Below, piece by piece: positions 1 to 64,000 of a stretch of 64,000 nt of DNA. Made by a program: the position numbers and the translations under genes. Within the stretch, counting starts at the first letter, position 1. The number at the start of each line of letters is the position of its first letter. Below the pieces are notes generated by a model. That model was given only the letters and a program-made list of their open reading frames with translations, searched no databases and had not been told where the DNA came from. This DNA comes from Lama guanicoe (taxonomy: Eukaryota). The stretch lies in contig MU053652.1 of the NCBI GenBank assembly GCA_013239625.1, forward strand, positions 5,819,902 through 5,883,901. Direction: 5' to 3'.

Positions 1-169
1 ATCATAAACTCACTTCTGAAATGTTTTTTGACTTGCTGATCCCGGTGTGTATGAGTGTAACATAGAGCTACTTTTTATGCTTCTTTGACTACATATTCCT
101 ACAGTCACTGGCAGGAGCCAGTGAATCTTATTCATAGTTACTAGACTCTGTTCTCTTGGTCCCATATCC

Positions 170-345
170 TTAGGCTACTCTGCATTGTAGCATTTCTCAC
201 ATCAAATTGTGATATTGTTTTCACGTTGTGTTATTTACTGTGAGTGCCTCAAGACCAGGGACAGTGTCTTCTTCATTTTTGTATCTCCAGATTCCAACAG
301 AGCACTCGGCGTGTAGTAAGCACTCAGTCAATGCTCTGTGAGTGA
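170..345 (+). mobile_element. L2 LINE 3' end fragment
   Basis: tgtgagtgcctcaagaccagggacagtgtctt...gtagtaagcactcagtcaatg resembles the recalled L2 3' terminus. Confidence 0.7.
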
Positions 346-609
346 TGGTGGGCATGCCTGGGTTCATGGGGAGAAGAACCCTGCAGGATATCCTTTTGAG
401 AGGATAATAATGAATGAAATCTCTGTCCAACCTAAACCAGACCAAAACCCATTTTCCTAAATTATTCAGCCCTGATGATGTATACCTTTGGAGTTCATGT
501 TTTAATTATACTACCTTACCTGCTGATGCAGTTTAATTATGTATATGGAAGAGATTTAATGACCAAGGAGACAATTATGAGATAATAGCAAAGTATAATG
601 AGTCTACTT

Positions 610-790
610 GGCTGTTAGAATTGGGGTCTTGAGGTCTGCACTTGATTCCTTCCTAACTGTGTGATCCTGGGGATAGTTTCCTCAACATAAACATTAGTTT
701 ATGATGTTTAGCCTACTTATTCAATAACAGTGGGATATTATGAGGGAGAGATTAGATGTTAAAGCATGGTGAACTAGTATTTAATATGCC
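610..790 (+). mobile_element. MIR SINE (degenerate)
   Basis: taactgtgtgatcctgggg...agtttcctca...tgggatattatgagg follows the MIR core. Confidence 0.5.
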
Positions 791-954
791 ATTGTTATTA
801 GTATTTTCCATTTGTTCTAAAATTGATTTTTAGTTAAGGAAAAGGTAATAGGGTTCATTTCTTTTGTGTATGGGGAGTCTCATACCTCAAGTTATTAATT
901 GTCCTCTATTTTGATTAAAAGCTAGTCTAAAATTTATTTTAACAGAAGTCCTTA

Positions 955-2045
955 AACTCCTGCAGTGCAATAACAAATCCCAAATAACCCAATTTAGAAA
1001 TGGTCAAAGGTCTTAAATAGATATTTCTCCCAGGAAAACATACAAGTGGCCATTATGTATATGAAAAGGGACTCAACATGGCTAACCATCGGAGAAATGC
1101 AAATCAAGACTACAATGAGGTACCACTTCACACATGTTAGGACGGCAATTATCAAACAAACAAGCACACAAGAACAAAATATAGCAAATGTTGGCAAGGA
1201 TGTGGAGAAAATGGAACCCTTGTTAGTTGGAATGCAAAATGATACGACCATTATGGAAAATGGTAGAGGTTCCTCAAAAACATAGAAAAATGGAGCTGCC
1301 ACATAACCCAACATTCTCACTGCTGGGTATTTATACAAAAGAAATGAAATCAGGATCTCCAGGAGATACCTGCACTCCTCTATTCTTTGCAGCGTTACAA
1401 TAGCCAGGATGTGGAAACAACCCACAGGGCCATTGACATGGATAAAGAAAATATAGAATGTCCTTGAAATGGAATATTATTCAGTCTTAACAAAGAAGGA
1501 AATCCTACTGTTTGCAATAACATGTACTATAGCCTGGAGAACATTATGCTGAATAAAATAAGCCAGTCTCAGGAAGACAAATGCTGTCTGGTTTTCCTTG
1601 TATGAGGGGTCTAAAGCAGTCAAACCATTGAAGCAGAGACAATGGTGGCTGCCAAGGGCTGGGAGGAAGAGGAAGTGGGAAGTTGTTCAGTGGGTGTAAA
1701 GTTTCAGCTGTGCAAGAGGAATGAGGTCCAGAGATCTGCTCAACAAAGTAGTGCCTATAGTTAACAGCACAGTATAATGCACTTAAAATTTTAAGAGGGT
1801 AGATCTCGTGTTAAGTGTTCTTACCACACATGCACATGTGCGTGCACATGCACACACATACACACACACAAAGAGGACACAGGACACAGAGAAACTTGGA
1901 AATGATGGATATGTTTGCTATCTTGAGTGTGATGATTATATCTTAGATGTATGCATATGTCCAGACTCACCAAACTGTACACATAAAACTCATGCAGGTT
2001 TTTTTTTTCAGTATATCAATTATACTTCAATAAAGCTGTTAAAAG
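955..2045 (+). mobile_element. 5'-truncated L1 (ORF2 C-terminus + 3'UTR; old L1MA10/L1MB-like)
   Basis: ORF 1046-1285 encodes EMQIKTTMRYHFTHVRTAIIK, the L1 ORF2 C-terminal motif. The 3'UTR ends in caataaagctgttaaaa. Degenerate TSD: agaagtccttaaa (~944-956) / agagtcctttaaa (~2057-2069). Confidence 0.92.
1825..1870. repeat. CA/TG alternating purine-pyrimidine microsatellite inside the L1 3'UTR
   Basis: cacacatgcacatgtgcgtgcacatgcacacacatacacacacaca. Confidence 0.85.
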
Positions 2046-2854
2046 TTCTTTTTAAAAGAGTCCTTTAAATAACTAAAATGTAAGATGGCTTGCTACTAAA
2101 AACATATCAATTCACTCCTCTCTTCTTAGTACTATTTGAATCCAAGAAGTTAAATATGTATCTATATTTTTAACCTTCATATATCTCGAACAAGTAGATC
2201 AAATCCTGCTGTGGAAAATTATCTTGCACTATCCAGAGAAACACAAGTACTTGCATTTGCTTGAAAGACTGGGTTTTAAGTGCTTTTGGTGCTTTATTTT
2301 TGTTCTCTGAAGTCCACTTCTTAGCTTAGTTCCTGTTGTACATTGGTTGTGACACAACTCTTGCTCTGAAGTTATTCAGAGAAAATAATAATGGTCTTTT
2401 AGTTGTTAGTTCCTTCTTCTTTAGATCAAGAATGTTGGTCCCCCTTGAGTATCTGTTAAAATGCTGCTTTGAGTAAAGATCAGTGATTGAAAGTCAATAT
2501 ACAACAGAATTCAGGTAATGCTGATAAGTAGGCTAAGGTATTGAGCCTTGAGTAGAAGAATGTTTAGTTTTCAAGCTCTGATAGCAGCTGTTGAAATACT
2601 GTTGAGAGTGTCCTATTTGCTAAAGGTATTTGGAAATGACTTTATGTTGTATACAGATATAATAGCTTAGATGCTGAGATGCTTTTCCTTTTCCTGAATG
2701 ATGGTATATTTCATATGTAGATATGCTTATTATCTCTTTATTAGATCATTCCACTATATCATGAAATAAGAACCTCTTGTCCATTCACTTATTCATCCCA
2801 TGTCAGATGAATGCCTGCAGGTATCAGGGTTCACAAGACCCATAGAGCTCACTG

Positions 2855-2970
2855 AGATGTGAGCTCTATGAAGTCAGGGACCTACTCTATACTATTCACT
2901 GCTGTAGGCTCTGGATCTAAAAATTATCTGACATGTAATAGGTGCTCAATAAGTATTTGTTGAATGATTG
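2855..2970 (+). mobile_element. L2 3' end fragment
   Basis: tgtgagctctatgaagtcagggacc...taggtgctcaataagtatttgttgaatga. Confidence 0.75.
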
Positions 2971-3774
2971 AAGAAGAGTGGATGCCACAAATGTCCACTC
3001 TTCCCTCTCACTAACTTAACTGGCATGATTCTGTGATGCATTCCTCATCTGTAACTGAATTACTAATTTTTAATCTGTAACTGTCATGAGCTTAATGCAA
3101 AGTTCAATACTATCTTTTTCCTAGTCCAGAATGGGTAAGAAACTTAAAGAGTGCTCACTTTGATTCCAGTGGTCATTGGCATGATGATTTTTCTAGGTAA
3201 TGGGCTGGAAAATATGAGATTTCTCTTTTCTTAGAGAGTTTGTTCATATTGGGCATTTGAGCATTTACAGGGAGTTAGTTTCATCTTTCGTCACCTTCCT
3301 GTCCTATTGTTGGCGCCAGTATCTGGGAATCTACTTGGAAATGGCAAAAACAGACAAAACAAAATAAAAATCCTCCTCCTCCTTCTCTTTCTTCTGCTTT
3401 TTTGGATTTCTTTCTTTTCCTGAATTTCCCCCACCGACTGTACTCATGCCTCCTTAGATATTTCCAATTTTTAGGATGGGGAAGAGGCAACACATTAGAA
3501 GTTTACTTCTAGTTGTGGTGGCCACGAGTTTCCCTTCTAATTAATGTAGAACCTTCTGTAGTTCACGTCTTCATTGCTGGACTTTCTAATAAGAGTTTTT
3601 ATTCTATGTACATCTGGGGAATGGAATTTGAGGTGTCTGGAATTAATGTTATAGGTAAATATTGCACGGTGAAAGTGAGTTACCATTTCTGTTTGGCGTT
3701 TGTCAATTTTGATTTTAAACAATTTACAACTAATGTGTCTTCTGAGGAAAAAATTAATCTGTTGAGTAATTATT

Positions 3775-3955
3775 TAATCCCTTCACAGTAACCCATCTGG
3801 AAGATACTAGCATCCTCTCAGTCTTCAGATTGGGGCGCAGAGGCACAGAGAAGTCACATAACTTACCCAGCATCACATAGCTAATCAGAGAAGGGCCAGG
3901 ATTTGGAGCCAGGAAGTCTAGCCTCAGAGGTGACATTCATAACCATCATACCACT
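3775..3955 (-). mobile_element. MIR SINE
   Basis: gaggcacagagaagtcacataacttacccagcatcacatagctaat...ggatttggagccagg is the reverse complement of the MIR core. Confidence 0.8.
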
Positions 3956-4668
3956 GTGTGCCTGTGAGCATGCATTTGGATCCGAGATGAGATGTGGCCA
4001 TGTTAGAAAGCCTAGGATGTATGGAGACTGACCCTATGAGCCTATCCCAGCCCAGTCTGTCTCCAGAGCATCAGCATCTCTTTGAGAGGACACACAGAGA
4101 CAGGCAGGAGAGGGGCTCTCTGGGCCAGTCCTTTCCATGCTGGATTGTCCCTGTTGCCACTCTTCAGGGGACATATTGAGGAATAGCATGGGGCTCATGC
4201 TCCCTCTGTACCAGGAGTTTTATTCCCTCATTTCATTGCTTTTCAGAGTCCCTTTAAGGGTGCACATGACATTGGATAGAGGGAAAAGCATAACATGTTT
4301 GGTGGGGGTGGGGAGACTGAGCACAGATTTAAGTGCAGTTTTGCTCTTTTAATCCATGTTGTTAAAGATAACGCTTTTTCTTCACTGTGATGTGGGAGAT
4401 AAATCCTCTCTTTCACAAAATGCACTTGAAGCTGACAAACAAACACACTTTCATCACGTTGTGCACTTTTCTGCTAAGTCCCAGTGGTACACCCACATAA
4501 GGAGGCGAAAATACTGTTACAAGAGGTGTGATTACACTTATTCAGACCTTAGAACAAATTTTACTGAACCATCACTAAAGGACCAATTACATGAGGCCAA
4601 ATTGTTATTTTATTTATGTCTCCAGAAAGATGGGAAGAAATGATGTCAAGGGTAATTAGGCAGAAAGT

Positions 4669-5438
4669 TGTGACCTTGTGATATATAATAAGAAGTACGT
4701 ATTTGGTCTTTATCCAGTTTCTGGCACAGAGCTCCTAAAACCTTGGATTTACTCAGTGATGACAATGATAAATTATCTTTAGTTATTTTAACGTGACTTT
4801 GGGAAAACCTGTAGTTAGGGGTGGTTATCAGAAAAACCAACCAAGGGATTAGAGGGTTGGAACTTTCAGTCTCATCCCCCAACCTGCAGAGACGGGAGAG
4901 GGGCTGGAGGTTGAGTTCAGCCACCAGTGGCCAATGATCTAATCAACCTTGCCTATGCACCAAAGCACAGGGTTTGGAAAGCTTCAGGGTTTGTGAACAC
5001 TTGGAGATTCAGAGAAAGCAAAGAAGCTCTGAGCCCCTTTCCCTTGCCCTGTGCATCTCTTTCATCAGACTGTTCCTGAGTTACATCCTTTTATGATAAA
5101 CCAGTGATCTAGTAAGTGAAATGTTTCTCTGAGTTCTGTGAACCATGCTAGCAAATTAATCAAACTCAAGGAGGGTGTTTTGGCAGCCTCTGATTTATAG
5201 CCAGTTGAGGTCAGAAGCCCAGGTAACAACCTGAGCTTGCGACTGACATCTGAAGTTGGTGGGGGCAGCCTTGTAGGACTTGGATCCTTAAACTGCGGAA
5301 TCTGACAATCTCCAGGTGGATAGTATCAGAATTGAGTGGAATTTTAGGATACCCGGTTGATGTCTGGAGAATTGCTCAGGGGTGGTGGTGAAACTCCTCA
5401 CTCTCAATGAATTGGAGTTGAGATCCAGATACTTTTCA
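4669..5438 (+). mobile_element. Solo LTR, MER21-like
   Basis: Starts tgtgaccttgtgatatataataagaa...ctggcacagagctcctaaaacc. Internal gattagagggttggaactttcag and gatagtatcagaattgag match recalled MER21. Ends in CA; near-TSD aagt/gagt. Confidence 0.85.
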
Positions 5439-6299
5439 GAGTTAACATATTTCTTCTGTCTTTAAGAAAAACAACAAAACAAAACACACCAATTGGTTAT
5501 TTGGTTTTGCTCATTGCTATTATTTGAAGATGCATTCATAAGAAATAATATATATAATAGTTGACTAACTATATCACATTTCTATTAGGGTAGATTATAG
5601 GCAATTTCTATGGTCAGCCAATAATTTTGACCAATCATTTTTTTTAACAATAGCCTTAACAATTAATAAAATGGTAACTTCATTGATTTGTGTATGTATC
5701 AAAACCAGTCTATCGTGCAGATCTAGCAAGTTATACAAAACCAGAGGCTTGATCTGACGTATTTAAAACTTAACATGACAGAAATTGTTAACCACCTTGA
5801 GACACTGGTAATAATCATGTTATTTAAAGAAAATCACATTCAATATTCTATACACAGTTTTGTAAGTAATTTCATTCTAATAATTTAATCCTCCTCAATT
5901 TCCATCACAGTTGGAAGTTGGTATTGTGACATTGTTTCTTGTTTTTTCTTTTTCTCTTTCTACATTATTGATAAAGATTTTGTTCTTAAAAATAAGCAAC
6001 AACTAAAAACACGATCTTTTTCCCTTTTTGCTTTAACAAAGCTTCTCTGTTGAAATACAGGGAGTTCTAGGATCCTAGTTCTTTTATCTGAGCTGGCTGC
6101 AATTCCACTTTTGTACTGTTTGTATAGGTTGCCTTTCTTTGTGCAGTAAGTCCTCTTTGAAGAGAAGTTTTGAAATTAAACAATGACATTTAATTAATCG
6201 TTTGGCTTGTGCTATCATTTCGGAGATACAATAACTTCAGTTCTCTATAAATCTCAGTTCTTATATATGGTGAGTCCCCCTTTGGGTTCCCATTCAGTG

Positions 6300-6575
6300 A
6301 AGATACTGTTGCCCTTGCCTTGTGGTGGGGCTGCACTCTAGGTCCTTGAAGGATGGCCTGGCTGCCGAGAGCTGTCTGGCCCCCATCTAGTGACTGATGG
6401 ATGTGGAAGTATAATGGGCTGACCTACCTGACCTAACATAGAGCAAGTCTGAAGGCCATGCTAGCCTCCATGTGGTCCTGGGAGTTTGTCACTGGACCAT
6501 AGCCAGCTGGACTTCTCCTCTACCCAGTCCTGCTTCCTTCCCTGGTCCTCCATCAGGTGGAGGCCAAGGGCAAAT
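6300..6575 (+). mobile_element. ERVL LTR fragment (LTR16-like)
   Basis: GC-richer block with ctctacccagtcctgcttccttccc, similar to the recalled LTR16 family. Confidence 0.45.
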
Positions 6576-7764
6576 ATTTCAAACTCCTAAGGCTGCCATA
6601 ATATTGTCTTAACATTTTATAATCCAGCCTCTTAATAATCTGTAGACAAATGTTTAAATAAAACAGCACATGTGATTGTTTCCACAACTTTTGCTTCTTA
6701 ATCGTTGGCACCATTAATTGATTAATAGTTTTTTTTAACCATACTATTATTCTTTTAAAGAATTAAATTCTAATTTTCAACCCAGATCCTCAAAATGTTT
6801 ATAAACTCCCTCCGAAAGGAGACTTGGAATCCTTAAAGTGGGAATTAGGGGATCACAGAAGAGAATGGAAGTAACTTTTTCCCGTTGAAAGAGCCCAATC
6901 ACATTGTGATGACCAATAATAGGTGAAAAGTGAAATCTAGTCATCTGACTTACTGGCATAGACAAGTGGGCAAATATCATGTCTCAGAATTTAGGACATT
7001 TAATAATGCTGTACAAAAAAAATGGTAAAGGGTTCAAGAATATGACCTGTTGACAATCCCACGATTTAGGTCTGAATACAATCGTCTCAGCTCAAGTTTG
7101 GTGATGATGTTTTCTGTTTATGAGGATGATGATTATTAGTGATGGTTATAATGTACGACATTTGTATAGGACTTAATCATTTTATCCTTTTAAATTTGAT
7201 TCTCTTAACATCCCTGGGAAACAGTTGCTATGAACCATGTCACAGAGATGAGGACACTGAGAGATGAGAGACTTGTTCAAGGTCACACAGGACCACCTGC
7301 ATGTATTCTGACCCAGGTGTGTTTTCTTCTTCACTCCCACGTCTTACTGCACGAGCAAACCAACACACATGGAAAGGGCCTTTTGTTTCTCAGACCTGAG
7401 ACACTAGGCTACTCACTCATGAGGTAAAGAAATAAAAGCTATGAATGGAATTGTTTATAAATTTGCTCTTGCATCAGTAAGAGCAAATTATTGTGCCACC
7501 CTACAGATGAACAAACTAAGGCCAAGGCGGTATTCTAATTTACTGCACCCTGATAATAACTATTTTGGGTGGCAGAGGCTATTTCAGTGAAAACGTCCTC
7601 TGAATTTTGATGCTCCAAAATTGTTTTAACTTTCTTTGTGACAGTTTTTAAAAAAACATATTTATATGCATCTTTTTGTTTCCTTACTTGACTGAAAAGT
7701 GTTTGATGGCAGAACTGTCTCATTTCTATTTATATCAGCAGTGCCTATTATAATTGCATTTATT

Positions 7765-8010
7765 AATTCAACAAATGTTTATTGAAATCTCTATGGGCCA
7801 AGCACAGTGACAGGTATTGGGGCTGTGGCGGTAAATGTGAAAGACAAGCTTCAGTAGTCATGGTGCTTAGAGTCTAGGGTCAGAATAAAGAGTAACAAAG
7901 TTTTTAAAATATACAATTACTGTGATTGTTGCAGCGGAAAGGTGAAGTGGAAGACTAGAGACCTCAGGAAAATTTTCACGAGGACATGCATTTACAGGGC
8001 CAACTGAAAA
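7765..8010 (-). mobile_element. L2 fragment
   Basis: attcaacaaatgtttattgaaatctctatgggccaagcacagtg is the antisense L2 3' end. Confidence 0.65.
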
Positions 8011-8254
8011 TTTTTGAGGATGCAATAGGTATATACTGAAGTTTAGGTCAGTTCTATAATCTACATAAGTTCTAAGTATCTTAACTAAGTTCTTTATGTT
8101 CTATAGAAGTACTGTATTTGTGTAGCTATCAATTAGATTTATAAGGGAGGACACATTGGCTCTTTTAAATGAGTCTTTAAATTTGCTTTATCTTATTCAT
8201 CAATTACGGATAGCCACTAAACCATTAAGCATAGGTATAGCCCACTATGAATGA

Positions 8255-8400
8255 GCAAGGTGAGGAGAACAATTCTAGTCTTGGAGTCAGATGGATCTGG
8301 CTTTGAACCTGGGTTCCAACATCTTGCTAGCTGCTGACACCCCTGTTTCTCAGTTTCCTCATCAGAAATATGGTGATCTTAGAGTGCTTTTACTAGGATT
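8255..8400 (+). mobile_element. MIR SINE
   Basis: ttggagtcagatggatctggctttgaacctggg...ctcagtttcctcatc. Confidence 0.75.
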
Positions 8401-9569
8401 AGGGAGGTACAGAGTGACTGGAACTGGCAAGGAGCGATCACATGTATTGTAGAGTGTATGTAAAATGTTTGGTTCAACACATGATCTTTTATCACAAAAT
8501 AATCAAAGGAAAACATTTATACAGGCAAGGAAATGAGACAGGACATTCTAGAAAACAGCCAATTCCAAATCCCTCCATACAGCATTCTTTTCCTAAGTGC
8601 CAAGGTTTAAAAATTATTTCTTGCAGAACTGGGCACACCTGCAGAATAGGGAAGTTAGTGCCCTCTGAATTGTGCACAATCAGTGCTATTTCAGAGTGAG
8701 GTGTGAAAAAAATAGGTGCAATAGACATATTCTGTGGTGGAGGGCAAGTCCTCTTCCTCCTCCCGACCCCAGGAGTCTAAATCAAGTCAGAGAATCTCTT
8801 TAAACATTGAAACAATAGATAATGAGTATTGTAGGAAAACATAGCTTTGATAAAGCCAGGATGTTTGATTAAATTTCACGGGTATTTTAACCAAACTCTA
8901 ACAGTATGTAATGACCTCTTCTTCTATGAAATCATTGGACAATTTGGGGGACTATGTATTCATTACTGTATTTTGATATATCTTTTGCTGCTGTTTTTTA
9001 GCATTGGATTATTTTACATTCTTGTCTGGCTTTTCTTATGTGTGCATCTTGTCATCTGATTATATAAGACTACTGTTGAGTATAGGCAATCTTTGAATAT
9101 CTGTAGCTCTGGAAATGTAGTAGACCATGAGTGCTTATGAGTGGATTAACTGTGTGCTTTTTTGAGTGATGTGAAGATAGAAAGTGTGAATGAGTTTCAA
9201 GGCTAAGAAAAAAATCCTAATCTTCTAAGTCCAATCACTTGGGAGTCATGCACTCTACAATTCAATAAAATATCCATAAGGCACCAAACAGCAAAATGCC
9301 ATGTGGTGCTGGTTCTTCATAAGTATTTGCTCAGCTGAAATAAATTAATTGTGCAGTCCCTTTTTCCAGGAAAATACAGACTGACCAGGCTGACAAATAA
9401 AAGGTGAGGTAAAGGAATAAAAAAAATATGAAGTAGATTTAGACTGTGTAAAATTCCAACCTAACTCAGCTTTTTACAAACAAAAATTATCACATAAGTT
9501 AAATCTGATCATAATACACGAGTTGTCTGGCTATTACATGGTTCTGTTTGGCTACCTGAGGTTTTCTTC

Positions 9570-10060
9570 CTAAAGCATACAACTCATCATGTAATTCTCC
9601 TGCTTCTGAATTTTCAGTGGGTTCCCATTGTGTTCAAGATAAAAATCCAAATTATTTAGCATGTCTAACAAAGGCATTCTCAAGCTGCTCCTGCCCATCC
9701 TTTCCAACCTCTACCCCGGCCAGTCTCTACCATAAGCCACATCAAGCAAGGTTCTTCCATAGCTTGGCCTCTACCAGAAGTACCCCACTTTTGTCCCTGT
9801 GTGGACATCCATGTATATTTGCCCTTTAAAATTCAACTCTCTCGAGCACTTGAGTTACTCCTTCCTCTCTGCTCCTATTGTGTGGCAGATTCTCTTAATT
9901 CTAAAATTTATTACATATTCCATGATAATTTACTGGAATGCCTCTCTCCCAGACTAGATGCTAACTGTTGGATTAGCCTGTGCATCCTCAGTGTCCAGCC
10001 CAGTGCATAGCATATAATGGCACCCAGTAATGTTTGGGTGACTGAACGCATTGTGAATTG
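9570..10060 (+). mobile_element. L2 3' region
   Basis: cagtgggttcccattg...ataaaaatccaaat...tctctccagactagatg...cccagtgcatagcatataatggcacccagtaatgtttg. Confidence 0.65.
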
Positions 10061-10981
10061 TTTGGAAGTAAAAATGCCTTTGCCTGTTAAGGCAATGCTG
10101 TAAATAAATGGTGATTTTCTTCTCAAGTGACTCAAGAAGCCTGTTTAACCATAATGCGATTTAAACTTGTTGCTAATATTGCTTATTCTTCTCATATTAG
10201 AATAGGTTACCTCTGCACCACTGCAGTGGAGGAAATCTCTTTCTTCTTCTCCTATCCCAGCCCATCGGCTGAGGGCAGAGATCTTTTCTAAACTTTTCTT
10301 TTTGGCTTCTCATTGCCTTAAAAGGAGAGGCCAGAAGAAGAGTTATTTCTGTTTTAGCTGTGATAGTGGGATGGCATTTCTGCCATTTTGATTTTCATGG
10401 TGGAGATATCCATCAACAGAGGGCTTACATCTTTGAAACGTGCTTGTGTCTCAAATAGTCTTAAACACCACTTGTCTCATAACGTTATCTTGATGCATAA
10501 GAATCTTGCTGCAATACTATGAGCTAAAGAAAGGAAATTAACTTTAAAGCAGATCTACTTATAAATAAAAGTAGCAAAAGGACATTAATTGGTGGTCTCA
10601 CCTATAATACAAACTCATAACTTTTATTAATCCAGGCACCTGTCCTTGGACTTACGTTAAATGAATTAAAATCACCCTGCTTTCTGCTCCTTCTCTCTTG
10701 TCCTACATTTTGTACACTTTGGTTTTATTTTTTTATAGACATCCACAAAAATAATTGAGGCAAAAAAACCGTGATGAATGATTAAGTCATTGATGTCATT
10801 GAGTTAGTACATAAATTATAATGCAAACAAATGTGATTGCTTTTAATAGGTGAGAACGATAGCTATTTTGAGAAACAGTATACTTTCCTGATTCATGTGT
10901 TTTTATAAAGTAGCTAACCTCATTAAACTTGTTAAATAAATATCCTTTCTGAATCATTTTCTTTCTTTTTTTTTAAAATAG

Positions 10982-11117
10982 GTGGTGTATGCATTGCTCA
11001 ATCACAGAAAATCCCACGTGAACCAAGACCTGGAGAATTTGAAAAAATTATCAAGCGCCTGCTAGAAACACCTAATGCTCGGGCAGTGATTATGTTTGCC
11101 AATGAAGACGACATCAG
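10982..11117 (+). CDS. GRM8: Metabotropic glutamate receptor 8, internal coding exon (136 bp, phase 1 to 2)
   Basis: Acceptor ttttaaaatag at 10980-81, donor AG|gtgcca. Translates (G)[44 protein letters not shown](R), the mGlu8 Venus-flytrap sequence as recalled. Absent from the ORF track. Confidence 0.97.
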
Positions 11118-11567
11118 GTGCCAATTGTTTTTCTTCCTTATGTGGATCAGATTTGCAGCCCACATCTTTTTTTCTAACATATTTCATGTTCAGTGTTAAG
11201 TCTTGTGAGATTTCACAGGAATTGCAGCCTTCTCGTTCAATTACAGACTGCCTTCTGCTGTGGTGAGACAGCAGCCTTCTAGCTTCTCAGCCTGAAATGT
11301 TTACAGAGTAAAACCTGGAGACTGAAAGAAACGAGGCAGAATGACGTGAATGAGGTTAAGGATAAGGCTAATTTACCAGGTGCTGGAGTTAAAGTCTCCA
11401 CTCTGTTTCCTCCAGGTGATAAGACTCAGGCAGTCAGAATGATTGACTAGTTGTCCAATGGTGACCTACTGAGTATGTATGACTTGATATAGCGGGTCTT
11501 GTAACATTCATACGTGTAGAGTTTCTTGATAAGTGTGGGATGTTTTATTTCTTTTTTATTCCTGCAG

Positions 11568-11722
11568 GAGGATATTGGAAGCAGCGAAAAAATTAAACCA
11601 AAGTGGGCATTTTCTCTGGATCGGCTCAGATAGTTGGGGATCCAAAATAGCACCAGTTTATCAGCAGGAGGAGATTGCAGAAGGGGCTGTGACAATTCTG
11701 CCCAAAAGAGCATCAATCGATG
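11568..11722 (+). CDS. GRM8: Metabotropic glutamate receptor 8, internal coding exon (155 bp, phase 2 to 1)
   Basis: Acceptor ttcctgcag, donor G|gtaagg. Translates (R)[51 protein letters not shown](G), in frame with both neighbouring exons. Confidence 0.97.
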
Positions 11723-12802
11723 GTAAGGATGTACCATAGAGAATTTGTTTCATTCCGAGTGAATCTAAGCTCAAAAGCAAAGTCAGAGTTCTTCGTATGT
11801 ACCAGCATATGATGAAATGCATCCATCATTGATGACTCTGGATAGATTTTTAGTGTTGATGGCAGAATTGTCAAGACAGTAACTATTTAATCCAGTATAT
11901 TGTATTTTTTATTAAAAAATAGTACCCATTAGATTTTTATTTGAGAAGGAGCACTATAGTTGGCCTTAGATATCTCAGTGATGTTAGCAGTTACCCTTTA
12001 GTTCTGCATATTTCCATGGGCATATATGATGATTATAGCATTGTTGGATGGCAAAGTGCTTGCTTTATAGCAAAGGAAGACTTGATGCTGGACTGGCTCT
12101 ATGGATAAATAAAAGCAACAGCCAAGAGGTGGAGCATCCCTGAAAGGCAGTCTGTCTCCCAGATATCTTTTCCAATGATCTTGACAGTGACTTAAATTCC
12201 TACCTTTGCTGTTATCCTTTGGAGTAAGGCATTCTTTCCGGGTGGCCTCCCTTCAATGGGGTGGTCATCTGAGGCAGGCTGGCACTTTCGCGCATTACCC
12301 ATGACCCCATACAATGACATTAGTACTGATTCCTTTCTTGAATTAGCTGAAAATGGAACACGTAGGACAGATAAATCTTGAGGCGAGTAGAAGCACAGAG
12401 GCTTGGGACGTTGGCTGTGCTAGGAGAGAGAGGAGAATGAGAAAACTCCGAGTTGGTTCTGAATATTCAGCGTGAGGTCACTGGTTGCTGCCACTGGGAG
12501 ATGGAGAGGAGAGGGAGAAGTTACAAGGATGACACCCAGTGAGCTCTCCTGCTGTGCTCATCCCTAGAGCCAGGTGCCTGAATGGTGAATGGTGGGGGTG
12601 GAGGTATTGTCCACAGATCCCCCCTTGACTTTTACTACAAGGGAAGCCTCGTCTCTGGGCTATTGACCCTCCCCCATTAGTTACATATATATTTTTTCAC
12701 GTATTGATCACAATATAGTATATTATCTATTCAAAAGTTCTGACAGTATTTGGTGTTGATTTTGAAAGAATATTAAGATCGTGCTTTTCTTCTTTAAAAT
12801 AG

Positions 12803-12940
12803 GGTTTGATCGATACTTTAGGAGCCGAACTCTTGCCAATAATCGAAGAAATGTATGGTTCGCAGAATTCTGGGAGGAGAATTTTGGATGCAAATTGGGG
12901 TCACATGGAAAAAGGAACAGTCATATCAAGAAATGCACAG
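12803..12940 (+). CDS. GRM8: Metabotropic glutamate receptor 8, internal coding exon (138 bp, phase 1 to 1)
   Basis: Acceptor ctttaaaatag, donor AG|gtagcc. Translates (G)[45 protein letters not shown](G), containing the group III mGluR [15 protein letters not shown] motif. Confidence 0.97.
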
Positions 12941-13477
12941 GTAGCCACTTAATTGTTTTCCTTGGCTCATTTATTTTTATCATTACCTGAGAAATGAAGT
13001 TTACATGTGGTTAATGCTGACTGTATTGCATCTTCTACTCCGTAGCTCTTGTTGCAGTTTCTCAGCAGGGCTGAGCTTACATTGATCATTCAACAAACAG
13101 GTTTGCTCATTGGTTCTTACAGTCAATGAACAAGAATTCATTGAACAGGTGCCATGTGACCAACACTGGGGTATTCAATTCTATTTTAAAAAAAAACACA
13201 TTTATTGACTGTCTACTTTAGGCAAAGTACTTTATTAGGTTTGGTGGGATATTGACAAATAAGAAGACATGATTTTACTCTCCAGGAACTCAAATGTAGT
13301 GAGGATGACAGATCAGAACAAATTGCTGTCTGCCAGTGTTTTTCAACTATTTCATTCTATGTCCCCAAATCTTGCATAGTTCCAGCAGATGTGGTTTTTT
13401 GATGCTCTGCTTTCTATATCTTATGCTTACAAATCATAGTGATATTAAATGTGCCGTTTTGAATGCTAGAATGAATC

Positions 13478-13740
13478 TTTTTTATTTGCAGATAACATGA
13501 TTGTGTATGTAGAAACATCTATGGAATTTTAAAAGTTACTTAGAACTAAGTAATACATTTTGCAAGGTCACAGATACAAGGTTAATATAAACATCCCTTT
13601 TTAACCCATTTTTGTCTATAATTTAAAAATGTATGTATTAGAGATGAACTCATGAAAAGGAAATATGTACAACATGGTTGAAGAGTATAAAAAGTTAGGA
13701 GTACTTTTAACAAAGATGCATAAATCTTCTACACTGAATG
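13478..13740 (+). mobile_element. Old L1 ORF2 (reverse transcriptase) fragment
   Basis: ttatttgcagataacatgattgtgtatgtagaa = LFADNMIVYVE, a degenerate FADD motif, followed by gcaaggtcacagatacaaggttaatata. Confidence 0.8.
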
Positions 13741-13989
13741 AGCATTTTATAATCAGACACTCTTCCCCTGCTTACTCCCCAACCCCCACATTTTGATGTG
13801 TCCTCCCTTTCTTCTATTTACTTCCTTTGGAAATAACTGTTCAAATACAAGATGTACTATGACAAATCCTACAGCAGCCATATAAATGGAGTGAGGATGG
13901 GGATGTGAAAATCAGGGCCACCCTGTGGAGGGATGTGACTTCAGGCTGCCTGTGGGCCAGGCCCCTTTGCAGGAGCTGGCGTAAATGAA

Positions 13990-15125
13990 GTAAGACCAGG
14001 TTCATGCCCACAGGGCTTACATTCACGTGTGAGTAGACAGACACTAAACAAGTCAATGTATAAAGAAACAGAGACTTTCAGATGCTGAGACATGCCTCGG
14101 AGAAATACAACAGAGTAAATGTGAAGAGAGTGACCAGGTCGTCTTGGGCAGGAGACGGGCAGTCACTGTAGGTTTTCTGGTCTGGATACTTTGCCAAGGA
14201 GGTGACATTTGAGACCAAACCTGAATAGTGAGAACTGAATCATCAGCCATGTGAAGTAAGAAGGGCAGCCCATTGCTGGATCCAGGGCAAGCCTCTTGGG
14301 TTCAAGATACGGAAATAAAGAGGTCAGGGAGGCTGGAGTGAGTGAGAGTGAGGACAGTGAGTGAGAGAGAGTGAGGGCAGAAGAGGATAAAGAGACAGGC
14401 TGCATCCAGCTCTCGCAGGGTCTTGGAGTTCTTCCAAGAAGCTCCGGAGCTGAGGCGTTGGGGCTTTATCCTACCTATGAGATAGAATTACTTGAGGCTT
14501 TTATCTACGGCATTGCTCAGATTCTTGTTTCAAAAAGATTGCTCTGGCAGAAATGTAGGGAGGACTGGAGATCATGGAGGAGAAGAGAAAATTCAGTCAG
14601 GGTCCATCCGGTGGCCCCAGCAATGGGCATTTACAGCCTAAATGACACGTGCTCGTTTGGGGAGGAACACAGGGTATAGAAATCCTAGTAAGTAGAATTC
14701 ATAGTACTTGGTGGGCGCTGACACTGAAGGTGGGGTGGTGGTAAGTGATGGAGGTTCTGAACACTAAGTCTCTCCTGGCTAGGTCTAGGGAAATGGTGAT
14801 GTAAGCACTTAACAGAGAAGACAACGAATGGTAGGTTTGGAGGGACTGTGTTGAATCTGGTCCTGAGATCACCCCGTGGATCTGCCCAGCAGGTGGCAGC
14901 ATAAGGGCTGGGACCCCCACATTGTGATCCGCACTAAAAGAACAGATTAGAGAGTGGCAGATGGAGGCCTGGAAGTTAAAGACAAGGGCAGGGATGCCGT
15001 TGCCTCAGGAAATAGAGCAGAAGTGCGGGATGACTACCTAAGACTCTCAGGCAGGAGCCGGAAGAGGAGACTGAGCATGATGGGTCAGTGAATAATGGGA
15101 AATAAAGAGGAGCCAGTTTTATAGA
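13990..15125 (-). mobile_element. L2 LINE fragment
   Basis: Purine-rich antisense L2 signature: ggaggtgacatttgagacc, ggaggctggagtgagtgag, aaaagattgctctggc. Confidence 0.75.
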
Positions 15126-15324
15126 AGGATTTGAAAGGAGAGGTTATACCCAGGGCGCCTTATATGTTTTTCTTTCATGTATATTTTACACTGTACTTAG
15201 TTTTGAATCCTGAGTGTAATTGTTTGATCATCTACACATTCATATTCTATTGTTGTTTAGATCATATTCATGAAAATTTATCAGTTAATGAAATGGGTGA
15301 ACTCAGTTCTTTATATATATATGA

Positions 15325-15412
15325 CTGAAACATTATGGTATATACCAGAAATTGACAAGACATTGTAAACTGACTATACTTCAACTTAAAAAAATTATTA
15401 AAAATTTTTAAA
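15325..15412 (+). mobile_element. Very short lineage-specific L1 3' tail with A-rich end
   Basis: ctgaaacattatggtatataccagaaattgacaagacattgtaaactgactatacttcaa plus A tail, flanked by tatatatatatga (15312-15324 / 15413-15425). The same tail occurs inverted at 60801-60925. Confidence 0.75.
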
Positions 15413-18400
15413 TATATATATATGATAAAATTGGTAGGAAATTAGTAATCGTATAGCTTTTTAACAGACTATTTTCAGAATAATCAGTTTCTCTAAACTC
15501 GTGTTTTTCAAGAAATGTTGATGTGTAGAGATGTCCTTTTAGTGTCTGTAGATGGTGTACATGGAATATGTATTTCGGGCATAAATAGGGAACTGGATTG
15601 TCGTAGAATCCAGACTTGGTGGCATGTCTGCTTCATATTCCTTTGACTTATTTGGGTGTTGCTAAAACTGTAGCAGTCTGTCCAATTAGAACTATTTCTA
15701 GTGCAATGAAAATGATGTTTACTCCAAGTGCTAGGGCAAATGCACCCTTAGGGAACGGGGTCAGTAAACAGATTTTCATGCAAATTCTATTGTGGGTAAT
15801 ACTGAAATAACTTGTCTCTGGGTAGGAAATAAATAGAAAATGCAATGTTCTAACTTATTTTTTTTGGAAAACACATGAATGTTTCCAGATGGTGAGAGAA
15901 GATATTTGTGCCCCCAATTGCCATCAACACCCAGTGGTCATCTCTGTTTTAGGGAGGAAAAGAAGGTGAACGAGCCCGTTAGTGGACAAAGAGAAAATGT
16001 ACCTTGTGTACTTAGGAGGAAGAATCCACAGGTTATTCATGACTAGAGGTGTTCAGGATTTGAACACGTTTTATATTTTCAGTTTTCCCAGTTCCATCTG
16101 ACTCAGAAATGAATGTATACATTTGTGTCTGTTTCAAAATTTGGCCTTACAAGGCTCACATTTTAAACATTCACAGTGAGTCCAAAAGTTAGAGAACCCT
16201 GAAAGTAGAATATCTACAAGGTCCTTTTTGCTGCACTCAGAGCATCATTTGTGGGTTATGTTTTGGGTAAAATTTTACATTAGCCGATGGTAATCTGTGA
16301 ACCTAATTTTTTGCTTCCTTCCGTTGGGGGCGATACTGGCAATGTATTTACATGGATAAGAGGGTGCTTCCCAGCAGGCTAGAGCTTCTGTCTTATCAAT
16401 TTTCGGGAGACAGGATGTCTTCAAGCAGTGAGGGGCAGCCACTTCCTAAAATTACCTTGGTACAGTTTTCTGAGATGATTTTCCCCCCTAGAATCTTAGG
16501 AAAGCTTTCAGAAAGATGTGATATTACTGTTAACTTTGATATGCTGGCCGAATTCCAAAGTGAAGTCATTCCTGCCATCCACTTAGCTATTTATGTCGGT
16601 ATTATTGCTTCTGAGAGCTGCTGAGTTCTAAAAGCTACTACTGCTTAATCCTACTTAAAATTCCCTTTGTCTTTCTCAAGAAGAAAAAAAGGACTCTTTT
16701 ATACTTGTTATCGGTGGTGATGGGTGTTATTTTATAGACATTTATCTGACCTCTCGCTCCCTCGTCTTCTCTGAGTTAATGCCTTTCTGCTCCTCCCGGC
16801 TCAGACACCCACACACTCCCTTGAGAATTGTGGGTCTTCGTCGCTTCTCCTTGTTTTTGCACATTTTTCACACACCTGTTTCCCAGCTCAAGCCTCTGCC
16901 TGAACTCCTCTTCCACTGATCCCCTTCACCACCTCAGTTTTTCTTTCTCCTACTTTTTCTCCCATCAGTCTCTAACCTGACATTGTCTTGTCCCGCAAGA
17001 CCCTCACTGGCCGTGGAGAGTTCGTGTTTCGAGGTCTCACTTGACTTTTGTAATGCCCGTCATATTGACCTCTTGTCTTCCATAGTGAGGCTGGAGAGTG
17101 AGTATTGCAGGGATCTGAGTTTGTGCAGAGCAGCTGCTCCTCAAAAGCAGTCTTCCTCCAGTATCACACTGTTTCAGCCTTCATTTCTCCATCGCGAATT
17201 GTAAATAGCTCCGCCCTTAGCAAAACAACATCCTCTGACCAACCCCCAAAACCCAGTCGGTTCCATATAGCATCTTAAAGCCTTCTTTTGAATTCATTCA
17301 TTCATTCATTCACTCTTCATTAACTTGTTTATTCATTTCGATAGCCTGCCTTTTGCTAGAGATTACTACAGATACAAAGAACACATCATCCTTACCTTCA
17401 AGTTGCTCACACAGACATATACACTGTCTTACTGAATTTGAAGTCCTTTCCCTGTCTGGTGGGTTTTAATTTCAACCAGGAGTTTGGGCGCTGTTGCTTC
17501 ACTTGTGTAAGGCTGACACTCAGATGCTAAATGGTAGTGAACATATGCTACTTGAAATGGCCTGTTGATTCTTATTTATGATGATAGAGATAGTGGTAAC
17601 GGAAAAAGCGATACATATATTTGTTTCTTCCCACAAACAAGCAATTCTGTCAGGGAACCAAAAAGCAGGCTCAGTAATTAACTCCTGAAAGACCTGTCAG
17701 TTCACTTTCTGGTGCCAGAGTAACTAGGTAACTCTTCAGATGTAACCATCTCTCCACCATCCTCTGTTTTGGGCACCTATGGAAGGTGGAAGCTCTCACC
17801 CATTCATTCAGGATTCAGGGAGACCACATGAGTGAAGCGGGTAGTAAGCAAGGGGGATGGCTTACACAATTGGATTTGTTGATTCAGAATGAAAGGAAAC
17901 TAAGGTAGCTCTCCCTGAGATAAAATGTGTTCTGCCATCCCCATTTGCTCCTTGCAAGAGAAAACGTCTTTTGGGGACAATACATTTACATTAGCACCAC
18001 GAGGTGGTCATTTGCCCAGATGCTCCTGTTTTTAGCAAGTAAAATAGCAGAAATCTCGGAATGACTGTTTAAGGCCACTTCTGAGATTTCATACCGAATT
18101 TCAATAGATGCATCTGAGATGAGAAAATGGACATTGATTTCAGACACACTAGATTTCAGAAGTTTAGAACTGGCATGTAAAATCAAGATCATTCTTTCGT
18201 TTTCTAGATGAAGAAACTGGAGCCTAGAGAAGTTTAGAGAATGGTTAAAAAAATCACACAGTCTTAGAATTGCAACTAGAATCCTCGTCTATTTTATTTG
18301 AACTTATACTTGAATTTTATATCCCCAACTTATTTTATTATTTACTTACTTCAGAGTTTTTAACCACATAGTTGAAAAGTAATTTTTTTTCTTTATGATT

Positions 18401-18802
18401 TTTTTATGTATGACAGCAATGCATTATGGGATTTTAAAATCACCAGCTATAAAGGGAAGCAAAAATAACATTGGTTGTTACCTAATCATATAGAAAAGTC
18501 TAATATTTTAATATTCTCAGTGTGTTTATAGTATTTGTGAGTGCGTCCTGAACAGAATAAAGCTCTTCATCCAGTTCACTGCCCACCCTCCACTTACAAG
18601 AGTAGACCTAGGACTATATTAAAAAGAAATGGAGATTCTATCAGCCACAAGCTTCTATACTCTGAGTCCAGTGGCACTGAATTGTAGAAATTCACTTTGC
18701 TAGATTACAGTTAGTTTTCTTGTTTGTTCATTCCCTTATAGAAACCCTCCCCCACCACACACAGCAATTTTAAAGCAGTGCAGGAAGCACCATAATGTAT
18801 CA

Positions 18803-18960
18803 TAGCACTTCCAGAAGTCCAGTGAGCACATAAATCACCTGAGCACTTGGGTACCATACAGATTCTGATTTCATAGGTCTGGGATGAGGCGGTCTTCATT
18901 TCTGACCAGTTCCAGGTGATGTGACATACATGGGCTCTGGGCCATAGTTTGAATAACAGG
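18803..18960. mobile_element. MER5-family hAT-Charlie MITE
   Basis: aatcacctgag...cagattctgatttcataggtctggg...catttctgaccagttccaggtgatg...tttgaataacagg. Confidence 0.75.
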
Positions 18961-19185
18961 CAGGTGTTAGAGTTAGTTTGTAGAGGCAGCCAACGCAGTT
19001 GACGTTTAGTTAGTTAATAGATACTCAACTGTGCTAAAGATTACTAATAAACTCAAGATAGGTTAAAGAAGATCATCTAACTAAGACTTCACATTTTCGA
19101 ATCCAAAAAATTTACAATTTCTAGCCTGTGTTATATACACTATCTTCAATAAGTATTTAGATCAGTAAGGTATAAAGATACAGTA

Positions 19186-19236
19186 GTGTGTGTGTGTGTG
19201 TGTGTGTGTGTCTGTCTGTCTGTGTGTGTGTGTGTA
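19186..19236. repeat. Compound (TG)n(TCTG)n(TG)n microsatellite
   Basis: Direct reading. Confidence 0.95.
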
Positions 19237-21399
19237 TTTGTCTCCTCATTAGGAAATTTGAAAGTGGGAACCTTAATTACTAAATTTAAAGAAATGTACA
19301 CAGACGCACCTGTATCTCCGCAATCTGCAAAGTAGACTGCAAAGCTTGCCATATCGGGGTCCCAAAATATTCTGGAAACTTAAAAAACTGCCCTGTCAAT
19401 CATAAACACACATAGAGCAAAGGAATTGGGCAGGTCCACAGAGATCATCTTGATCCTTTCTTTCATTTTTCAGTAGAGGAAGTTGAGGCCCATCTGGCTT
19501 AAGTGAGGTGTCTAGAGCTACCTGACTGAAGGTGATGGTAGGGCTGAAATCTGATTTGACACTTGATTCTTTCCTTAATCCTTTCCTGCTCTGAAAGCCT
19601 TTCCCAGCCAGAGGCTGAGTTGCACTGACCTGTTCCACCATTTTTTCCTGGTATAGTGGCCTCCTTGTTTTCCCAATGGCCATTCCTCTTTGTGAAGCTC
19701 CCTGACTTCTAAGGGGGTCACACTGATGCACTTGGTCTGAGAAGCAATAATACTGCTGGAATTGTGGAAGCATCAGGAACTTCAGGGGTACATAAACTCT
19801 TACATTTTTCAGGCAATAACATAAAACATCCATTCTATAGAGTTAGGATGAATTTAAGAGTATAGAAATCTCTTCCTGAAAAATATATAGTGGACTATGG
19901 CATTAGCTTGATTGATTGGCAGTCACATGTGTCTCTGGATAAAATGATAAACATGATCTCTGGAACATTATGTGGATGGACTCAGAAATGAATGAGGGAA
20001 AATAAGCAATCAAGTGACAGTTAAACATTTTTGAGAGCCAATTATTTGAAAACCCATAATAAGGCTTGAGCCAGTGAGGATGAGGGAGGGATTAGAACAG
20101 GACAGAAATGTTCTTCCCCTCATTAAACTTATTAAACTTCAGTTGAGAAAGCCAGTTCATTAAAACAAAACAAAACAAAACAAGAGAGAGTATACAGATG
20201 GTGCAATATTAAGAAAACTTGATATCCCCTTTCTCCCTCAAAAAGAGTACAAAACAGATAAATACAGGAGCTGACTATTTACATACAAAAGGAATATTTA
20301 TTTTCTAAGAAGTTTCACCTTGGGAGTCCTTTAAACCCATGCAGATATGAGGGCATTCAATGGCTACAATGATTTAACAAAATAAAAGAGATTTACCAGA
20401 TGCTTAGGAACATACCCAAACAAAAAGAACTACATAGCTGAACAAAGAATTGGATACATTAGGGCAAAAAGACATCAAATGAAGGATGCTCAGAATTTAC
20501 TAGGGCTAGTTGAGAAAACCTTCTGGGGAGTCTTATTTTTGGGTTATTTGTAGCCTTTGTTAAAACTTTACATAATTCTAAACTTCTCCAGTCCTTCTCC
20601 TTAGGAGCTTATATTTTATGAGTAAGATGGTAGTTAGAAAAAGGAAGAGATTAGTCTGTAAGCTTCTAGTTGGCAGAGGCTGTATCCCCAGGACTTAGCA
20701 TATGCTTAACATTCCTTTTATGTGTTTGTGAAATTAGTTAATTGGCCAAAAAAATGATGGCCAAGTAGCCCTCTTGGTCTTCATTCTTATCATGTAGATG
20801 TGATGGTAGAGCTTAGTTTGGCATAAATTTGACAAATATTTTAATTGTTGGAATGACAGTTTTAATTAAAGAAAAAGCTTAATACAAATGGTTAGATTAA
20901 AAGAACCTTTACTATAATTTAAGAATAAAATTTACTCTTCCAGTAGTTTATCTGTCTTTAAAATTTCTGACTGCACTGCTAATATGGCAATGAGAATATA
21001 ATTCTCTAAACACACACACCCTGTGTCTTTCAGTCAAATCTAACTGGAATATTTGGTTTCATTATTATAAAAGCCATGACTCTGTAGTGTTGTATTTTTT
21101 AAAAAAAAACACATTTATACTATGGGATGGCACAACATACTATATATATCCATACTAGCTCTACTGAGGTAACAGAGTATGAGAAGGCAATTTGGAAAAT
21201 ATGATCTAAAGTATCAGTTAAGAATGTGCTCATTCATTGCATTTAAATATGTTTACTTATTAGGCTTCCATTGATTTTCTTTCCCCAAAAGAACACAGGC
21301 TTCATGAACTTTATTGTTTACTGTATCCTAGCACCTAAGATGTCATTTGGCACAAATAAATGCCTTAAAATACCTGTTGGATGAATTAAATTCAGCTTA

Positions 21400-22510
21400 T
21401 TTGTTATCTTCTTTGTCTCAGGCACTATTAGATGTTAGGGGCATGTTATCGAACAAAACAGAAATGCTCCTTGCCCTTATAGGGCTTACAGTTTAATTAA
21501 GAAGATGAATAACCAAGTCACATCCCTGCAATGAAGTATGTTGTGGTTGGTGAGTGGGAACATGATCAGGGAGACCACATGCAGTGTAGGGGAGAAGAGT
21601 GATGTCATTTAAGTCAAGACTAAAACATCAGCAGCATTTAGACAGGACAAGGAAGTGATCAGTAGGGTTAGTATGTCAAATAGAGGGAAGCACAGAGACT
21701 TGCAGACAAGAGAGGATGGCAGTTTGAAGAACCGAACAAGTACGATATGGCTGTGGTAGAGAGTAGGGTGGGATAACAGTAAGAGAGAAAATGATAGAGA
21801 AATTAGGAAAAGGACAGGTCACATAAGATTTTATATGCCTCACCAGGCAGTTAAAACTTGTTTTGAAAGGCAATGGACAGGCTCTAAAAGGTTTTAAGCA
21901 GATCAGTGACATAATCGGATTTCCATTTCAGCAAGATTACTTAGGCTGTAGTGTAACACTGGCAAGGCATGACACTGGGGGAAGGAGACCAGTTAGATAT
22001 TAAAGTAAGTCCTCCAGAGATGAGGGTAGCCCAGGTTATGATGGCTGTACTGCACAGGAGGGGGAGAGAAGTGAATAGATATAAAAGATATTTTAAGAGA
22101 TACATTTAGGACTCAGGCATTAACTGAGTATTTGAGGAGTGGACAAATCATGGATGACAGCTTGATTCTTGGATTGGGAAATTGGGTCCTTGGTTGAGAG
22201 AGCATTCCTAACATGTGAATGACTGAGGAAGGCGGGAAGGGGAGGAGGATGAATTCTGTCTGGGATATGCTGAACTTCAGGAATCTGTGAGACATTCAGC
22301 TGCACATATCTGGGAAGCTGTTACTTGGCTATGCGAGTCTGAAGCTGAGGAAAGAAGTTTGCTGTAGAGACAGGGTTTTAGGAGTCGCTAGCCTATAAGT
22401 AAGGCTGAGTGAAATAGACTTGGAAATTATGTGAACCGCACATTGCAGAAGGCCTGAGTCAGAGCCTGAGGGACTCAGCCTTTCAGGAATGTGTTGAAGG
22501 AAAGGAACCT
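21400..22510 (-). mobile_element. L2 LINE fragment
   Basis: gaacaaaacagaaatgctccttgcccttatagggcttacag...ggttttaagcagatcagtgacataatcggattt... Confidence 0.75.
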
Positions 22511-22629
22511 GAAATTCCAGTTTCTCTATGAATTGTCCTCAGTATCCATGAGTGGACCCCTTAAAGTCATATTTCTGATCTATGACCCTAGACACTAATG
22601 CCCTCCCTGATGACTCTGTAACTACAACT

Positions 22630-22950
22630 GACTAGTTTCAGACTGGGTTCTTGACCCAAGCTGGACCACCAAAGTCCCTCCAAAGGGTATTTAGGACTGG
22701 AACTGAAGGAGGAATGTTATTTCCCCTTGGCAGGGAGCAGTGAGGCTGTGAGACGTGAGGCTGGGGAGACTGTCAAGTTCTTCACTGTGAAGAGAAAGTT
22801 GGCCTGGAAGAATGATACTGACATGTAGACAGAACAGAGATGACAAATGAAAAGAGTTCTGACTGTGACCAGAACCTTAAATGCCCTTCCTGCAGATATG
22901 TGAGATAGTTCAAAATCCTTCTATTTAAATTTTCCCATCCTTAGCTAACA
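22630..22950 (+). mobile_element. MaLR LTR fragment (MLT1K/L-like)
   Basis: tgacccaagctggacc...tgaggctgggg...gagaaagttggcctggaagaatgatactgacat. Confidence 0.45.
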
Positions 22951-23088
22951 ACCTAGTGTCCAAACTAACGTATGGTAAGAATACATAGACGATTAGAAGA
23001 CATAACACACATAAATCTTATTGCTTGCTACACGGAGGTACCACAGGTACCATAACTTATCCAACAGCAATTTCTCTTTCTTTCAGAT

Positions 23089-23303
23089 CAGTACCATGAG
23101 ATAGAATTTTCTGTGATAAGGACAGTTTTCTATATTGGTCTTGTCCAGCAGAGTAGCCACTAGCCACATGTGGCTATTGGTCACTTGAAATGTAATTAGT
23201 GCAACCGAGAAACTGAATTTTAAATTTTATTTCATTTGAATTAGTTTACATTTCAACATGTGTAGCCACATGCGGCAAGTGGCTATCGTATTGGACAGCA
23301 GAG
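23089..23303 (+). mobile_element. MER3 hAT-Charlie MITE
   Basis: gtagccactagccacatgtggctattggtcacttgaaatgt...gtggctatcgtattggacagc matches recalled MER3. Confidence 0.9.
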
Positions 23304-23722
23304 ACCGCCAGAACAACAGTTTTGCTTTGGTGCACACTTCATGTAATCCAGTTAACTCCGATTGGTCTGGTCCATTTATGGTGGCCCTATCCTGTTTGCC
23401 AGTGTTTAGTTAAAAAGGTAACTTGTAATATAGTTCTGGTCAGTGAGATAGATGGGAAAGTCTTGGATCCTTCAGGGAATGAGGAGTCTTTGTTCTTGTG
23501 GTTGGTGGTGGTGACTGAACCTGCGGGAGGGAAATCGTGCTGAGGGTAGAACAGTAGAAAAATAGAAGGAACCTCAGTCACTGCTGACATCTTTGAACTT
23601 CTGAATGAACCAGCCCTGGAATGCCCCTCCACTCCTGTGATACGAGATGGTAATAAACGCTCTCAATTTTAAAGCTGTTTTGCATTGGATTTTCTCTTAT
23701 GTGTCACTGAAAGCATCCTATT
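23304..23722 (+). mobile_element. MaLR LTR (MLT1J-like), probably interrupted by the MER3
   Basis: tagttctggtcagtgagat...gaaggaacctcagtcactgctgacatc...aaccagccctgga...tgaaagcatccta. Confidence 0.6.
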
Positions 23723-26700
23723 ATCCTTATTATCAATAAGTAGAAATGATTTATCTAACATGACAGGAACATGCCTCATTTTAAGAAGATATGAAAAGGA
23801 TTAAAATTCTAAGATAAATCAGGAGGTTAATATTCGCAATGCAGACAAATTGTTTATATTAAATGGACTCACCACAGTTTTCTTAAATGCTGACTTTCTA
23901 GTCAGTGAATATAAAGTGTGATTTGATGCAGTAAAATTAAAATGAAATACAGCTTTTCAGCAGCCTTTCACTGAGACGTATTTCAACGTAAGTTGCAGAA
24001 TTATCAAACACAAATATTAGAGAATGCTCCTTAATTTATCAAATTAATTCACCTCTGGGTTCCTTTAAGCAACATGCCCTCTAGTCTACAGATGGTGATG
24101 GTGTGCTCCTTAACCACACAGACAGACAGTAATTTAGCTAAGCATTTTTCTTTGCAGTGTAAGTGAAAACCTGTTCAATGTGCTTGCAATTTTATTAACT
24201 AAATCCTAAGACCTAAGAGGAACGAGGTGTTCTACCTGTCATGTTCTCTGTGTCTAGTAAAATTCTCAGCCTCACTGGGAGACATGCAAACACTGCCTCT
24301 TAGCTGTGTGATCTTGGGCAAGTGACTTAACCTCTAAGAATCCGTGCTCAGTGTTAATTTTTCTGGCCTCTAGACTGTGGTAGTGATGATGCTGGCTGTT
24401 GCTGGTGTTCCCATCTTTCATAAATGGCATTCAAATTGCTCTGGTTCTCCCTTATGTTATCAAGATGCTCTATGGCTAAAACATCGAGCTTGAATGTAGA
24501 ACTTGTTTTTAGAAGTGGTACTTATTTCTTCATGTGCCTCTTCACTACATTCCAGCATTGGGCTGTGTTGGGAAAGGAGTTAGTATTCTGACCAATAGGT
24601 GAATTCATTCCACCCTTCTGTTACTTCCCATTAAACCACTCACCCACACAGAACCTTTCAGCTGCAGGTTTATTTGCTTACATCACTGTGGTCAAATGCT
24701 TAGGATCGTAGTTTCATTTGGGGAAATGATTAATATCTATCATTAAGGCCATTAAAATGCTGGTCTGAATTTTCCTTTCGTTCATAGTTCATGAAACACT
24801 TCAGAAGGCATTCCTTGGCCTTCTGTGGAAGGACGGAATGTGTTTTATGTCAGTCTCCTACCCACATCTCTTTCAGAAAGAACATAGGCAGTGCTAGCCA
24901 AGCTAGATGGAAGCAACATGCAGTTCTTTGCCAAGAGAGAGCTAGTATTCTAAATGCGCTGATTCAGCAGAGCACAGAGATTAAAACTGAAGAAGAGCTC
25001 AGAAATCCAACCAAATAATTGATAATTTAAATAAGATTTGAATCCCACTAGCCAGCAGAGGATCAGAGGACATTCGAGAAGAAAGGAAACTTAGAGAGGT
25101 CATCACATCCAACGTTTTGCTGAGCATCACCTCTCAGGACCGATGTAAAATGAGGACAGGGAGCACAGAGAAACATTTCGGTTTTACTGATTCAGTAGAA
25201 CTCGTGAAGGCTTTATTTGGTGCAAAATGAGGCTTTCTCATTGACTCTAAATAGGCTTATTAGCAGCACACAGAAGGATTTCCACTGTGATCTTCTCTTT
25301 GTCCCCAGCCAGAGTGAAGGCGTAGGTCTGACGCAGGCTGATAACTGTTGAAGAGAAAAGTACCAGCAGACCAGAGCCCCGAGGCTGGGCTGGCTGCCAG
25401 CTCCGGGTTCGGCACCCTGAGGAATGTCATTTGTCTGAGCTACTTTTATGAAACAGAAGCCTTCTTTTGTGAATTTGAACCTGTGAAAGGGACCAGGGGT
25501 GTAGCTGGTCCAAAGAAGCAGAAAAACAAATAATTCATATTGGTTTAGGATGCCCGCGTACCCCTCTCTTTTTCAGGAGTCTTCGTTTGCATCGCAATAC
25601 ATGGCCAGCGAACGTTCTCGGATGTCTGGCTTGATGTGTCCCGGAGGGGTTTCATTAATTGGTATGGAAGTTTAATTCAGTAGAGTCCAGAAAACTGTCC
25701 CGCTTTTTATCCCCTGGCCAATGACAGAAAACATCCCTGTTACTGACTTCTTTGTGGGATCAGTCTGCATCATCCCTGGGGTTGACACAAAGCCATAGCT
25801 TTTGACGCAAAGCTTCAGCACACTGTGCTGGCTGCGTGACTCACATCTTCCCCAAGGGCTGCAGGTTTGATTAAATGTTTAAATGACCTTTTAGTACAGA
25901 TGATTGTGAGGTTGGGCAAACAATTGTTCTTTCCACTCGTAATAACTTTGGTGTGTATCTGGGGTAACTGTAGACAGAGTTGGGAAGAGTGTGAACTAGA
26001 GACTTGGGTGATGGGAGCTGAGGTTGGTGCTGATGCTGATAATTTTGATATAAAGAGAGAGTAAGATTTGTCAAAAGAGGGGGAAACTCAGCACAGTTCC
26101 TCATCATCAGCTCCTTCCTTGCCCTGTCACAGACAGACACGCATAGCATGTCACTGTGACTTTAACCACTCCGGAGCTCCAGGGTTTCCCAAGGACCACA
26201 GCCCTCTGGCCAGGGAACTCTACCCCTGAGGGCTCTCTGGGAAGCTCGGTATTTAGCAAGTATAATTTCAGAGTAGATGTGCTTCAAGGAGGTCTCCAGG
26301 AAAATACTGCGTGCACTTGTAAACGGCACACAGTCTCATTGTTCAGTTTGTCCTTATGGAATCTTATAATTCGGCTACTGTTTCATTTGCTGGGGCTTAG
26401 GTGTCTGTCTCCAGTGGGTTCTTTTCCCTCCAGCTCTAGTTCCTGAAAAAGGGATCCCGCCTGGTTTGATTTCCAGATGCATCCAATGCTCATTTCAGGT
26501 TCCAGACTGCAAGCTTCCTTTTCTGAGACACTCAGATGGGCCACACATTAGCCCACCTGGCTCTTATCGTCTGAATCCCTTGAATGAGTCTTCCTTGGCT
26601 GGACACATTTCCAGAATGTTTCTTCTCTGTCCTTCGAAAATGCAGCCTGCCCTTTTCTTGGCCCTTTGCTGCTCTGATACATTCATCCCTCGCAACTCAG

Positions 26701-28649
26701 AATAAACACTAGATAAACATCTGAGATTTAACTCTACATGTCAAATGTGTTATTATCTAGGAGTCGGGGTGAACAGAAACTATAGTAACTCAGGGGTGGG
26801 AGGTATTACTCAAGAAAGTCTCCATACATATGTATTTTGGATAATGAAATTTTGACTCTATAAGATGAATTTAACTATAACTTTTTTTCAGAAAAAAATG
26901 TGTTTTAGTGACTTTTCATTTATATTACCATGCTATTAATGAATTCATGCAGCCTGCTCAGAAATGAATGAAGCCTGTTTATCTTCTGGATTTCCTCATT
27001 CTCTCCACCCCTCTCTTCTTGTCTTCTTGGCAACACTGTTGACATCATAAAAGCTGTTACACATCCCACTACTGTAGCCTTTAGAAATTCTTCGATGATT
27101 ATTAGAGATTTGTATAGTACAAAATGCTCAGGAGAGAACAGAAAATTTGCAAAAATAGGCAAGCTTTTCTTTGAAAAAATTATAATCTAAATAAAGAGTA
27201 AGAGGTGCACAATGTGTCTGGAATTTTGCTGCTCTGCTTTCTTCATTTGTTGGTTTAGGTACTTAGCTGGTTGATCTCAAGGTGTGTTCAAGACAAAGGT
27301 ACATGGAAGTCTTGGCAATAATGTAGGAAGCTCAGATTTGATTTTGCAGTTCATGTTAGTCTGCAGAATGACCCTAACATCCGTGCCTCTGAGTTATAAC
27401 ACCTACTTTGGCTTCATGAGAGAGCCCTTGTTTTGGAAAAAGCCAACTTTAAAGCAGAACATCACTGTACCTGTGCAGAGTTACCTGGGTTACTTTGTAG
27501 TTATAAGGAGTGGGATAAATCCTAAGCGATTATAATCACTCCATGCAATTTATATGACAGAAATAATACTGTGCCGAGTGCCACAAAGAATAAGAAAATG
27601 TAGCTGCCTGTCTTTCAGGAGCTTTCATTTCCAAGGAGAAAAACAAACTTGCCTTTGGATTCAGATAAGAACCTTTATTATGATTTTAAGTTGAGTTTCC
27701 TCTCTTTATTTCAGAAAGGTTACATTTGAAGGTAGAAGATAGCTAGAAATGCCCCTCTGCCCTGCTTCCTGAGGGTTTGAAACCATTTTTGAATTAATAA
27801 ATGTATTCAAAAATTGAAAATTAAATCAGATTTTTTTGGTATGAATTCATCTAAAGCTAATTTCTCTATTAAGGCTACTTTAAGTCCATTCTGTTTCATA
27901 TGCTTAAATGTTCCATGATTTCCCACTACAGAAAACAGTTCCTCTCTTGTGTGAAAGAACTGGGCCTTTCCCCCAGCTTTTTATCAAATACCTCTAAGTA
28001 CTGAGTAAGATCACTATGATATGAGTACTCTTCTGACTCTTCTAAGGGTACAGAGGACGGGAAGGAGCAGGGTGGGACTGTGGACAAATCTTGGGTTGAT
28101 TCTGTGAGCCTTTTGATACTGATAGCTACCTCCTGTTAGGAATCTCTATTTTTAAAAGTTAGGACTTAGTTTGTGGTTGGAAATGTGCTTCTTAACTCTA
28201 GAAAGTATGCGTTTATTCAATACTTCCCTTGAATTATTTACTGAGGCTTTTAAACTACGTTTCTTGTCACTATAGGGATATGGTAGAGGAGTGGGCAGTG
28301 GGTCCCACCGGGTTCCCTGAGAAGCCAGCCATTATCGTCACAGATAAGGATCAAGGCTGAGCCTTCCTGGTTTGAAGAAGATGTTGGATGATGTAGGGTT
28401 TGTGCTGGGGTGATGCTTCACCTCTCATGACATTGAGCTTATGCTCAGTGAGGCCAGATGAAAAGCGGGGTCAGCCTTGGATACAGAGGTATATAGTCAG
28501 TGGCTTCCCACAGGACAGGCCTTTAGGGTGTCCAGAAGAACATCTTCTTCTTGGAGCTACTTCCTTCACCTGGTTCCTGATGAGTGAGACTTCAGGAATA
28601 GGATACAAAGTCCCCAGCCTGTCTTACATCTTTGTCTGGGTCAGATCTC

Positions 28650-28850
28650 CTTGCTATATGCCCATGGAACACTATACGCACTTCTACATAATCACTCACT
28701 TGTACATTTATGTGTGGGATTGTTTGATGTTTATCTCCTATTCAATTGTTAGAACACTGAGGATAAAGAGTGTGTCTTTGTTGCTCACCCTTGTGTCCAC
28801 TATGCTTGCCACTTAGAGGGCACTGGATGAGCAGTTGTTGAATGAATAAT
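28650..28850 (+). mobile_element. L2 3' end fragment
   Basis: tgaggataaagagtgtgtctttgttgctcacc...gttgttgaatgaata. Confidence 0.6.
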
Positions 28851-30844
28851 GACCTAAATATACTACTTGGTAGATGAGGCATTCATTAAGTTTACACTAC
28901 AATGAAAGATATTTCTCCCTAATAGAAGATGATCTCCATTTCTCTCCTGTGTCATTTCTAGTTGCTAAATTGACTTTGAAGTTGAGAGATGGGCTATGAC
29001 TCATTATGCATAAACTCTTCAACAAAGAACGTGCTCCGTTTTTCTTTTTTTAAGTCATTGGGTAAGAATGAAAATAGGCAGAGAAAAAAAGTGAAAGGCT
29101 TATTGGGCTACGATATCCATTTGTTGGTTGAAAAAGTGTTAGGCTTGTTGGTATTTTGTTTAGTTGTGAACCTTCTATGTAAATATTTCTATCTTTGATG
29201 AAGGTTTATTCAGTCAGTCTGGCTGCTCTTTTTTTTTTCTTTTCTTTGATTTACTTTATTTAATCTGCTGCTGAATGGCATCCAGCTTTTGGTCATGGAA
29301 AATGTTTTCATGTCTCTATCTTTCAAGGAAATCTTCCTAAATGGCTCAGAAATTTTGAACACAGTTTGTGTGTGTGTGTTTGTGTGTTTTGTTTTTAATT
29401 GATAGCAGCAGTAAATGGTTTATATCTTATTGTTAACCAGTTCTCATGAGGGTGATGATTTTCAAATTCTCGGGAGCTAAAAGGAAACATCACAGCTCAT
29501 TTTATTATTGTTTAGGGTCTTATGACAGATATTTGAATACCGTTATTCACCCTTGAACTTTTCTTAATAAACTACTTGTATTCCAGTCTGATTTTTATTT
29601 TTTCATTAGATAGTCATATATTTTTACAACTTTTTTTAAACATGTTTGAAGAATACCTGTCATCTTTCTATTATCTATTTCAAAACCAAATTTTTGATAC
29701 ATATCTAGCAAATGGGTGTGGAACATATCAACAATATAACTGTATTTGAGCTTTGGTGAAAGGAATTATTTCATCTCTGTGACTTGGATTCTTCAAGTTG
29801 GCTTGATTCCGGCCAAGTCCTTCTTTTATCTGAGGTTAAAGTTTTTGAATACACATTTAGCTGCTTCAGACCCACCTGAAATGCAGCCTTATAGAAATAT
29901 AGGTCCGCAATTCCTAAAATTGTATTTTTATCCTTCTTGATACATAAAACAACAGCTTTTTGTAGAGTTGGAAGAAGTTTTAGAGCTTGTTTATCCTGGA
30001 TTATTTTTTACAGATTGAAAAACTGGAAACAGTTGGAATAAGTAATTTGTCTAAAGGCCAGAGAAAGGAGCCAGGACCAGAAATCCCATATATCTCCTTA
30101 TCTTACAATACGTTGCTGTTAATGTGATCTGCTAGTCTGAGTGATTTACACATGCCTCTCTGTTTGTCCTTCCGGCATCAAAATCAAAGAAGGCCGAGTT
30201 TGTTTTATTTTCTTCTTCTACCCATTGTGTAGCTGAAGTGAGGCTCAATATTCTGTTGTACATTCAGAATCAGTCCAGCCTAAGATGAAGGGGACGTTGA
30301 ATCATCTGCCTAATCCAAACACCTAAATTGGCTGTGTAATTATTTGTCTGTGAAGCTTCTTGAGTTTTGTTGTGGTGCTTTGGATTGAGGCCAATCAGAA
30401 GTGACCCTTGAGTTCTGATTCTATCTAGTCAGTCTCTCCTTGACCAAGGAGAACTTTTGGGCATGGACGGTAGTTTATATTGTCCTGTGACTGACTCCCA
30501 TTAGAAATAGCTACCTGAGGGCAGCCTTCAGTTCTATTTTGATCTAATTGTATTATAGCCATAGCCTTTAATGTTCTCTTTGACCTCTGGAGACGGTACC
30601 TGGGCACAGAGAACTTACAAATACTATTGAGGCTCAGTAATGAGGGTACTGTTTTATATACTTAGAAATAAATGCTTTTGCTCTGTGGGATGCCTGAGTA
30701 GGAAGTTTTTATGGCCCCCAGTGTAGCCACAGCATTCAAACATCAGAAGAGTCTCTTGTTACAGTAATTCCCTTGAAACAATTGATCTCAGGAGGCTCAA
30801 ACGGTTCCCAGTGCAGACACTTGACCTTCCAAGAATAAAGCCTT

Positions 30845-30905
30845 TATCTATCTGCCTGCCTGCCTACCTATCTATCTATCTATCTATCCATCCACCCATC
30901 TATTT
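30845..30905. repeat. Compound (TATC)/(TGCC)/(CATC) tetranucleotide repeat
   Basis: tatctatctgcctgcctgcctacctatctatctatctatctatccatccacccatc. Confidence 0.9.
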
Positions 30906-31789
30906 ATTTTCACTCTCACAGCAGAGATCAATGTAGAATCTCATTTCTCTCCGGTGAATCTTTATAAACGTTCTCCTCTCGGCTTTCGAGTTCCTCTTTC
31001 TAGTTGAGTCAAATTGCCTACAGATTTGTATAGGTTATCCCTTAGTATTCTTATTTCTTATTATTTAAAATATTAAAATGTTAACATTTACAATGAGAGG
31101 GAGCTCACAAAGAGCAGAATACCCTCTTCCTGGTGTCCTTAGTGGTACAGAAATGACAGCTAGATTTTATATTTTCACTTGCCCTTTTTTTCCCTTTAAA
31201 TCAAAGAGGCTGAATTAAAGATATAAGGCAAAATAAGCAAAAAACCCAGAGCTATAAATTTCTGGGTTAATCCAAATACATAAAGCATTAAAAATGTCAG
31301 ATACAAAGCTAGATGCAAACTGACAGGGAGAAAAAAAAATCTGTTTGTGGACTGAAAGCCCCAAACCAAAAGCAAAATTAAAATTTGTGCTGACCCTTCT
31401 CCCTTGGGGCTGCAGATGTCACTGCTGTCCAGGGCACCGTCTGTTACCGAGTGGAAGGAAGAGAAATGGCATCCAAGTCACTAGTGTAAAATGAAATAGT
31501 CTGCCTGCCAAGTCCTGAAGATGTCCTGCCATAGTTTTTAAGGCAAGGGGACACAGGGTAGAGGTGAGCTACCAGAGGACCACTGACACTCAGTGATTCC
31601 TACCTTTGATGGTTCATTCTTTTATTATAAGATGATTCATAAGAGTCAATTTATTACAAGACGTATTATAAGACTAAAATATGACTTAAATTTTATTTAT
31701 TTATTATATAACTATATATTTTAAAATTTGTTGTTATATATCCACATTTATTTATTTTAAGACTAATTTTTCATTGTCAGTGACAGTAG

Positions 31790-31985
31790 TTATCATTTAT
31801 TTAGAGCTTATTGCATGAGACATTTTATAGACATTTTTCTCCTTTAATATTCGGAGTAATTCTATAAACTGAGTATTACTATCGTATTCAAGGGAAGGAA
31901 GCTGAGTCTCCGAGTAAGGCTGCTCAAAATGACACATAGCTGTGATTTCAGGGAGGTCTGTAGCTGCTCTCTCACTCCGAATGTG
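31790..31985 (-). mobile_element. MIR SINE
   Basis: atcatttattt...ggaagctgagtctccgag...aaatgacacatagctg. Confidence 0.55.
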
Positions 31986-32039
31986 AGTGATCTCAGAAAC
32001 TGGCACCTTTCAGAAGGCTTCAGCTGAGCTGGAAGTGAC

Positions 32040-32543
32040 TGGTTCTCCACTTGCCACGGCCCCATCCGTTCTCGGCTACTCTGTGTCCTCCCCGTGTCCT
32101 GGGAGGCTGACCCCTACAGCTTCTGTACAGATTCCACACCCATGACTCTCTTCCCCTCTGTCTTTATCTTGGGCTTGGCCAATAGGAAACATTAGTAAGG
32201 TAACAAAAGGCAAGAGGAGAAAGAGGTCGGGATGTTTCTCCTCCACGTCCTGTTTGACCCTGCGCTCTGGCTGTGGGGTGTCCTTTCAGCTATCATTCCC
32301 TGTCGGCTGCTCTCTTCCATGCCTCCAGCTTTAACCGGGCTCCTAATGGAAATGCAGCTTCTCCTGTCTCTTCATTCCTACCTGCAGGGTGGGATTATCT
32401 TCTCACTGGTGCTAGTCTCTAGATGCCTTGCCATCTTTGTTGTTTAACTGTCTACACTTTGGTAAGGAACCCCTTCACTAAAATCTCTTCATTTGAACCA
32501 TCCGGGATGAATTCTGTTTCCTTCTGGGACCCTGACTGATACA
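32040..32543 (+). mobile_element. ERVL solo LTR (LTR33-like)
   Basis: tgtcctgggaggctgacccctac...ttggccaatagga...ccttcactaaaatctcttca...tgtttccttctgggaccctgactgataca terminus. Confidence 0.8.
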
Positions 32544-34854
32544 GAATGGTAGTACACCCATATGAAAATATGTCAAAAATAATGTGCAAAGCAGTTTCAA
32601 AAGCTCTAAATTAGGATCACTAGCATGCCAAAAAAAGCACAGATAAGAAAAATAAGTTTATTTCATACAAGATATGGCAGAAGGGATTTTTTTTTTAACT
32701 GATGTGGAATCTGCCTCAGGGGGATATGAGAGACGAGGATGGTGAAAGGGGTAAAGACTTTCAGAGTCTGTTATACACCAGGCTTTAGAGAGCTGTAACA
32801 GGTGTTGAGCTCATTATAAAAGCTGTCTTTGTGGAAGATTTTTTCTAGCAGCCATTTGTAGGAAGAGTGGAAGTGGGAAGAAAGGTTGACTTCAGGGAGA
32901 AGAATTACAATGCTTTCAAATAAGCCTGTGGCAAAGTGACTGGAGACAGGTTTGCATAGTGGCTGCAGGTATGGAACACATGGAATGAAACATATCAAAG
33001 GAAACATCATTTCTCTGTGACTGCAGTCTTGCCCGTGTGATGCATTTGCTTTAAATTGGTATAAACCCCTCACATGTGGAAGCCCCATATACCTTGATGT
33101 AACATTAGATCAAATTGCTGAAGTTAAATTTGGCATTAAGGCAGTATTATTCGGTTGTAGGGAACCTCATTCCTGTGTCTATCTCTTGAGCTTTATGTGG
33201 AAGCACTTACAGTCCTAAGAGGCTAATTTCCGTTCAATCTATTTAGTTAACAATATTTCAGATTTTTAATTTTCTGTTTCCAGGTAATCAGACTCCTCAA
33301 CTTAAAGTCTAGGGGCATTACAGACTTGAAGGAAATTGCTTGTGCATTAAGACTACTGAAAGAGTCATCCTATAAAAGCCCATCATCGCTGAAACATTTT
33401 CCTAATTGTGTATTCCTCCCGAATGTTTATTTGAAACGTTCTCTTTTGGTGGGGAGGTAAATAAGCTGATGTGTATTGAGCTCTGTCTGCCCACTTGTTT
33501 ATGTGTTCATCTAGTGAACGTTTTAGTGAGTATGTATCAGACACATTTATGTTATACCCAAGAGGGCTTTCATTTACTATTCAGCCGGTCAACCATTTGG
33601 TCATTCAGAGTAGGGCTTGGAATGAGCCAGGCCTAGATCTAAAACTGGCCTTTGCCTTTCCTGACAGGGTTGTCTTGGGCAAATTGTGTTCGAGTCTCCT
33701 TTTTAAATTCGATAAAATAATTTTTGTAAAGAGCCTGCATCATGACTGAGAAAAGGCGCTTGAAGTTGACAAGTTTAACCCTCCTATATTTCACCCCAAA
33801 TAACCTCATATATACACAAAAACACATGAGGCTCAATGATGGATGTGAAATAAATGGAAGTATAATAATCCTAAGTGTAACTGCAGATCCAAGACAAAGC
33901 ACAACATTTTTTAAGTATATGAAACAAATTAATAGAATAAAGAAGAAAATGCAGTATAACTTTTTCTTCTGTTATTTAACTGGTATAAAATTAATTCCTT
34001 GAATATCACGTTTTGTCAACAAGTATGATAATGTATGTTGTGATATATTGCTTTGCCTTGAGAAGGAAAAAACAATTATAGCCATAAAACATTTAAGGAA
34101 ATTCTAGAAAATAAGAGTAATAGAATTAATTTTTTCAAACATTTCCCAAATGCATTTTAAATGCCTTTCCTGAAGGAGAGAGAGAAAAAAAATGCAGATA
34201 TAATTACAGATAAGACCCATGCATATTATTAGTGGACTTAAAATAATCATGCATATTCATAGCTAAACTGCTAATTGCCACTCCCAGAATTTTGTTTAAT
34301 GTAAGCAAGTTAATTTAACGGGGTTAGGGCAAAAACAATATGATGAAGATCTAAATTGGTGGCTATTTAACCAGCACTGAAAACTTGACAAAACTACTTC
34401 TCCCCTCCCATAGACATAAACAATTAAGTCTTATGATCATCTTTTTTAAAGAATAAAAAGGACAAGTAGAAAGCAGGATGCTGAGATGCAACTCTTTGAG
34501 TCTTTGTTGATTATTGATGAGTTTCGAACCCGCAGGGTGTTTGAAAGAAAGGCTGATGGAACTTGGAGGCAGAAGGCATAGGCTAAAGTCCTGTCCCTGT
34601 CACTAAAGAGCAATGTGAATTTCAGGAGGCCTCTGAACTCTCTCAGCCTCTGCGCAATGCAGATAACGTTTCCCGCAGAGCTGCCTCAGAGCTGTTGGGG
34701 AAATCATACAGAAATAAATTATGACTGTCAACAAGTTTTATGAACTGTCAATTATCTTATACGTATAAGGCTTTATTCACTAATTCACCAGTGGAGCAAT
34801 GTCTATTACTGTGAGGCATGTGGGGTGGACATTAATATGGCAAATGAGATGGAG

Positions 34855-35095
34855 GAAGCAGTGTGTCCCTGGGATTAAGGGTAGGGGCTTTGAAGTTAGA
34901 CCAACCCAGGGTGATTCAGGGCTCACCACTTTGTGACCCTGGGCAACCACCTCCCGTCTTGAAACCTTCATTTGGCTGGTCACTTCACCGCATTAAATAC
35001 CAGTTTCCTTAATGTTAATATGCTAAAATACCGCACGTTTCACAATGGAGTTTTGAAGATCTGAGAAGCTTAGCACATTAAAATTGCTCAGGGAT
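34855..35095 (+). mobile_element. MIR SINE
   Basis: ggctttgaagttagaccaacccagggtgattc...tgtgaccctgggcaacc...cagtttcct. Confidence 0.65.
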
Positions 35096-35099
35096 AGTT

Positions 35100-36000
35100 G
35101 GCAGATATCAACTCTTCAGACACTTTCATCTCTAACTGGGAAGGGAAGACATTCACACCAGTAATGACCGACCAGAGAGCGGGAGTGGTACAGAGAACTT
35201 CAGAGTTGAGAGCAGAGCTGCAACACTTTCAGTTAGAGTGAGCAGGAAAGATTTTGGAGAGAGCTAAGCGTTTAGAATGAATCTTGAAGAAAGGGTCACA
35301 TTTCAATAAGAAGAGATATGGTACGTGGAGAGCATTCCAGGTAGAGAGAATGGAATGGACTAAAGTTTAGAGGTGAGAAAGTCAAGTAGTCCAGTGGTCT
35401 AGGTTAGTGCCACCCAACAGAATTTCTGCCAAAGTGTAAATGGTCTATAAGTGTGTTGTACAATATGGTAGCCACTAGCCATATGTAGCTAGTGAGCCGT
35501 CAACATGTGGATGATGTGACTGTGAAATTTTAAATTTCATTTAATTTTAATTAATTTAAAAGCCCTATGTGAGTAGTGCTGGTCTAGACCACAGGATATA
35601 TGGAGAGGAGTTTTGTGTGATGAGACTAAAGCAGTTTGTTAGATTTGGTAGAACTTAGCTGCTAGACCAACACGTTTAGATTCCAAAATGGAACCAAACA
35701 TATTGAGAAGCAGGAGAGGCAAAATAATTATTTAGCAAAGGAGACCCAGAAGCAGCAGAGAGAGAAATAGGAAAACCAGGAAGCCAATGAGGAATGGATG
35801 TTGAAGAAAGGCTTGCCCTGCATTGTTAGTTCAGAGGCCAGCAGGTACCAAAAGCTTGTTGGATTTGACAATTCAGAGATTATTAGTGATCTTCGAAAGA
35901 AAAGATTCCACTGAGTCGTGGAGGTGAAAAGGTCACTGCAGGGATGGAGGAACGAGGTGTGTAGAATAGGTGGCAATGTGGGGGCACAGTCTTCTTTTTG
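35100..36000 (-). mobile_element. L2 fragment split by a MER3
   Basis: tgaatcttgaagaaag...agcattccaggtagagagaa before the MITE; ttggatttgacaattcagagattattagtgatct after it. Confidence 0.6.
35405..35581 (+). mobile_element. MER3 hAT-Charlie MITE with 8-bp TSD
   Basis: caatatggtagccactagccatatgtagcta core. TSD gtctaggt (35397-35404) / gtctagac (35582-35589) fits the Charlie NTCTAGAN target. Confidence 0.85.
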
Positions 36001-36304
36001 AACTAGTCTGTGTTCCTAGAGGCAAGGAATAAAATATTCCGCACCAAGTTAGTTCCAGCAAGCACTGTATAATCGCCAAGTAAGTGGAGTTTTTGAAGGC
36101 AAACTAGGTAGTTTCAAGGCCAGGTATGAAATTACAGTGGTGTAGATAAAATTTTGAAGCAATTCGACAAATAACTACTCTGAGTCATGACATTTTTAGG
36201 CCACATTGAAAACACTAGTTGAAAGAATTCAAACAATGTTGAAATCATAACCAGGCCCCTTGCTGAGTTTATATTCTGAGCTAAGGGTAGATTATTCTCA
36301 TGCC

Positions 36305-36453
36305 TTTATTTTTATTTTTATTTATTTATTTTTTTGTGGGGGGAGGAAGTAGTTAGATTTATTTATTTATTTTTAGAGGAGGTACTGGGGATTGAACCCA
36401 GGACCTTGTGCATGCTAGGCATGCGCTCTACCACTTGAGCTGTACCCTCCCCC
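36305..36453 (-). mobile_element. tRNA-derived camelid SINE (Vic-1 type)
   Basis: Reverse complement GGGGAGGGTACAGCTCAAGTGGTAGAGCGCATGCCTAGCATGCACAAGGTCCTGGGTTCAATCCCCAGTACCTCC shows A and B boxes, followed by an (AAAT)n tail. Confidence 0.85.
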
Positions 36454-36921
36454 CTTTTTGAATGATGAACGCTGTTTTTTTGTTGTTGTTGTGGTTGCTG
36501 CCTTGCACCACACAGATAGGTACCAGGTAAAGGGGTGGGAGAGTATCCCATGGATACCTCAAAGGTAGGCAACCCAAGGGCAGACATATTTTGTGCAAAG
36601 ACTTGGGTTTTCTTATCTCTTGAGATTAAACGACTACAGTAATTCTCCCTTTCCTATTCACTCTCCTGAAAATCACTTAGAACACCTAACAGACATGCAT
36701 TATCTTTTGCCTTAATTCAAACTGGTCAGTATGTATTTCCCAGGGAATTAGTTTGGGGCTATGCATTTTTGTAATTAGCATCCAAGTGATTCTTAAGGCC
36801 AGATTCTTTCGGGAAATTCTGATCTATTTCATTTATTCACCTTTTCAACAAACATAAATTGAGCATTTTCCATGTTCCAGTCACTCAGTGGGATACTGAA
36901 CACAAGCATAAGTAAGATATA

Positions 36922-37319
36922 CAGGAATCCCCTACTTCTCAAAAGTTTGCTTTATGCCGCTTCGCTTTTATGAAAGACCTTCATTAGTACCTGTATTCGC
37001 TAACTTGAAATCCGAAGAGGATTTGCAATTTTATGTGAAAAGGTGAAAAGTGAAAGTAGTGTTCAACATTAGTTTTGCAGGAAGCATTATAGAGGCAGGG
37101 CACACCCCAGCAGTGAGAGTGGCACTGCCAAGCCCCTTCCCTGAGCATCAAGATGACATAGCTTTGAACTATGTCTGTGAACATTTGTACTTTATCCAGT
37201 TTATTTTGTGCATCTCTTAGCAATGTGTGTCATAAAGTAGTTGCTTCTTCCATTTACACTGTTTTAGCTTACGAAGTGTTCATAGGAATGCTCTACTTTC
37301 CAATAGCAGGGGGAACCTA
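36922..37319. mobile_element. Tc1/mariner (Tigger-type) MITE inserted in an L2
   Basis: Imperfect TIRs caggaatcccctacttctcaaaagt / actttccaatagcagggggaaccta, with TA on both sides (36920-21, 37320-21). L2 sequence is present on both flanks (~36830-36920, ~37322-37990). Confidence 0.8.
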
Positions 37320-38679
37320 TAGCCTTTGGCTTCAAGAAATCATTCTGACTGGGGAGATGGTAAATGCCATCGGGGAATAAATGGTTTGGTGGATGTTGCA
37401 AAGGGAGCACAGAGGAGGAGTATCTCAGCCTGCGGAAGATCATGGACCTTACTTGGGGGAGATAAAACTTGAGTAGGGTGTCAAAGGAGACGTCAACCAA
37501 GTAATGGAAAGAGAAGCATCCTGTGCAGGGGAAATGTCACATTAAAAGAAAAGAGAAAGAGTATATGGGTCTGGGAATAGCACTGACTTAAACATGGCTG
37601 GAAAATCTGTTTCCCATGAGAGAGTGGCTGGTGTGGCTACAGAAGGAAGGCATCTGCCAGAGCACAAAAAGGAGTTTCTAGTTTGTCTTAAGGTGATGAG
37701 ACTTCATTAAAGGGTAATATGGGTTGATGAGATTGGAGACAAGGAGATCCATTAAAAGCTTAATATCATAATTCAGATGAGAGGCGATAGTGTCTGACCT
37801 AAGGCAATATCCATAAAGGGAGAATGGAAAAGACATTTTTGATAAATTGTTGGTGATTTATTATGCATGACACGACCAGATGATAGTTTACTTGATTCTT
37901 TTATTACGGCAGTCTTAATGAGATGGATTGGATTGCTGAGCAACTGATTGTGTAGATGGTCCACATGGTGCATTTTGACCATGATGGAGAACATGTAATT
38001 GCTTGTTCATAGCTATAGTCATTGCTTAAATTGGACTGCTATTGGACAAAGTTTCCACAATTATCCCATTGTTTCAGGGCTATACCATCTCCAAGAGGTT
38101 TTCACAGTTGTCTCTATAAATATCTCAAACTCTGTTCATTTGTGTAGGTAAAAAAGTGTATACTGTTTACTGCCTATTTAAATTCTTACTAGTATTCTGG
38201 GCCTTTAATAATTTGTCTTTGTTATTATTTTTGAGATTTTTTGACACCCACTAAAATATTTTAATATATCTTGAGTTGTCATAAAGCTAAGTTTGAAAGA
38301 TGCTGATTTATAATGATAATATCTGTGGTGACTCAGGAAAAGAGGCACTGGACATCTTAATAAACAATTTAATAGAATCCAAATAGATGACACCCAATTA
38401 CTGACAAATAGATTATAAAGAATAATAAAATACTTGGCTACTTTGAGATTTGAAGACATCTTTTACAAGTTGGAACAACCTGAAGATTCATAGAATTTGT
38501 GTAAAATGTGTGGTTGTCAATACATTTCAACACGTTGATTCTGTTGTGGAAAGCCTGTAACATGAAGTGTTTAATGGTTATGGTCAAAGTATTTCTATGT
38601 TTATGCAGTCTGCAGTCGTAGGAGGGAAGTGTATGACTCAGAAAGAACATTGGTCTAGAGAAGCTGACCGCAGCCAGGG

Positions 38680-38880
38680 AGTTTGGAGTGAAACAGACAG
38701 GATTTGGGATTCTGACTCTTCTAGGATGTGAACCTGGATGGACAGATTCACCTCCCCGAGTTTGTCTTTCCTCATGTGTAATGTGGGATAATATTGCTTT
38801 CCTTACAGGGTTGTTTTGAGGATTACATGAGATAATGCAAGTAAAACACTCAGAGTGTCTGGCTCATAGCATGTTCATGT
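38680..38880 (+). mobile_element. MIR SINE
   Basis: tttggagtgaaacagacagga...tttcctcatgtgtaatgtgggataata...cagggttgttttgaggattacatgagataatgcaagtaaa. Confidence 0.85.
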
Positions 38881-40219
38881 TGGTGAAAAAAATCAATCAA
38901 TAGTCAATCTATAAAAAGAAAGGGAAGTTTTTGAGACAAGGGGTTATATGTCAAGTGCCATATTATTGACAGTTTACACAATTCAAATATACACATACAA
39001 AGCAAGCAGTAGGTCATGGGTCATGTGACACCTTGCAAGATTAAGCAGGAGAGTTATCTTCAACAGCGTTGTGACCCTCTGTGAGATTAAGAACGTTATT
39101 TCCTAAGGAGGTCTGGTTAATTCAGATGTACAACACACACTAAAGGGAAGATAGGAGGTCCAAATGGGCAAAGAAAAAATTTATGTTTAAATTTTTCTTG
39201 TCTTGCCATAAAATATAAATTATATTTCATCACTCAGTATAAAAATGATAGCAATTACAAAAAAAATTAAGAGTCAAGATTCTAGTTGCAGCTCAGCTAC
39301 AAATCCATGATTATCTTTGACAAGTCATGTTTTCTTTCAGGGCCTGAGGCTCCTTATCAGTAAAAGGAAGCAGGTGGATTGGATGAGTTCTAAATTTGAT
39401 GATCAGAGTTGGGATTTGATGACCAATATGAGCTACGTCTGAATTTTTGTCGTCAGAAAATGTATCGTTTAAAAAGTTGCAATTTACCCTGAGTCATGCA
39501 CCCCTGCATGGGCACTGAGAATATATTTAATCTAGGCAGATTTAGAAGCTTCGGGATGACACGTTGATTTTGAAAGCATGCTAGATATTCAGGGGAAGAA
39601 CTCCATGAGGTAGTTAGAGATCAAACTCAAAGAAAAGGGTAGAACTCTAAAAAACATGGGAATTTAACAACGCAAATGATACTGAAGGAATGAAAGTGAC
39701 TGACAATTCCTTAGACACAAACCAAAAAAAAATATGCCGGCAAATTTCACATTTTTATTTATTTAGTCATTTATTTTCAAATATTCATAATAGGGGTAAC
39801 TTGGTAACTCATTAAGAAATCAATGCTCAACTAAAACTGCTTATTATCAATTGCAAAAGTTTTACAAAATACAGACTTAGAAGGAATATAAAGTTTTGAA
39901 AACAATTTGAATTTTTACGTATTTTTGTTATGATAGTTAGCAAATGTTTGACCTATTTGGAATAAATGAGGCCAGTTATATTTTGAGAGATTGTTGAATT
40001 TTGTATGTGTCTTAGCCAGATAGGTTGCTGCCAGGTTGAGAGCCTGGATGTAGGTAGTATATTGCTCATGACAAAGACAACTTTGGAAAACTTTGAGATC
40101 AGAAACAGAGAGATTCACAGTTTTGGCTTATTTACCCTCAGTTACATCTAGTTAACATGCATTAATGCTGTTTCTCTGCTTATACTCCATATGTGTGTCC
40201 AGTTGGAGAGGCTGAGGAT

Positions 40220-40420
40220 AGAACATGGTAGCTGGGCATTTGACTCTCGAGCTGGACTTCCTAGGTTCAAGTCCTAGCTCTGTGACGTTGGGAAAGTGAT
40301 TTCACTCTCTTAGTGTTAGTTTCCCCACATGGGGTGTAGGGATAATAAGACCTGCCTTATAAGGCTCTGTGAGAGTGAAATTAAATAATACACAAAACAC
40401 TTAGGCTAATACCTTAATAT
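40220..40420 (+). mobile_element. MIR SINE
   Basis: cctaggttcaagtcctagctctgtgacgttgggaaagtgattt...gggataataagacctgccttata. Confidence 0.8.
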
Positions 40421-41921
40421 ACAGTTTGTAAGTTGGTTTTCCCCTCTCAGTTATTAAAATAAGTTTTGCTTTTACCAAGCCCCAATAAAAAGTTCTATAT
40501 CTTAAAAAAAAAACTACTATGCTTAGTAGATTTGCTCATCTACAGAATTTTTTAAAAATGCAGTGAATGTGGTTGTTTTTAATTGACTTGTCAGTTTCAT
40601 TAAAAAGCCAAATTGACTGCATAGTGCAGACACAATTTAGGTTGAAAACTACTCCTCAGTGAAAGTTATCAAAGGTGAAACAAAGGAGAAGGAAGCTACA
40701 CCTATACAATTACGTGTGTATATACACATGTGTGTGAGTGTGCACACATGCGCGTGTGTGTTTTAAATTGTAGTAGAAAGCCTAAATAGCTAGCATAATA
40801 CTAGGCACTTGTTAATTATTTGGTAGGCTCTCTTTATTAATAAAAAATTAATTTTAAGTTTTTTTGTTTGTTTTCTACAATCTGAGTGCTTGGTACTGTG
40901 TTTAAAAAAAAGGAAATTTTGCAAAAGTTATCTTAGTTTTCTCTCTCTGAAAACTCTGACATATGCTGATGGATATAGATTTTCATTTTAAAAATTAAAG
41001 AGGGGCTCAAATGAGTTTAGTTATTTTCTTTGGTGATGAAACGCTCCCTGGAGGTGGACCAAGAAGAGTGCTAAATCTTTGATGCACCCGTGTAATATAT
41101 GCAGTACATTGCTGAGAATATCTGGTTTTGAGGTTTCAGTGGCAGAAAACCAACTGCAGGAAATCTGGATATTCTAGTACAGCTCTGACCTTAAATGTTT
41201 CATCCACTGAAAAGAATAATGCACGGTTTCAAAAATGTTCACGTGGTCCCATAAGAAGGTGAGGATTTTTTTCCCCCTTTTCTATACAACTTTAATTACA
41301 CTGTACTAAACAAGTTAAAGCAGTAATGCCACCTTAATTTTCACACAGAGGGCTTTTTAGTTAGAGTGCTGCTACTTGAGATGATCTAAACAGAATCTTA
41401 GCAGTTTAAAGAATTAATGCTCCTAATATTCCTTTTTGGTGCTGGGAAGTGGCCCCCCTGGAAGACGAGCAGGTCTGGACTGAAGACGCTGTGAGATGGG
41501 AATAGCTTTCTTCCTCCATGACCCCATCCATGTAATCTCTTCCTTCCCACACCTCCTCAGCACTTCAGAATGAAGAGAAAAAAAGAAAAAAACAGGAAAG
41601 TAGGAAAAAGAAAGATAGGTAGAAACAGCCCTTAGAAGAGTTTGCTCATCTTCAAGATTAAGGACAGAGAGTTGAAATTTTCCAACAGCAGCAGAGCTGC
41701 TTTCCTTCCCTCCATCCTGTGCAAACCCAAAGACCGGGAACAGAAGCAGGTTTTCATGACAAGCCACAGGCCAAGCACCCAGGTCATTTGGAGACCTAGA
41801 CTGGTTTATTCGCTGAGTGTCATTTGGTGCGGGCTGTCAGCTGGCAAATGCTTCATGCAAGGGATTCATGAACATAGCACATCTTATGAATCTTAAGTAT
41901 TAGAAGAGGTTGAGTTTATCT

Positions 41922-42550
41922 CGTTATCGAACCGAATTTGGGTCTGCTCACCCAACACTTAGCAAAGCCAATCTACTGACACCAGGTGGTGAAGGAAAGG
42001 ACAGAGTTTATTGAAGGGCCAAGCAAGGAGAACAGGCAGCTCATGCTCAAAAGACTCGAACTACTTGATGGCTTTTAGAGACGGGTTTTTAAAGACAGGG
42101 TGAGATGGGGTACATGATCAGCTCATGCACAGCTCTCTGATGAGTTAATGGTGAGGTACCAGGATGTTGTTTTGGGAATTTCAGTCATCAGCCTTCTCGT
42201 TCCAGTTGGTCTGGGGGTCTACTTGCTGGTGGTCAGCATGCAGTTCACTTTTTGCACCTGGTGAGGGTTTTAATATCTACAAAACTGCTCAAGGATATGG
42301 CTCAGGATATTATCCATAGCCCTTGAGGAGAAATCGAAAGTCCTTGACATTGTTTTATGGCTAAATTATTATTATTATTATGTCTTGCTTGGCTGCTTTC
42401 CTTTGTTTCTGATTTTTTTTTCACTTCCCTGAATATATTTTCTCTTTGGAACTTGTGGAAGGCCTAGGAGGCTAAAGCTTTTCTGCAAACAAGAAGCAGA
42501 GGGTATAGAGGGTCTATCTCCAGGAAGGCTCCACAGAGTTCTTGATTTCA
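41922..42550 (-). mobile_element. ERV1-class solo LTR (~630 bp; subfamily not determined)
   Basis: Termini (c)gttatcgaacc ... gatttca. On the - strand a TATA-like ctttaaaaa lies at ~42086-42094 and AATAAA at 42007-42012. Resembles a recalled laurasiatherian ERV1 LTR. Confidence 0.8.
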
Positions 42551-43143
42551 TCATGATCAACCACAAAATTGTCTATTTAACACTTCCTCTTTTAAATAAT
42601 AATTCTAGTGTTTACTGTGGACAAGTCTAATTATCTATAATGCTTAGGGATGAATTTAACTTTACTTCTACAAATCATTTTCCGAAGACAGCCTTTCCTA
42701 TACATTTTTAACAGAAAATACACAAAATAGCTTCCTAACTCCACTTTTGTCACACACTGGCAACCTCCTTAACATCTAGAAAGACTTGATGTCATCTTAG
42801 GACTCATTTGTCCATTATATACACAGCAAAGTAAAATGAAATGCACAGAACATATAGGACCATGGTTAATCTTGTTTTACTATAAAAATAGCTGAACTGG
42901 GGCCCCTGCACTGCCGCCTTCTCCCTCGTCCCCTGAACCGGTGCACACACACAACTGCATACCGCTCAGAGGGTGCTTTGCCCAGTCCCTTTCCAAATGA
43001 CAAAGTTCATGTGAATCTTAACAAAAGGATATTTGTAAAAATGTGTTATTTTACTATCTCTCCCTTAAACATAAATCGGGACCTTGATAATATCTAGAAA
43101 GATTAGATATTTCAAAAAAGTACTTAGCATGGTTCACTGTCTA

Positions 43144-43204
43144 TTTTGGTGTGAACTTTTAAATTCTATTTTCTTAGCAAATTTCAATTGTACAATATAG
43201 TGTT
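43144..43204 (-). mobile_element. ~60-bp L1 3'UTR scrap inside the NORAD retrocopy
   Basis: - strand aacactatattgtacaattgaaatttgctaagaaaatagaatttaaaagttcacaccaaaa resembles the L1 3'UTR motif tgtattgtatacttgaaatttgctaagagagtagatcttaa. Confidence 0.7.
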
Positions 43205-43426
43205 TGCTTTTAAGAAGATGTGGGTAACTTGAGAACACCTGCTTCCTATTACCTACTATAAATGACCAGTAGGTCCTCCCAGAGGCTGGTGGGCACTCCA
43301 TGTTAACAGGCCAAAAGTGGATTGCTGTTTCTACAGTTTTCCTCCTCCAGTGTCAAGGTCTGATGGAATAAAGACTCCGGCCAACATTTACACTCTCTGC
43401 TCCTCCCAGGCTCCTTAAGGGGTGGG

Positions 43427-43468
43427 CTGGGATGGCATCTTGTTCACTGGGATGGCATCTTGTTCACT
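43427..43468. repeat. Perfect 20-bp tandem duplication
   Basis: ctgggatggcatcttgttca x2 (43427-43446, 43447-43466) plus ct. Confidence 0.95.
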
Positions 43469-46281
43469 AGGGACACGGGGCCACCCCAGACCCAGGATCT
43501 GTGTGGCTCCATGGCCTGAGGCTGAGTGGCCGAGCTCAGGCCCTTTCTGGTGTCTGGGCGCTGCCATTCTTCTTGGCCCTTTCCTGGGGCCCCAGGGGCT
43601 CAGCTCTGCCCGCAGAGCTGGAGCCAGAGACCGGAGACCCCCATGGACCGTGTAGGGTAAGATCATAGGAGGATGGGCTTGCTGCTGCTTCAGGGCCTGG
43701 GCTTGGGCCCACAGCTCACCCAGGCTTGGAGGGTCGAGGCTGACCTCCACTAATGACCCCCATCTCTGCTAGAACTCCTTTATATTCACATTTTATTTTT
43801 TCTCTGATTAACATTTTAAGATGGGTAAGTATCCTTGGGGTCCTGATTATATGATACTTCTGCTGCAAACTGTTACTAAGATTGAGACTCTTTATATAAC
43901 TACTTTTAGATGTATTGTTGATTGATTACGTCTCTTGAATTCCATTTAAGGAGATGTCCCTGGTTTGCACAGTGCATCCTTTCTAGTACAGGTGGATGAT
44001 AGGATTTTGTCCCCTCGGTTTCTTGCCTTATCTTTGTCTCTCTTTGCATCACCTCTGTTTCCTGTCCTCCCATCTCTGTTCTCTGACTTTCCTCTCTTCC
44101 TTTTACTCCTCTCGTTTCTCTGTTAGCATTCCTACCCTTCTCTGTTTCCCTGAACCTTTTTTGACAGGATCTTTTTCCCTCACTTCTCCCTTTAATCTCT
44201 CTTTTTTCTAATACTGCAGTATAGAAAGAAATGCAGAGAATTACTAGGATTTACTATATTACAGAGACTTTCTGTTCTTTTTCCTTTACCAATGATTCAT
44301 TACTTGAAAATATTGACATCAATTTCCAGAAATTCATAAACGTCTCCAGTCAATGCATCTAAATTTCAAATAAACCTCCAGTGGTTTTGGTAAGAAAGTG
44401 CCCAATTTATTACTTTCCTTCATTTCTTGTAAATCACAGTGATGAGAGTTTAGAACAAAGCTGCATCGGGACACTGTGAGAAATCAGCCTATGCAAATGA
44501 GGTTTTTATTTCCTTAGAACCCATCATACTAGTGACTCAAGCTGGTTAAAACTCACTGAATGGTTTAGTTCCTGATGTTTCAGTACTGCCTCCTTATCTT
44601 GTATCAAAAGTATAGCACTGATGGCTTCTTTGGAGTTCTTTTAGCCATAGAAAATCGTACACATCTGGAAATATGTAAAGGAGTCAGTATGTCTCAACTA
44701 AGATTTTATAACTGCATGCTTTTTAGAGAGATCAAAATATCCAGGAGGCTGGTGTCTCCTATCATTTAATATCGCTGTGATAATAGTTATACACAGGGAC
44801 CTCAAATCATGTCATTTTGGGGGCCAGATCTTTAATTCTTACAGAAGACCTTTCCAGGTGGTAGTCACCTTAGAAATACCATTGTGCTCCTTCCATATAA
44901 ACAAGTAATTCAAAATGATCAAAGGCTTACATATAAGGTCTAAAACTATAAAACTCTAAAGCAAAAGTTCCAGAAAAAGGGCATAGAAAAAAATGAAGGA
45001 GAGGCAATAGCCAAATATATAACAATAGAGAATAATCTGGATGTATAGAACAAAATGAGTCCTAAGACTGAAGGGACAAGCAAGTCCGCTTGGATATGTA
45101 ACAGTGAAAATGTGAAATGCAAAGACAAAAGGAAATCTTTCAGCATGACAAAGAAAAAAGACATTATCCATGATGGTACAGCAGTAAGACTAACAGCAGC
45201 AGAAAAATATTTTTTGAATGTTGAGGGAAAAATAAGTTATAAATCTCTATTCAAACTATCATTCAAGAATAAAGGGAAATGAAGATATTTTATGTCATGT
45301 AAAGACTTAAGAGAGTTTGCCTCTTAGACTTTTTGAAGGAGCTGCCTACTTTAAAAGAAGGAAATTCATTCTAGAAATAAACAATGGAGTGTGTGTAAGA
45401 AGCAATGATTTTCTTAAAGTGGCTAGCATTGGTTTTAAATAAGGTGGAAATAAAGCTCTAGATGACAGTGATGTGTTTGACGGGCTGGAATTAAGCCTTC
45501 CTAAATCCCTTACATTGTTCAGAAGAAATATAAAAATATTAATTATCCTAACACATCATCATAAAATTGTGCAGGTTAAAAATGTAAGGCTAAGAATTCA
45601 AAGAATAAAAGTACAATTATAGCTTAGAAATCCCAAGAGGTGTAAAAGTATGTGTGCTGTACTGAAAAATTATCAGTCTGATGGGAGGGAGAAAAGGAAA
45701 AAAAATGGTAACAACCAAAAGGATGGTAAATAGACATAAATTGGTAGAAATAGATGTAAATATCAGTAGCTACAGTAAAACTCAACCACTAAAACCCAGA
45801 AAATCTCAGAGTGGATTAAATGTAAAATCTAGCTAAAAAGTAGCATATTACACACAGATATCACTTATGTGTGGTTGTATATTTATGTATGTCTATGAAT
45901 ATGTATATATATCACATATTAAAAAGAAAAGTGGTATAGTAAATTAAAATCAGAAAAAATAAACTTTATTGTAAAGTATTAGTAGCAATTAAGAGAAATG
46001 TAAATTAATAAAAATTATTCATCAAAAGATATGACAATTATGAACTGAAATGAACTTAAAAAGCAAAAAGCATAGTAAGATGAAATGAACAAAACTATAA
46101 TCCAAATGAAATTGTTAACACATGTCTCAGAAATTAATAAATTAATCAGACCAAAAATGTTTAGAAAGGAAATGGAAGATTTGAATAACTCAGTTAACAA
46201 AGTTGATCTGACAGATTTGTGTATACAACTGCACACTCAATAAATGTGAACGTCGGTTTTCTTTAAGCATGCTGAATTCAG

Positions 46282-46520
46282 GGCAGTCTATTGTGGAGTC
46301 AGAAGTTCAGTCTCTGGAATTTCAGTGACTAAATCTGAATCTTAGCACCACAATGCACTAGTTGTGCTGAGTGGTTAAGTTACTTTATCTCGCTATGGCT
46401 CAGATTCCTCATTTGTAAATTATAGGTAATATTAGTATTTAGGATTTTTGTGAGCTTTAACAAGTTAAAACATATCAATTGTTTAGTGTATAAAACATGG
46501 TAAAAATCTGACCAATGTGA
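46282..46520 (+). mobile_element. MIR SINE within the old L1 region
   Basis: tctctggaatttcagtgactaaatctgaatcttagc...ggctcagattcctcatttgtaaattataggtaatattagta. Confidence 0.7.
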
Positions 46521-47857
46521 GTTGGCATTTTCATTGTATAACACTGCAATAAAAGTAGCACAAAATTCCATGAAATAAATTCAATAAAATTAGGCACCAA
46601 TTATAAAAAATAGCCCAAACTCTCCCATAGAGCTGGAAATTGAAAAATAGGCTCCTAAATAATTCATGAGTCAGTGAAGAAAGTAAAATAGATATCATAC
46701 AATATTTATAATTGAGTGACAATGAATATTGTACATACAATAACTTCTGGATGCAGTAATCACTTAAAGGGGAGTTTCTAATTATGAATGTATATATTAG
46801 AAAATAAGTCATTTAAAAATAAATGAATGGGGATTCAACATAAGCAGTTAGAAAATAAACATCAGAGAACCTACAAGAGAATGGGAGGAGGGGAGTCATA
46901 TGAAAAGGAACACACAGCAATAAAATAGCAAACGAAAACGTTAGAGAAATTACAAAATACAAATAATGCTTTTTTGGAAAGGATCTTAAATTAGACAAGC
47001 CCATGGTAAAACTGATCCTTAAAAAAAGGCACACAGAAGCACATATAGGCAATACAAGGAATTAAAAAAAGATACATTTTAAGATCTAGTGAAGATTTTT
47101 AAATCCTGAGAGAATATTCTGACCATGTTATGCCAAGCAACTTAAGTAACTTGCCATCTTAGACTAACTGAACAATTTTCTAAGAAAATATAAATTTCTG
47201 TTATCAATACAGGAAGAAAGAGAAAATCTGAATTTAATAGTAACAATTTAAAACATTAACTTGATCATAAGAATGCTGCCTCTTCCTGAATGATGCATGC
47301 TGTCAGTATTTATTTTTGCTAGGTCCTAACCTATGCAATAAGACAAGAGACACATATAAGAATTAGATAGTAAATAACGCAGTTATTGTTTGCAGATATA
47401 AGTGTATTTGTAAGAAAATCCAAGAGCATTTACAGACAGACTTTAGAAGTAATAATTTCATTGGATATAAGAATTATTTCAGAATCTTTTAATACTATAG
47501 GAACAAACAGAAATGTCATTACATTTTTAAAAATTTCAAAATGCAGTAATAGCTGTAAGCTACCTGAAAGATATCTGGTTAATTAATTTATTTTTGTACC
47601 TCTATTGCAAAATAGATTATAGAGCTCAGAAACTGACTGCATAGGAAGACAAATGAATGGTGGGATGGTATTAAAAAATCAATGTGGAGACAACAGATTA
47701 TTGATTATATAAAGTAATTTGCTATATAAATGGAAAAATAAAATGAATTAGGTTTATACCTCACATTTTAGAACAAAATAAAATCCAGACAGGTTTAGAG
47801 ACATCCACGTGGAAAACAGAATTTAAACAAATTTTGTAGGAAACATGGGAGAATACA

Positions 47858-48069
47858 TAGTTGACCTTTGTACAGTGTGGGCGTTAGAGGTGCAGCCCTC
47901 TGAGCAGTCCGAGACCCTATAACTTTACAGTTAGCCCCATGTCCACAGTTCTGCATCATGGATTCAATCAACTATGGATCACGTAGTATCTTAGTATGTA
48001 TTTATTGAAAAAAATCCACATATAAGTGGACCTATGCTGTTCAAATCCGTGTTGTTCAGGGGTCAACTG
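47858..48069. mobile_element. Tigger2-derived MITE (~212 bp) inserted in the L1
   Basis: TIRs tagttgacctttgtaca / tgttcaggggtcaactg. aaaaaaatccacatataagtggacc...ttcaaatccgtgttgttca matches the recalled Tigger2 end. Confidence 0.85.
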
Positions 48070-50261
48070 CATATATAATATATAACATATATTATATGTA
48101 ATATATATATATTTTTTCCTGCCTTGGGGTAGCAAGTGATTTACTCAAAAACACAGTGAAGAAAAGCATAAGCCAAAATAAAGAAGATTGATTAATTTGA
48201 CTACACAAAACTACTTAAAAATTGCTCATAGTAAGAGAAAAATTTGAAAATCCAGCTACAAACCAAGAAATGATAGTTGTGTTATATATATTTGATACAA
48301 AAAACAAAATAAGACAAAGCCCAAAAATTTAGGTTCCAGACTATGTAAATAACTCCAACAAATCAGTGAGAAACAAAAACCAAATCACTAAGTAGGATGA
48401 AAAACAAGAATAGGGACAGGCAGTTTGTAAAAGTGGATAAGAAAATGACCAACAAACATGAAAGTCTTCAAGCTTACCAGTAATCAAGATAGAACAAATT
48501 TAAAAAAATCAAGGACATATAATTTTATACCCATCAGGCAAGAAAAAATTTTAAAAATAACACTGGCAATACCAAACACCAGAGAAGTTGTAGGAATTAC
48601 AAACTCTTACACACTATTGATGGGAGAATACATTGGTAAAACCACACTGGAGGGCAATTTAGCCATATCCAGTCATGTTGAAAAAATTGCATTCTGCAGT
48701 AGTAATACCATTTCTAGGCATACACTGTAGTAATTCTCACCTAGGTGTCCATGGATATTCATTGCTGCATTGATTTTAATAGTAAAAAATTGGAAACAAT
48801 ACAAATGATTCTTTAAGGAGGGAAGGATAAGTAAATTGTGGAATACTATATACGACTTATGGCAAATGAACTAGACCTTCATGTATCCACATTGGCCAAA
48901 TCTTGAGAGCATAGTGGTGGACAGAAAAAATAAAAAGTATGACACGATATTCATATTCCTTATAAATAGATGCATATGAAGGGAAATAAAATATGAATGG
49001 GGAAGGGGCTACAGCAACTTCAATGTTGTGGTTCTGTCTGGGGAGGGAAGGGGATTATAAATTCTTGGGAGGGGGCATGTGTTTCATATAACCTTCTCTA
49101 TGCATTTTTTGCATGTTAGAAGTATTTCAGATTAACAAAGCCCCAGCCAGCGTAGTGTGCCGAGATCGAACAGCCAGAGAATAGCTGGCTGGTATAGAAT
49201 AAGAAAGACATGTCTGAGCATGGCTGAAGGCCACAGAGGAAAATTCACCAATAAAAGATTTATAATAATTGCTGCAGTCACAAACCATAGAACAATCTTA
49301 ACATGTTCACCATATCAAACGGATGCTTCATTATTTATAAGTCTTTCCAGTTACATACTGATATTCACAGGTCGTGGGGACTAAAAGTGATTTTATTTTC
49401 AGAAAAGCAAAAGGATATCAGTATATAAAATATATATATTTAAAAAAGCAAAAGAGAAGAGATGTATTTTTTTTAAAGTGCAGTATTTTCCCCAATATTC
49501 CCAACATAAGATATGTGTTTTGGACAGTAAATGTTACGTAGACTGGAGTGGAGTATCTGAACTCAGTATGCTTGTAATTTCCATAAATAAGTCTGTTGCA
49601 GTTTTATTAATTCTTTTAAGAATTGGAGTTAATATCTACAAACTGAGTAAGATATTAGCACATTTTTTATGAGGTTATGTTTATGCTTTTATTATACACT
49701 ATTTGTCCTGTAGTCATTTTAATTGGTAATTGCTTCTCTGTAATTGATTATATTCTTTAATTTAACAAACATTATCTGTGTTGCAAGTATCTTAGTCAAG
49801 GTAATCATCTTCTAAATAAAAATTTTACCAAAAACCATTTCTTGAGAAGGCGTAGATCTTATTTATACATAGAAACAATTTTATATCACAGTAGTACTAC
49901 CAGGTCTATTAATTGCTCTCATAGCTAATGATTGTTGAAGAAACTTATTTTAAGGAATAGCAAAAAAACCTATGTGGCTTGGATTAAGCCAGCAAAGGTG
50001 AACAGAAGAAGAAGTCAGTGAGTTAAGGGGAGTATCTAGATCATTAGTTAAATGAAAGAATGAGTGAGCCATTTGAAAAATACAAATATATGCTACAACA
50101 TAGAGAATGTGCATTTACCATCTGGATATGAATCTAGGGTCCATTATGGACTTCTTACATAGAAGCTGCTTGACCTCATTCTTCCCTCAGTTTTCTAATC
50201 TGCAAAAATGGGGCTTATTGACCTGACAGGGTTGTTTTGAGAACTAAATGTAGGAAGGTGT

Positions 50262-50844
50262 ATTGCAGAAGGCTGGACGCGTATTGAAAGAGCAGGAAGC
50301 TAACTAACAAAACGGCTCCCCTGATACTGAAGCTGTTTGCTAATTCATTCTGACTTAAAATCCTTGCAACTTGTTTTCCTCTTTTCTCTGACAAACCCCC
50401 ATCTCTGTTTCACTTGCTCAACTGCTTTTGTGCTAAACAGCCCTCAACCTTTCCATTACACTCTCCACTCCCTGTATATTCTCTACGCAGAATAGCTTAC
50501 CCTTTAACCCAGAAGCTGTGTTCCAGAAAGGCGGTCATGGGCTATTAGCCTCAGCAAAATGAACAGACCCTCCAGAGTTTCTCCATAATGCCGGGTGAAT
50601 TCATCAAGATTAAGAAAAATACAGCACCCTGGAAAACGTCTCAATTGTTGCCACCTTTCTGTTCCATCTGATTTTTCTATAAAATCTCAGGACACCAATC
50701 CCAAGATGGATTCAGTCTCTAATGAGACCGTGACTCCCTTTTACCGGGCAAAGCAATAACGCTGTTCTTTTCTAATTTTCCCAAAACTCTGCCTCTGAAT
50801 CTCAATTCGGCTCTTAGGGTACAGAGGCTGGTTTTTTGGCAACA
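50262..50844 (+). mobile_element. ERV1-like solo LTR inserted into a MIR
   Basis: TATA-like ctataaaa at ~50677, degenerate polyA signal gcaataac at ~50753, U5 end gggtacagaggctggttttttggcaaca. MIR core lies upstream (~50100-50260) and the MIR tail (agtaaatgttagtatt) downstream. 5' boundary uncertain by a few bp. Confidence 0.65.
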
Positions 50845-51057
50845 ATATTAGTGTCCAGTAAATGTTAGTATTCCTTCCTTTCGCCTCTTCCCCCAATTTA
50901 CATATTTTTTCTGTTCAATCTTTAAGGTCAATGGGGAAGTTCAAATTGCTCAAGACAGAATTTTAAGCAAAGCCAACAGTGACCTGAGATTTACTGTGAA
51001 GGGAAATGGAATCTTGTTATTCAAGTAAATAGAGGAATTATTTATTTAGGACCCATA

Positions 51058-51221
51058 ATTTTCAGAGTACATAATGAATAGACTTCAAGGGATCCATGAT
51101 TCTCTCAAATTGTATGTAAATTTTTTGAGTATGTGAACTTTTTTCTAGATTTTTTTGATCCAAACTTGGCATCAGACTCTCAAAGTACGCATGACCTCCT
51201 GAAATATTAATGTGTACTGGC
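51058..51221. mobile_element. hAT-Charlie MITE (Charlie15-like)
   Basis: gacttcaagggatccatga...aaattgtatgtaaatttttt...catcagactctcaaag...tgacc. Confidence 0.6.
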
Positions 51222-51529
51222 TCTTAAACATGAATAAAATCTCCTTTACAAAATAAAGAATGTGGTGTAGAGAATAATCTGTGATACCTTTCACATTGGG
51301 ATAAACTAAGGCTTTGACTCCAAAATGTTAATTGTGTACATACGTTGAAAAAAAACCTAAAAACTGATTCTTCGCCCTTCCCCACCATTAAAGTGCAAAT
51401 AACCAGGGGAAAATGTGACTTATCTTGGTCTATCACTCTTCAGTGTGAGTTAATTCACTGGGAGCGTGACGTGGCTTCTGAAATAGAGCTGGTTTCGCTT
51501 TGTCAGACTTGGTCAGGACAAGCTGAGCT

Positions 51530-52700
51530 TTTATTCATTTGTTTAGTAAATTTTAATTGAAAACCCACTACGTGCCAGAATCTGTGCCCAGCATTGGAGC
51601 TGCTGTGGTGAACCAGAGACAGAAGTAAGTAAACAAACCAACAAGATTTGAAATCACAGGGACAGGGGTTTGGTGGGAGGTGGAGGTGTGTTGAGAGAGA
51701 TGTGTATGTCACAATGAAAACCAACTGAGCTGCTGTGGGGAGAGGTTGCTTATGATGTTTATGACGTGGTGGTCGGGGAAGGCCTCTCCCTAACGGGGGC
51801 ACATTAGACTATCTTTCATGCAAAGAACAGGGAAGGGCACCCAAGGCAGAGGACCCAGCCTTGGGTAAGTGGGAAAGTATATACCATGTTCAAAGAATAG
51901 GGAGGAGCCGGTACAGCTGAAGCATCCTAAGTGAGACGGAAGACGGGTTGGAGGCAAGATGGAGGGGCAGGTAAGTTGGATCATGCAAACACTTCCAGTC
52001 TAGGATTAGGAATTTGGGTTTTGCTATAAGAGTAATAAGAATGAATGAAAGAATTCTGAGTAACCTGATTTAACTGTTGGAACTAAGACACTTATGACTG
52101 TGGAAAATGGATTGTAGTAGTCAGCAGTAGACATCCCCATAGTCAAATGACCAGGTAATTATGTAGGTTCAGTCGCCACCAAACACACAACAGATCCAGC
52201 CTCTTTGGCCTTGGAGTGTGAGGGGAAGGGATAATTATTAAGTTTTTGGCTTAAATAACTGGATGAATGGGAGTATCATTTTCTTTAATGGAAAAGACTA
52301 AGAAGGCTCCAATTTGAATGTGTAGAGGGTGGGAAATTCTGTTTTGAACATATGAGCCATACGTATTGAACATCCTTGTAGTGTTGGAGTTGCATATAAG
52401 AGTCTAAAGTGTAGTGGAAACAGAGCCTGGAGATGAAAACTGAAAATCAACAGCATACAATGACATTTAAGCCATGAGACTAATGAGGCAGAGAAGCAAA
52501 GATGAGCTTGGCTGTACCTCTCATTCAATGAGCTATGCTCTGAAGGAAAGCATAGAAATGATGGTGTAGGTAGAAATGGGTGTAAGTCAAACCTGGGAGG
52601 TTTGGTTTTTTTTTTTTTTTCCACTTGTTTGTTTTTTTTAAGATGAACTGCATTAGAACATTTTTTGTGAATGGAAATGATCAATTTTTAGGGAATAAAT
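51530..52700 (-). mobile_element. L2 LINE fragments
   Basis: attcatttgtttagtaaattttaattgaaaacccactacgtgccag...ggtggtcggggaaggcctctc...aattctgttttgaacat...atttaagccatgagact. Confidence 0.7.
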
Positions 52701-54520
52701 GATGGATGGTACTGAGAGATGTGTCAGGTGTCAGAGTTGAGGCATTTCCTTTATCAGTGGGTCTCACTTTGCACTATTTATTTATATTTATTTATTTAAT
52801 TAATTTCCTGAGTATTTTGCAAACCCAACATCTTGACTCCCTTTTCCTTGGTGACTAAGTGGGAAATGGGTGCTTATAAATGTAGCTGCCGCCTCTGTAG
52901 AATTCACAGGCAGTAGCACCATTTGGTTCAGAGGCTTTCCAAAGCTTCAGCAGACGGCTGTCGGCACGGATAGAAGCCAAGGTACTATCCCACGTAGCTG
53001 TGTTTATGGTCTCCACAGAATTTTTCCTATTACTTGTATTTCTCCTCTGCCCCTTCTTCTAGAAAGTTTCTGTTAGGGGAGTGATTAGGTAAATTTTTAT
53101 GATCTTACCGGTAGAGATCTCCCTGCCCACAGAAAGAAAGTTTACCTTGCTTTTTCCATGGAGGAAATGTACCGTGCAATTACAAAGAGCTTGCTTATCA
53201 TTAAGTGCATCCAGAATCTAGTCCGAGAGAACTTTCCCAAAGGAGGGAAAGAAAAGCGTGCTTATCTCCCCAATATCATGAGACAAGAGCTAATTGACCC
53301 AACCAAGAGAACTACACCCTACAGGGCAAAATGAAAGAATGTATGACTCTTGTAGTGGAGAGTATGTCGTGTCTGATGGGCATTCCCCATAACAAGAGTG
53401 ACACAGCAGTGTGGAACCTGGTAACTCCTTCCTGATCTAAGGGCTTTGAAATTTCATCATTGCCTGGTTTACGTGGTGACTGAGCATCGTTGTGTATTTC
53501 CTTCCATTTCCAAATCCTTGCATAAAGTCACCCCCAAATGAGTTAGTTAAAATGTTCCCAGGTTTAGCTACATTATGGGACTAGTCATTACGAATTTATT
53601 CATTGGTCTTACTGACCTCTCAACTTAGTGCTGTAAAGGAAGATATGACCACATAACAGAACTCATGCCTAAAACTACTCCAGAACAGATGAGGAGACTA
53701 ACAATAGATGTAAATGAAAGGCAAGTAGAAATAAGACAATTTTCTCTACAAGTTTAATCACTTGAGCTCCAAGTCCATATTTCGACTGCATCTACTCAGA
53801 TCCTTCAGAACGGATTGCTAAAAAAAGTGTGGCAATGTTATTTTTGTTATCTGATTTTTTAATTTATAGGCATTCCCTGCAGATAGCAGAGTGACAGCAA
53901 ATTTATAGAGTGCTAATAAAAAGGATGTACTGGCTAAAATATTTTAAGATATGATATTTCTTAAAGTAATTGCTCGAACTAGTAAGGTTCATAGCTACAA
54001 CATTCTGTATATTAGCCTGATCTTTTATTAATTATTTGAGTTCAGGTGAAAAACAACTGAGAGAGAATTTACTTTTGGAAGAAAAGTGGATTTTAGCAAT
54101 ACTTGGGAATAAATAAAAAAAAAGCTGGATAGAGTTCTTGCTTCTTAATCATTAAGTTTGTTTTTCTCCTTTAAAGAAAGACACTGCATTCTCTTGTTCT
54201 GAAATGTTTTAAATTTCTTGAGATCAGGGTCTGCATCTTTGATTCAGTTAGAAATATTTATTAAATACCTTTGACGTGCACTATGGAAGATACAAATCAC
54301 TACCGTTACTCTCAAGGAATATTCACTTACAATGAGCTCTAATGCAAGGTAGGTGATGATCCAAGAGTAGTCCAACTACATACAGAAGCCCAAAGGAGAG
54401 AAAAAAATTATTTTTGGCTTAACAACCAGGGAAGACTTCATATAAGACCCAGCCTTTGAGAATGAAGTGTAGCATTTGCATAAGTGTAGATGAGTGGAGA
54501 GCATTCCTGACAGATTAAAC

Positions 54521-54692
54521 CAGTGATACTCTTAGTGTGATCCCAGAACAGCACATGGGAATTCGTTAGAAATGTAAAATCTTGGGCTCTACCCCAAACC
54601 CACTGAATTAGAAATTCTGAGTGGTTTCAGTGATCTGTGATCTAGTAAGTCTTCCAGGTGCTTCTGATGCATGCTAAAATTGAGAACCACCA
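54521..54692. mobile_element. MER5A hAT-Charlie MITE with perfect 8-bp TSD, inside an antisense L2 (~54240-55270)
   Basis: cagtgatactc...gttagaaatgtaaaatcttggg...ttgagaaccac. TSD gattaaac at 54513-54520 and 54693-54700. Confidence 0.9.
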
Positions 54693-55279
54693 GATTAAAC
54701 TAGTCAAGTGAAAGTAAGAAGGTGGGAAGGATAAAGCCACTTCGGGAATGGAAGACATCTTTATTTTTCTAAGCTTTATGACATAAGAGGGGCCATCATG
54801 AAAGAAAAAGATAGGTTGGTATAAGCTAGATGAGGGATTTTCATGTTATACTTTGGAGTTCAGGCTTTAATCCAGTGGCAGAGAGGACCCATTGAAGGCC
54901 GATGAATAAGAAAGTGACATCAGACCTGAATTCAACAATTCTTTTGGCCTCAGAGTATAGGATGGAGAAGAGATGACCAATGGAGAGGTCACTGAGGAAG
55001 GACAATTTAGGAGGTCATTGAAATCGTCCAGGTAGAAATTAATTAGTGAGAACTGTGATGACAATGACAGAAATAGAGGAACTCCAGGGAGAACCTGTTC
55101 TGACCCTTTTCTCAATGGAGAGCAAGGAAGAGAGGGAAGTAAAATAGAAATTAAGTAAAGACAATAAAGGGAAAAGAGATGAGTAGATATCATTAATTTG
55201 GCTTTGGGAATTTTAAGTTATCCTTGCCGATACTGAGGTAGAGATGTCCAGAGGGTGGTTGAAAAAGTCTAGAACTTCC

Positions 55280-55435
55280 TGTTGAATGAGACCACATATG
55301 GTTATTGAGCACTTAAAATGTGGCTGGCTCGAATTGAGATGTGCTACACATTGAATCTTGAAGACTTAGTGCAAAACATGTCAACTATCACAATAAGTTT
55401 TACATTATTCTTTGAAATGATAATATTTTGACATC
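55280..55435 (-). mobile_element. MER33 hAT-Charlie fragment
   Basis: ccacatatggttattgagcacttaaaatgtggctggctcgaattgagatgtgct...gaagacttagt...tgaaatgataatattttg. Confidence 0.75.
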
Positions 55436-55439
55436 AAAA

Positions 55440-57430
55440 TATCTTGAAAGAGTTGACTGTACCTGCTGCTTCTAATTTCTCTTCCTTATTCTCTCCAGAA
55501 TCTACATCAATTATAATTTCTACCTTTCAGCTGCCCTTATCAAAGTCACTAATAACTTCCAAGTTGCCAAATCCAATGGTCAGTTCTCAATCCTCATCTT
55601 ACTTGACTGTTCAAAATTACTCAATGCAGTTAATCATTTTTATCTCCCCTTGGCTTCCTGGACCACTTACATTCCTGGTTTACCTTCTGTGCCCCTAGCT
55701 GTTCTCCTCAGTGTCCTTGACTGGTCCCTTTTGATTCCCCACATTTATATATTGGAATACTCCAGGGCCCAATCCTTAGGGTTCTTTTGTTTTGCGTATG
55801 TATATTTACTCATGTCAATGATCTCCAGCCAAATACTGCCTGGAACACACTTACAGTTGAACAAGTTGGATTTGTTTGTTACTTGCTAGAGTGAGGAGAG
55901 CCCACACCATGGAGAACTGTGAGTTTTAGTAAGACGATGTTAGAAAGGATTTATTATAGGGCTTGGGATTTTGATGGGTGACTTTGAGGAGGGCCCGAGG
56001 AAGTAGTAGTTCTCTATGGATTGGGTGCTGTCAGACAGTTCTGTGACTGAGTGTTGTAATAAACCTTATGTATAGGGAGGGCAGACGGAAGCAAGGCTAA
56101 AGCTGTAATTAGTAAAGAAGAAATTTGCTCATGTTAGACAGATAGGATATTTGTGTTTTTGGTGATTTGAACAATGTTGATGCTTTGTCCATGTTCTTAC
56201 ATGATTATGGAATGGCCTTATTTTTATATTGATCCATCACGGTCACCAAGAGTCTGAAGACAGTGTTCTGTGGTCAACAAGTGAACGTCAAAGCCTCAGT
56301 GATAGTATTAGGCTGGTTTCTGGAAGTCAGGGACTGCTTTTTTCTTTCTTCCTCACTGAGTGATCTCATCTAATCTCATGACTTTAAATTCTATCAAAAT
56401 TTTCAGTATTCTAAAATTTGTATGCATAGTTATTATAGCCATGAATTGACTCATGATAGCCAGAAAGCCTACGTTTAGAAGGCTTTGTAACTGAACATAT
56501 CTGAATCTGGGTCCTGAGAGCCCCCTCTGCATCTGCTTCTCATGATAGACTTCCCCATCTTGGTTTAGACAGCTTCATCCTTTGTAGTTGCTCAGACCTC
56601 AAATTTCTCCTTTCTCTGACTCCTACATACCTTATCTTTCTCTTATATCCCAAATCTGATATTTGGCAAATCCTGTTGGCTGCACTTGCAAAATTCACTG
56701 GAAAATCTGACTGCCTGTCACCTCTCCAGGGCTATCTCTCTGTCCAGGTCACCATCATCCCTGTCCTGGGTTTTTGGAATAGCTCCTAACTGTTCTCCAT
56801 GCTTCCGTCTTTTCTCCACTTTGGTCAGTTCTTAACTTGGCAGCCAGGATGATCCTTCTAGAAAGTAGGTCAGATCATGTCACTCATCTGTGGAAAACCC
56901 TCCCATAGCTTCACATCTCATTCAGGGTAAACATCAGTATCCTTTCTGTGACACGTGTGATCTGAACCTTCTCTCTGACCTCATTTCCTGCTACCCTCAC
57001 CCTTATTCACTCTGCTTCAGCCGCACTGACTTCCTTGCAGTCCTTTGAACACACTAGAAAATTATTGTTCAGGGCCCTTGCATTGTCTCCTCTGCCCGGA
57101 GTACCATCCCTCCCCTGCCATCTCTATGTATTACCTCTTCATCTCCCACGGGATTTTACTCCAAAGTCATATCAGAGTGTTCTTGCCTGTCTTTTCTGGC
57201 TAAAATTAGTCTCCCACACCCGCCATTTCTTCTCCACATTTCTTGCTTTACTTTTTCTCATTAGCACTGTTTCACTCTCTCACACACTTTATACTTTTAC
57301 TTACCTGTTGTTATTTATTGTTTCTTTCCCCACTGGAGTATAAGTTCCACAGGGGCGGCATTTTGTGGGGATTTTTGTTTGTTTTGGTCACTGCTGTATA
57401 AAGACCACTCAGTGAGAATTTGCTGTGTGA
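55440..57430 (+). mobile_element. L2 LINE (interrupted by an LTR)
   Basis: gttgccaaatccaatggtcagttctcaatcctcatcttacttgac...gtcagatcatgtcactc...cagggcccttgca...ccccactggagtataagttccacagggg. Confidence 0.85.
55813..56355 (-). mobile_element. Ancient ERV1-class solo LTR (MER90/MER110-like) nested in the L2
   Basis: Termini tgtcaatg...ttcctca with near-TSD ctca/ctga. Internal gttagaaaggatttattatagggcttggg and gctaaagctgtaattagtaaagaag resemble a recalled consensus; subfamily uncertain. Confidence 0.75.
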
Positions 57431-59908
57431 TGGTATATTGACTTTCCAGGGTTGGTCGACACTGGGGGCAACTGGGGAGTTGCGGGGGTGGTGGCAGCCT
57501 GGAAGAGCAGGCTGGGTCACTCCTCACCCCTCCATGGGCTGGAGGGGTTGATGTTAAATACTCACAGGTGTGGTATTGTGGGTGGAACCACATCCTCTTT
57601 CTGCTTTCATCCTCGTTTGTGGATGGAGTTAACTTTCCCGGGGATACACTCAGGCCAGTGGAGCCCTCTCCTTCCGAGTCCCTCTCCCTGACAGGTGGAG
57701 TGGCCTGCTCTGGCCACGCCATGTGCTTGTTTCTCAGCATCACAGATTCGAGGCAGCGAAGCCCAACGTGACCCACAACACCTTTCTTTGAGATAGACAT
57801 TGGTGTATGGAATTTTGTTTTTCCTTTCTTAGATATTATTAGACAAAAGTGTAGCTAGGGAAATGGCAGAGTGTAACGCTGGGGCAGGGAGGAGAATCCA
57901 AGATGGTAGCAGTTCTCCCATCAGTAGCTTAAAGGGCCTGAGATGAGTGGGGCAGGTGGCGTGGGGTAAGCACTACTCATATTTTCCCTCCTCAGTGAAT
58001 TATCCTAGTTCCTCATTAATGAAAAGAAAAAAAATGAGAAGAAAAAACTTACAGGAAATAGGTTTATTGAGCTGAAAGTGAAAGATTAGATTTTGCTTTT
58101 GTACTAAATGGTGACATTTAATAAACCTTTCTAGAGATCTAAAAGTGTGTTGACAATGTTTTCTTAAAAGAATTATTTTTCTTAAAAGAGATTGCAAAAT
58201 CTCATGACACATGACTTATCCGTTACACGGTCCAGCCTGCGTGACTAATCTTTGAACCAGGATATTTGTGTTATATAGTTATATACTTCTACACATTTCT
58301 GTATTATATTTATTTTTATATATTTATACACTTATATATTGAAATACTTACATTGATAACAAATTAGATAAAATTCCACCTTGTTGAGTGTTTTTAAGTT
58401 TTGGGTTGACCCTGGTAATGATTGATCAACATTTTTAATTGAGTGTTGTTCAAATGACCTAATGTTGCCCCAAACAGTTTAGAAGTAAACGGATAGAGTT
58501 TGCTAGTATCTGTCCTGTTTTCCCAAGTTAAGATATCAGAGAAAACAATTTTCTGATAGATGGAATGTTTTATAAATATAGACCTTAAACCTGGATTTTT
58601 GAAAAAGGTTGACTCTCCTGGAATAATACCAGGACCGCGTGCCTCCTCTGTTTCTTTCAGCTGCTTTAGGTTAAATTAACAGTGATGCTACTTGACGGGC
58701 CTTAGAGGGCAGAGGAGTCAGATCACTGGAGACAGTGCAGGCTGGATTTGACATCAGCTTTTCTCGTCATTGTCAGTTACCACATGTAATATATAATAAC
58801 AGATGATGATTTTTTTAAAAAACTCTTTGTTCCCTTTACCGCGGTAAATTTCTACCTGCCTGATTTGTACTTCAAGAGGCCCCAGGTCACAGTAAGAAAA
58901 GCTGAGCCTCTGGCGAGCCAGGCTTAGAGAAGCCTGCTTCTTAGAGACAGGAAGCCAGCTCCTGACTTCAGCTGTGTATTTTCAGGATTCTTTCTGGACT
59001 TCCAAAAATGTATAAGGTGACCCACCTCCTTCATGCATGGTCCATCCTGCATGAGACCTTTGACAAGATTTACATATAAATAAAGAAAGGAAGAAAACAA
59101 GGAAGCCTCTGCATTATCTTTCGTGTAAAGCTTTTTGTTAGTGAAGGAGTTTGAGTTTTCATAGATTTCCAAAGTTTCCTTGACAAGTTCTTGAACCAGA
59201 AATAATATGCCCCGTTGGCCATAGTTTGCTGTAATTCCTGGTTCTACATTAGTACCGCTATGACTCGGACAACTTAACTGATCTTCCTGAGCCCTAATTA
59301 TCCATAAGATATTCCAAGTTTTTATGAAGGAGACAGATAACATATTTTATACATAGAATGTATATATTTAAGTATTGTATAGTGCTGGGCATATAATAGG
59401 AGATACAATTAATACTCATTGTGTTCATTTTTTTCATAGGAGGAGGAGTAGAGGCAGTGATGACAGTCTACCCTCCCCACCACATCCATCCACCCACTCC
59501 CCACATTTTCTTCCATCTCCCTCCCTGTAGTGCCATTAAGGCCCCACCCTCAGCAAGAACTTCTTTCCAACAGATTCCTACCCTTACACAGCATTTTGAA
59601 GTCTGTCTGTTCTCCCTAAGAGCAAATACTTCACTAGTGATAAATGAGCAGGAATAAAGTAGTTGTAGCTGACAGTTATGATGTGATCTTCAAAGCTTAA
59701 TAAAGTTAATGCTTAGTTAGTTGAAGGCTGAGTATTCCTCCTAGCCGCTCTCCACGTCCCTGTCACTGAGTGACTGACGTCCATTCCTTGCCAGTGGCCC
59801 AGCGTGGAGGGGAAAAGTGGCAAGGTAAGGTAGAAATGGTAGGGGCTGTGTTCTCAGGCCAATTTCGGTGCAAAGTCTAGATCCCACTAACTAGTTGTAA
59901 TAGGCAAG

Positions 59909-60296
59909 TGTGATAGACTGAGTTGGGTCTCCCCTAGATCCACCTGTTGAAACCATAACTCCCAACATGGCTTATTTGGAGATGGAGCGTTAAGGAGATA
60001 GTTAAGGTTAAATGAGGTTGTAGGGGAAGGGCTCTAACCTGATAGTGTTGGTGGCTCTGTAAGAAGAGCAAGAGAGAGACAGCTCTTTCTCTCTCCCTGA
60101 GCACACCGAGGAAACGCCGTATAAGCACAGGGAGAAGGCGGCCCTGCAAGTCAGGGAAAGAGCTTCACCAGAGCCTGACTCTGCCGGCTCCCTGATCTCA
60201 GCCTTCCAGCCTCCAGAACTGTGAGGGATGGATTTCTGTTGTCCAAGCCACCCAACTTCTGGTATTTTGTTATGGCAGTCTGCGCAGACTAATACA
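59909..60296 (+). mobile_element. MaLR solo LTR (MLT1A-like) splitting a MIR
   Basis: tgtgatagactga...ttaaggttaaatgagg...ccagcctccagaactgtgag...ggtattttgttatggcag...ctaataca. The MIR reads ggcaag before and gtgacttagcc...ttcatc after. Confidence 0.9.
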
Positions 60297-60484
60297 GTGA
60301 CTTAGCCCTTTGCCTCTTCATCAGAATGGATACAGTAATACCTAAGTCACAAGATGACTGAGGACTAAAAGAGATCATGTACCTAGGGCTTGGAAATTTT
60401 TAAAAAAGGAAGAAAGGAGTTTGGGCAACAGTATCATTTTTTCCAGATTTTTATGATTGCAAAACAGATCTGGTTACGTATAGT

Positions 60485-60665
60485 TGAACCTGTGAATCAG
60501 AGTACCCCAGAATGCTTGTTAATATTATAGATTCCTGGACTCCACGTGAGACCTAAATAATTAGAATCTCTCTGTTGGGGCCCAGGAATCCAGAAGTCCA
60601 GGCGATCTGTATACTTAAATTTAGGGGCCCTACCTCAAAGGAATGGTATGCTAATCAGTGTCTCA
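60485..60665. mobile_element. MER5-family MITE
   Basis: gcttgttaatattatagattcctggactccac...agaatctctctgttggggcccaggaatc. Confidence 0.65.
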
Positions 60666-60800
60666 AAATGTTGTTCTACGAATGCTGGCTGCCAGGAGCT
60701 CTGATTAAAGGAATTTATGTCACTAGATGCCAATCGACAAGGAGGAGATTAATAGAAGTCTTGTTCTGAAAGCATCCATCAGAAGCTGCCTTGGCTATTG

Positions 60801-60925
60801 GATTTTATTATTTTTCTGTATATGTAGATATATTTCTTGAAGTATAGTCAGTTTACAATGTTGTGTCAATTTCTGGTGTACAGCATAATCCTTCAGTCAT
60901 TCGTGAACACACATACATTCGTTTT
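60801..60925 (-). mobile_element. Very short lineage-specific L1 3' tail with TSD
   Basis: ttgaagtatagtcagtttacaatgttgtgtcaatttctggtgtacagcataat is the reverse complement of the 15325 element. TSD ccttggctattg (60789-60800) / ccttggctgttg (60926-60937). Confidence 0.8.
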
Positions 60926-61999
60926 CCTTGGCTGTTGTTAATCTGCACGTGAATCCTTTAGCTTTACCACAAAGGACAGTTGGGTGAATACCGGTCATAA
61001 AATTAACTAAGATAATATAACAAGATTATTGGCTAATTTTACAAATTGCGACCCTATTTAAATATCACTTTTTGATCAATAATATATGAGAACATAGTGT
61101 GTTCCAGGAAACGAACTGAAGGAAGTTGCTGTTCATGATTCTTTATCTGTGCTGTCTCAAATAAATAACTAGCAGGTGAAGGTGACTTTTTTTGTAGGCA
61201 CGTGCAACAGACAAACTGAAAGGAAAACGTCAGTGCTCTTCCCACCCCAGCTCACAGAAGTATTGCCTTCTTTTTAAGAGATACTGAGTCTCATCTAAAT
61301 GATTACATCTTTAAAAAGGAAGCCAAATACCCAGCAAATGGTAATTACAATGCCTAATCCACCTCCTCACATCTTTGTGCAAGACAATATTTACTTTGGG
61401 TTATGTGTTTGCCAGAACAATCATAGCCCAGCTTCAGCTGGTGGGTGTTCAGTTGAATCTTTGCCATGCATGTTCGCAAGATGTTACAAAGATCCAGCTG
61501 AAACTCAGAAGCTTTGCTAATGGTTAAAAATGTCTCACTAGGAAGGTATTAGCATTTTCACTTGGATTTCGATTTGACTTCTATTTTTATTCCAATTAAT
61601 TTTATCTCCCTTTTCCCTTCCTTCCTTTACCAATGTGCCTGATCTCACAAGCCATATGCGATAGTGAGTTTTATTTTATAGCCCTGTTTAGTTTACATAA
61701 TCGATTTATTCCTTACCGAGTGCTTACTATGTACCAGACATTGTGCTAATCACTGAGGTCCAGATCTGCCAAAATTGACATTAAATGAAACAGGAAGGGG
61801 GCTGAAATTCCAAACAATACATGGAACTCATTTGTTTGAACCTGACAGGGCTATGTCAAGCACTGTGTTATAAACAGTCCTCTTCCTTTATAAATATGCT
61901 TGTAAGTCTCGGTATCATTTCTGTCATCCTTGAGCAACTGTTTGTAAATTAAATGTTTTTATTTTTCTCTTCCAAGTACCCCCCTACATTTTTTATAAT

Positions 62000-62917
62000 T
62001 GTATCAGTTTCCTATTGCTGCTGTAATAAATTACCACGCAGCCAGTGCCTGAAAACAACACAAATGCATTATCTTCCAGGTCTGGAGTTCACTCAGTAGT
62101 TCTGAAATGGGTCTCATTGGGCTAAAACTAAGGTATCATTAAGGCTGCATTCCTTTCTGGAGGCTGCAAGGGAGAATCTGTTTTCTTGCCTTTTCCAGCT
62201 TCTAGAGGCTGCCTGCATTCCTTGGCTCATGGCCCCCTTGCTTCTTCAAAGCTGGCAATGACCAATCAAGTCTTTCTCAGGATGCTCTCTGTGATGGACT
62301 GAATGTTTGTGTTGCCCCCAGGTTTGTATGTTGAAGTCCTAGCCTCCAGTGGGACTTTATTTGTAGAACTGGGCATCTAAGGAAATAATGAAGGTTAAAT
62401 GAAGTCATGAGGGTAGCACTTGATCTGGTAGGATTAGTGTCCTTATTAGAAAAGACAGAGAGATCTTGCTTCCTCTCTTTCTCTACATGCTTGCACGGAG
62501 GAAAGGCCATGTGAGCACACAGCAAGAGGGCATCTTTCTGCAACCCAAGAGATGAGCTCTTAACCAGAAACCAGCTCTGCTGGCACCTTGATCTTGAACT
62601 TCCAGCCTCCAGAACTGTGAGAAATAAATTTCTGTTGTTTAAGCCAGCCGGTCTGTGGTGTTCTGTAATGGTAACCCGAGCAGCCTGAGACATCTCTCTG
62701 GTTCTATCTTCTGTGTCCCTCTTCCCTACTTGAGGATGCTTGTGGTTACATTGGGTCCACCTAGATAATCCAGGGTAATCTCCTTCTTAAAATTCAGATG
62801 ATTAGCAATTTTAATTCTATCTGCAACCTAATTCCCCTGCATAACATAACATACTCACCAGTTCCAGGGAGAAGGATGTGGACATCTTTGGGGAGTGCCA
62901 TTATTCTGCCGACCACA
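62000..62917 (-). mobile_element. MaLR solo LTR (MLT1D-like) containing a nested LTR
   Basis: tgtatcagtttcctattgctgctgtaataaattaccac...ccagcttctagaggctgcc [insert] ...ttacattgggtccacctagataatccagg...tattctgccgaccaca. Confidence 0.88.
62290..62692 (+). mobile_element. MaLR solo LTR (MLT1A-like) nested in the MLT1D-like LTR
   Basis: tgtgatggactgaatgtttgtgt...ccagcctccagaactgtgagaaataaatttctgttgtttaagcca...gagaca, flanked by ctctc-containing target sequence on both sides. Confidence 0.9.
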
Positions 62918-63479
62918 ATATGTAGCTTCTCTCCCTCTCTGCTTTCAGAGGTTAAGTGTTATTTACTCAGTCTTTTTCCTTTTATAGCATTGCTTTGGGT
63001 GGGAGTGCCTCTTCTTTTTGGCAATTTGTGATTTAGAAACTGTTTGCTTCTGTGGGCAGATAAACAGGTTATAATGGCCCAGAGTGGTTTTCAGTGACCT
63101 ATTTACTCAGGAACATCTTTTTGAAAACCTTCATCCTCATTGTTCCTGGAATCCTTCCACAGAAGGCCGTCCTGGTTTCCCCCGGGTCTGCTGCTCTGCC
63201 TTTGTGCTCCCTGCTTGCCACTTAGAACATTTTGTTCTCTCCTAAGAGTATTTTCTCTATTCCATGTCAATATAGGCTGATAAACTACATTTAAAGTTTT
63301 TCTCCAAAGTATCATGATCACACTTTTTAGCAGTACATCACAAAAATGTTTAATGGTTAAACAATTTGTTGGTCGTGTCTAACCTTTTTTTCTGTCAGGG
63401 TAGGTGCATGAGCTTCCTCTGAAAAGGAAGTATCATATTTATTTCTCCCAGAACATTTTTTTCTTTTAAACTAAAGGCC

Positions 63480-63980
63480 ACCCTTCATTCAGCTTTCTTT
63501 GGTTTTTCCCTAGTATTTATTTTCTGTCCATGGATCCACATTGCATTTAGTCATCATGTCCCCATAGGCTCCTCTAGACGGTGACAGTTTCTCAGACCTT
63601 GACAATTTGGTGAATCCTGGTGAAGGTATTTTGTACAGGGTTCTTCAGTTTAGGTTTGCCTGGTGTTTTCTCATGATTAGACTGGAGTTGCGGGGTTTTG
63701 AGAAGGATGCTATGGAGGTTAAGTGCCATTCTCTTCACAGTGTATTAAGGGTGCAGGCTCTCAACATGACTTATCCCTGGATGTTAACTCTGATGAGCTG
63801 GCTGAAGTGGTGTTTGTCAGGTTTCTCTGCTGTAAAGTTACTGTTTTCCCTGCTTTCCATACTGTGCTCTTTGGAAGGAGTCACTGTGCGCAGCACATAC
63901 GTAAGGAGTAGGGAGCTGTGTTCCACCTCTGCGAGGGAAGAGTGTCGCAGAAATTATTTGGAATTCTTCTGTGCAGAGGA
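63480..63980 (-). mobile_element. Old L1 3' region (L1MC4-like)
   Basis: cacattgcatttagtcatcatgtc...gacagtttctcagacctt...ttctcatgattagactgg...caggtttctctgctgtaaagttact. Confidence 0.8.
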
Positions 63981-64000
63981 TTCCCCCACCCTACACATAG

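Follow-up and report, generated by a model that had tools for sequence, protein, structure and literature searches.

An intron of GRM8 in Lama guanicoe carries a decayed copy of the lncRNA NORAD, and this copy is very probably a processed pseudogene (retrocopy) that lost its 3′ portion after insertion. It occupies positions 43776 to 42610 on the minus strand of the 64,000-nt stretch of DNA analysed (the window) and aligns colinearly with the initial ~1.65 kb of locus L016, a gene of ~5.1 kb in the same genome that is referred to below as the parent. The homology follows the NORAD RNA colinearly, is limited to the transcribed region, and lies at a site unlinked to the parent, a gene with known retrocopies.

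The gene on the plus strand has ANF_receptor exons and a 7tm_3 exon that flank the window on its contig (C1339), and the 7TM exon shares 97-99% identity with mammalian metabotropic glutamate receptor 8. As GRM8 runs on the plus strand, the copy on the minus strand is antisense and intronic, which is how the preliminary description of this DNA had placed it. The parent is located on contig C55221 beside EPB41L1, so that the two loci are unlinked. Antisense is the commonly tolerated orientation for a processed pseudogene inside a host intron.

The parent locus

Locus L016 was identified from its sequence features as the putative NORAD orthologue, on the basis of its CpG island, Pumilio site density, repeat units, AATAAA sites and the neighbouring EPB41L1. 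The CpG island forms the 5′ end, tandem repeat units recur every ~620-670 nt, and the Pumilio site UGUANAUA occurs 19 times on the minus strand, versus three times on the plus strand. AATAAA is present at parent positions t660, 3994, 4355 and 5085, the last of these ~5.1 kb downstream of the start. EPB41L1 sits 134 kb beyond the 5′ end of L016 and is the published neighbour of mouse Norad (Kopp et al. 2019, PMC6407921). CNBD2, the other published NORAD neighbour, was not found on contig C55221 in a PF00027 search (26 matches).

Parent positions (t) were counted from the AGTTCCGG motif at L016 7566, the gene lying on the minus strand, and t1 is taken by us to be the first base of the NORAD RNA. 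A human RT-qPCR forward primer in Table 1 of PMC9520332 starts with AGTTCCGG, and the placement of the RNA start was inferred from this primer and from general knowledge of NORAD, not from reads of the species itself. The first human qPCR primer pair had no matches in L016 at up to 3 mismatches. In an ungapped Hamming scan of human primers, two of 16 combinations of primer and locus scored better than the shuffles; HCG11_F on L016 had 3 mismatches in 20 (5 in the best of 20 shuffles), and NORAD_R on L017 had 4 in 27 (6 in the best shuffle). For the second human primer pair (PMC9520332), the best sites were the expected ones, with scores not above those of shuffles.

Extent and composition of the copy

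The homology between the copy and the parent opens exactly at the parent's AGTTCCGGCAGAG, with none in the promoter. In a chain alignment for which 200 nt of upstream flank were available on both sequences, the first 277 nt of the copy started at t1, equivalent to window 43776 (z 11.2; none of 300 shuffles scored as high), and the first 130 nt alone gave z 9.1, a score reached by 0 of 300 shuffles. The upstream flanks of the copy and the parent are unlike each other (z -1.1). Further along, window 43633-43207 corresponds to t361-788, with z 26.7 for the local alignment relative to 200 dinucleotide shuffles, and window 43144-42677 corresponds to t1127-1609, with 74.9% BLAST identity over 491 columns (E 1e-89). 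About 170 nt at the start are disputed between methods: a MAFFT global alignment takes another path and places the copy start at t168, with identity there at noise level. In a separate local alignment, the first 140 nt scored only z 4.3, with at least one of 300 shuffles scoring higher. At the lower end of the copy, window 42625-42330 resembles no part of the parent significantly (z ≤ 0.6). The G+C content is 56-64% in window 43400-43799 and drops to 27-47% in the block below.

A genome search with window 42550-43800 as the query gave 45 listed matches, including the window itself and a few loci matching only query 657-1184, one of which, on C55221, does so several times in tandem. About 35 of the 45 listed matches are short and confined to a 60-bp piece (query ~597-657), and the GC-rich part had no other genome match at that sensitivity among the matches listed. 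The rest of the 64-kb window contained no more NORAD pieces beyond three weak matches (E 0.001-0.008). Against Rfam, window 38000-48000 had a single hit, to mir-297, which at 30.4 bits falls below the gathering score of 90, so that no RNA family model is of help for this region.

The preliminary description had derived the segment from NORAD, with matches running from the first bases of the RNA through the GC-rich leader into the repeat units; the chain from t1, the leader alignment and the unit match bear this out, as does the NORAD anatomy of the parent beside EPB41L1. Its limits of 42610 and 43776 proved accurate, given the start at t1 and the loss of likeness below 42625, and the GC-rich island and AT-rich block that it had assigned to no known transposon family agree with the base composition and with the genome matches listed. 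The alignment to NORAD that it had suggested, here run against the parent from the same genome, was colinear.

Table 1. Features of the NORAD copy and its flank (window coordinates)
Feature	Position	Strand	Remarks
Leader-derived part	43205..43776	-	Parent t1 to ~790; GC-rich, CpG-depleted, numerous deletions when compared with the parent
20-bp tandem duplication, two copies	43428..43467	-	In the leader-derived part; parent alignment gapped there
~60-bp 3′-terminal piece of a high-copy LINE-like repeat	43144..43204	-	Later insertion
Part derived from the first large repeat unit of NORAD	42610..43144	-	Parent t1127 to ~1680
Sole surviving Pumilio response element (UGUAUAUA)	42816..42823	-	In the unit-1 part
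High-copy interspersed repeat	41923..42542		Flank, outside the copy; starts ~70 nt past the last secure NORAD homology

The copy contains 8 CpG dinucleotides versus 65 in the parent (CpG o/e 0.17 versus 0.82), and at this ratio it has no promoter-like CpG island. The 20-bp duplication listed in Table 1 is absent from the parent and postdates the insertion. The LINE-like piece occupies the place of ~330 missing parent nucleotides (t~794-1126) and has ~35 genome matches of 83-92% identity to query 597-657, among the matches listed. At six other loci of this repeat that were examined, the likeness stretches upstream for as much as ~370 bp and has a common 3′ end, with A-rich tails at three of the six; the name 'LINE-like' denotes a presumed affiliation of the 60-bp insertion.

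The repeat-unit part matches unit 1 of the parent best (321 bits in BLAST, versus 265 and 225 bits for units 4 and 2). Its MAFFT identity is 79% and its K2P distance 0.25; the divergence of the leader is ~0.6. The last ~65 nt of the copy align to other parent units, at the place where unit 1 of the parent carries a deletion, and it is this deletion in the parent that gives the old NORAD copies their shared BLAST stop at t1606-1609. One of the five Pumilio elements in the covered part of the parent (t737, 1124, 1229, 1447 and 1456) is kept in the copy, and the repeat unit's palindromic stems are still present.

Origin and fate of the copy

NORAD is a single-exon RNA (PMC7976429), and intron loss is therefore unusable as a test for a retrocopy. 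The segment from the last homology (42610) to the next repeat (42542) contains no A-rich tract, and the only A-rich run downstream, at ~42421, falls inside that unrelated flank repeat, for which a first look gave 2147 genome candidates, the 40 scored being 75-79% identical over query 79-698. The score of a candidate target-site duplication in the 3′ region was reached by 100 of 100 shuffles, at a divergence where decay would hide a true duplication, and that of a candidate beyond the flank repeat by 9 of 100. The 3′ two-thirds of the RNA have no counterpart at the locus. Because no poly(A) or target-site duplication is visible, the RNA route was inferred from the 5′ boundary, where homology begins at AGTTCCGG and not upstream. 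The earlier claim of a retrocopy is likewise upheld by the unlinked position and by other copies of the parent, which end at its poly(A) site.

The copy reached the 5′ end of the RNA, and the leader and first repeat unit (~1.65 kb) are still recognisable in it. In a remote ancestor, NORAD RNA would have been reverse-transcribed in the germline, most likely by the LINE-1 machinery, and the product would have integrated at a site that today belongs to a GRM8 intron, antisense to that gene. The divergence suggests an insertion age of roughly 80-100 million years, an estimate with a wide error. The 3′ two-thirds, the poly(A) and the target-site duplication would subsequently have been deleted or have decayed past recognition, and the breakpoint may lie where a later repeat inserted, 70 nt downstream. 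Like typical LINE-1 processed pseudogenes, the GRM8 copy is promoterless, unlinked to its parent and homologous to the transcribed region only; whereas those are typically 5′-truncated and carry poly(A) and target-site duplications, the GRM8 copy is 5′-complete and lacks its 3′ part, with neither hallmark detectable.

Truncation at the 3′ end runs against the habit of LINE-1, which usually truncates the 5′ end. Twin priming, which would have left an inverted 3′ part on the right of 43776, was considered and rejected: only six scattered, weak and non-colinear matches were found there, and window 43770-44700, the upstream flank of the copy, had a single genome match, namely itself.

The template itself may have been short. 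A NORAD RNA ending after the first unit, through premature polyadenylation or cleavage, would have yielded a copy that never exceeded ~1.7 kb, and such an origin would fit a copy that is 5′-complete and ends near a unit boundary, with an AGTAAA hexamer at window ~42622-42617 and a short A/G-rich run ~20 nt further on. The old copies L018 and L039 likewise hold little beyond unit 1, but L039 runs on into the inter-unit linker and L018 ends earlier, leaving no common 3′ end. Three copies seeming to stop near t1610-1680 had suggested a shared short isoform, an idea dropped because the three end at different points. As the parent is also without AATAAA near t1600-1750, no poly(A) is recognisable, and other old copies break off at many different points (L033 at t925, L038 at t957, L037 at t1258), which fits random loss, we consider a short template unlikely.

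Very unlikely, in our view, is the copying or capture of a piece of the NORAD locus at the DNA level, for instance as filler DNA at a double-strand break or within an old segmental duplication. In favour of such an event, the copy is 3′-truncated and shows neither poly(A) nor target-site duplication, and none of the 3′ hallmarks of retroposition is demonstrable. The homology nevertheless starts exactly at AGTTCCGG with none in the 200-300 nt upstream, and a random breakpoint would have fallen there only by luck. Moreover, the parent has given rise to many RNA-mediated copies, and just 1.2 kb was copied, to a place far away.

As for the fate of the retrocopy, its CpG decay, Pumilio site loss, indels throughout and divergence look neutral and suggest that it has been dead since insertion. 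With one of five Pumilio elements left and no CpG island, it does not have the make-up of a functional Pumilio decoy. It is most likely functionless, and at most its complementary strand would be transcribed passively within the GRM8 pre-mRNA.

Co-option of the copy, be it as a minus-strand noncoding transcript, as a residual module binding Pumilio or other proteins, or as a regulatory element of GRM8, is highly improbable. The persistence of one UGUAUAUA element and of the palindromic unit stems would agree with it, and four runs guessed to be RNA (X1-X4) contain 0.14-0.18 of the copy's words, although such small word shares are no evidence of expression or of the copy's presence in a relative. 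The sampled words of the copy amount to at most 0.18 in any RNA-labelled run, compared with 0.82-0.92 in DNA runs of the same organism, a weak kind of evidence. A CpG o/e of 0.17, the disappearance of four of the five Pumilio sites, the indels throughout, and the neutral-looking divergence in both unit and leader all speak against a retained function. There is only a slight chance that the copy is an exapted GRM8-intron element kept since before the radiation of the placental orders, affecting the processing or expression of GRM8 through minus-strand transcription or through being bound at its surviving unit-1 module, which may comprise the one Pumilio site and the stem-loops of the unit. In a more modest variant, the copy may be a dated fossil of ancestral NORAD states that the living gene has lost in this lineage. 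Two such states are present: a stretch of ~30 nt that closes unit 1, and the starting CAGAGAT motif, which is common to the copy and the human primer.

Chance likeness or an unrecognised NORAD-like transposon, for which only the AT-rich, low-complexity appearance of the lower block would speak, has a negligible probability and was ruled out by the genome searches, BLAST and the leader alignment (E 1e-89, z 26.7), the genome matches being the NORAD gene and dispersed copies and not a high-copy family.

NORAD copies in this and other genomes

At least 17 NORAD-derived loci are dispersed through the genome outside the parent. Two copies are 97.6-98.4% identical to the parent and end at t5107, 22 nt past AATAAA, and the young copies L040, L041 and L042 end at the parent's poly(A) site. 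The old fragments (L017, L018, L019 and L033-L039) resemble the GRM8 copy in being fragmentary, ~60-77% identical to the parent and broken by later repeats. Among the 14 loci compared, the GRM8 copy alone was traced to t1, the leader-start alignments of the others being equivocal. The 5′ ends of seven other old copies gave z values of -0.7 to 8.7 with arbitrary start points, and L036 was the only one of the seven with a plausible counterpart near t1, at just z 2.8.

According to Tichon et al. 2016 (PMC4947167) and Kopp et al. 2019 (PMC6407921), mammalian genomes contain numerous NORAD pseudogenes, whose abundance is credited to high germline expression (PMC4947167, PMC6407921, PMC7976429). Four human NORAD pseudogenes cited there show > 90% identity over > 4 kb. 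Human HCG11, which the preliminary description had rightly named among the known retrocopies, is given as 91% identical to NORAD, with Pumilio sites kept, and as transcribed (PMC4947167, PMC6407921; Mathias et al. 2021, PMC7976429). The GRM8 copy shares with the reported human and mouse pseudogenes that it is dispersed, intronless, retroposed NORAD RNA. In contrast to the human pseudogenes as reported, it is 1.17 kb long, 54-79% identical and restricted to the 5′ third, keeping one of five Pumilio sites and having lost its CpGs. No account of a NORAD copy in GRM8 was found among the papers listed in a literature search, which is no proof of absence.

The copy is a genuine genomic fossil, but an unremarkable one, of a type known to be common in mammals, and its biological weight is small, NORAD pseudogenes having been reported as numerous and this one being decayed. 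Relics derived from lncRNAs escape both ORF-based and repeat-library annotation, and NORAD reads or CLIP tags may be wrongly mapped to them; Kopp et al. changed their mapping because of mis-mapping to NORAD pseudogenes (PMC6407921). The series of copies in this genome, from 60% to 98% identity, shows continuous NORAD retroposition up to recent times, and the GRM8 copy, being old and 5′-complete, provides an outgroup-like view of the leader and first repeat unit of ancestral NORAD.

Position and genome-wide matches

The window, at positions 5,819,902-5,883,901 of contig C1339, belongs to a 2.05-Gb assembly of mammalian DNA and lies between the second and third ANF_receptor exons of the contig (see table), with no protein-family matches listed inside it. 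The 7TM exon showed 97-99% identity to mammalian metabotropic glutamate receptor 8, and the top named matches of the GRM8 exon (99%) were bovid, dolphin and raccoon-dog proteins. As plus-strand GRM8 exons lie on both sides of the window, the minus-strand copy (window 42610-43776) is intronic and antisense to GRM8, as the preliminary description had proposed. A weak Rfam match to mir-297 at window 40704-40778, probably a chance one, scored 30.4 bits (E 0.039) and so fell short of the gathering score of 90.

G+C content is 56-64% in window 43400-43799 and 27-47% in the stretch below. In a whole-assembly search with window 42550-43800, one C55221 locus showed four to five tandem matches to the lower block (query ~657-1184), which also matched a few further loci. 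The 60 bp at query ~597-657 had about 35 genomic matches (83-92%), and the GC-rich part had no other match at that sensitivity. This few-locus pattern rules out a high-copy transposon, in agreement with the earlier remark that the GC-rich island and AT-rich block fit no recognised transposon family; the tandem matches indicate kinship with a gene carrying internal repeats.

Features of the copy, its host gene and related loci
Feature	Location	Strand or orientation	Remarks
ANF_receptor exons	contig 5,535,845; 5,658,823; 5,948,680	+	
7tm_3 exon	contig 6,118,421	+	
LINE-like repeat, 60-bp 3'-terminal piece	window 43144-43204	same as copy	high-copy repeat, inserted in copy
20-bp tandem duplication	window 43467-43428		in copy's leader
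High-copy interspersed repeat	window 41923-42542		2147 first-look candidates; 40 scored, 75-79% identical
Intact NORAD-like gene, L016 (G000:C55221:3777500-3787400)	7566 to 2460	minus	CpG island, UGUANAUA elements, tandem units, AATAAA
L040 (G000:C6187:1388500-1392500)	1928-2172		98.4% to parent; short, 5'-truncated, ends t5107
L041 (G000:C5185:14347700-14351800)	1983-2109		97.6% to parent; short, 5'-truncated, ends t5107
L017 (G000:C3491:3328000-3337900)	~2387-8035		old near full-length copy, t~295-5082, 65-77% identity

The parent locus and its other copies

Parent positions (t) were counted from the AGTTCCGGCAGAG motif at L016 7566, taken as t1. The minus strand of L016 has 19 UGUANAUA elements (6830 to 2607) and the plus strand three. 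A CpG island covers ~6900-7800 (o/e 0.74-0.91), the units are spaced about 620-670 nt apart, and an AATAAA is present at 2482 (t5085). The band-4.1 C-terminal domain is encoded at only four genome loci, one of which lies on C55221, 134 kb past L016's 5' end and in the opposite orientation; its last exon showed 95-100% identity to band 4.1-like protein 1 (EPB41L1) in all named matches among the 120 listed. The neighbours of mouse Norad are given as Epb41l1 and Cnbd2 (Kopp et al. 2019, PMC6407921); EPB41L1 is a neighbour in both, and CNBD2 was not found on C55221 via PF00027 (0 of 26 matches on that contig). Human qPCR primers lent weak support to the identity of L016. A genome search with the whole parent RNA revealed no second intact NORAD and at least 17 dispersed NORAD-derived loci of about 60-98% identity. 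Its anatomy, the EPB41L1 neighbour and the dispersed copies identify L016 as the NORAD orthologue and as an active retrocopy source.

The shared end point of L040 and L041 is 22 nt past the parent AATAAA, and L042, another derived locus (85-88% identity), ends at t5103. The very young L040 and L041 indicate that NORAD retroposition continued until recently in this lineage. L017 is broken up by several insertions and has an extra unit fragment at 9734-9826 in the opposite orientation.

Alignment of the copy to the parent

The alignment to NORAD, run against the same-genome parent, was significant and colinear. In unit 1, window 43144-42677 corresponds to t1127-1609 (74.9% identity, E 1e-89), and the copy's repeat unit scored 321 bits against unit 1, 265 against unit 4 and 225 against unit 2. 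The last ~65 nt of this unit (to window ~42610) match other parent units, parent unit 1 carrying a deletion there; ~30 nt at the unit 1 end (window 42625-42665) are kept in the copy and other parent units and missing from parent unit 1. In the leader, window 43633-43207 corresponds to t361-788 (z against shuffled sequences, 26.7).

The first bases were aligned as a chain with long gaps permitted and 200 nt of upstream flank supplied for both sequences. The chain starts with t1 at window 43776 (AGTTCCGGCAGAG vs AGTTCTAGCAGAG) and includes ordered blocks at t49-61, t79-93, t167-184, t259-291, t349-361 and t439-457; the z values of 11.2 (first 277 nt) and 9.1 (first 130 nt) were not attained in any of 300 shuffles, and the upstream flanks showed no likeness (z -1.1). 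Against a start at t1, an earlier local alignment limited to the first 140 nt gave a z of only 4.3, and a MAFFT global alignment placed the start at t168, with identity there at noise level. The colinearity reported in the preliminary description stands for the leader and unit 1, and the chain extends it to the first bases. At window 43762-43768 the copy reads CAGAGAT, as in the published human primer, and the parent CAGAGCG. Window 42625-42330, below the copy, resembled no parent part (z <= 0.6), and no further NORAD pieces were found in the rest of the 64-kb window. The copy's 1,167 bp represent about 1,680 nt of RNA.

Origin, decay and age

NORAD homology, a 5' boundary at AGTTCCGG, a parent that is unlinked and spawns retrocopies, and neutral-looking decay are all shown for the copy; the first three uphold its earlier designation as a NORAD processed pseudogene. 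We take AGTTCCGG to start at the first base of the human reference NORAD RNA. A human RT-qPCR forward primer begins with the same bases (PMC9520332, Table 1), and on this primer and that assumption, AGTTCCGG would mark the first base of the RNA. The copy most likely arose by LINE-1-mediated reverse transcription of a NORAD RNA up to its 5' end, the 3' part presumably being lost after insertion. A twin-priming arrangement was not supported. Neither a target-site duplication nor poly(A) was detectable around the copy. The interspersed repeat begins about 70 nt beyond the last homology; an A-rich run near 42421 lies inside it. The LINE-like piece marks a point at which the copy lacks ~330 nt of parent sequence.

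The copy's leader retains 8 CpGs (o/e 0.17) vs 65 in parent t1-800 (0.82). Among the parent Pumilio elements in the covered part (t737, 1124, 1229, 1447 and 1456), one of five is kept, at window 42823. K2P distance to the parent rises from 0.25 in unit 1 to about 0.6-0.7 in the CpG-rich leader. The average mammalian substitution rate is about 2e-9 per site per year; with this rate, the unit 1 distance and a parental rate set at one third to one half of neutral, insertion is roughly estimated at ~80-100 million years ago.

Tichon et al. 2016 (PMC4947167) and Kopp et al. describe numerous NORAD pseudogenes in mammalian genomes, so the kind is already known; all that sets this copy apart from them is its age, its fragmentary state and a complete 5' instead of 3' end. 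A limited literature search turned up no report of NORAD sequence within GRM8. Sequencing runs X1-X4, which carry no organism label and are guessed to be RNA, contained 0.14-0.18 of the words sampled from window 42550-43800, a share that DNA of a relative, partial intronic RNA or low coverage could each explain. The copy is most likely inert. Judging from its sequence, the copy, itself dead, appears to have kept ancestral states now gone from the living gene.
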